A stretch of 64,000 bases of DNA, taken from Macrostomum lignano. Its lineage: Eukaryota. The position numbers and the translations under genes were made by a program. Shown here piece by piece: positions 1 to 64,000 of this stretch. A model generated the notes under the pieces. That model worked only from the letters and a program-made list of their open reading frames with translations. It searched no databases and was not told where the DNA came from. Within the stretch, counting starts at the first letter, position 1, and each line of letters opens with the position of its first letter. Location of the stretch: NCBI GenBank assembly GCA_002269645.1, contig NIVC01003488.1, forward strand, positions 1 through 64,000. Direction: 5' to 3'.

Positions 1-1137
1 CGGGATCTGGGATCTGTATCTAGATAAATCTGGGACTATAGGGATCTGGGATCTGTACTAGATAAATCTAGGACCATCGGTCTGGGATCTGTATCTAGAT
101 AAATCTGGGCCATTGGGATCTGGGATTTAAAGGATCTAAGATCTGTATCTAGAAAAATCTGGGCCATTGGGATCTGGATCTGTATCTAGATAAATCTGGG
201 ACCACCGGGATCTGGGATTTTTATCTAGATAAATCTGGGACCATTATGATCTGGGATCTGTATCTAGATAAATCTAAAGCCATCGGGATCTGGGATTTGC
301 ATCTAGTAGATAAATCTGGGCCATTGGGATCTGGGATCTAAAGGATCTGGGATTTAAAGGATCTTGGATTTAAAGGATCTGGGATTTAAAGGATTTGGGA
401 TTTAAAGGATTTGGGATCTGTATCTAGAAAAATCTGGGGCCATTGGGATCTGGGATCTGTATCTAGATAAATCTGGGACCATCGGGATCTGGGATCTGCA
501 TCTAGATAAATCTGAGACCATCGGGATCTGGGATTTGCATCTAGATAAATATGGGACCATCGAGATCTGGGATTTGCATCTAGATAAATCTGGGCCATTG
601 GGATCTGGGATTTAAAGGATCTGGGATTTAAAGGATATGAGATTTAAAGGATCTGGGATTTAAAGGATCTGGGATTTAAAGGATCTGGGATTTAAAGGAT
701 CTGGGATTTAAAGGATCTGGGATTTAAAGGATCTGGGATTTAAAGGATCTGGGATTTAAAGGATCTGGGATTTAAAGGATCTGGGATTTAAAGGATCTGG
801 GATTTAAAGGATCTGGGATTTAAAGGATCTGGGATTTAAAGGATCTGGGATTTAAAGGATCTGGGATTTAAAGATCTGGGATTTAAAGGATCTGGGATTT
901 AAAGGATCTGGGATTTAAAGGATCTGGGATTTAAAGGATCTGGGATTTAAAGGATCTGGGATTTAAAGGATCTGGGATTTAAAGGATCTGGGATTTAAAG
1001 GATCTGGATTTAAAGGATCTGGGATTTAAAGGATCTGGGATTTAAAGGATCTGGGATTTAAAGGATCTGGGATTTAAAGGATCTGGGATTTAAAGGATCT
1101 GGGATTTAAAGGATCTGGGATTTAAAGGATCTGGGAT
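1..1137. repeat. Compound minisatellite: ~39-bp unit (GGGATCTGGGATCTGTATCTAGATAAATCTGGGACCATC) to ~600, then 16-bp unit (GGGATTTAAAGGATCT)
   Basis: Tandem units read directly; the 386..598 ORF shows the matching 13-aa period. Confidence 0.95.
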
Positions 1138-2010
1138 CCTGAGACTCAGAATCCTAGAATATTAACTTCTTGGAAAGTGGCCGTAGGATCTTTGGGATGT
1201 GGAATTTAGGAATCTGAGAAGTTTAGTTCTAGATTCATGAGACCTGCGATATTTTTGAGACTTTGACTATTTGGGATGTGGGATATTTCAGCTCCTGATT
1301 CTCTGGGATTAAGAAGCCAAATTAAGTTTCACTTGGCAAGAAATTCAACACAATGAATTGCTCCATAACTAGGGATTCATTTAAACGAATTCGATCTCTA
1401 AAATTTAGTTGACAGTCAAAATTTCTGAGCAGCCAGATTGAAATTCTGCCCTCGAGGCACGAGTTCGGGTGACACTGTAATTCTAATCCTCGGGTGTAGA
1501 ATTAAATAAAATTTTATAAACGGATTCCCACCAAGGTGTGTTGCGAGACCAGCCGGCAAGAGGGACCCGCCCAGGTGAGCCCAGGTGTCAGAACCATAGA
1601 CAGGCATTCTCCAAGGTGTCAATTAGCTAATTTGCAGATTGCTTATCACCATGGCGCCCAGCCCTATTAGTTAATGCACTGGCACATTTACAATGGGAGT
1701 GCAATTCGATTCTGCACACCACCGGTTGCGCAACTGCCCGGCGATGGCTTGGCTAATAAGTGGCCGCAGTGGGCTGCACGGGATTCCTGCAGGCGTTGGC
1801 AACCAATTATTTATTTACTGAGAGGCATCTGCTGCGTGGCTGATTGGTAGTCAAATTTGGGCGAAATCGGTGGTCCATGACTGACTGTCGGGTTGCTGGG
1901 CGAGCTGCGATCAACAGTGGAGGAGAAATTCACCATTCGCTAAAAAGGCGGAAGCTTCCGTACAGGTGCAATTTGCAGCCTGAGATAGAGCTACTTGCAT
2001 CGGCGATTGC

Positions 2011-2656
<646 letters not shown>

Positions 2657-3189
2657 CAGCAAAATGCAGCTCAGCACAGATCGATCCTCAGCCTCCCTCA
2701 CTCAATGCCTAATCATGCACCTGCAGACTCAGGGCCTCCCCTGAGCCGCACCTATGCGCAGCGCGACCAGTCGGAGATCTCTCATCCCTGTCGCTGCCTC
2801 CCCTGCCTCATGCAGCTCCCCGCCACCCTCAGTATCGAGCGGGTGTCGGGTTTCCCCCTCAAACCTTTGTCTCTGCAGTCTCTTTTCGTCGTCAAAAGCA
2901 AAGAAGGGAGGCAGCGCGCGCCGCGGCTCAGGGAGACTGCGAGGAAGAGGATTATGAGCTCTCTTCAGCCCCATCAACTCTGCGTGCCATTGCCCGAGTG
3001 CTCCCAGTATCTGCGCTGACACAATTTTTTCTTTGTGTTGCGAGTTGCTTGTTCAACTGTCCCTGTGTTGGCATTGAAGCAACCCTGCACCCGCGGTCCC
3101 AACCCACAGGACTTCGGTGCTTTTGTAGTGCGCCAACTGCAGTATGTAACTTTCACGAGAGTCGGCTCAAGGAAGCAGAGCGAGAATCA

Positions 3190-3710
3190 AGAATCCGAAA
3201 CTTCAGTCCATGAATCCGAAACTTCAGTCCATGAATCCCGAAACTTCAGTCCATGAATCCCGAAAGTTCAGTCCATGAATCCTGAAACTTCAGTTCATGA
3301 ACCCCGAAACTTCATTTCATGAATCCCGAAACTTCAGTTCATGAACCCCGAAACTTCATTTCATGAACCCGAAACTTCAGTTCATGAACCCGAAGCTTCA
3401 GTTCAATGAACCGCCGAAGCTTCAGTTCATGAACCCGAAACTCCATTTCATGAACCCCGAAACTTCATTTCATGAACCCCGAAACTTTATTTCATGAACC
3501 CCGAAACTTCATTTCATGAACCCCGAAACTTCAGTTCATGAACCGCCCGAAACTTCAGTTCATGAACCCCGAAACTTCATTTCATGAATCCCGAAACTTC
3601 AGTTCATGAACCCCGAAACTTCATTTCATGAACCCCGAAACTTTATTTCATGAACCCCGAAGCTTCAGTTCATGAACCCCGAAACTTCAGTTCATGAACC
3701 CCGAAGCTTC
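3190..3710. repeat. ~21-22-bp minisatellite (CATGAACCCCGAAACTTCAGTT)
   Basis: Direct tandem units. Confidence 0.95.
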
Positions 3711-4642
3711 ACGGGCTGTTTCAAACGTTAAAAAATCCATCTTGAAAAAAGCAATCATTACAAATGTCCATTATAAACAAAATCAACCACTCAACTTCTT
3801 CAAGTTAACAAAACAATTCGATCTGATCAAATTTAAGTCAAAAAGACAAACCAATCTAACCATATTTTAAGGATTTTATCAATCACTTTAGCTCACTGAG
3901 ATTGGAGCTAGTATGCGCTAGGGCTAGCCTAGCTTATGTTTGAGAGCCGTCTTCTTCTCTCTTGCGGCTCGGCAGAGTTGATTTTGAAAAGGCAGAAAAA
4001 GCAACGCGACACGCAAAAGGAATCGGGAGGGCAGGCACGCGAGAGGCAGCGGTTGGGGAAATCTGACTCCACTTTGCCAATCTGTACGGACCGCTTGTTC
4101 TTCGCTCCCCCCCATTCTCCCTGTCCACCCCCAGCTCCGCCGTGTCAACACAAAAGTTTGCCGAGCTTTGAGCAATTCAGTCAGGGATTTGTTCTCAACT
4201 GGGAAAACTGAGAGCCATGAAGACGGGTTAAATCGTTGGGGGGGGCTGTTTTTCTTTGCCTGCTCAAACAGTTGAGCACATTTGGTGCGAGAGTCTGTCT
4301 GTCTGCCTGTCCGCATGGCTCCCGTGTCGCATATGGACAGAAGTCTCTTATACTCAATCTGCTTCTGATTTTCGAATTTCAAGCTTATAAAATTCACAAA
4401 GATAGGTGAAATTGAGTTGCAATCTATTCATTCATATTTTGAGGAATTTATCAAACCATCCTGTTTTTCTCGGCTTCTCAGTTCCTCACGCGACGTGCCC
4501 GGTAGCCGGTTTCTAGGGGTGCGATTCTTCTGATAGAGAGCTGAAGAAATATTGAGAAGGAACAGCTGAGACCAGGCAAGAGTGTGGGATTGTTTGGGTG
4601 GAAATAAAAGATCTGCGGGCTTTAGTTAGCACTACGCATACA

Positions 4643-5310
<668 letters not shown>

Positions 5311-5854
5311 AGATGGCTGAACATGGAAGGGGCAAGCATGCGGCAGAGGGGAGAACAGTTTAGTATTATAAAACATCAGCGTGTTTTGCTGCAAGGAACC
5401 GGTCTAGTGGCAAGCAATATCGTGTTACACAGCCCAAGTAAGCGCTAATATTCATACATACAGAGAGCCGAGAGTACGAATTTCAAGCAATACTTTCACT
5501 ATACAGTGGGGCGTACACAAACATCCTGGCTCACACATTCCAGTGCAGTCAGGACCGTCAGTAAATGCTTGTAACCCGAGCCTTCAAGCCAAGTTATTTT
5601 TCACCAGCTTGTTCACTCCGGCCCCTCCCCTATATTTCTCCATTATAATACTCGAAGAAGGCAAGCCGTGGAACTCAATGCACCAGATCTCCGAAAACTG
5701 GTGCAGCAGACTCTTCGAGCTTGGCGTGAACTGGCATGCATTGGATGGGGAGCGGAAATGATCAAGGAGAGCATCGGGTTTCGAAACGGGTTTTCTCTGG
5801 GTGAAGAGCGATACAGAAAGCAATTGGATTTCTTGGAAACCGGTGTTAGTACAT

Positions 5855-6110
5855 GGCAGACACTAAGGCAGACACTAAGGCAGACACTAAGGCAGACACT
5901 AACAGACACTAACACAGACACTAACACAGACACTAACACAGACACTAACACAGACACTAACACAGACACAGACACTAAGACAGACAGGCAGACAATAAGG
6001 CAGACAAAGGCAGACACTAAGACAGACAGGCAGACAATAAGGCAGACACAAAGGCAGACACTAACAAAGACACTAATAGAGACTATGGCAGACACTAAGA
6101 CAGACACAAA
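5855..6110. repeat. ~10-12-bp CAGACACTAA-based array
   Basis: Direct tandem units. Confidence 0.9.
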
Positions 6111-6664
6111 GGCAGGCAATGGGACAGGCCGCAAAAGGCTCGATTGTCCTGGCCACTTGTCTCTCAGGCACCATTGCGCAAGCACAATACTGGCTCCATG
6201 CTGTAAAGATATACCTCCCCCCCCTAGCGTCTCTACACAAATGGTTAAAGTGGTGCCTATATAACACAGTTGCGTGCTGTTCAAACACACTATATTTTTG
6301 CATTCAAATCGTCCATTTATTGTTAGGCAAGTGTCTCAAGTGCCCGCCTACTAAACTGGTTAATTGGTTGGAAAAATAAATAGACATTGCGTGCGAGCCA
6401 GAGCTTCATTGTTGCAGGGTTTGGGGGGTGCTGTTGCTCTGGGCGAATTTGGGGATCTTATTAACGATTGTGGAGTTTCCCTAGTTCTCTATTCTGTTCA
6501 AGTGGCTCGCTTATTCAATCAATCACTAATAAAATATCGATCCCAGTCGAGAGAGGCGAGGCTCCGGCGAGCGTTTGCATCGTCATTAGCAACTGGCTTG
6601 AAATCCTACACCCACAATTTCCCTTCCCAGTCCCTGCTGCGTTCGACTGCCTCGAGTGCCATTT

Positions 6665-6950
6665 TGGCCTGTATCAGTGCCTGTGTCAGTGCCTGTGTCA
6701 GTGCATGTATCAGTGCCTGTGTCAGTGCCTGTGTCAGTGCCTGTGTCAGTGCCTGTGTCAGTGCCTGTATCAGTGCCTGTGTCAGTGCCTGTGTCAGTGC
6801 CAGAGACACTGTGTCAGTGTCTCTATGCCCGTCTCAGTGTCTGCATTAGTGTCTTTATTAGTGTCTGCAGTAGTGTCTTTATTAGTGTCTTTGTTAGTGT
6901 CTGCATTAGTGTCTGCATTAGTGTCTTTGTTAGTGTCTGCATTAGTTTGC
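6665..6950. repeat. TGTCAGTGCCTG / TTAGTGTCTGCA 12-bp arrays, the reverse complement of the 5855-6110 motif
   Basis: Direct tandem units; reverse-complement match to CAGACACTAA. Confidence 0.85.
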
Positions 6951-7545
6951 ATTTAGCTACTCATTCCAATGTTTCAAATAGTTCAAGGCAAGAGACTGGT
7001 TCTCTCTCAGAAAGACTAAGACAGACACTAATTCATAGAGTGAACCTTTCTCAAGTTGTCTCTCAGAAAGCCACAAGGGTCTCATCTGCTGTTTTACTTA
7101 ATCAGAACAATTTATCGCATTCGCTGATTATCGCCATTTGCATTGTCTTTGCGCGCCTGCTTGAGTTCGTGTTTCCTTTGTTGCGTCCTCCCTTCGGCAC
7201 GCGACCTGCTCCACCCCCTGCTTCTCAGTCTTTCTTTTTATCGTTGCTAAAGATTTCATTGTGCTTGGGGTGGGGGAGGCGGTGGATGGAGGGATAATTT
7301 TCCCCATCCTATCACAGCGGGGGATCTTTTTCTGCGCCCAGTTCTCAAGTGTGTCGAGACCACGTGCTCAGCTTGTTGGTTGTTCGTTTAGATTGAACCA
7401 ACTGACTCATGCGTTAATGAGTTGGTAATATTTTTGTATAACTTCATCTCCGTCATCATCGGTTCATTTCAGCTGGAAGAGCCGACAGACGGAGACCTGC
7501 TCAGAGAGCTTTGAGTACTGACTGGCAACAGACAGGCAGACGGAC

Positions 7546-16465
<8,920 letters not shown>

Positions 16466-16507
16466 GCTGAGCCCGGCAGCTATTGAAGGGAAAAACTATC
16501 TTCAACT

Positions 16508-17013
16508 AGGGTCTAGGGTCAACTAGGGTCAAGTCTCTAGGGTCAAAGCCTCTCTAGGGTCAAGTCTCTAGGATCAAGTCCCTAGGGTCAAGTCTCTAGG
16601 GTCAAAGCCTCTCTAGGGTCAAGTCTCTAGGGTCAAAGCCTCTCTAGGGTCAAGTCTCTAGGGTCAAGTCTCTAGGGTCAAGTCTCTAGGGTCAAAGCCT
16701 CTCTAGGGTCAAGTCTCTAGGGTCGAAGCCTCTGTAGGGTTAAGTCTCTGACTCTAGGGTCAAAGTCTCTGTAGGGTCAAGTCTATCTAGATTCAAGTCT
16801 CTCTAGGGTTTAAGTCTATCTAGAGACAAGTCTCTCTAGTCTAGGGCCAAAGTCTCTCTAGTCTAGGGTCAAAGTCTCTCTAGTCTAGGGTCAAAGTCTT
16901 TCTAGTGTAGGGTCAGGTCTCTCTAGTCTAGGGTCAAAGTCTCTCTAGTCTAGGGTCAAAGTCTCTCTAGTCTAGGGTCAAAGTCTCTCTAGTCTAGGGT
17001 CAGGTCTCTCTAG
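16508..17013. repeat. TCTAGGGTCAAAGTCTC-type minisatellite immediately 3' of the EYA stop
   Basis: Direct tandem units. Confidence 0.9.
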
Positions 17014-17924
17014 GATCTCCGACAAGAAATTTCGCGTAGAAATTCTGTAAGATGCAACGCACACACCTGTCTACTGTCCAATCGCAATCAGTAGGGTCAT
17101 AGGGTTAATTAAATTTTTGAATTGGTTTTAAACAGTGAAATTTAAAACAGAGAATTGCCATTCCGTGAATTGATAAATTCAAAAGTTTTTTGTTTTCTGA
17201 CGAACATTTCACCCAAATGTTTTATCGCTAAATTTTCCGTTTGCTGCTTTGTGTCCCCTTATCGTTGATTATCAAACAACTTTTTTTATGTGTCTCTCGC
17301 GATGCGAGCCTGTTGCAATATGCAATGAAATATTGTTAATAAGTTTGCTATCTTCAGCAGGCTTGTTCAGCAGAGTTACAGATCAACTTATAAGATTTTT
17401 TTGTTTGTCGTTCGACTCGCGTAGTCATTGTTTGAAAAAATGACAATATCTGTTATTTTTCCTGTTACAAACGCTGCCCTGGTACGCAGTGCCTGTGCAA
17501 TCAATACTGTGTTGTCTGTGTTTGCCTCAAGGTTTTCTGAAAGATCCCCTCTCCTTAGCTGCGATTGCAGACAAATTTCAACAAATTTGTTTCAAATATT
17601 ATTTATATACCCACTCAGTCTCTGACCCAATTCAAACCCCTTTTCTCTTCTGCTTTTGTCTCCCTACGCTGTGTACAAATAAAATAATCAACTGCCTATT
17701 CTGTTCCCGCTTCGGCTGACGAATAAGCTATGTTTCATAATGCTAAGCTGCAAATATACACTAAACCTACAGTTATTCTGTCCTGTCCTATCAAAGCGAT
17801 ATCAATTATAGCATTACTGTTGGTCATTGCTGATGCTCTTCTTACGGTTAAGTCTGAGAAAAAATTCAATCAGAATCTCTTCTATTGTCCCGCATTCCAT
17901 CTGAACATATAAATTGGACTGAAC

Positions 17925-18460
17925 TCTTACTCTCCTCTCTCCTCTCTCGCTCTCCTCTCTCCTCTCTCACTCTCCTCTCTCCTATCTCGCTCTCCTCTCT
18001 CCTCTCTCACTCTCCTCTCTCCTCTCTCGCTCTCCTCTCTCGCTCTCCTCTCTCGCTCTCCTCTCTCGCTCTCCTCTCTCCTCTCTCGCTCTCCTCTCTC
18101 CTCTCTTGCTCTCCTCTCTCCTCTCTCACTCTCCTCTCTCGCTCTCCTCTCTCGCTCTCCTCTCTCCTCTCTCGCTCTCCTCTCTCCTCTCTCGCTCTCC
18201 TCTCTCCTCTCTCGCTCTCCTCTCTCGCTCTCCTCTCTCCTCTCTCGCTCTCCTCTCTCCTCTCTCGCTCTCCTCTTTCCTCTTTCGCTTCCCTCTCTCC
18301 TCTCTCGCTCTCCTCTCTCCTCTCTCGCTCTCCTCTCTCCTCTCTCGCTCTCCTCTCTCCTCTCTCGCTCTCTCGCTCTCCTCTCTCGCTCTCCTCTCTC
18401 GCTCTCCTCTCTCGCACTCTTCTCTCGCACTCTTCTGTCGCTCTCCTCTCTCGCTCTCCT
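17925..18460. repeat. Polypyrimidine array (CTCTCGCTCTCCTCTCTC)
   Basis: Direct inspection. Confidence 0.9.
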
Positions 18461-19094
18461 CTTTTCATTTCATTTGCATCCTTTTTCATCGCTGTTTCAG
18501 CGCTGGGATATCTGGCCTACTATCTTATTACTTTTTTATTAGCTCAAATGCTCAACTATTTGCTCTAGTAGGCTGCAACAACAGGCCACCGACAGAGATT
18601 CAATTAACTGCTCACTCGTCCTGTGGCACTGTGGGGGTGGTTTTTTGTCACATTCAGCCACATTTCATTTTACTTCTGTTCTATCTAGCTTACTGCAAAC
18701 ATTGCATAGTGGCCGAAACAGCCACCTCTGCCCCACTGGGATGGAGCAGTGGGTGGAGCCAATCTCCAATTGTCTTCAACTGTGGGCACTGACGCTAGCC
18801 CCATCTTTGATACACCGTGTGCCCTTCGTTTCTCATACACTTCCAGCAGCACTGTAGAATATAGATGAGGCCGCACAGACACCTGAGAGCAGCAGCACCC
18901 CTACGCCCCCAGGAAAAGATGCCGAATGTGGGTAGAGAGATGAGCTACCAGACTCAAAATGAGACTAAGAAATAAAAGGTGTCCCTATGTCCCCCGTAGA
19001 GAGCTACTTTTGGTAATTTTGCAGCTTAAATAGACTCGAGACAGGTATAGACAACTCCGGCAGAGCTGCTGGTGCTAATCCAAGTTATAACGTC

Positions 19095-21981
<2,887 letters not shown>

Positions 21982-24615
21982 TTTATTATATCAGTCTGTG
22001 CTGATAAAATTATTTATAATTGTGAATTGCAAAACTAATTAATTACGTACAAGTATTCATTAAATGAATTTAATCTTTATGCTCTTTATTTCGTCATGTA
22101 TTCAACAAATTTTCTGCTGTTGTGCAAATCTTTAGGCTTGGGAAAAGTATAACAAGCCACGAGCCACCTGACAAGTCCAGCGTTTCCATTTGACTTTAAA
22201 GAGCGAATCCACACGAGGCTTGTCGATTAGGAACATAATTGTGCCAAGCCTAAAAAAGTTTCTAATTCGTGCATATTTAATGTCTTCTCCATCATTTCGG
22301 CGAATACGCGGTGTTGGCGAAAGTTATTGAATATAAATTCAGTCGGTGAAATTTTCTGGAAGGACAGGATCATAATCATAATCGATCCAAATACTCGAAT
22401 TTTACACACACACGAATTGTACACATACGTACATCTACATGCATGGACTATTGCAAGTGGGAATAACATATAAAACATCGATAGCTTTATACGCGGTTTT
22501 TTAATTGGAAAATCCGGCTGGAAGTTTTATATTTTGCATTCTATCGCTAGCAAGTCCAGTCGTATTGATTGTGCACGCATTTTCTATGTTCCCACCTGCA
22601 CCCCTTAATTGTCTGTCTCTATAGTTTCCTTCGCACCTCCAAGGCCATGCATCTTTAGATTCGTTAGGCTCGCTTCTCTTTCTTGCTGGAGTGTTGCTCG
22701 GTCCGTCGATCTAACTTCTCATCATAAATGTTATTTGATGTCGTGGATGGAACTGTACTTGAACCATTCAGTTGTTATGGTGATTTTAGCTAGATAGACG
22801 ACGTGACGTTGAATCAATTGCCACATTCTCTTTTCTGTACATGTATTATACATTCATTTTGAAGTCGGCCGTATTTAATTTGCTTACAACTTGTGAAAAA
22901 AAACAAAGTTACCTATGTCTTACTACACATACGCGTATTATTGCAATATGATGTTCTAGCATCGCGTACAGTACATTTCGCCTGACTTTGCATGATTCGC
23001 CTAGTCCACAGACCCATTTTCTACTGCTAAACTATAAGTTTTGTTTTTCAAACGAAAGAAAATTTCGTCGTAATGATTCAGATTTTCGCCGAAAGTTGTC
23101 AACATGCTTTGGCCGAAATAGATAAACAGGCATTTATAGTTGGTCGGTTCATGAGGTGCCAAAAAATATTTGAATCCGAGTTGTTACTGATCTGGGTTAA
23201 TCGTCTTGCGTGAAGCCGGGTGCAATACTTTTTAAATACCAAATATACTCTAATTGGTTTGTTCAATGTTACGAATTCTTTAGGTAACCGTTCAAACCGG
23301 CATCAAGACGATCTGGCGACAGACGATCCGGCGACAAGGTGTACATTACGAGCGTAGCTCGTTTATGCACCACATCAACCCGTGTCGCTCCAGTTATCAT
23401 TCTGAGTATAGAAGTATATGAAAGGAATGAAATATTACGTACATGATATATTATTATATTATAAAAATATTATATGAAACTGCGCGCTGCACTTTTACTG
23501 TGCTTTTTTTCTACGGCGCTACTTATTAAAACTGTGCGTGTTCTAAACAGTGCATTTTTAATTCGATATATTGTGACGTTGTCAGTTTAAGTAGCCCCGC
23601 CATACGGGGCTACTTTTGACATACGGTACCAATCTATAATATTGTTGGCTTCGTACTCTCACGTCTGCTTAAAGTAGTGCCCAAAGAATTTTAATCAGCT
23701 TGCGTACTTTTGTAAAGCCTGCGTACAGTGCACGATCGATAATTCCTGTTTTTCTGTTTTTTTCCAGCCGGCCAATAGAAAAGCCGCACATTAATTATGT
23801 TAAGTTCTCCTCGCGCGCCCACCCCCAGGCCCAGCCCGCTCCTTGTCAGTTCTGTCCGGCTGGGCGCTCAGGGTTAGACGCCTTTCCAGTTTCCACGCCT
23901 TTCCCTTCCTTGTTTACTTGCCTTCTCTCTCCGCCTCACGCTACGCCTTCGCCAGCCTCAGCCACGCCACTTTCACTGGCTGTTCGAGCTCTCTCTCTTT
24001 CTACGAGCACCTCAACCGTACATTCACCGCCATCACTTTGTCACCGTTGCCTCAACTCATCGACCCACTTTGCCTTCTACCATCTAACTCATTGTTGCGT
24101 AGCCGCCAGCGCATCGTTTGTGAATTCAACAAGAACTTTGACCTATTTCTGTTAATCGCCCAAGCGGAATCAATAATAGCAAGCATAACCACTGTCCTCT
24201 CATACGTTGCAATAAAAAAAGTCTACGGCCATTGCCCGCATCAGTCGCCATTTTTGCCAAGTGCTACCGCTACAAAATTGCCTCGGCCGTATTAGTCTTT
24301 GTTGATTATTTTCGAGGCCGCCTCTTTATACGTATATTGGGCTTTGTGATAAAAAACTTTGTGATAAAATGACACAGCCTTGTAATAAAATGACACAGCT
24401 TTGTGATAAGAAGACACATTTCCTATTTTTTTCGATCATTGAGTTTTGCCCCCCCCCCCCTAATGCACATGTACACGCAGCTGCTAAACTAAATGTACTT
24501 GACGGTTTCCATTTGTACACTGTACGCTAGCTGAGAGAACCACGCACATGGAAAAAAAATTGGGTATTCAATATTTTTATCGGCGTTTTTCAACACGCAG
24601 CTCTGTGCAGGAGCT

Positions 24616-24652
24616 CTAACCCTAAACCCTAATCTAACCCTAACCCAAACCA
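24616..24652. repeat. Short degenerate telomere-like (TAACCC)n tract
   Basis: CTCTAACCCTAAACCCTAATCTAACCCTAACCCAAACC. Confidence 0.55.
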
Positions 24653-26662
24653 ATGAATCCTGAGAGTTGAGTTCTTTTTGATGGAGAAAATTTCGACTGA
24701 GTCCTGTTTCCCGGAGAGCATTTCGATGGTGTTCAATTTCATGGAGAGGATTTTTTGTCTTCGGAGTTGGATGATGGGACTCGGGTCATGAAATTCAGCT
24801 GATAGATTTCAGGGAATAGAATTCCGGTGATGGGAGTTCTTCCCCTTTCTCCTCCAGTGGAGGAGTTGGCTTCGTATTCTATATTTTTCAAGTTGATAAT
24901 ACGGTTTACTAAAGTATCTTTGTTTTACTCTACCTGTTTCTAATACTTTTTCAATATTTAAAAAATTAATAACTGCGGCTAAGGGAATCTACGGAATGTG
25001 ACAGCAACTACCATATTTCCGTAGTCATAGCCATAAGAGCAGCTAGCTACCATAGGCATATCTGTAGCTGCCGTAAGCACCTATTTTATCATATTTGCCG
25101 TAGGATCCCGGTGGAACACTATACTTTTTCTCACTACCAAGCACTCTGTCAGCTTGATTTGTCAACAACATTGAGGTATGTGTTTGTTTAATTATTAGAG
25201 ATACAACATAAACATTTTTCTTTTCTTCTAGGGCCTAATGTTTTATATATTTAGACTTTAGCCTATTATAACAAAGGCTAGACTAGAGTTTGGGCATTAG
25301 AATTCTATAATAGCTATAGATATATGCCTATTATTTAATGGATTACGTGGCATTTTAGCATTTGGCAAATAATGTTTTAGTAAAGTATTGTAATATTTTA
25401 GCAAACTCAATTTTGAGAACTTTTTCATTTTGAAGACACAATGCTATATCATATGGTATATATTTTATTAATTCCTAAACTAGCAATTTGAATTTTTTTT
25501 TATTTCTTACAAAATAGATGACACCAAAAATCAAAATGACTATCACCAAAGTAACCAGTTCCCTTTTAAAATGCAATATCTATTTAAGGTAAAGGCTTGT
25601 TTCCAATTTATTATTTTTAAATCAGTTTTTTATATTTTTTACTTTTTTTGGTCAAGGCTTGCTCTCTATGTGTTAATTTTACCTCTTTTTTACTTTTAAT
25701 ATTTCTTATTAAAAAATATTAATAAGGGTAAAGCTTTTTATTATTTAATTGTTTTTATTTTTTTTTTGTTATTCATTTATTCTTGGGGTAGGGTAGTTTT
25801 CAAATTAAAACTAGGACAATTTTCAAAATAGATCTCATGCAATGTTGGCAATTTATCTTCATTCAAATTTGTGCACTTCAAGCTAGGCAATTTAGTGCAA
25901 TGTATTCATTGGAATCTGCCTTGTTTATTCTATCTGCTAGGTCCTCAGTTCTAAAGGAGGGTAGGAAATATCATAGTTGAGTAGTCATTCTTCTAAGTTC
26001 TATATCATATATGCACAACAGTTGGCCGAGTCAGCCAATCTGGCCAACTGATTTGGCAGCCAACCAAGGAAGTTGCAAAAATGCCCACCCAAAAAAATAA
26101 CATAGTAGTAGTACTAAGTAGCTGACGAGGCATTTTGGCTTAATAAGACAGTCATAGTTACTTCTGCCGTTTACCCAAAGTTGCGTTAAATTTGCTTTAG
26201 GGTTCTTTTGTAAGTCGCATTTTTGGCCAAAAACTATGTCACATCTTTGTTAAAACTAAGTCACATGGTCAACTCAATTTTGGAGGTTGCACATGTATGT
26301 TCTATATAGTAAACCTTTTTTGAACTTGCCAAAACAATCATTACTTTTGTAATGTGCCAAAGCAATATTTTACCAAAATATCAAATTTATGACCATATTG
26401 ACCATAGACAAAAGCTCATTTACATTGGCAAACATATCTTGGATTAACTTAATTGCGCATACTAATAAGGGAAAGGTGAAAATAATTCTTATTTGCTGTC
26501 GGTTGATATTCATTATTGTCATTTATGGTTATTCCTAGCAGTGGCATAAGAAATAGAAGATAAAATTAGGATGGTGTAGTTTTTTAAATATCAATGAAGT
26601 ATATTATAAAAGATCAGGTTAATCGGTTTCTAGTGCAGAATTAACAACCAAAGCCATCAGTC

Positions 26663-33915
<7,253 letters not shown>

Positions 33916-34464
33916 CAGAAATTTATTGACGCTGCCTGTTTTTTGCTCAAGTCGGACAGTTCTTTTTAAGTCCGGTAAAAATCCCAATTTAAGTTGTTTT
34001 CAAAGCGCACGCTGTTGACTCACTGCAGTTTCTGTTAGGCGTTATGAGTAAAGGTATTTTAATTTTTTTCTGTCTTAAGCCAGTCCTGATTAGTCTTTTG
34101 TGGCATCCTCCGTTTAGCATTTAAGTTTTTTATGAATTTGTACTTCAAAACTAACGCTTGTTACGATCTTATGTAACTCGCTTTAGCATTGTTTTAATAG
34201 AAATTCACTAGCGTCTCTCAAATGCTTTTATACAATAATTACAACAGTCGTGCTGCTGTTTAATAAAACGATCGGTGATGGTAATTTTCTGGTTTATAAT
34301 AAATATAAATGCTTACAGGTGGTTCATTTGCTTTTCGATTTTTTCTGGAAAAGTTCCTTTAAAGTTCGAACTTTTTTGTAAAAATACGCTGCGCCTCATC
34401 AGGCGCCAGGTGGAATGTACAGCTGGTACAGTGCTAACAGTCCCTCCTAGCTCAGGGCTGCCAA

Positions 34465-34730
34465 CCAATCACAGCAGGGTGAGCTGGAGCTCAGAGCTGC
34501 TAGCCAATCACAGCAGGGAGAGTTGGAGCTCAGAGCTGCCAGCCAATCACAGCAGGGTGAGCTGGAGCTCAGAGCTGCTAGCCAATCACAGCAGGGAGAG
34601 TTGGAGCTCAGAGCTGCTAGCCAATCACAGCAGAGAGAGTTGGAGCTCAGAGCTGCCAGCCAATCACAGCAGGGAGAGTTAGAGCTCAGAGCTGCCAGCC
34701 AATCACAGCAGGGTGAGTTGGAGCTCAGCT
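34465..34730. repeat. 39-bp minisatellite, each unit carrying a GCCAATCA-type CCAAT box, ~7 copies
   Basis: Unit CCAATCACAGCAGGGTGAGCTGGAGCTCAGAGCTGCTAG. Confidence 0.9.
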
Positions 34731-36044
34731 AAATTTCCCCTCTGTTGCAATGGCTGCTTTAAAGAAATGCAGTAGGGAATGATTTAACGGCGGTCATCTT
34801 AAGGACTTGAGTAGAGGAAGGATCTCGTTTCTTATCTAAGGCATTTTAATTCACTCTATAGGTTGGTTTAGTCTGGGTCTGCATATTTCTTCGTAGCTAT
34901 TGTAGAATTGCTTGCAAAAGTTTTAAGTTGTCATTTCTTATAAATCAATAAAATTGCACGCCCAATAGATAAAGATTGTTATAATAAACTTTCCTGTCCT
35001 ACTTGTTGTTATTGAGCAAACTCTACGCTTAACTTGCGATTGATTTCTGATTCTTGATAGACTGTAGAGGGGAGGGGGGCAGGCGAGGTGGGGGCGGATT
35101 CGAATTCGCCAAAACTGGGAATAAGAAATCCTTTAGGCACTGCCGGAAAGCAGACGAATGGAGGATCGAGTTGGGGCAGCGAGTGCAGCTCGAGGCTGGC
35201 AGTCCCGCGGCCCTCAATTCTTAGCCGGTCCCTCCACCTCTTCTTAGTTCCGAGACATGGATTTCTAGACCAGAACGAATAATGTTGCTTGGAACATTGC
35301 TTGCTTACCGGTCTTCAGTGGTCGCTTTTCTAAGAAACGTTAGCTTGATAAGCTTAATACCATTGACCCTGAAGTAGAAGTCGTATTGCTAGTGCATTTA
35401 GTATGCTCATAGACCGAGTTTGTCTATGGCTAAACCCCATTCAGCGCTATGCGTTCTCTAGAGCTCACTTCATGTCCGTAGGCCTAAAACCAGCTTCTAG
35501 CTACGGAACTCCACGACTCCCCAGCCGTTTGAGATGAGGCATGGGCAAGAGGGCAGCGGTCTGCTTGAGTTCAACTCCTCGCCCCAGCTGCAGTCGGGCA
35601 AGTAGGCATTTTACATTCCTTCCTCGCGATTGCCGTGCAGTGCGCGGCCGTGCTAAAGGCGAGAGGGGGTTGGTGAAGTTCCAGAGGGCACGGGAAGGGG
35701 GAGATTGGGGAGCACCGCGGGCAGAGCTAGTAATGCCGTCGCTGCGGCTTCTGGGATTGGGGGAGGACAGACAGACAGAGGAGGAGGAGACTAGGAGGTC
35801 GATTGTGGAGCTTGGGAAGGAGCTGCTCACGCACTGAGGAGGCCTAGGGATAGAGGGAAGGAGCAGCAAGGAGGGGGGTTGGAAGATTTATTTATCCCTC
35901 CCTGCTGCCCGGTCCGCTGCGGCTATTTCTCCCTATATTGGCTTCCCCTTCTCCCACTGCATTTCCCCTTTTTTATCCCATTCCAAAAGCAACTGAGCCG
36001 CTGCCAGCTCCTGAAAGCATATTTTTCAGCAGTGAGAACTGAGA

Positions 36045-37456
36045 ATGCAATCGATTAAGTGCGTGGTGGTTGGCGACGGTGCTGTGGGCAAGACCTGCCT
36101 GCTGATCTCTTACGCAACCAACCAGTTCCCTGAAGAGTACATACCCACAGTGTTCGACACCTACAGTGCCAACGTGATGGTGCAGCAGAAGTCCATCAAT
36201 TTGTGCCTGTGGGACACCGCCGGTGGGTCGCTTATTCAGTCTGTGTTAGCCCCGCTCTTCAATCCGCTCCCTCTTCAATCTGCTCCCTGCCTCCCTCTTC
36301 AATCCGCTCCCTTCCTCTTCAATCCACTCCCTTCTTCTTTTTAATCCGCTCCCTCCCTCCCTCTTCAATCCGCTCCTTTCCTCTTCAATCCGCTCCTTTC
36401 CTCTTCAATCCGCTCCCTCCCTCCCTCTTCAATCCGCTCCCTCCCTCCCTCTTCAATCCGCTCACTCCCTCCCTCTTCAATCCGCTCCCTCCCTCCCTCT
36501 TCAATCTGCTCCCTCCCTCCCTCTTCAATCCGCTCCTTTCCTCTTTAATCCGCTCCCTCCCTCCTCTTCAATCCGCCCTCTCGCTCCTCTTCAATCCGCC
36601 CTCTCCCTCCTCCATCCGCCCCCCCAGGCCAGGAGGAATACGACCAGCTGCGCATTCTGAGCTATCCTCAGACTGACGTCATGATCGTCTGCTTCTCGCT
36701 CGAAAACCCGGTCAGTTGCGACAATGTCCGCTCAAAATGGGTACCGGAAGTGCGGCACTACGCACCGGAAGCGCCAATCCTGCTAGTTGGCACCAAGCGA
36801 GATTTGCGCGAAGACCCCGACACAATTGAGAGACTGAGGGCCAAGGGCAAGGCGCCAGTCTCTACTGAGAAGGTGAGCTCTGGAGCCGGGTGAGGCTGAC
36901 CGCGGCTCAACTCCATTTGCATTTTGATAATTGTCATTAGCGCAGCTACTGCGCCCCATCGCCCCGCTACCCAGCTCCATTTTGTCCGCCTTCTTTGCTC
37001 ACTAACCAATCATCTTTTCCCTCTCTATTCTCCCATCCTTCCTCTCAGTCTTCTCTCATACTCTACTCTCTCATCATCCCATCCAATCTCATCATCCCAT
37101 CTACTCTCATATTCTACCCTCTCATCCTCCCATCGACTCTCTTATCCTACCACCCGCACCTAGTCTCTCATACTCTCCTCTACTCTCTCATTTTCTAATC
37201 TCCCATTTTTCTTCTCCCCTTCCCCTATCTCCTCCATCCTCTACCGGTATCTAAATGCAGATAAACACAGACGCATGCATCCGTAACCGTCTCCCAGGGC
37301 CTGGCTCTGGCCAAGGAGGTTCAGGCGGCGGCCTACCTGGAGTGCTCATCCAAGCTGCAGTCCGAGGTGAAATCCGTCTTCGACGAAGCCATTCGCCTTG
37401 TCCTGGTCCCTCGCCGGCCAGTTCGGAAACAGAAGCGCGAGTGCCAACTATTGTAA
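36045..37456 (+). CDS. Rho-family small GTPase, Rac/RhoG/Mtl-like, 193 aa
   Basis: Exons 36045-36222, 36628-36872, 37298-37456 in phase (582 nt). G1 GDGAVGKT, switch I YIPTVFD, G3 WDTAGQ, G4 TKRD, G5 ECSS, polybasic tail and CAAX CQLL; the [10 protein letters not shown] start and QEEYD are RhoG-like. Confidence 0.95.
36250..36620. repeat. CTCTTCAATCCGCTCCCTCC-type minisatellite filling GTPase intron 1
   Basis: Direct tandem units. Confidence 0.9.
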
Positions 37457-37904
37457 TATTTCGGCGCCGTTTTAAAATCTGTGCACCTCTCGAGTAGTAA
37501 AAATAGCGTCTTTCGCTATTTTTGCAATTAGAATTCGAAAATTTTTTCTTTACTTGAGGACCGACTGATAAACCCTACTTATATAAGTAGTACCTTGAAG
37601 ATGGCATTTCGTCTTTGGATTAGTGAAGTTGAGGCACAAGCAACCACAAAAAACTAAACGTCACGATATAATGCTTGCTTTAATTATTATTTTTTGCTAG
37701 CTTCCAAAGTCTTCTTCAAAAAGACTAACAAAGAGAGCGTCTTGTTTTCGAAAACTCGTTCATGTATTTGTAGTATTGTTCCTTGTGCCGCTTGACTCTG
37801 CGCTTTTTGTTGAATAGCCTTGCTTTCTAAGAAATAATAAGATTTGCGATTCTGTCTATTTACATGTATTAGCATGAGTGACTGTGAAAGCACTGTTAGA
37901 CAGT

Positions 37905-38410
37905 GGCGCTGACCTGTTAGACAGTAGCGTCTACCTGTTAGACCGTAGCATCTACCTGTTAGACGGTAGCGTCTACCTGTTAGACAGTAGCATCTACCTG
38001 TTAGACGGTAGCGTCTACCTGTTAGACCGTAGCATCTACCTGTTAGACAGTAGCGTCTACCTGTTAGACCGTAGCATCTACCTGTTAGACAGTAGCATCT
38101 ACCTGTTAGACAGTAGCATCTACCTGTTAGACAGTAGCATCTACCTGTTAGACAGTAGCATCTACCTGTTAGACGGTAGCGTCTACCTGTTAGACAGTAG
38201 CATCTACCTGTTAGACAGTAGCGTCTACCTGTTAGACAGTAGCATCTACCTGTTAGACAGTAGCGTCTACCTGTTAGACGGTAGCGTCTACCTGTTAGAC
38301 AGTAGCATCTACCTGTTAGACAGTAGCGTCTACCTGTTAGACAGTAGCGCGTCTACCTGTTAGACGGTAGCGTCTACCTGTTAGACGGTAGCGTCTACCT
38401 GTTAGACAGT
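37905..38410. repeat. 21-bp minisatellite (CTACCTGTTAGACAGTAGCAT)
   Basis: Direct tandem units. Confidence 0.95.
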
Positions 38411-39085
38411 GGCGCCCACAACAGCCGGTCAGTTATCAGTGCCATGCATGTTTGTATTCTGTAATTTATCACCCGCTTGTTGCTTCCACAGTTCATTATG
38501 CTCGTATATTCAATATCCTATTTGCAAGAGCTCGCTCGCAAGTCCACCGCGATCATGCGGCACCCACGAATCAAGGACAAGCCAATAACCATGTACACCT
38601 GGCCTCCATCTCATTTCTAAGAAAATCAAGGATGTTATTTTTTATAGAAAGAAAGATGACCAACTGCTTCTGCTTTCGCCAATATTCCTAACGATTTGTG
38701 AAAGCACGCGGCTGCCTGCCGGCACGAAGCTTTCACATGACCGAAGTCTCAATGCGATAATCTCTTTCTCTGCTGCTTTGCGGTGAATAAATTAATACAA
38801 TTGCTGTACATACGACTGCATATATTATATTATTGCAGTACAATGCACACTGATTATGGATTATTGAACGAACGAGCCTGTTTGCAAAGTAACGCCTTAA
38901 CATTGGGCTATTCGAATTTAATTCATTGCGCCTTGTGGAAGGCTGACTGGCACAGTGGATTACTAGAATCTCAGGTTAAGCAGAGCCGCCGTTAGCAAAT
39001 TAAGCTTGGGGAGCTGCCGTAGACAAGCAGGCAGATTACATGTAGCACAATAAATTCAATGTACTGCATTCTGAAACCCGATTTA

Positions 39086-40835
39086 TCCGCTCTCTCCTTC
39101 CTTGATCCGCCCTCTCCTTTCTCAACCCGCCCTCTCCTTCCTCAACCCGCCCTCTCCTTCCTCAACCCGCCCTCTCCTTCCTCAAACCACCCTCTCCTTC
39201 CTCGATCCGCCCTCTCCTTCCTCAAACCACCCTCTCCTTCCTCGATCCGCCCTCTCCTTCCTCGATCCGCCCTCTCCTTCCTCAAACCACCCTCTCCTTC
39301 CTCGATCCGCCCTCTCCTTCCTCAACCCGCCCTCTCCTTCCTCAACCCGCCCTCTCCTTCCTCAACCCGCCCTCTCCTTCCTCAAACCACCCTCTCCTTC
39401 CTCGATCCGCCCTCTCCTTCCTCAAACCACCCTCTCCTTCCTCGATCCGCCCTCTCCTTCCTCAACCCGCCCTCTCCTTCCTCAAACCACCCTCTCCTTC
39501 CTCAAACCACCCTCTCCTTCCTCAAACCACCGTCTCCTTCTTAGATTCGCCCTCTCCTTCGTAGATCCGCCCACTCCTTCCTAGATCCGCCCTCTCCTTC
39601 CTCAACCCGCCCTCTCCTTCCTCAAACCACCCTCTCCTTCCTAGATCCGCCCTCTCCTTCCTCAAACCACCCTCTCCTTCCTAGATCCGCCCTCTCCTTC
39701 CTCAAACCACCCTCTCCTTCCTAGATCCGCCCTCTCCTTCCTCAACCCGCCCTCTCCTTCCTCAAACCACCCTCTCCTTCCTCGATCCGCCCTCTCCTTC
39801 CTCGATCCGCCCTCTCCTTCCTCAAACCACCCTCTCCTTCCTCGATCCGCCCTCTCCTTCCTCAACCCGCCCTCTCCTTCCTCAAACCACCCTCTCCTTC
39901 CTCAAACCACCCTCTCCTTCCTCAAACCACCCTCTCCTTCCTCAAACCACCCTCTCCTTCCTCAAACCACCCTCTCCTTCCTCAAACCACCCTCTCCTTC
40001 CTCAAACCACCCTCTCCTTCCTCAAACCACCCTCTCCTTCCTCAAACCACCCTCTCCTTCCTCAAACCACCCTCTCCTTCCTCAAACCACCCTCTCCTTC
40101 CTCAAACCACCCTCTCCTTCTTAGATTCGCCCTCTCCTTCGTAGATCCGCCCACTCCTTCCTAGATCCGCCCTCTCCTTCCTAGATCCGCCCTCTCCTTC
40201 CTCAACCCGCCCTCTCCTTCCTCAAACCACCCTCTCCTTCCTCAAACCACCCTCTCCTTCCTCAAACCACCCTCTCCTTCCTCAAACCACCCTCTCCTTC
40301 CTCAAACCACCCTCTCCTTCCTCAAACCACCCTCTCCTTCCTCAAACCACCCTCTCCTTCCTCAAACCACCCTCTCCTTCTTAGATTCGCCCTCTCCTTC
40401 GTAGATCCGCCCTCTCCTTCCTAGATCCGCCCTCTCCTTCCTCAACCCGCCCTCTCCTTCCTCAAACCACCCTCTCCTTCCTAGATCCGCCCTCTCCTTC
40501 CTCAAACCACCCTCTCCTTCCTAGATCCGCCCTCTCCTTCCTAGATCCGCCCTCTCCTTCCTCAAACCACCCTCTCCTTCCTAGATCCGCCCTCTCCTTC
40601 CTCAAATCACCCTCTCCTTCCTCAACCCGCCCTCTCCTTTCTCAACCCGCCCTCTCCTTCGTAGATCCGCCCACTCCTTCCTAGATCCGCCCTCTCCTTC
40701 CTAGATCCGCCCTCTCCTTCCTCAAACCACCCTCTCCTTCTTCAACCCGCCCTCTCCTTTCTCAACCCGCCCTCTCCTTCCTCAAATCCACCCTCTCCTT
40801 TCTCAACCCGCCCTCTCCTTCCTCAAATCCACCCT
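39086..40835. repeat. 20-bp satellite (CTCAAACCACCCTCTCCTTC / CTAGATCCGCCCTCTCCTTC), ~87 units
   Basis: Direct tandem units. Confidence 0.98.
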
Positions 40836-41299
40836 TTTTCTATTCAATTCTCGTTGGTTGTTGCACTTTGTGACAAAGAAGACCGCAAAAAGCGAGACCT
40901 CTAAATATTTTAACGGTAAACTACTATAAGTAAGTGCATTCGGATATACCAATATTTATTTTGAAAATTAAATCAGCAAATCGAATATCGTGGCAGGCAT
41001 CAGCTGGAAGAATGCAAGAATGCGCGACCAGTACAAATGTTTGTTCAGATAAGGCATGCCGAAGGAAAACCCTAAGTAGATTAGGAAAGTAGAAGAAAAA
41101 CAATAAGATAAAAATCTTGATTTTCGTTGAATTTGGTGTAACATAGCTTGCGTATGACGCTGCATACCAAAATATCAAGCACTGTTTAAGTTATTTAAAG
41201 TTAATTTTTTGAATTGGCACTAAAATTCAGCTACTAATAGTAGCGAATGCTAAAAATTACTCAAGCTAATAACAAAGTTTATATAAAGCTAACCCCAGC

Positions 41300-41625
41300 C
41301 TGGCTGGGGTGGTGGTTTCGGGGCTGTGGCTACCCTGGATGGGGTGGTGGTTTCGGGGCTGTGGCTACCCTGGATGGGGTGGTGGTTTCGGGGCTGTGGC
41401 TACCCTGGATGGAGTAGTGGTTTCGGGGTTGTGGCTACCCTGGATGGGGTGGTGGTTTCGGGGCTGTGGCTACCCTGGATGGGGTGGTAGTTTCGGGGCT
41501 GTGGCTACCCTGGATGGGTGGTGATTTCGGGATTGTGGCTACCCTGGATGGGGTGGTGGTTTCGGGGTTGTGGCTACCCTGGATGGGGTGGTGGTTTCGG
41601 GGTTGTGGCTACCCTGGATGGGGCT
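41300..41625. repeat. 35-bp G-rich minisatellite (GGCTACCCTGGATGGGGTGGTGGTTTCGGGGCTGT)
   Basis: Direct tandem units. Confidence 0.93.
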
Positions 41626-42045
41626 GTGGTTGTGTGGTGTGGCTACACAGGGGCCTGAATTGGGCTGTGGTTGTGTGGTGTGGCTACACAGGGGCCTGGA
41701 TTGGGCGGGGGTTGTGGCTACATAGGTGATTGCATGCAGTCAATCCTTTAACTGAGAACAAAACAAAACTAATAAAAGAGTGTAAAGTTAGCACAGCCAG
41801 AAGATAAAAAGCTGAGTAAGAAATCGTACCAAAAAACTAGGAATAGAATTGACAGAGTGAGTGAAAAACAGCAATAAAACAGGGTCGCATGGACGGAAAT
41901 AAGCAGATTTCAAAGGCAACTTCTTAAACCACAATCATTCATTTTTTCTCTAATATCAAAACTGATCGCAGTGAAATTTCAACAACACAACACCAGAAAT
42001 TGAAACTGCACAGAAACTACACGCCAAAACAAATGAAAATGAAAA

Positions 42046-45000
42046 TCATTCATCACCAGCATCGTCTTTGTACAGCACTAGCAGACAGGGCGACAGCTGC
42101 CTGGGATCGAACACCAGGTATTCCCTAGCCAAGTTATCGTCGCCTTTGTAAGCCGAACGGCCAGGACACAGCAGCGATTGGTAGCCGGCCGAGGGGCCGG
42201 CGCGGCCGCGGCAGGGCGACACGACGGTCTCGGTGGCGCCGAGGGCCGCCCAGACGAGGAGCAGCATCCCGGATGGAGCGTACAGGGCAGCCGTGAGCGG
42301 CGAGGGACTCAAATAGAAGCCTAAGCCGAATGCGCCCTGGCAAAGTGTTGCATTTTTAAAAGATAATGTTCATCGATTTTACGTCGCCTAAAATTTAAGT
42401 CTTACTAAAATAAGCGACTTTTGCCTAAAAATACATTAAAATGCTTCTTGTTTACTTTCTACTGAACTGCAAGTAGTTTACACGCAAATCTAGTTATTAT
42501 TTATATAGGTTGGTTGTAGCCTAGTGGTTACAGCGTCGGACTCACGACAGAAGGTCGGGGGTTCGATTCCCGGTCCCACTCGGAACAATTTGTGTCTTTG
42601 AGCAAGACACTTAACTCTGCATTGCTTCAGTTCACCCAGCTGTAAAATGGGTGCCAGCATTAGCTGGGGTAATTGAGGGTGTGTGTGGCGACCCCCCCTC
42701 CCCCCAGTCCTTGGACTGAACAGCCGTACGCAGCCTTCAGATGCGCTGCGCAATAGCTGCGGCTGAGCTGTCGGTTGGACATCTGGCCTCATTGGGGCAG
42801 GTGAAATCAATTATTAATATTCAAACTATCTGTAACTTCTTTACACGGCTAGTGAAGGGCCAGAGAGGGCAAGCAAGGTGCCCCTACCTGCTCCATGTGC
42901 TCAGCTCCGGTGAATCCGCGCTCTAGCAGAGCCTCGCAGGCCTCGGCCCGCCGTGGTCCGCACAGGTACAGCTGGGTGCACTGCGCGTGCTGCTGCTGCT
43001 GTTGCTGGCGCCACAACTCGGACAGAGCGGTCGCGGGTTCGCGCACCGCAATGACCCGGTGCCGACCATTCGGCGCCCGGGGATCGGAGTTCAGACCGCG
43101 CTCAATTCGCGCGGCAGCTTGGCGCCAGCGCGCTGGAACAGCCGGATCGGTTTTTTCTACGGTGGCGGCGCTCTCTGGCGCGTCCGACAGAGAAGCCGCC
43201 TTCTGAGGCCCGTCAGCTGCCTCGCCGCCTTCGGCACCGACCCCAGTCGCTAAGCGCAGCTGCTCGGTGAGCGAGCGAATCAGGTCGTCCCTGGACTGCA
43301 CCAGCAGGCGGAGATGGGCCAGCTCGTGGCGCATTCGTTCGAATAGAATTGTTTGGGAGTTTAGAGACTTAACCTGACAAATGCAAGTTGGGGATGGATG
43401 AGTGCGAGTTACGCATCGGCTTATATAGATAAGCACTGAAAACGCCTGGGGTAGTTAGTGGCGGCAACGATACTTAAAAAATTAGGAGGGTGGCGGCACA
43501 TCAAAGGACAGGAGTTATAGCGGCACCTCAAAGGATCGGGGAGGTATAGCGGTACATCAAAGGATCGGGGAGGTATAGCGGCACATCAAAGGATCGGGGA
43601 GGTATAGCGGCACATCAAAGGATCGGTGAGGTATAGCGGCACATCAAATGATACGAGTTATAGCGGCACATCAAAGGATCGGTGAGGTATAGCGGCACAT
43701 CAAATGATACGAGTTATAGCGGCACATCAAAGGATCGGGGAGGTATAGCGGCACATCAAAGGACCGGGGAGGTATAGCGGTACATCAAAGGATCGGGGAG
43801 GTATAGCGGTACATCAAAGGATCGGGGAGGTATAGCGGCACATCAAAGGATCGGGGAGGTATAGCGGTACATCAAAGGATCGGGGAGGTATAGCGGTACA
43901 TCAAAGGATCGGGGAGGTATAGCGGTACATCAAAGGATCGGGGAGGTATAGCGGTACATCAAAGGATCGGGGAGGTATAGCGGTACATCAAAGGATCGGG
44001 GAGGTATAGCGGTACATCAAAGGATCGGGGAGGTATAGCGGTACATCAAAGGATCGTGGAGGTATAGCGGTACATCAAAGGATCGGGGAGGTATAGCGGC
44101 ACATCAAAGGATCGGGGAGGGAGCGGCGCATCAAAGAAATCCATAGCCTCACCTGCTGAGCCCGATTAGCGAAGAACTGCCGTTCCATCTCCTTGGCTTC
44201 GAGCCGAGGCGAGTAGGTCAGGGCCGGGTGATCGGGCGCGAAGGCGGACCAGGGCGGGTGGTAGGACATGATAGTGCAGTTATAAAACTGATCAGCGAAC
44301 TCTTTCCATTTCTCGTTCATCACAGGGTCGGTGATGAAGCCCCAGCGGGCGAAGAAGGACACGGCGTCGGGATCGGCGTGGACAACCACAGCGGAGTGGC
44401 GGCCCACGATGGCGGGATCCTTGAGGCTGCGGAGCAGGGCGCTGCCCAGGCCAGCCCGGCGGAACCGAGATCGGACGGCCAGGAAGACCAGGTGGACGAC
44501 GCGCTCGCCCTCCACAGTTTTCAAATCGAAGGTGGCCGCCCCCGCGAGCCGATCCACAACGGCGGGGTTGGCGGCTTTGGCTTCATTGGTTGAGCTTTCT
44601 GGTGCGCCTTCTGTGGCACCTGGTTGGAGTTGGTTGGGGTTGATTGGAGTTGCTTGCTCTTGGTTGGAGTTGGTTGGAGTTGGTTGGTGTCGCTTGGAGT
44701 TGGTTGGCGTTGTTTCGAGTTGATTGGTGTTGTTTCGAGTTGGTTGGTGTTGCTTGGAGTTGGTTGGTGTTGTTTCGAGTTGATTGGTGTTGCTTGGAGT
44801 TGGTTGGCGTTGCTTGGAGTTGGTTGGTGTTGTTTCGAGTTGATTGGTGTTGTTTCGAGTTGGTTGGTGTTGCTTGGAGTTGGTTGGTGTCGCTTGGAGT
44901 TGGTTGGTGTTGCTTGGAGTTGGTTGGTGTTGTTTCGAGTTGGTTGGTGTTGCTTGGAGTTGGTTGGTGTTGCTTGGAGTTGGTTGGTTGGTGTTTGCGC

Positions 45001-48000
45001 AATGTACATGTTGGGCTGTTAGCCACCGAGTTTGACTGTGTACTTTCGAAGCCAGTGGACAGTGGGGTGTACTTTTGGACGAATAGCTGTGTGCATTCGG
45101 GCGAGTAAGGGTAGGTGTGTACTTCTGGCTTGAGCAGGAGTGTACTTTTAGAGAAAGTAGAGCGTGTACTTTTGGGTTTCAGGGTGGGCGGAGCGTGTTG
45201 GTCATTAGTTGATCAAGGCTGCTCAGATCCGCTCTAGCCATGCTGATGAGGCATCCGCCCAGCTCACCGTCAGCCGCCTTTATCCGATCAGCCGCTCGAG
45301 CCTCAAATTGAATTCGCGATTCCAGCTGCCGCCGGATGAAGCCGCGATAACCGACTGAGAAATCATCTTCATCATCATCGTCGTCCTCATCTTCCCATTC
45401 GCCGTCGCCGTCGCCACCGGTCTCGCCGTCCTCATCAGACGAGTAGAACTGCACAAAGTCGGAGGTTCGCTCCGGCTCTGGCTCAAAGTGGTCCAGCTCG
45501 GCCTCGTCTGGCGGAGTGTACTTTGCTAACAGCGGCACGTACAGGGCCTTGCGAGCCTGCGCCAGGGCCTCTCCGATTGGCTGAGGCTCGACCGCCGGGT
45601 CGCCAGATGCCGAACTATTAATCAGGCAGTTTCACGGACGGAGTGGTGCAACATGGGCAGGTACTCGGACACACAAGCTACTCTGAAGCAATAGATATCC
45701 CATTGATCCTTCACATCCCCCAGCTAGATAGCCAGTAGATATCCCGTTGATCCTTCACATCCCCCAGCTAGATAGCCAGTAGATATCCCGTTGATCCTTC
45801 ACATCTCCAAGCTAGATAGCCAGTAGATATCCCATTGATCCCCAAGCTAGATAGCCGGCAGATATCCCATTGATCCCCAAGCTAGATAGCCGGCAGATAT
45901 CCCATTGATCCCCAAGCTAGATAGCCGGCAGATATCCCATTGATCCCCAAGCTAGATAGCCGGCAGATATCCCATTGATCCCCAAGCTAGATAGCCGGCA
46001 GATATCCCATTGATCCCCAAGCTAGATAGCCGGCAGATATCCCATTGATCCCCAAGCTAGATAGCCGGCAGATATCCCATTGATCCCCAAGCTAGATAGC
46101 CGGCAGATATCCCATTGATCCCCAAGCTAGATAGCCGGCAGATATCCCATTGATCCCCAAGCTAGATAGCCGGCAGATATCCCATTGATCCCCAAGCTAG
46201 ATAGCCGGCAGATATCCCATTGATCCCCAAGCTAGATAGCCGGCAGATATCCCATTGATCCCCAAGCTAGATAGCCGGCAGATATCCCATTGATCCCCAA
46301 GCTAGATAGCCGGCAGATATCCCATTGATCCCCAAGCTAGATAGCCGGCAGATATCCCATTGATCCCCAAGCTAGATAGCCGGCAGATATCCCATTGATC
46401 CCCAAGCTAGATAGCCGGCAGATATCCCATTGATCCCCAAGCTAGATAGCCGGCAGCTATCCCAGCTCAGCCCTTACCTCTCCTCCTGCTGTTTCTGCAA
46501 TTTTTTCCTCTCAGCAGCCAGAGCTCTCTCTGCCCGCGCCTCAGCCGCTGCCAAAGCCTCCTCAGGCTCTCGCACAGCAACCAGACTGTAGGTATTATCC
46601 CCAGACACAGTCGAATAGATAATCTCAGTCTCCATGGAACCCAGAGCAACATCGTACAGCGCGGCGAGAGCGTGCACCAAATCCTGCGCCGGAATGCCGG
46701 CAACTTGACAAGCGGATTTAAATGTTGGATTTAGAAGCCGTTTAATATTGACCAGGTAAACTGAGAGCCGGTGACGCCCGGACGGGCCGTAAGGAACCGA
46801 CAGGTCTGTCAGACAGACCGCCGGCTGCCCAACCAGCAGCTGCTTGACGATGCCCTCCAGGTTGCGGCTGCTGCTTCAGCAGTAGAGAAACTGCAAATCC
46901 GATCAGTTTAAGCTGACAATGTTATCTAGATTTTCTATTTTTGTATGGCACCCTGACTATGGATCTTAAATTCAAAAATGTAATTTAGATTCAGACAATA
47001 AAACCTATAGCCCCCATGCAAGAAATATTTTCTCAGTATACTTTCTCAGGATACTACTAGAGACTAATGGAGACTAGTGGATACTAATAGAGACTAGTAA
47101 TAATAATAGGGCCAGATGTGCAACCGACAGCTCAGCCGCAGCTATTGCGTGGCGCATCTGAAGGCTGCGTACGGCTGTTCAGTCCAAGGACTGGGGGGTC
47201 GCCACACACCCTCAATTACCCCAGCTAATGCTGGTACTCAATTTACAGCTGGGTGAACTGAAGCAATGCAGAGTTAAGTGTCCTGCTCAAGGACACAAAT
47301 TGTTCCAGTGGGACCGGGAATCGAACCCCCGACTTCAAAGTTGTGAGTCCGACGCTCCAGTCAGGAGGCTACAAACCTCGCTACTAGATTACAGGATACT
47401 AATAGGGACTACTTGATACTAATAGGGACTACTGGATACTAATAGGGACTACAGGATACTAATAGGGACTACTGGATACTAATAGGGACTACTGGATACT
47501 AATAGGGACTACTGGATACTAATAGGGACTACTGGATACTAATAGGGACTACTGGATACTAATAGGGACTACTGGATACTAATAGGGACTACTGGATACT
47601 AATAGAGACTACTGGATACTAATAGAGACTACTGGATACTAATAGAGACTACTGGATACTAATAGAGACTACTGGATACTAATAGGGACTACTGGATACT
47701 AATAGAGACTACTGGATACTAATAGGGACTACTGGATACTAATAGAGACTACTGGATACTAATAGGGACTATTGGATACTAATAGAGACTACTGGATACT
47801 AATAGGGACTACTGGATACTAATAGAGACTACTGGATACTAATAGAGACTACTGGATACTAATAGGGACTACTGGATACTAATAGGGACTACTGGATACT
47901 AATAGAGACTACTGGATACTAATAGAGACTACTGGATACTAATAGGGACTACTGGATACTAATAGAGACTACTGGATACTAATAGAGACTACTGGATACT

Positions 48001-49547
48001 AATAGAGACTACTGGATACTAATAGGGACTACTGGATACTAATAGAGACTACTGGATACTAATAGAGACTACTGGATACTAATAGAGACTACTGGATACT
48101 AATAGAGACTACTGGATACTAATAGGGACTACTGGATACTAATAGAGACTACTGGATACTAGTAATTGCTACATTTTACAGCAAAATTTAGGCCTTAGAA
48201 AAGCTTATAACAATTTTCTTGGGCTTGTGGGTCTACAATAAAGTACATCATGTAGTTATTCACAATGAAAACATTGTAGATCAATTAGTTTATCTACAGC
48301 ATATTATATATCGCTATGGAAATAAATGTACAAAAAGAAACCCAATTAAAATCATTGTAGCAACATAATGAAAACGTGAAAATTAGTTCGATGCACATTT
48401 ATAATCAAATAGCACGCGCACTAGAAACTAGTTAAAGTAGCATAATTAAGCGGATAAATTTAATCTATAAAACCCCTGCATTAAGGATGCACTGCAGGTC
48501 AAGTATTAAAAGAGAAATTAAGTGCAGAACGAATTAGCGTACCAAACAACATATAAAAACAGAACTAAAAAGACAATGCCAGGACAACATAATATCGCTC
48601 TGAATTGCTTATACAATATTGAATGAATAACCAGCATCTCAAGAAGATTTTGATTGCTATATAAAAAACAGCTAGCTTATAAGGAAAGACACTGATAGAG
48701 TAATTAAATCGCGCAGAATGTAAGACAGAATTTCAATTCACGCGAAATATTATTGTGAAATTAAAACAAAACATTATTTTGTAGTTTCCAATGAGCCTAT
48801 CGCTTTGAAGTGCACAGAAGCCAAACTGTGTTGTCCAATAAAAAATTACCGAGTACTATCACATGGGCTATGACAGAACAAAAGACCAAACAGTAAAATC
48901 ATGCACAAATCTGTACAGTACACAACAGGTCAACATTATAACAAAGAAAAAAAGGTTTCTGTCGCATTGAATGTATAATAACATAGGGGTGCAATAAAGA
49001 ATATCAATCAGCTTTCAGTCATTCATTCGCATTGCACAGCTCAGTAAATGCACCGCTTTAACGCTTAGTGTAAGCTAGAATTCAGTTCGACCGCTTGCAT
49101 ACGTTTAGTACTGGTTATTATTAATTACCTGAGATCCTCAAACACAATTTGAAATCCCTAATCCTAATCCTGAAATTCTAAATCATGATATCAGATCCTC
49201 AATTACAATCTGAGATCCTCAATTACAATCTGAGATTCCAAATGACAATCTGAGATCCACAATGACAATCTGAGATTCCCAATGACAATCTGAGATCCAC
49301 AATGACAATCTGAGATCCCAAATGACAATCTGAGATCCCAAATGACAATCTGAGATCTCAAATGACAATCTAAGATCTTCAATGATAATCTGGGATCCCT
49401 AATGAAAATGAGATTCCTATTGTAGTATGAGATCCCTAAATCAGAATCTGTTATAATCCCAGATTTCGAGGGGGAGGAGAACGCAGCAGCTCACCAGTAA
49501 ACGCGCCTGACTCTCGTACCAGGACCCCTGCTTCGATTCCGTGCCAT
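42046..49547 (-). CDS. Uncharacterised ~680-aa protein: N-terminal domain, acidic linker, GCN5-like GNAT acetyltransferase, coiled coil, PARP-like (ART-fold) domain
   Basis: Exons (minus) 49547-49495 (tentative), 46873-46478, 45614 or 45682 to 45268, 44619-44153, 43373-42888, 42336-42046; phases match and total 2040 nt with the 45614 start. GNAT: VHLVFLAVRSRFRRAGLGSALLRSLKD...VHADPDAVSFFARWGF. ART: TQLYLCGP, GAFGLGFYLS, EYLVFDPRQLSPCLLVLY. Confidence 0.8.
42508..42790 (+). mobile_element. tRNA-derived CORE-type SINE, copy 1
   Basis: Pol III A box TAGCCTAGTGG (42517), B box GTTCGATTCC (42561), MIR/CORE-like TGTGTCTTTGAGCAAGACACTTAAC...CAGCTGTAAAATGGG; second copy at 47109-47377. Confidence 0.85.
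43490..44125. repeat. 29-bp minisatellite (AGGTATAGCGGCACATCAAAGGATCGGGG) filling an intron
   Basis: Direct tandem units. Confidence 0.95.
44625..44995. repeat. 20-bp minisatellite (TTGGTTGGTGTTGCTTGGAG) abutting the GNAT-exon acceptor
   Basis: Direct tandem units. Confidence 0.93.
45700..46460. repeat. 35-bp minisatellite (GATATCCCATTGATCCCCAAGCTAGATAGCCGGCA) filling an intron
   Basis: Direct tandem units, nearly invariant. Confidence 0.97.
47109..47377 (-). mobile_element. tRNA-derived CORE-type SINE, copy 2 (inverted relative to copy 1)
   Basis: Reverse complement aligns end to end with 42508-42790; A box degenerate, B box intact. Confidence 0.85.
47385..48160. repeat. 20-bp minisatellite (GGATACTAATAGGGACTACT)
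   Basis: Direct tandem units. Confidence 0.97.
49200..49420. repeat. 20-bp minisatellite (AATGACAATCTGAGATCCCA)
   Basis: Direct tandem units. Confidence 0.88.
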
Positions 49548-49910
49548 TCATTTGGGGCTTGTTCACACCCATTACCCATGAGGCCCAACCCCCAAGGCAT
49601 AGAGAGTGCACATGCCTGACGAATAGAAAGTCAGGGCCGCTGTACATCCTGTGTGAGCGTACAGCATTGGTGCACTTGTGTGTGCTCAGGAGTCAGTCGA
49701 ATGGGCGGAATTGCCTCAGCGACACGATGTCGCCGATGGCCCCAGATATCACAGATAGAAAGCAGATAGTGAACCGCAGTGACGCATTGAATTTCAGAAC
49801 TTTTCCGAATATTTAGGGCCAATCCTAACAAGTGATCCTGGGAAATCCCAAATCCTAGCAACAGATCCCAGAGACCGCTTCAGAGCCCTCTGGATCCCGA
49901 CTTTCTCCAT

Positions 49911-51434
49911 TCATCCGGCCGCGGCCGTCCGCCCAGACAAGTTGGCCCTGGCCACGGTGTAAACAGCCAGGCCAATAACAATGAGCACAACGGCCAGTAT
50001 GAGCAGCAGCAGAGCCCGATTCTGCACCACCCTGCGCAGCATGCCGCTCAGTATCCGACTGCTGGCGCCCAGATCCCTATCGGCGCCGCGTAGCCGGTCT
50101 CGGCCGCGCTCCAGCGTCTCCCGCTGTCCGGCCAGATCGGCCAGAATGGTCCGGCCAACTTGTTGAGTTGTTTCAACACTGCCAAGGCCTTCGTCGATAC
50201 GACGACCGGCACGTTCGAGACGTTCGGTATTGTCCAGCAGGCGGGTGCGGTAGTCGGAGGCCAGCTCGTCGTGGCGATGCTGCAGCGACTGTTCGGCCTC
50301 CGACAGAAGCTCGTCTCGATCCCGCTTGGCCTGGCCGGCCTCTCTGGCAGTTCAAATGAGGATTGGGGATAAATCAGTGGATCTAGGAGGATTCGTAACC
50401 CAGATGAGCTCTAGGAGTGGCGAGGGACCAAGATGAAGACCTGGGAGGATTGGGAAACCAAGATGAGGATCTGGGAGGATTGGGAAACCAAGATGGGGAT
50501 CTGGGAGGATTGGGAAACCAAGATGAGGATCTGGGAGGATTGGGAAACGAAGATGGGGATCTGGGAGGATTGGGAAACCAAGATGAGGATCTGGGAGGAT
50601 TGGGAAACGAAGATGGGGATCTGGGAGGATTGGGAAACCAAAATGGGGATCTAGGAGGATTGGGAAACCAAAATGGGGATCTAGGAGGATTGGGAAACCA
50701 AAATGGGGATCTAGGAGGATTGGGAAACCAAGATTGTGATCTGGGAGGATTGGGAAACCAAGATGGTGATCTGGGAGGATTGGGAAACCAAGATGGGGAT
50801 CTGGGAGGATTGGAGATTAAGATTGGGGATCTGAGAGGATTAGGGGTCAGGGAGAGTTGTGGGATCAAGATAGGGATTCGAGAGGATTGGAGATTAAGAT
50901 AGGGATCTGAGAGGATTTGGAGATTAATATGGAGATCTGGAACCATTGGGAAACCAATAGTGTTCTGGGAGGATTGATGGGTCAAACTGGGATCTGGGAG
51001 ATCGGGAGGATCTGTGAGTAGAGCGGCAGCACCCAGAGGATCAGTGAGTAGGGTGTGGGCCCCATTTACCTAGCCCGACGAAAATCCACCTCCAGTTTCT
51101 TGTGCTCGGCGGAATAGCTCTGCAGCCGGGTGGTGTACTTCTGCCTGAGCGATGGTGGCTGGCTTCGTATCTCCAGCTCCAGCTGTTCCAGGGTCTCCTT
51201 GGCCTCGGCAAACAGCCGCTCTGCTTGGCTAATAGTGGTCACTCGGTCATCTATAGATACACAAAAATAGTAAGTTATTGATTTTTGGACACAAGAATAG
51301 CAGACAATATATCTTATTTATTTATGTAAAGTGACCTCACCTGTACTTGATAGGTGACTAATCTGGTTAATTTTACTAGTTATCTCGGCTGTTGTTATGC
51401 CAAACTGCTGCTCATAGGTCTCCAGTAAGGACAT
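49911..51434 (-). CDS. VTI1: Vesicle transport Qb-SNARE VTI1 (VTI1A-like), 235 aa
   Basis: Exons 51434-51341, 51250-51070, 50343-49911 in phase (708 nt). Habc start LLETYEQQFGITTAEITSKI, ELEIRSQPPSLRQKY, SNARE motif RLLDNTERLERAGRRI...SSRILSGMLRRVVQNR, C-terminal TM. An in-frame upstream ATG exists at 51464. Confidence 0.95.
50420..50830. repeat. 30-bp minisatellite (GGATCTGGGAGGATTGGGAAACCAAGATGG) in VTI1 intron 2
   Basis: Direct tandem units. Confidence 0.93.
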
Positions 51435-52044
51435 TATATTGTCTGAAATACATTTAAATGCCATTTTATGTTTTACTATGCTGGGGTCTCTGAAATATCT
51501 ACTGCTGGCTCCAAATTTTGTTATTACAAGACTATAATTAATTTCTAAAGATAAGTTAGAATATTAGTCCGAGTGTTTCTTACTTTATACTGATAGCGTT
51601 CTTACTTATTATATACTTTATTCTATTTTATTATATGCCTAGAATTCCTTGCATATATTTCTTAGAATAAATCTTGTAAATATCTCTCAGTAATCTCAGT
51701 ATTTGATCATCTAGCTCTTGAGCATTACCAAGATTAGAGGTTCATAACTTTCTTAATACTAGATATATATAATATATATATATTCTTTAAGATCTACTTT
51801 GCTTTTTCTAATAATTGCAGCATTCTACTTATTAGTAGTATATCTCTACATGTAAAAATGAAAACTGTGTGTCCATCTATAGACATTTTGTTCGCTAAGG
51901 ACTCCCAAACTACTAAAACCAAATTACATTAAATTTTGCACCCACCCTAAACTCACTATGGAGAATATCATAGGCTACTTTTAAATTTCCGAAATTTGAG
52001 TCTTTCTACCTAAAAGTGCAAAAAACTGCTTAAAATGCGCGATG

Positions 52045-52424
52045 TTTTCACTAAATCCTTTATAGCGCCGCTCTACTTCTACCAATCATCATTAAATTTG
52101 ACACAAATAATCTTTAACTATTTTGACACAATCGTGTAAATTTCTAGTCTGAAATTTAATCCTGAACGGCGCTGTGCACTTTTAAATTTAGGCTGTTTTT
52201 GTCAGCGAGACAGCCACCCCAACCTCTGCCTGCCTCTCTTTCCCCTTATCTGGCGAGATGTGGAAAATGGGTTTGAAAATTGACTATTTTTCAGCTGCTA
52301 TAAGTTTGCTCCACATAAAGCGATTGACTTCAAACTTGACACAATTCTTCATTGACTCATTCTTTGTCTAAATGTAAAGTTTCAACTCTGTATCTTAATC
52401 AGAACAGAAACTGTAAGCATGTGA
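52045..52424 (+). mobile_element. Dispersed repeat, copy B (homologous to 32321-32703)
   Basis: Shares the same sequence blocks with the reverse complement of copy A; family not identified. Confidence 0.75.
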
Positions 52425-55400
52425 GATTAGAGAGGAGAAAAGATATGAGACAAGAGAGAAAGAGAGAGAGAGGAGTGAGCAGAGAGAAATGAGAAGAGAT
52501 AAGAGAGAAAAGATAAAAGAGAAAAGAGAGATAAGAGAACAAAGATGAGAGAGAAGAGAGAGGTAAGGAAAGAGATAATAGAAGAGATTTGAGGAGTGAG
52601 TGGAGAGAGGAAAAGAGAGAGTTGAGAGAAGAGAGGAGAAAGGAGAAAGGAGAGGAGAAAGAAAAGAATAGAGGGGAGAAAGAAGAGATGAGAGAAGAAA
52701 GAAGAGAGGAGAGGAGAGAGATGAGACAAGAGATGAGAGAGAAGAGAGGGAATAGAAGAGAAAATAGAAGTTTCATTCAAAGGATGCAAGGGACATAGGG
52801 AAAGGCAGAGGTAGAGGCCAGAGTTTGCTTGACATTCTGCGCAGAATACCAGCCAACAATATCAATGTTTGTCTCAAATCCTAATTTTATACAAATGTAC
52901 TCTATTTTATATTCAACTCTATCCTAACTATTAATAAGTTTTTTCTGAGTTTTACCTCAGATTTTAGAATACATGCAAAAATAGTTCTGGGGATTGGAGT
53001 TCCCTGGGTTCAAAATCTGCGGGCTTCAACAGCTTGTTGAAGCCCTAATACTATACACTAATACATATCCAAAATAGTATAGTATATATAATTGGATTTA
53101 TTATTTTAAAGCCTTGACCATTTGATATAATATGTTATATGGAAACAATAATAAAAAATGATGTCTATAGGTATTAGTAATACCCTATAGCTATACTCTA
53201 TAGATATAAATGAATATTTAGTTTAGATTATTTATCTTTTTATAGACCTAGGAATTAGGATAAGGCCAAGTTAGAATTTTATATAGTATAAAAAACCACA
53301 AAAGTGAAATTTAATTGTATAATATGAAAGAATAATGTTATGTCTATATACACTAAAACAAATGCTAGACAGACTAGGCCCTAGCCGAAAAATTAAAAAA
53401 CATATCATTTTACAATTCGGATTTTTTTATGGAATAGAATGATATTATTAGGCAACCTATACTGAGATGCCCGATAGGCCATACCAATCAGTCAATATAT
53501 AAAAAGGTATATACCTTATATAAACGTTAAATTCTCAAATTTATCTTCTTTCGAAAAGAAAAATGCATGTTGTTGTAAACTTAAATACTCGAAGTTTTTA
53601 TACGTCTTAGTCTTAACAAAACATAATACTGATATTTGTACCAGACTGGAAAAGCATAAAGTAAAATGTGCAAAAATTTAATTACAATAAAAAATTACAA
53701 GGAAGATCACTGTGCCTATCGTAGTGAATAAGAACTGATAGAAACGGTCGCTTCATTTGTGAGGTGGTGCAACACACACGACCCTTCGCCGCGGAACGAA
53801 CTGCCGAATTATTTCTGCTGTTGCGATCCCTTCCAACTGGAGAAGCTTTACCAGGAGAAATTAATCGCCTTTCTTTTGAGAGCGAAGTATAATATTTCAT
53901 TTAGAGCACAGAGAGGTAACTTTGATCAGTACTTCAGCGAGATTCGGAAAGGTTTTGTTTCAAAGGCGTACATTTATCTAGAATTTTAGAAAAGGGATCA
54001 TAACTCCAGTTAGAATGAGCTCATACAGTATAAATGACGGAAAACAGAAGTTTCTTTAATTGATGTTAAAAAGTTCTACAAAGTAGGAAGTATATAATTC
54101 GAACTCTCTCGGGTTTGCTAGTTTTCTTCTGCATTGATTACTCATTATTAGTGTGATACGAAATAAATAGAAAAATGTACTTTTTACTTTTTTATAAATT
54201 ATAGCTAGGCCAAGATTCGTTTCCCGGGGGACATTCACATATGACGCGTGGGCATTCTATACATTCCTTCAGAGAGGACAATGGTGGTTATGTCATAATG
54301 TCCGGCCTGCGGTTGAGTCAAATAAGAGCACTTGGGAAGCGGGGGAAGGGACGGCGGACAGCCACGCAGTCGAGGAGCTAGCCTACCTCACTCTGTGCTT
54401 GGATGCCATCGCACTATTCAATCCGAGCTACGTGTGATATATGCCGTGAGGATGGGAGCCAGTGAAAGACCCGGTCGAGCCGAGCCAGCCTTGGCCAGGC
54501 GATCGGCCAGCTCGTTTTCGAGAGGGGCACGAGTGCCCGGGAATCCACCTTAGAGACACCTTTAATTGTTAGAGGCGCCTAAACGGTTAAGCTAGAATTA
54601 GAACAGGTGGTGGTGCGCTCAATGGCCTGAATCGCCGCTTGATTGTCCGAGTGGGAGGATAATCTCGCTGAGTTTAAAGCTACACAGGAGCTGATGGCGA
54701 GAACTTTTTTCTGGAAGACAGTAGATCGAGCTAGGTGTATTGGAGATTTACACGGTCATGCAAAGCTGCAGTGGATTTCACTGGGTTTTCACTTGTCTCT
54801 TGCTTCATCACGTGGTGGCATGGAATGCTGATGGTTTTGAATTTAAGCGGAGGGCAGAGCATAGACGGAAATTCCGTCCGAGACGGTGGTCAGCAGGCCT
54901 CCCTCTGTTTTCTCTGTCTTGGCCATAGTTGCGCTTCGGTTTGCTCATCTGAGTGCTCATTGTACACGTAACAAGCGAACAAACTAGTCTTGCTTTTAGT
55001 ATTTAATTAAACACGCAATTTCTGCGTCAAAAAAGCTCATCAGTCAGCACACCGAAAGTAAGTAAGCAAAGTACAAATAACCAACTAAGCTTAAGCATAC
55101 TCAATTGTCGAAATCTCCAAACCCAACCCAGTGTTGTGGTGGCCAAGGAATCCTGAGACCCTGAATCATGAGATCATTTTGTCATCTCTGTTACACATAT
55201 TGTTACACACAGTGAGCTAATAAGAATGATAAAATAGATTCATAAAACCAATGAGCCGAGCTGTGTCGTTTTTATGGTTTTTAGGCACATGACATACATG
55301 TTTGTAATTGTATGTAGAATAAAAAATTAACATAGAATCCTAATTTAATGAACGAAAATCTTTATGAATATCAATAGAGCTGAAAGAAAGGCGCAACATA

Positions 55401-55861
55401 TCAAAAGATGAACATTGGGTCTGCCTCCTATCGAAAGCAATAACAATTTTTGTGCTCAAAAAAAGGAAGCTGAAAGTGTATTTTTCGGCGAAAACCAGCC
55501 TCCTTAACATTTTCTAAGAAAAGTAGCTTTTCGTCCTTCTACTCGAGTAGTCCTTGGGTTGGTGTTGAATGCACTGGGTTCTTATCTTATCTCAATTAGT
55601 GTGCCAAGAAAAGTCAATCCTGCAAACAAACAGAAGGCACGGATCATACCATATTCGCCTACCTATCAATTTTATTCAGAAACTACATTTGTATCCATTG
55701 TACTCATTTTTGACAATCTGCCCTTGATCTGATAGCGTAATGGGCGACGCTCGCCTCCCCGCTGCGTCTTCGGACCGCCCTGCAGCCCCTGATCTGCCTT
55801 TTAGACTACAGACTTTTCCATAAAATCTGGCGAGTGTGTGAAATACACTACACTCGTATTG

Positions 55862-56426
55862 AACCGGGGCGGCGCCAACCGGATGCTAACCGCTGTTAAC
55901 CGGTTCGCTAAAAAACCGGTTTTTCGGCCAAAAACCGGTTTCAGAAAAACTTACGTTCTAATGTCCGTTTTTGCGGTTTTTTCCGACAAATAGATAAACT
56001 TGAAAAAAAATTCTATCCATTTTTAAGTAAAACAAGGCATATATTTTCGTTCATATAATTGGCAGAAGACTGCCTGAGCCTATGCGAAAATAACGCAATA
56101 CATGTACATTGTGATTTTTGTGAGTACGTAACACGTGACACTATCTGAAGATATTAAATTGAACACGAGGCCCTACACTTCACTACGAATGAACTCACTC
56201 ACTCATTAATCAGACAGAGACCCCCAGACCAGATCGAGATTGCAGAGAAGAAGCATGTGAATGGACGGAATAACGAGTTATGCTAAATTGGGAGTTCAAA
56301 ATTCAATACATTTTGGGGTCTCAGGTTTATTAAAAAATGTTTTTCAAAAAACTGGTTTCCTGAAAAGTACAGTTGTTTAAAGCGGTTAACCGGTTCTCAA
56401 AAAATGCATGGTTTTTGGCATCCCTA
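55862..56426. mobile_element. Possible degenerate hAT-like MITE
   Basis: AACCGG-rich clusters at both ends; right end reads GGTTTTTGGCATCCCTA; the left TIR match is poor and no TSD was found. Confidence 0.35.
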
Positions 56427-57706
56427 ACGAAATGACGATAGCCAATGACGGACCAAAATGCTCCCAGTTACAATTTCGACGGGCGTAATTAAGTTTTAAG
56501 AAAACTGTACAGGGGCAGGGCAGTCCTCAGCCACCCCTCCAGGTGCACTTTTGATTGTTTAACGTACATGTACGGGTAAATAAGCACGACCAACATGGAA
56601 CTATAGCTATGCTCGTTTATAGAGAGAGCAGCCATTTTTCAAGTCTCTTTTCTCAAGGAATGGTAGAAAAAGCTGGAAATTGCACTGGTAAGCTAATTTT
56701 TGTCCATAAACTGTTGCATATCCTGCTGCAAATTTCATGTTGCAAATAGAATATTCTATATTGACGAACATCGGTTCTCCGATTTTTCTTTGTTGTACCA
56801 ACTTTTAGATACGGGAAATGTTCTAAACTGCGTAGATCCCCATTTTATCGTCCATATAATCCCCTAAAGGCTGGTACACAAGTATAGCTCGGCGGATCAA
56901 AGATTGATCCCCTTCCCTTTAACTTTGTATCTGGCCACTAAAAGACTAACTGACTGATCCTCTGCCGAGTGACTCGGGACTTTTTACGGCACACTATTAT
57001 ACACTCATATTTGCTAAATTTCCTACTCTACTATGTACATTTTCCAGTCTATTTTTAGCAATTTCCTCATACCATTTAATTTAGAGCACCATTTTAAGTT
57101 TCTATTTAGACAAGCCAACATTGAATTTAGCCGGCGGCAGTACATTTTACGAGTACAATACAGTTGCTATAGTTTCACTCTCGATTGTCTATGGCTAAAA
57201 GTAGGGAACTGAGGCAAATCTCAAACTCAAATTATACTGCCGTCCTTCTATTTAGACAAGTTTTATTCAGTCAGTTGGGCAATACTTTTCTTTTTGTGCT
57301 TCCAAATGCCTAATACTCAGCTCGCTACACAAGTTTAAGCAAACTTTGGCCTTCGCTCCTCGCTTTTTTCAACCTATCTTTTTTTGGCCCGTTCAATAGC
57401 TTCTTCACGTACTTTTAGCCATTGAAAATAGAGAGTGAAACGAGGAAGAAGTGACGAGACTGCATATCTGTTTTGTTGAAATAGACTGGGAAAAGGCTTT
57501 TTAAAAAACTATGGAAAGTACGAGCGCGTATTGCTTTGCTTTCAGCCAACAAAAAGTACACAATACTCTCTGTCGGGAGTAGCTCTTTAAAAACTGTTGT
57601 GTGCGCCGATGCGCGCTTATATCCAAAGCTTCTTTTTTCAGGTTTTTTCGTCAAAGTCTGAGACTTCGACTGAGTTTGATAGTTTGGCTTCAAAACGAAA
57701 GTAGAA

Positions 57707-60700
57707 ATGGCCAACTCAGATTTACCAAGTTTCTACTCGGTGAGTGACTTTTTTAACACCACTAAGTCTCAGTTGTATTAATGACGCAATATTAGCCGTA
57801 ATAATATTCACAATAACAATTTTTTGCCAGCTACTGGGTGTGACGCAAGCTGCTTCCGAGGCGGAAATTCTGAGAGCTTGGCGCAAGCGAATGACGAACT
57901 ATCATCCCGACAAGGCTGGCAGCGAGGCTGAAGACATGGCCAAGCTTCTGAATCAAGCCAAATCTGTCCTGTGCGATAAAACCGAACGAATGAAGTACGA
58001 CGAACGTCGAGATGAAGCAACTGAGGATTACGAGAGTGGCGCTGATTTGCCTCGATTGCCAACTGGAAAGACACTATCGAAGGACCTCATGAGCAGAATC
58101 GCTGCTTGGAGGGAGAGTTCCGAGACGGCTCATGGAGCGCAATGCGACCCAAACGGATTCGCAAATAAGTTTTTCGAGGAAACTCGTCAAGCAGTTCTGG
58201 ATCTTCAGGAGAAGCTACGGGTTATTAAGAGGACGAGACGGTCAACTCTGCAAAGCCCGGTTTTTATTGAGAGTATCGCGTCAGGCGAGCTTTCAGAAGA
58301 ACATTTAGACGATGAAGTTCTCACCGAAGCCTGCAAATGGGCGAGAGAGACGCTAGAAAAAACGCTGAAAAGGAATACGCAGACGAAAGTTCCACCAGTT
58401 CAAGAAGGCGAACTAGTATGCTGCTATGACCTTTCCAGCTTGAAGGAAAGCGAATTGAGAAAACTCATGGTGATATTGATTCCTCCATCTGGCTCCAAGC
58501 CACTGTCAAGCGACCCCGAAAAGATGCGCCAAAGACTCAAAGATGTGTTACCCAAGTTTCGCGTCGACGTTAATAGAGAGAGAAGGGGTATAAAGAAGTT
58601 TTTCCTCGGTGCTCGTTGTGTGGTATGCAGTGCCGAGAAAGATTTATCCGAACGAAAATGCTTCCTTGTCGCAGGAGCCTGTCACGAGTTCAGACCTGTG
58701 TGTCTCACATGCTCTAAGCTTGAGTCCAAGAAGAGACTGCAGTTGTGGGAGGAGTTGGCAGCGACGCCTCAGACAGGATTTGTAGCTTCCTACGTGGCGA
58801 CAGGAATTGCAAGTATCGAAAGAATGATGCACAATCTGAAGATAAATCAGCCTAAGTCTGTGGTCGAAGCAACATTCGATCCTTCAATCGCTCTCACTAC
58901 AAAACTTTTTCTTGCTGCTTCGGCGCTGTGGCTAGCTCTACAGAAGTCTCAACGCAATGAGCATGACATTGAGTCACTGCAGAGCCGTCAAACTGAGCTC
59001 GTACTGGAAATTTCAGAAGAAAAAGATCCTGACCAAGAGCTGCGCTTGCTGTTACTCTTGGTAGAAAATGAAGAGTCTGCCTTGGAAAGTAATGAAAATT
59101 TTCGATCTTTTTTAACACAAGAAGAAGCCCGGCTAAAGCTGATAGTTGACTCGGCCGATCTGAACAACTCGATTCACATTGCGTTCTCACAGTCACCGAG
59201 AGACAGGTTGCTGCTACGCCAGGCTAGCAAGTCAGCTAAGCTGGCTGACGAAGCACTTGCTAAAGCGAAACTTGAGTCAAGAATTGTAGGTCTATTTCTG
59301 AGAGGTGCAGGGATCCTCAGCTGTTCAGGTGATGTAACAGCTCAACTCAGAGGTATGAAGGACCTCACACAAGCAGTGCTCGAAGGATACTCTGTCTTCT
59401 ACCACTCAGATTTGATATCATCTGTAATGCGTATTGTCTCTAGATTCGGAGCTCTTTGTGGGACATTTCCGGTTCATGCGCTGTTCCATTTAATCGATAA
59501 CCCATGGTCAGACTGCCAGGGAATGTTCAGTCGTCGGACTGCTTCGTCGGAAACACCAGCCAAAGCACAAGTCCCACTATTCCCAGGTATTTACGTACCG
59601 GGACACAGCGTGCAAGCGTTGAAGAAGAGCGAGATCGCTATCTCCAGAAGACTCGAAAAGGGCCAAATGACGCCACTGCAAGCGGCAATGAGCGCACTGG
59701 ACCTTGCCATGGCTTGCGAAACGCTTGCTGAGGTCCTCGCCTGTTTTCTTGAGTGTGTAGCTCTGCTTCTACGAGCTCTGGAAATAGAGGAGTCGCTCTA
59801 CCAGAGATATGCGCTCAAAGAAGCCATGTTTGAAATCGGGATCGCTTCAGTGAGCATTTGTCTCAACAACTTTTCCGATTCAGCTTTGTTAAACTATGTT
59901 TCGAGACACGCTTTTGCCTTGCTGAGAGATGCCGCTACGAAAGTTGGACGACCAGATGATGTTGAACGGCTCATTTCGATTCTAGAGATAGTAGCCTTCA
60001 CTGGTCGTTTCTCACCATTTGTGTCGCTGCCTCTGGTTCGTCCGTCTGAGTCGCTGGTATTTTCAAATGTGCTCAAAAAGTGCGCAGGTCAGCTTCTCTG
60101 TGGTTTGTCTCAGCCAGAAAATTCCTATTTTCTTGAACTACCGAAGAGTATCATAGCTTACCAGAGCTTGGAATACAGCATCAGCAGCTCTGCATTCACT
60201 GAAAGTGAGACACGCCAGCTTGAGCTCTTAACTGCACGTGAGATGCTTAGAGAGCAGAATCTGGACTTTAACAACGTAGCCGCCCTGATAAATCCATGCT
60301 ATCTTGACGTTCCAGAGGACGGTTGGCTTGTACCAAATCAGACACTTGATTTTTCAGGATGCGGAAACACGTATTTGAGCATTGACAAGGTCATTTTTAA
60401 CAAAAATACGTTTCAAATTTCTGTCGTGGGCAGCAAAGGGAATCTTGTCAGCGATTTCGATGTGCTGACTGGTCTGCTAATGGATCATCCGGGTGTGGCT
60501 TTTAGCCTTGACAAGCCCGCCAATCTTCACGAAGCTCGATTCCACCCGTTTCAAAAGTACTGGAGTAGCCAACCAGATCTGCTTAAAGGAACTCCACTCC
60601 TAGACACTCTTTTCAACACGGACTACATCATGAAGCAATTCAGTTCCGGATTAGAGATCTGCAGGAAGCCACCGTTCGATCGGAGACCATTGCTTAACGG

Positions 60701-62468
60701 TAGGGGTCTGTTCGCTGGACTGCCAGATCAGCTGCGCTGGCTGTTGAGACCTCTAAGCGAAAGAGGTGGGCAAAGATCTCGCTGCAGCAGATTCTGGATT
60801 GCAGCCACAGACATGGAGATGAAAGTGGAGGAAACACCTGACACGATTGAGTTCGTGTTTGGAAAGGTTCGCTTGGAAGTCAAAACGCACAGGATGGTAG
60901 CTTCAATGGGTGGCGAACACCAGGACGCTGAGACTGATGATGAAGATTCTCCAGAGAATCAGTTCGCAAAGGACATGACGGAGGCCCTTCCCAGCTTGGG
61001 TAGATTCTTTCCCGAGTTTGAAAGACTAAAAGAGCTAACAAAGATTCCGAAACTCTGCCTGATTATTAAGGCCATGCACCAAAGCCTCGGAGCAATGACC
61101 GTTCGCCAGGAGCAAGTAGAGCAAATTCTTGATCACGAACGAGCTGTTAGAATGGAAAAGAGTTATGAGATGGCGAAAAATGTTCTAGAGACACTGGATC
61201 GAGCTGAATCAATCCCTGGTGCAAGCCACTATGATTGTTGCAATCTGGCCACTGATCAATTGCTAAGCCAACTAAACTTAAATAAGACCGAGACTGTCCG
61301 TGCCTTGCGTAGGCGAGATGTCAGAACGCTCCAGTACCTGTTGGCTGACAGTCTGCCATCAAGCTCTGCTGCGGATGTTAGGCAACAAATTCAAGATTTG
61401 ATTGACTCGAAGAGAAGAGAATTTAGGAACTGGAACAGCAAGATACAGCATAAGTTAAATAGTAGCTTGCATCAGAGGCAACAGAAGATATCCGATTGTG
61501 ATTGGGCACCCGCAGTGCTGAGCGCTAGTTCGGACGCAACAACACGATCGACAGTATACGGCGGTGTCTTACTGAATCCCAAATCAGTGCATTCCAGTTT
61601 TCGTATGGAGTTTCCCCCGGGAAGCACCGTTCACAAGGTAGTATCATTTCTGATTCTCGGCGAACTGAATAGCAAGCAGTTCGCCTCCACGCGGACTTTT
61701 GACAGTTTAGATTTAGGGACTGTAAACGAACTTCTTGGGAATAATTTTCCCGAAATGGAGAGTTCCTCTGACTCAGAGCTGGGCGGACGTTCAGGCCGTG
61801 ACAATGAAGGCGCTACCAGCTCTGCTGACAACCAACCCAGAACATCTAAAAACGACCAGTTTTTGAATGATGAAGGAAACTGGTCTCACATCTTTTCTGA
61901 CAAGCCCGGCCATGTGGTTCCACGAAACGCAAAAGAAGAATGGGAGCTGCGAAAAAAACTTGTCAGTATTCGAGATCTGGCTCTCAAAAAAGATCCGAGG
62001 TGCATTGACGCTTCTCAGCAATTTGTGCACGTCGAGGGACGAAAAAATAATTGTCGATTTATCTTCTACAAGGTAAGAAAAGATGCCATTTAAGTTTTAA
62101 AAATGATTGACTTTAAAGATTATGAAAAAGAAAATTTTAATGCATCTATATTTTTTAACAATGGTAATTTCAAGGACGAGAGGGAGACAAGTAGCGACGT
62201 ACTGCACCTAGCCTGGTGGATAAGAATCGATGGAAACGGGCGCATCGTCGGAGCAGGCTGCAACACGGTCCTAGCCAAGGAGCGAATTCCACAGTTGTTT
62301 CTGTTCTTGCGACCCATACCAACTGGCGAAGCTTTGATGGCATTTTTTCTGAGGGAGAAGCATAAGCTTCATGGCAAGAAAACAGACGTGGAGTTTCATG
62401 ATCACCTAAGCACCATTCGGAAAGGTCTGATTAATCAAATTAATTTAGTTAATCAGATCAAACCATAA
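57707..62468 (+). CDS. Large J-domain protein (~1522 aa): DnaJ domain, Cys-rich finger, helical region, conserved unknown domain, toxin-like C-terminal domain
   Basis: Exons 57707-57739 (MANSDLPSFYS|GTGAGT), 57831-62072 (AAG|GTAAGA), 62175-62468; both introns phase 0 (91 and 102 nt). J-domain YSLLGV...YHPDK...LNQAKSVL...RMKYD; CVVC...CHEFRPVCLTC; 4.2-kb uninterrupted frame. Confidence 0.85.
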
Positions 62469-62665
62469 AGATACTAGAAACCGTAGATGGGCGTCTCGCC
62501 TATTTCGGGATTAAACTACTTTCAAATAGGCATCTGTTTGGAGTTTTTTGGATATATTTGTGAACCAAATTAAATTAATTTTTTTGCTGATTGTTATTTA
62601 ATATTAGGATTCAACACTTGGTTTTGAGTGCTTAAATGTCTATGGCACTCGTGACCAAATATCAT

Positions 62666-63915
62666 CGCTTTTGACGATCGGAATGGGAATTTGGGCAGTC
62701 GGAACGGGACGCCATAGACATTCAAGCCAGGCCACAGATCTCACCCTAGTCATGGACTTAAGCAGTTTAGCAAAGTCTACTGAGGGAGGCTAGGCCATAG
62801 GCTATAAATTTGAACATTCAGTGTGGGAAAAAGCCATTCAAATTAAACGGGAATCGGACTGAGATTTTACAGCTCTCTGTCCCTCTCTCCCCTGTTTGTT
62901 CGTCTTTGGCCTGAAAGCGACCCCATTGAATGGCGCCACCAATTCCTGTAGCAGATCGCCAGCGGCTGATTGATGCGATTGAACAAGGGTCATCCATCGC
63001 AGGAAGCTGCAAGAATCTTGTAAATCAAGAAAAAAACGGCATTCCGAATCGCTGCCAACTTTTGACTTGATGGCAAAGTGGAATCCCTTCCTCGCGGTGG
63101 TCGTAAATAAGGATTGTGCAAGGCCGATCAGGAAATGAGAGAATTCTTGGTTGAGAAACTCGATGAAAATCCTTTCCTGACGCTCAAGGAAATGTCTGAA
63201 CTGCTGACTGAGCGCTTTCCCAAGAAGCCGCATGTTCACCTTGTTCTTCACTTTTAAATATTCCAGTGGCCCTGAGATATAAAAATACATTAAATTAGGC
63301 GAATTCCCGTTTTCAATGGCTTTTTTCCCATTTTGATTGTCAATTCCACATGCTATGGTTGTGTATTCCCAAGCAGCCCGAGCCTGTGGCCTGGCTTGAA
63401 TTGAATGTCTATGACGTCCCGTTTTGATTGTCAATTCCACATGCTATGGTTGTGTATTCCCAAGCAGCCCGAGCCTGTGGCCTGGCTTGAATTGAATGTC
63501 TATGGCGTCCCGTTTTGATTGTCAATTCCACATGCTATGGTTGTGTATTCCCAAGCAGCCCGAGCCTGTGGCCTGGCTTGAATTGAATGTCTATGGCGTC
63601 CCGTTTTGATTGTCAATTCCACATGCTATGGTTGTGTATTCCCAAGCAGCCCGAGCCTGTGGCCTGGCTTGAATTGAATGTCTATGGCGTCCCGTTTTGA
63701 TTGTCAATTCCACATGCTATGGTTGTGTATTCCCAAGCAGCCCGAGCCTGTGGCCTGGCTTGAATTGAATGTCTATGGCGTCCCGTTTTGATTGTCAATT
63801 CCACATGCTATGGTTGTGTATTCCCAAGCAGCCCGAGCCTGTGGCCTGGCTTGAATTGAATGTCTATGGCGTCCCGTTTTGATTGTCCAAATTCCCATTT
63901 AGATTGTCAAAAGCG
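62666..63915 (+). mobile_element. Degenerate Tc1/IS630-like DNA transposon relic with inverted ends
   Basis: 62666-62737 is an imperfect inverted repeat of 63839-63915; 62930-63240 decodes, across a frameshift and stops, to MAPPIPVADRQRLIDAIEQG...SLPRGGRK...ENPFLTLKEMSELL, like a transposase N-terminal HTH; no DDE domain present. Confidence 0.6.
63330..63890. repeat. 91-bp tandem repeat, 6 full copies, inside the Tc1-like relic
   Basis: Unit starts at 63330, 63421, 63512, 63603, 63694, 63785, 63876. Confidence 0.97.
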
Positions 63916-64000
63916 GTATTGCAATCAGGATATATATTTCTATTGCATTAAGTAAATAATAAACGTCGTTTAATTCACATTCCGAAGGACATTCTAACCA

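Follow-up and report, generated by a model that had tools for sequence, protein, structure and literature searches.

The gene described here is a divergent member of an ancient, widespread eukaryotic family and not a local chimera. It encodes a single polypeptide in which an acetyltransferase domain of GCN5/PCAF type is joined to a long helix and a PARP-type fold, and lies in a 64,000-nucleotide window of the Macrostomum lignano genome (NIVC01003488.1:1-64000, assembly GCA_002269645.1). Based on sequence comparison and a predicted model, we consider it reasonably probable, though far from assured, that the family combines a non-canonical PARP-like ligand pocket with an acetyltransferase module able to bind acetyl-CoA. 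A canonical dual writer appears unlikely because key catalytic residues are replaced in both domains.

The first-pass annotation of this DNA had placed a GNAT domain, a coiled coil and a PARP-like domain in three minus-strand exons (44619-44153, 43373-42888 and 42336-42046). These exons form one open frame that ends in TGA, with AG preceding and GT following the exon at every junction, and are the last three of the annotated five-exon gene BOX15_Mlig018772g2 (46857-46478, 45614-45268, 44619-44153, 43373-42888 and 42336-42046, with all introns GT-AG). Translation of the five exons is identical to the NCBI protein "hypothetical protein BOX15_Mlig018772g2, partial" (656 aa, 5'-partial), and the public M. 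lignano annotation was derived from RNA-seq and transcriptome assemblies (PMC5730564). The in-frame GT/AG exons and the NCBI protein match thus bear out the single polypeptide; the spliced length of 679 aa given earlier was not reproduced. Only the C-terminal half of the GNAT domain lies in the three exons (in exon C), whereas its N-terminal half is encoded by exon A (46857-46478), beyond the region first reported. The features of the locus are as follows.

46478..46857, minus strand: exon A, residues 1-126, 5'-partial, an exact match to the NCBI protein; it encodes the N-terminal half of the GCN5-type HAT fold (residues ~27-97, 46779-46567, minus strand), with the strand LSVYLVNIKRLL, the helices DLVHALAALYDVALGSMETEIIYSTV and the strand YSLVAVRE; the inserted long helix also begins here.
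45268..45614, minus strand: exon B, residues 127-242, the insertion inside the HAT domain, in the order helix, disordered acidic run TSDFVQFYSSDEDGETGGDGDGEWEDEDDDDDEDD, and helix leading to the C-terminal HAT half.
44153..44619, minus strand: exon C, residues 243-398, with the C-terminal half of the GCN5-type HAT domain (residues 263-365): β4 VVHLVFLAV, in which the catalytic Glu of GCN5 is replaced by His285 (44494-44492), the acetyl-CoA motif R296-R-A-G-L-G301 (44461-44444), VVVHADPDAVSFFARWGF, the GCN5-specific NEKWKEFADQFYNCTIMSY and the start of the long helix (380-441).
43374..44152, minus strand: intron C/D, filled by a 29-nt minisatellite (22 copies, 43493-44136).
42888..43373, minus strand: exon D, residues 399-560, which completes helix 380-441, continues through a disordered linker (442-478) and opens the PARP-like domain, encoding its first half; LYLC536G (Cys codon 42962-42960) is at the His-Gly position of the PARP H-Y-E triad.
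42337..42887, minus strand: intron D/E, which splits the PARP-like domain and holds a SINE-like element of ~210 nt (42582-42793) in which ARAGORN found no tRNA.
42046..42336, minus strand: exon E, residues 561-656 and TGA, the second half of the PARP-like domain, with GAFGLGFY568L (Tyr codon 42315-42313), LTA576ALY579 (Ala at the PARP1 Ser904 position and Tyr at the Tyr907 position), GYQSLLCPGR and ARE632YLVFDPRQLSP (Glu codon 42123-42121).

By sequence, the acetyltransferase domain is specifically GCN5/PCAF-like. It matches Pfam Acetyltransf_10 (E=6e-8, 33 bits against a curated cutoff of 23.6), and its best solved relative is Tetrahymena GCN5. When family profiles of the N-terminal domain and the C-terminal half were concatenated and compared with the PDB, an unbroken alignment to Tetrahymena GCN5 residues 22-158 was obtained (E=4e-16), and the top 13 matches were all GCN5/KAT2A/KAT2B, with PCAF aligned from profile position 20. 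The earlier alignment to the GCN5/PCAF HAT core is upheld by these matches, and GCN5/PCAF proteins (KAT2A/KAT2B, yeast and Tetrahymena Gcn5) are nearly exclusively the best solved relatives of this module. The likeness spans α1 to the GCN5-specific C-terminal segment (EKWKGYIKDY..TLM versus NEKWKEFADQFYNCTIM). Between β2 and β3, the HAT fold is interrupted by ~165 residues (98-262), partly acidic and disordered (AF2 pLDDT <50 at residues 189-207). This insertion carries a family-conserved F-x-x-x-F/Y-S-x-D/E motif, of which S185 is invariant in a 42-sequence alignment. In exon A, the AF2 pLDDT is 66 for residues 1-10 and 83-96 from residue 11 on. The two HAT halves are predicted from the sequence profile to pack into one fold. 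A separate N-terminal domain of unknown function was rejected, since the sequence profile of this region corresponds to the N-terminal half of the GCN5 fold. Modelled alone (pLDDT 80.9), the first 190 residues gave no significant Foldseek match (best E=0.05); a ctSAGA Gcn5 chain at rank 49 had the highest probability of that list, 0.35.

The residues of the acetyltransferase active site are conserved selectively. The general-base Glu of GCN5 (β4; yGcn5 E173 / tGCN5 E122) aligns to His285, and the family has Q45/H32/D16/Y8/E4 at this position. The pairing "EIVFCAI vs HLVFLAV" of the first-pass annotation itself sets a His at the catalytic Glu position. In motif A (Q/R-x-x-G-x-G/A), position 1 is R or Q in 120 of 123 family sequences, Gly4 is kept in 89 of 124 and position 6 is G or A in all 124. 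The GCN5 "AD..A..FF...GF" core is also conserved; in comparison with GCN5, "YADN.A..FF.K.GF" is kept, as is the R/Q-x-x-G-x-G motif. From the conservation of motif A (R/Q-x-x-G-x-G/A) and of this core, we infer that the module still binds acetyl-CoA. It would probably still transfer acetyl groups without the glutamate general base of GCN5 (His here, Q/H/D elsewhere), although without a general base the acetyltransferase half may equally be inactive. Unlike GCN5/PCAF, the Macrostomum protein has His in place of the catalytic Glu, a split HAT domain and a PARP fusion, and lacks the bromodomain and the PCAF-homology region; no bromodomain was matched by Pfam in this protein or in the orthologues tested. 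It is not a KAT2 orthologue.

The acetyltransferase domain is followed by a single predicted helix of 62 residues (380-441, AlphaFold pLDDT ~90), which contains the LFERMRHELAHLRLLVQSRDDLIRSLTEQL that had been described as a coiled coil. The helix itself is retained in the model, but its heptad pattern is only moderate (12/18 a/d positions hydrophobic). It would probably serve in oligomerisation or partner binding.

Profile and model comparisons show a genuine PARP (ART) fold, of the H-Y-E clade, in the C-terminal domain. The Macrostomum sequence alone scores under the cutoff of Pfam PARP PF00644 (E=0.016, 15.2 bits; cutoff 26.7), and phmmer with its ART region alone matched nothing in the PDB at E<=10. 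It is more divergent than the corresponding domain of its orthologues: seven of the eight tested score 31-45 bits with the same Pfam model, and the coelacanth protein falls just under the cutoff at 26.5. When the C-terminal domains of 20 orthologues were made into a profile that left out the Macrostomum domain, the latter scored 106 bits against it. With the Macrostomum sequence added, this profile matches tankyrase-1 in the PDB over the whole domain (E=8.6e-13), followed by PARP3, ZAP, PARP4, PARP10, PARP12 and PARP1/2. The AF2 model has a mean pLDDT of 83.9, with residues 479-651 mostly >90 and two short stretches lower. It was driven by the 42-sequence alignment, and all structural statements depend on it. 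Its top Foldseek matches are the catalytic domains of tankyrase (prob 1.0, E=1.4e-8, TMt 0.65) and of ZAP (TMt 0.72).

Within this fold, the pocket residues are altered in a consistent manner. The catalytic order described earlier stands for the Tyr and Glu, which are in place, but the reported "LFHGT" is in fact LYLCG, with Cys for His. Macrostomum has GYQS at the place of G(F/Y)DS in the family. The triad His position is occupied by Cys536, and His is found in 0/47 family domains (C24/G8/S5/A4). The triad Tyr and catalytic Glu are kept as Tyr568 and Glu632 (family Tyr 44/47, Glu 41/44). The nicotinamide-binding Ser position (PARP1 S904) holds Ala576, as in 44 of 45 family members, and the stacking Tyr position (Y907) holds Tyr579, mostly Phe in the family; these equivalences follow from the alignment to tankyrase and the known residues of PARP1. 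The pocket is strongly constrained in the family, with G-x-G-x-Y-F, the near-invariant Ala, the Glu (41/44) and Q..P, which argues for a ligand-binding or a weakly, atypically catalytic module that may regulate or target the acetyltransferase half. With the triad His replaced in every member and Ala for the nicotinamide-anchoring Ser, the domain would not be a canonical NAD+-using PARP, nor an independent poly- or mono-ADP-ribose writer. However, conservation of Tyr and Glu from glaucophyte to vertebrate is as expected of an active enzyme, and real ADP-ribosyl transfer is possible.

Relatives of the protein are widespread. A word-indexed homologue search returned the gene itself and one paralogue-like model only, and nothing for the C-terminal 177 aa or the ART profile; the family surfaced only in an exhaustive HMMER search, in which phmmer detected 180 relatives at E<=1e-3 and 26 at E<=1e-30. 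Both domains are present, in the same order, in 36 of the best 150 representatives. The taxa include a ctenophore, a sea anemone, gastropods, a chiton, a starfish, a sea cucumber, a sea urchin, amphioxus, a shark, the coelacanth, the holozoan protist Pigoraptor and the glaucophyte Cyanophora. The family layout, shared by the Macrostomum protein, comprises the N-terminal HAT half, an acidic insertion with the FSD-type motif, the C-terminal HAT half, a ~60-residue helix, a flexible linker and the His-less PARP fold, which is minimal and resembles the tankyrase catalytic fold; the orthologue alignment is continuous across the C/D and D/E exon junctions. Orthologues from Latimeria (XP_014351554, "SI:DKEYP-50B9.1"), Branchiostoma (XP_078573734), Patiria (XP_038068410), Actinia (XP_031568080) and Cyanophora (tig00020592_g11638) share the four-part layout and its residue substitutions with the Macrostomum protein, to which they are 31-37% identical (E 1e-57 to 1e-16). 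Trematode and crinoid members stop after the helix, without the PARP-like domain. The PARP-like domain therefore looks dispensable in the family, although the PARP-less members could be truncated gene models.

No named protein with the GNAT+PARP combination had been known to the first-pass annotation, and this agrees with our full-text literature searches, which returned no named or characterised example, and with the sampled relatives, which are called "uncharacterized", "hypothetical" or "unnamed" or carry a generic automatic acetyltransferase label. The coelacanth protein bears a zebrafish gene name at NCBI (si:dkeyp-50b9.1). The architecture search thus disclosed no characterised family; it did bring out a conserved set of orthologues that is already present in the databases and in which both domains are recognised by Pfam. 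Neither this family nor an acetyltransferase partner is mentioned in the two PARP evolutionary surveys consulted (PMC2964712 among them). No named tetrapod member was seen among 30 named representatives; a gap in human and mouse, if real, would explain why the family has been overlooked.

Among solved structures, the catalytic domains of tankyrase-1/2 and PARP3 are the best profile and structural matches over the whole PARP-like domain. Like them, the family domain is minimal, having no helical regulatory subdomain; Tyr and Glu are in register, and its "SK.A.QF" segment parallels tankyrase "SKSNQY". Unlike them, it has Cys/Gly/Ser/Ala for His and Ala for Ser, and lacks ankyrin and SAM domains. 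ZAP/PARP13, a PARP fold without the canonical triad that is regarded as inactive, gave the highest target-normalised TM-score (0.72) and a profile match of E=6.5e-12. Together with TASOR, ZAP is a precedent for a pseudo-PARP, and LRRC9 has been proposed as a conserved pseudo-ART (PMC7955679). In contrast to ZAP, TASOR and LRRC9-like ARTs, the family keeps Tyr, Glu and a highly conserved pocket and has other partner domains; Pfam DUF3715/TASOR was not matched in the orthologues tested. Land-plant clade 1D PARPs (plant PARP3) have a Cys-Val-Glu triad, in which the effect of Cys for His was called unclear (PMC2964712). They resemble the family in having Cys in place of the triad His and in retaining Glu, but differ in belonging to the PARP1 clade, with WGR and regulatory domains, loss of the Tyr and no acetyltransferase domain.

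Two other readings of the protein, each of which we consider doubtful, bear on how these substitutions are interpreted. For the dual writer proposed by the first-pass annotation, sequence evidence speaks against canonical chemistry in both halves: the PARP His is absent (0/47), Ser is replaced by Ala (44/45) and most members have Q/H/D/Y for the GCN5 Glu. The metabolite sensor that the annotation named as the other option may still apply. A true dual writer would acetylate from acetyl-CoA and ADP-ribosylate from NAD+ through a non-canonical C-Y-E site. Such an enzyme is consistent with the strong conservation of the triad Tyr and Glu, the G-x-G-x-Y-F loop, the Q..P strand and the acetyl-CoA motif, and with the fact that the closest solved relatives, tankyrase and PARP3, are active H-Y-E enzymes. 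Against it stand the same losses of His and Ser, the inactivity ascribed to ZAP/PARP13, the unconserved GCN5 general base and the lineages in which the PARP-like domain appears to be dropped. PARP9, which lacks both His and Glu, is also reported to be inactive (PMC2964712).

The second reading, similarly improbable, is that both folds are binding or scaffold modules without catalysis, for example readers of acetyl-lysine- or ADP-ribose-related ligands or of partner proteins. The replacement of canonical catalytic or cofactor residues in both domains agrees with this, as do the pseudo-PARP precedents and the place of ZAP among the best structural matches. However, the acetyl-CoA pyrophosphate-binding motif is almost invariant (G/A 124/124), the GCN5 core motifs have been kept for more than a billion years and the PARP-like pocket residues are nearly invariant, which suggests that ligands are still bound. 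An annotation artefact, in which neighbouring GNAT and PARP-like genes were wrongly joined, is suggested by the long introns with minisatellites and a SINE and by the 5'-partial gene model, but is very hard to reconcile with the same domain order in at least 36 representative proteins of many phyla (for which reason a chimeric gene model was rejected), the unbroken orthologue alignment over both junctions, the canonical, in-phase splice sites, the transcript-derived annotation and the single exon (D) that encodes the helix after the GNAT domain and the first half of the PARP fold, which argues against a two-gene origin.

The preferred reading given at the outset invites a more specific and quite speculative proposal. 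The protein may be a metabolite-coupled chromatin or protein modifier, in which the His-less, Ser-less PARP pocket has been retuned for an ADP-containing ligand (NAD+, ADP-ribose, O-acetyl-ADP-ribose or CoA) or for atypical Glu-based ADP-ribosyl chemistry, and gates or cooperates with the GCN5-type acetyltransferase in the same oligomer. If true, this would be a direct physical link of acetyl-CoA and NAD+ pools, possibly in the germline. Acetylation, which draws on acetyl-CoA, and ADP-ribosylation, which draws on NAD+, are major modifications of proteins and chromatin, and their known crosstalk runs via separate enzymes, whereas in this family a GCN5-type fold is physically fused to a PARP fold, a link kept from glaucophyte algae to fish. 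It is also a natural experiment on a PARP pocket without His and Ser but with Tyr and Glu, and a case of a GCN5 fold that has lost its general base and accommodates an insertion of 165 residues. A weak lead to a germline role comes from expression of the presumed zebrafish orthologue; no expression data for Mlig018772 were found in the M. lignano paper texts or supplements examined. Both M. lignano (transgenesis, RNAi) and zebrafish (presumed orthologue) have a member, which makes the function directly testable.

Finally, the 5'-partial end of the gene model may be accounted for by trans-splicing. No upstream coding exon was found at 46880-49900, a stretch of repeats, a SINE and AT-rich sequence only. 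With the M. lignano spliced-leader sequence taken from PMC8629364, one candidate acceptor emerges:

46855..46856, minus strand: putative spliced-leader trans-splice acceptor AG, which would set the exon start at 46854, with the ATG supplied by the leader.

Among five AGs at 46850-46895, only this one allows the terminal ATG of the leader to be read in phase and without a stop through exon A. Three acceptors that look better (46867, 46870 and 46873) were rejected, as the leader ATG is out of frame there. The predicted product with the leader ATG at 46854 begins M-GIVKQLLVGQPAVCL... The exon start it would give lies 3 nt from that of the annotated CDS, and the ".g2" suffix of the gene name would suit the second gene in a transcriptional unit.

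Based on its sequence, the product of BOX15_Mlig018772g2 (P0001) is a GCN5-type HAT combined with a PARP fold that has an unusual x-Y-E site, a pairing of domains that is undescribed. The gene is composed of five exons:

46857-46478, minus strand, exon A
45614-45268, minus strand, exon B
44619-44153, minus strand, exon C
43373-42888, minus strand, exon D
42336-42046, minus strand, exon E

The exon borders were settled by a scan of alternative boundaries against the P0001 translation. As this is the only GT-AG model that gives an exact translation, the exons of the first-pass annotation are the last three of five. In the minus-strand sequence, an AG precedes each of exons C, D, and E and a GT follows exons C and D; when joined, these exons form one open frame of 413 codons that ends in TGA. 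Exon C starts in codon phase 2, so upstream exons must exist. In the protein search, the locus product is identical to the NCBI entry 'hypothetical protein BOX15_Mlig018772g2, partial' (656 aa, Macrostomum lignano). The frame, the splice borders, and this identity bear out the earlier proposal that three in-phase exons place a GNAT domain, a helix, and an ART fold in one chain. The proposed length of 679 aa was not reproducible, the annotated product being 656 aa and partial, and the coordinates, while marking real exons, missed the N-terminal half of the HAT domain, which is found in exon A. The window covers positions 1-64000 of NIVC01003488.1 in assembly GCA_002269645.1, whose public annotation derives from RNA-seq and transcriptome assemblies rather than from ab initio prediction (PMC5730564).

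The Macrostomum sequence matches Pfam Acetyltransf_10 above the curated cutoff (E=6e-8), and the closest solved relatives of the GNAT part are Tetrahymena and human GCN5. The Pfam and PDB matches in exon C span the second half of the GNAT fold only. Exon A encodes the Macrostomum copy of a conserved family N-terminal domain (...VIVDFRRLL...GV.N.DLLHAVVALYDV.LP....LY.TVC....TI.L.RD); modelled alone, this region had no significant structural neighbor. For 20 family members it was then joined to the C-terminal half; against the PDB, the resulting profile gave one continuous alignment with residues 22-158 of Tetrahymena GCN5 (E=4e-16), in which the N-terminal part aligned to α1-α2-β2 (kniFsrqLPkMPkeYivklvfdrhhesmvil). 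PCAF and KAT2A/B were matched at about 2e-11, starting at profile position 20, and the top 13 PDB matches were all GCN5/KAT2, with the next family, NAA50, at 1e-6. Given this continuous alignment and these top matches, the HAT domain is specifically GCN5-like. By alignment, it is a split GCN5 fold, interrupted between β2 and β3 by about 165 residues. Within the insertion, two helices, the first of them long, flank an acidic, disordered stretch that carries a conserved F-x-x-V-F-S-D-S/T-E/D motif. At P0001 residues 181-190 (about 45450-45425) the motif reads FVQFYSSDED, and in most animals F-A-D-V-F-S-D-S-E-E; the Ser of this hydrophobic-then-phosphoacidic motif is invariant among Macrostomum and its orthologues. 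We presume a resemblance to phosphorylation-dependent SUMO-interaction motifs.

Alone, the Macrostomum sequence is borderline for Pfam PARP (E=0.016; 15 bits versus a cutoff of 26.7), and a phmmer search of its PARP-like region against the PDB matched no chain. Seven of the eight orthologues tested exceed this cutoff (31-45 bits) and also match GNAT models; the coelacanth orthologue lies just below it (26.5 bits). A profile of 21 C-terminal domains matched tankyrase-1 in the PDB (E=8.6e-13, positions 5-162 of 165), followed by PARP3, ZAP/PARP13, PARP4, PARP10, PARP12, and PARP1/2, and Macrostomum residues 520-651 score 106 bits against a family C-terminal profile built without Macrostomum. The AlphaFold2 model of the full protein, predicted from a 42-sequence alignment, has a mean pLDDT of 83.9, with the C-terminal domain mostly above 90. 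In the PDB it best matches the catalytic domains of tankyrase (E about 1e-8, probability 1.0, TMt about 0.65) and the C-terminal domain of ZAP (TMt 0.72). From the orthologue scores, the profile matches, the leave-out score, and the matches of the predicted model, the PARP fold of the C-terminal domain is established. Residues 380-441 are modelled as one unbroken helix (pLDDT about 90) ahead of a low-confidence linker (residues 444-472); family members share a conserved helix sequence (AYQAQ..C..R..HE...L). By a crude heptad count, a moderate 12 of 18 a/d positions are hydrophobic, and coiled-coil dimerization through the modelled helix is plausible.

In both halves, the cofactor-binding scaffold is conserved, yet at least one canonical catalytic or cofactor residue is replaced in each. 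Across 137 family acetyltransferase domains, the position of the GCN5 general-base Glu holds Q (45), H (32), D (16), Y (8), or E (4), and is His285 in Macrostomum; the acetyl-CoA motif hardly varies (R/Q in 120 of 123, final G/A in 124 of 124). Among 47 family PARP-like domains, none has His at the His position of the H-Y-E triad, where C (24), G (8), S (5), or A (4) stands instead (Cys536 in Macrostomum); the Tyr is kept in 44 of 47 (Tyr568) and the catalytic Glu in 41 of 44 (Glu632). Ala replaces the nicotinamide-anchoring Ser of PARP1 and tankyrase in 44 of 45 (Ala576), and the stacking Tyr position, mostly Phe across the family, is Tyr579 in Macrostomum. Land-plant clade 1D PARPs provide a precedent for Cys replacing His with Glu retained, and PARP9, which lacks both His and Glu, is reported to be inactive (PMC2964712).

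We cautiously favor a protein in which a GCN5-type half would bind acetyl-CoA and probably still be active, the PARP-like domain at the C-terminus would act as a regulatory module of non-canonical type, either ligand-binding or weakly catalytic, and an oligomerizing helix would join the two. A true dual writer is unlikely: the conserved Tyr and Glu speak for it, and the fusion in one polypeptide stands, but the replaced residues argue against the simple dual writer first envisaged. A double pseudoenzyme, for which the replaced residues speak and against which the conserved scaffolds do, is similarly unlikely. Full-text literature searches for the GNAT and PARP combination gave nothing relevant, and an acetyltransferase partner of PARPs is unmentioned in both PARP surveys. 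The sole literature trace for the family is gonad expression of zebrafish si:dkeyp-50b9.1, a presumed orthologue by NCBI's naming, which ranks within the 25 most strongly up-regulated genes of male-like juvenile gonads, beside sycp3, hormad1, and dmc1. A search of M. lignano papers found no expression data for the Macrostomum gene.

An exhaustive HMMER search over 1.84 billion representative proteins returned 180 relatives at E<=1e-3, of which 26 reach E<=1e-30; many are 600-730 aa long and align from the N-terminal region through the final residues. Members are found in chordates (Branchiostoma, the shark Pristiophorus, Latimeria), echinoderms (Patiria, Holothuria, Diadema, Antedon), molluscs (Haliotis, Plakobranchus, Babylonia, Liolophura), Cnidaria (Actinia), Ctenophora (Pleurobrachia), parasitic flatworms (the trematodes Calicophoron, Dicrocoelium, Paragonimus), and, outside animals, the holozoan Pigoraptor and the glaucophyte Cyanophora. 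Every named representative is annotated 'uncharacterized', 'hypothetical', or 'unnamed', or bears an automatically assigned, generic acetyltransferase name (N-acetyltransferase domain-containing, RimI-like, GNAT superfamily); the Latimeria entry takes its NCBI name from the zebrafish gene si:dkeyp-50b9.1. The initial remark that no named protein has this combination is correct in that the combination is undescribed, but the gene belongs, as a divergent member, to a conserved family that is visible in databases yet uncharacterized. The fusion architecture is real, ancient, and unstudied; an annotation artifact is very improbable because the layout is conserved across the family and the helix shares exon D with half of the PARP fold.

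Both domains are present in 36 of the best 150 representatives; in 34 others, the HAT halves and helix occur without a PARP-like domain. The latter include proteins from three trematodes (P0029, P0034, P0049) and a crinoid (P0026) that end after the helix. This repeated pattern suggests real domain loss, although some may be truncated models; since such members recur, the acetyltransferase and helix would be the constant core and the PARP-like domain a losable accessory. Macrostomum, a free-living flatworm, retains a divergent PARP-like copy, unlike its trematode relatives. A second Macrostomum-like protein model (P0002; 450 aa, MetaClust), 85% identical over matched stretches, contains frameshifted and intron-derived segments and probably represents a wrongly predicted paralogue or allele, the genome being partly duplicated.

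The exon A frame is closed by a TGA at 46878-46876, and its first ATG is Met74, ahead of which lies conserved family sequence. The stretch between exon A and the next upstream gene held repeats only. The M. lignano spliced leader has an ATG at its end (PMC8629364), and the AG at 46856-46855, separated by 3 nt from the start of the annotated CDS, is the sole one of five near the exon A start that puts this ATG in frame. We hypothesize a candidate trans-splice start here, giving M-GIVKQLLVGQPAVCL..., which resembles orthologue N-termini. The '.g2' locus tag denotes the second gene of a transcriptional unit (PMC5730564); with the in-frame acceptor, it suggests an operon-like unit with the v-SNARE gene that lies directly upstream on the same strand, beyond about 3 kb of repeats. 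The neighboring genes are:

9919-16465, plus strand, ORF pieces (C-terminal piece 15992-16465) that read like an eyes-absent (EYA) homologue; two fragments had no Pfam match
21397-21981, ankyrin-repeat ORF
28369-33915, plus strand, Maelstrom (piRNA pathway) gene (Pfam Maelstrom E=8.5e-13 for 28369-28998), convergent on the 3' end of the studied gene and with a large tandem-repeat intron
about 49900-51500, minus strand, Vti1-like v-SNARE gene (Pfam V-SNARE E=2e-11 for 51066-51242)
57744-62093, plus strand, uninterrupted ORF of 1449 codons with an N-terminal DnaJ (E=2.6e-13) as its sole Pfam match, the remaining about 1350 residues matching no Pfam family

Each of three successive introns of the gene is filled with its own, distinct minisatellite (87-99% matches), and two copies of a roughly 210-nt SINE-like element are present in inverted orientation (95% complementary):

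45803-46464, 35-mer x19
44621-44988, 20-mer x18
43493-44136, 29-mer x22
42582-42793, SINE-like copy in the intron splitting the PARP-like domain
47105-47306, SINE-like copy just upstream of exon A

Much of the window is occupied by similar arrays (e.g., 40000-40835 and 47390-48000). ARAGORN found no tRNA in the SINE-like copies; in a pre-mRNA that includes both, they could pair across exons A-D.
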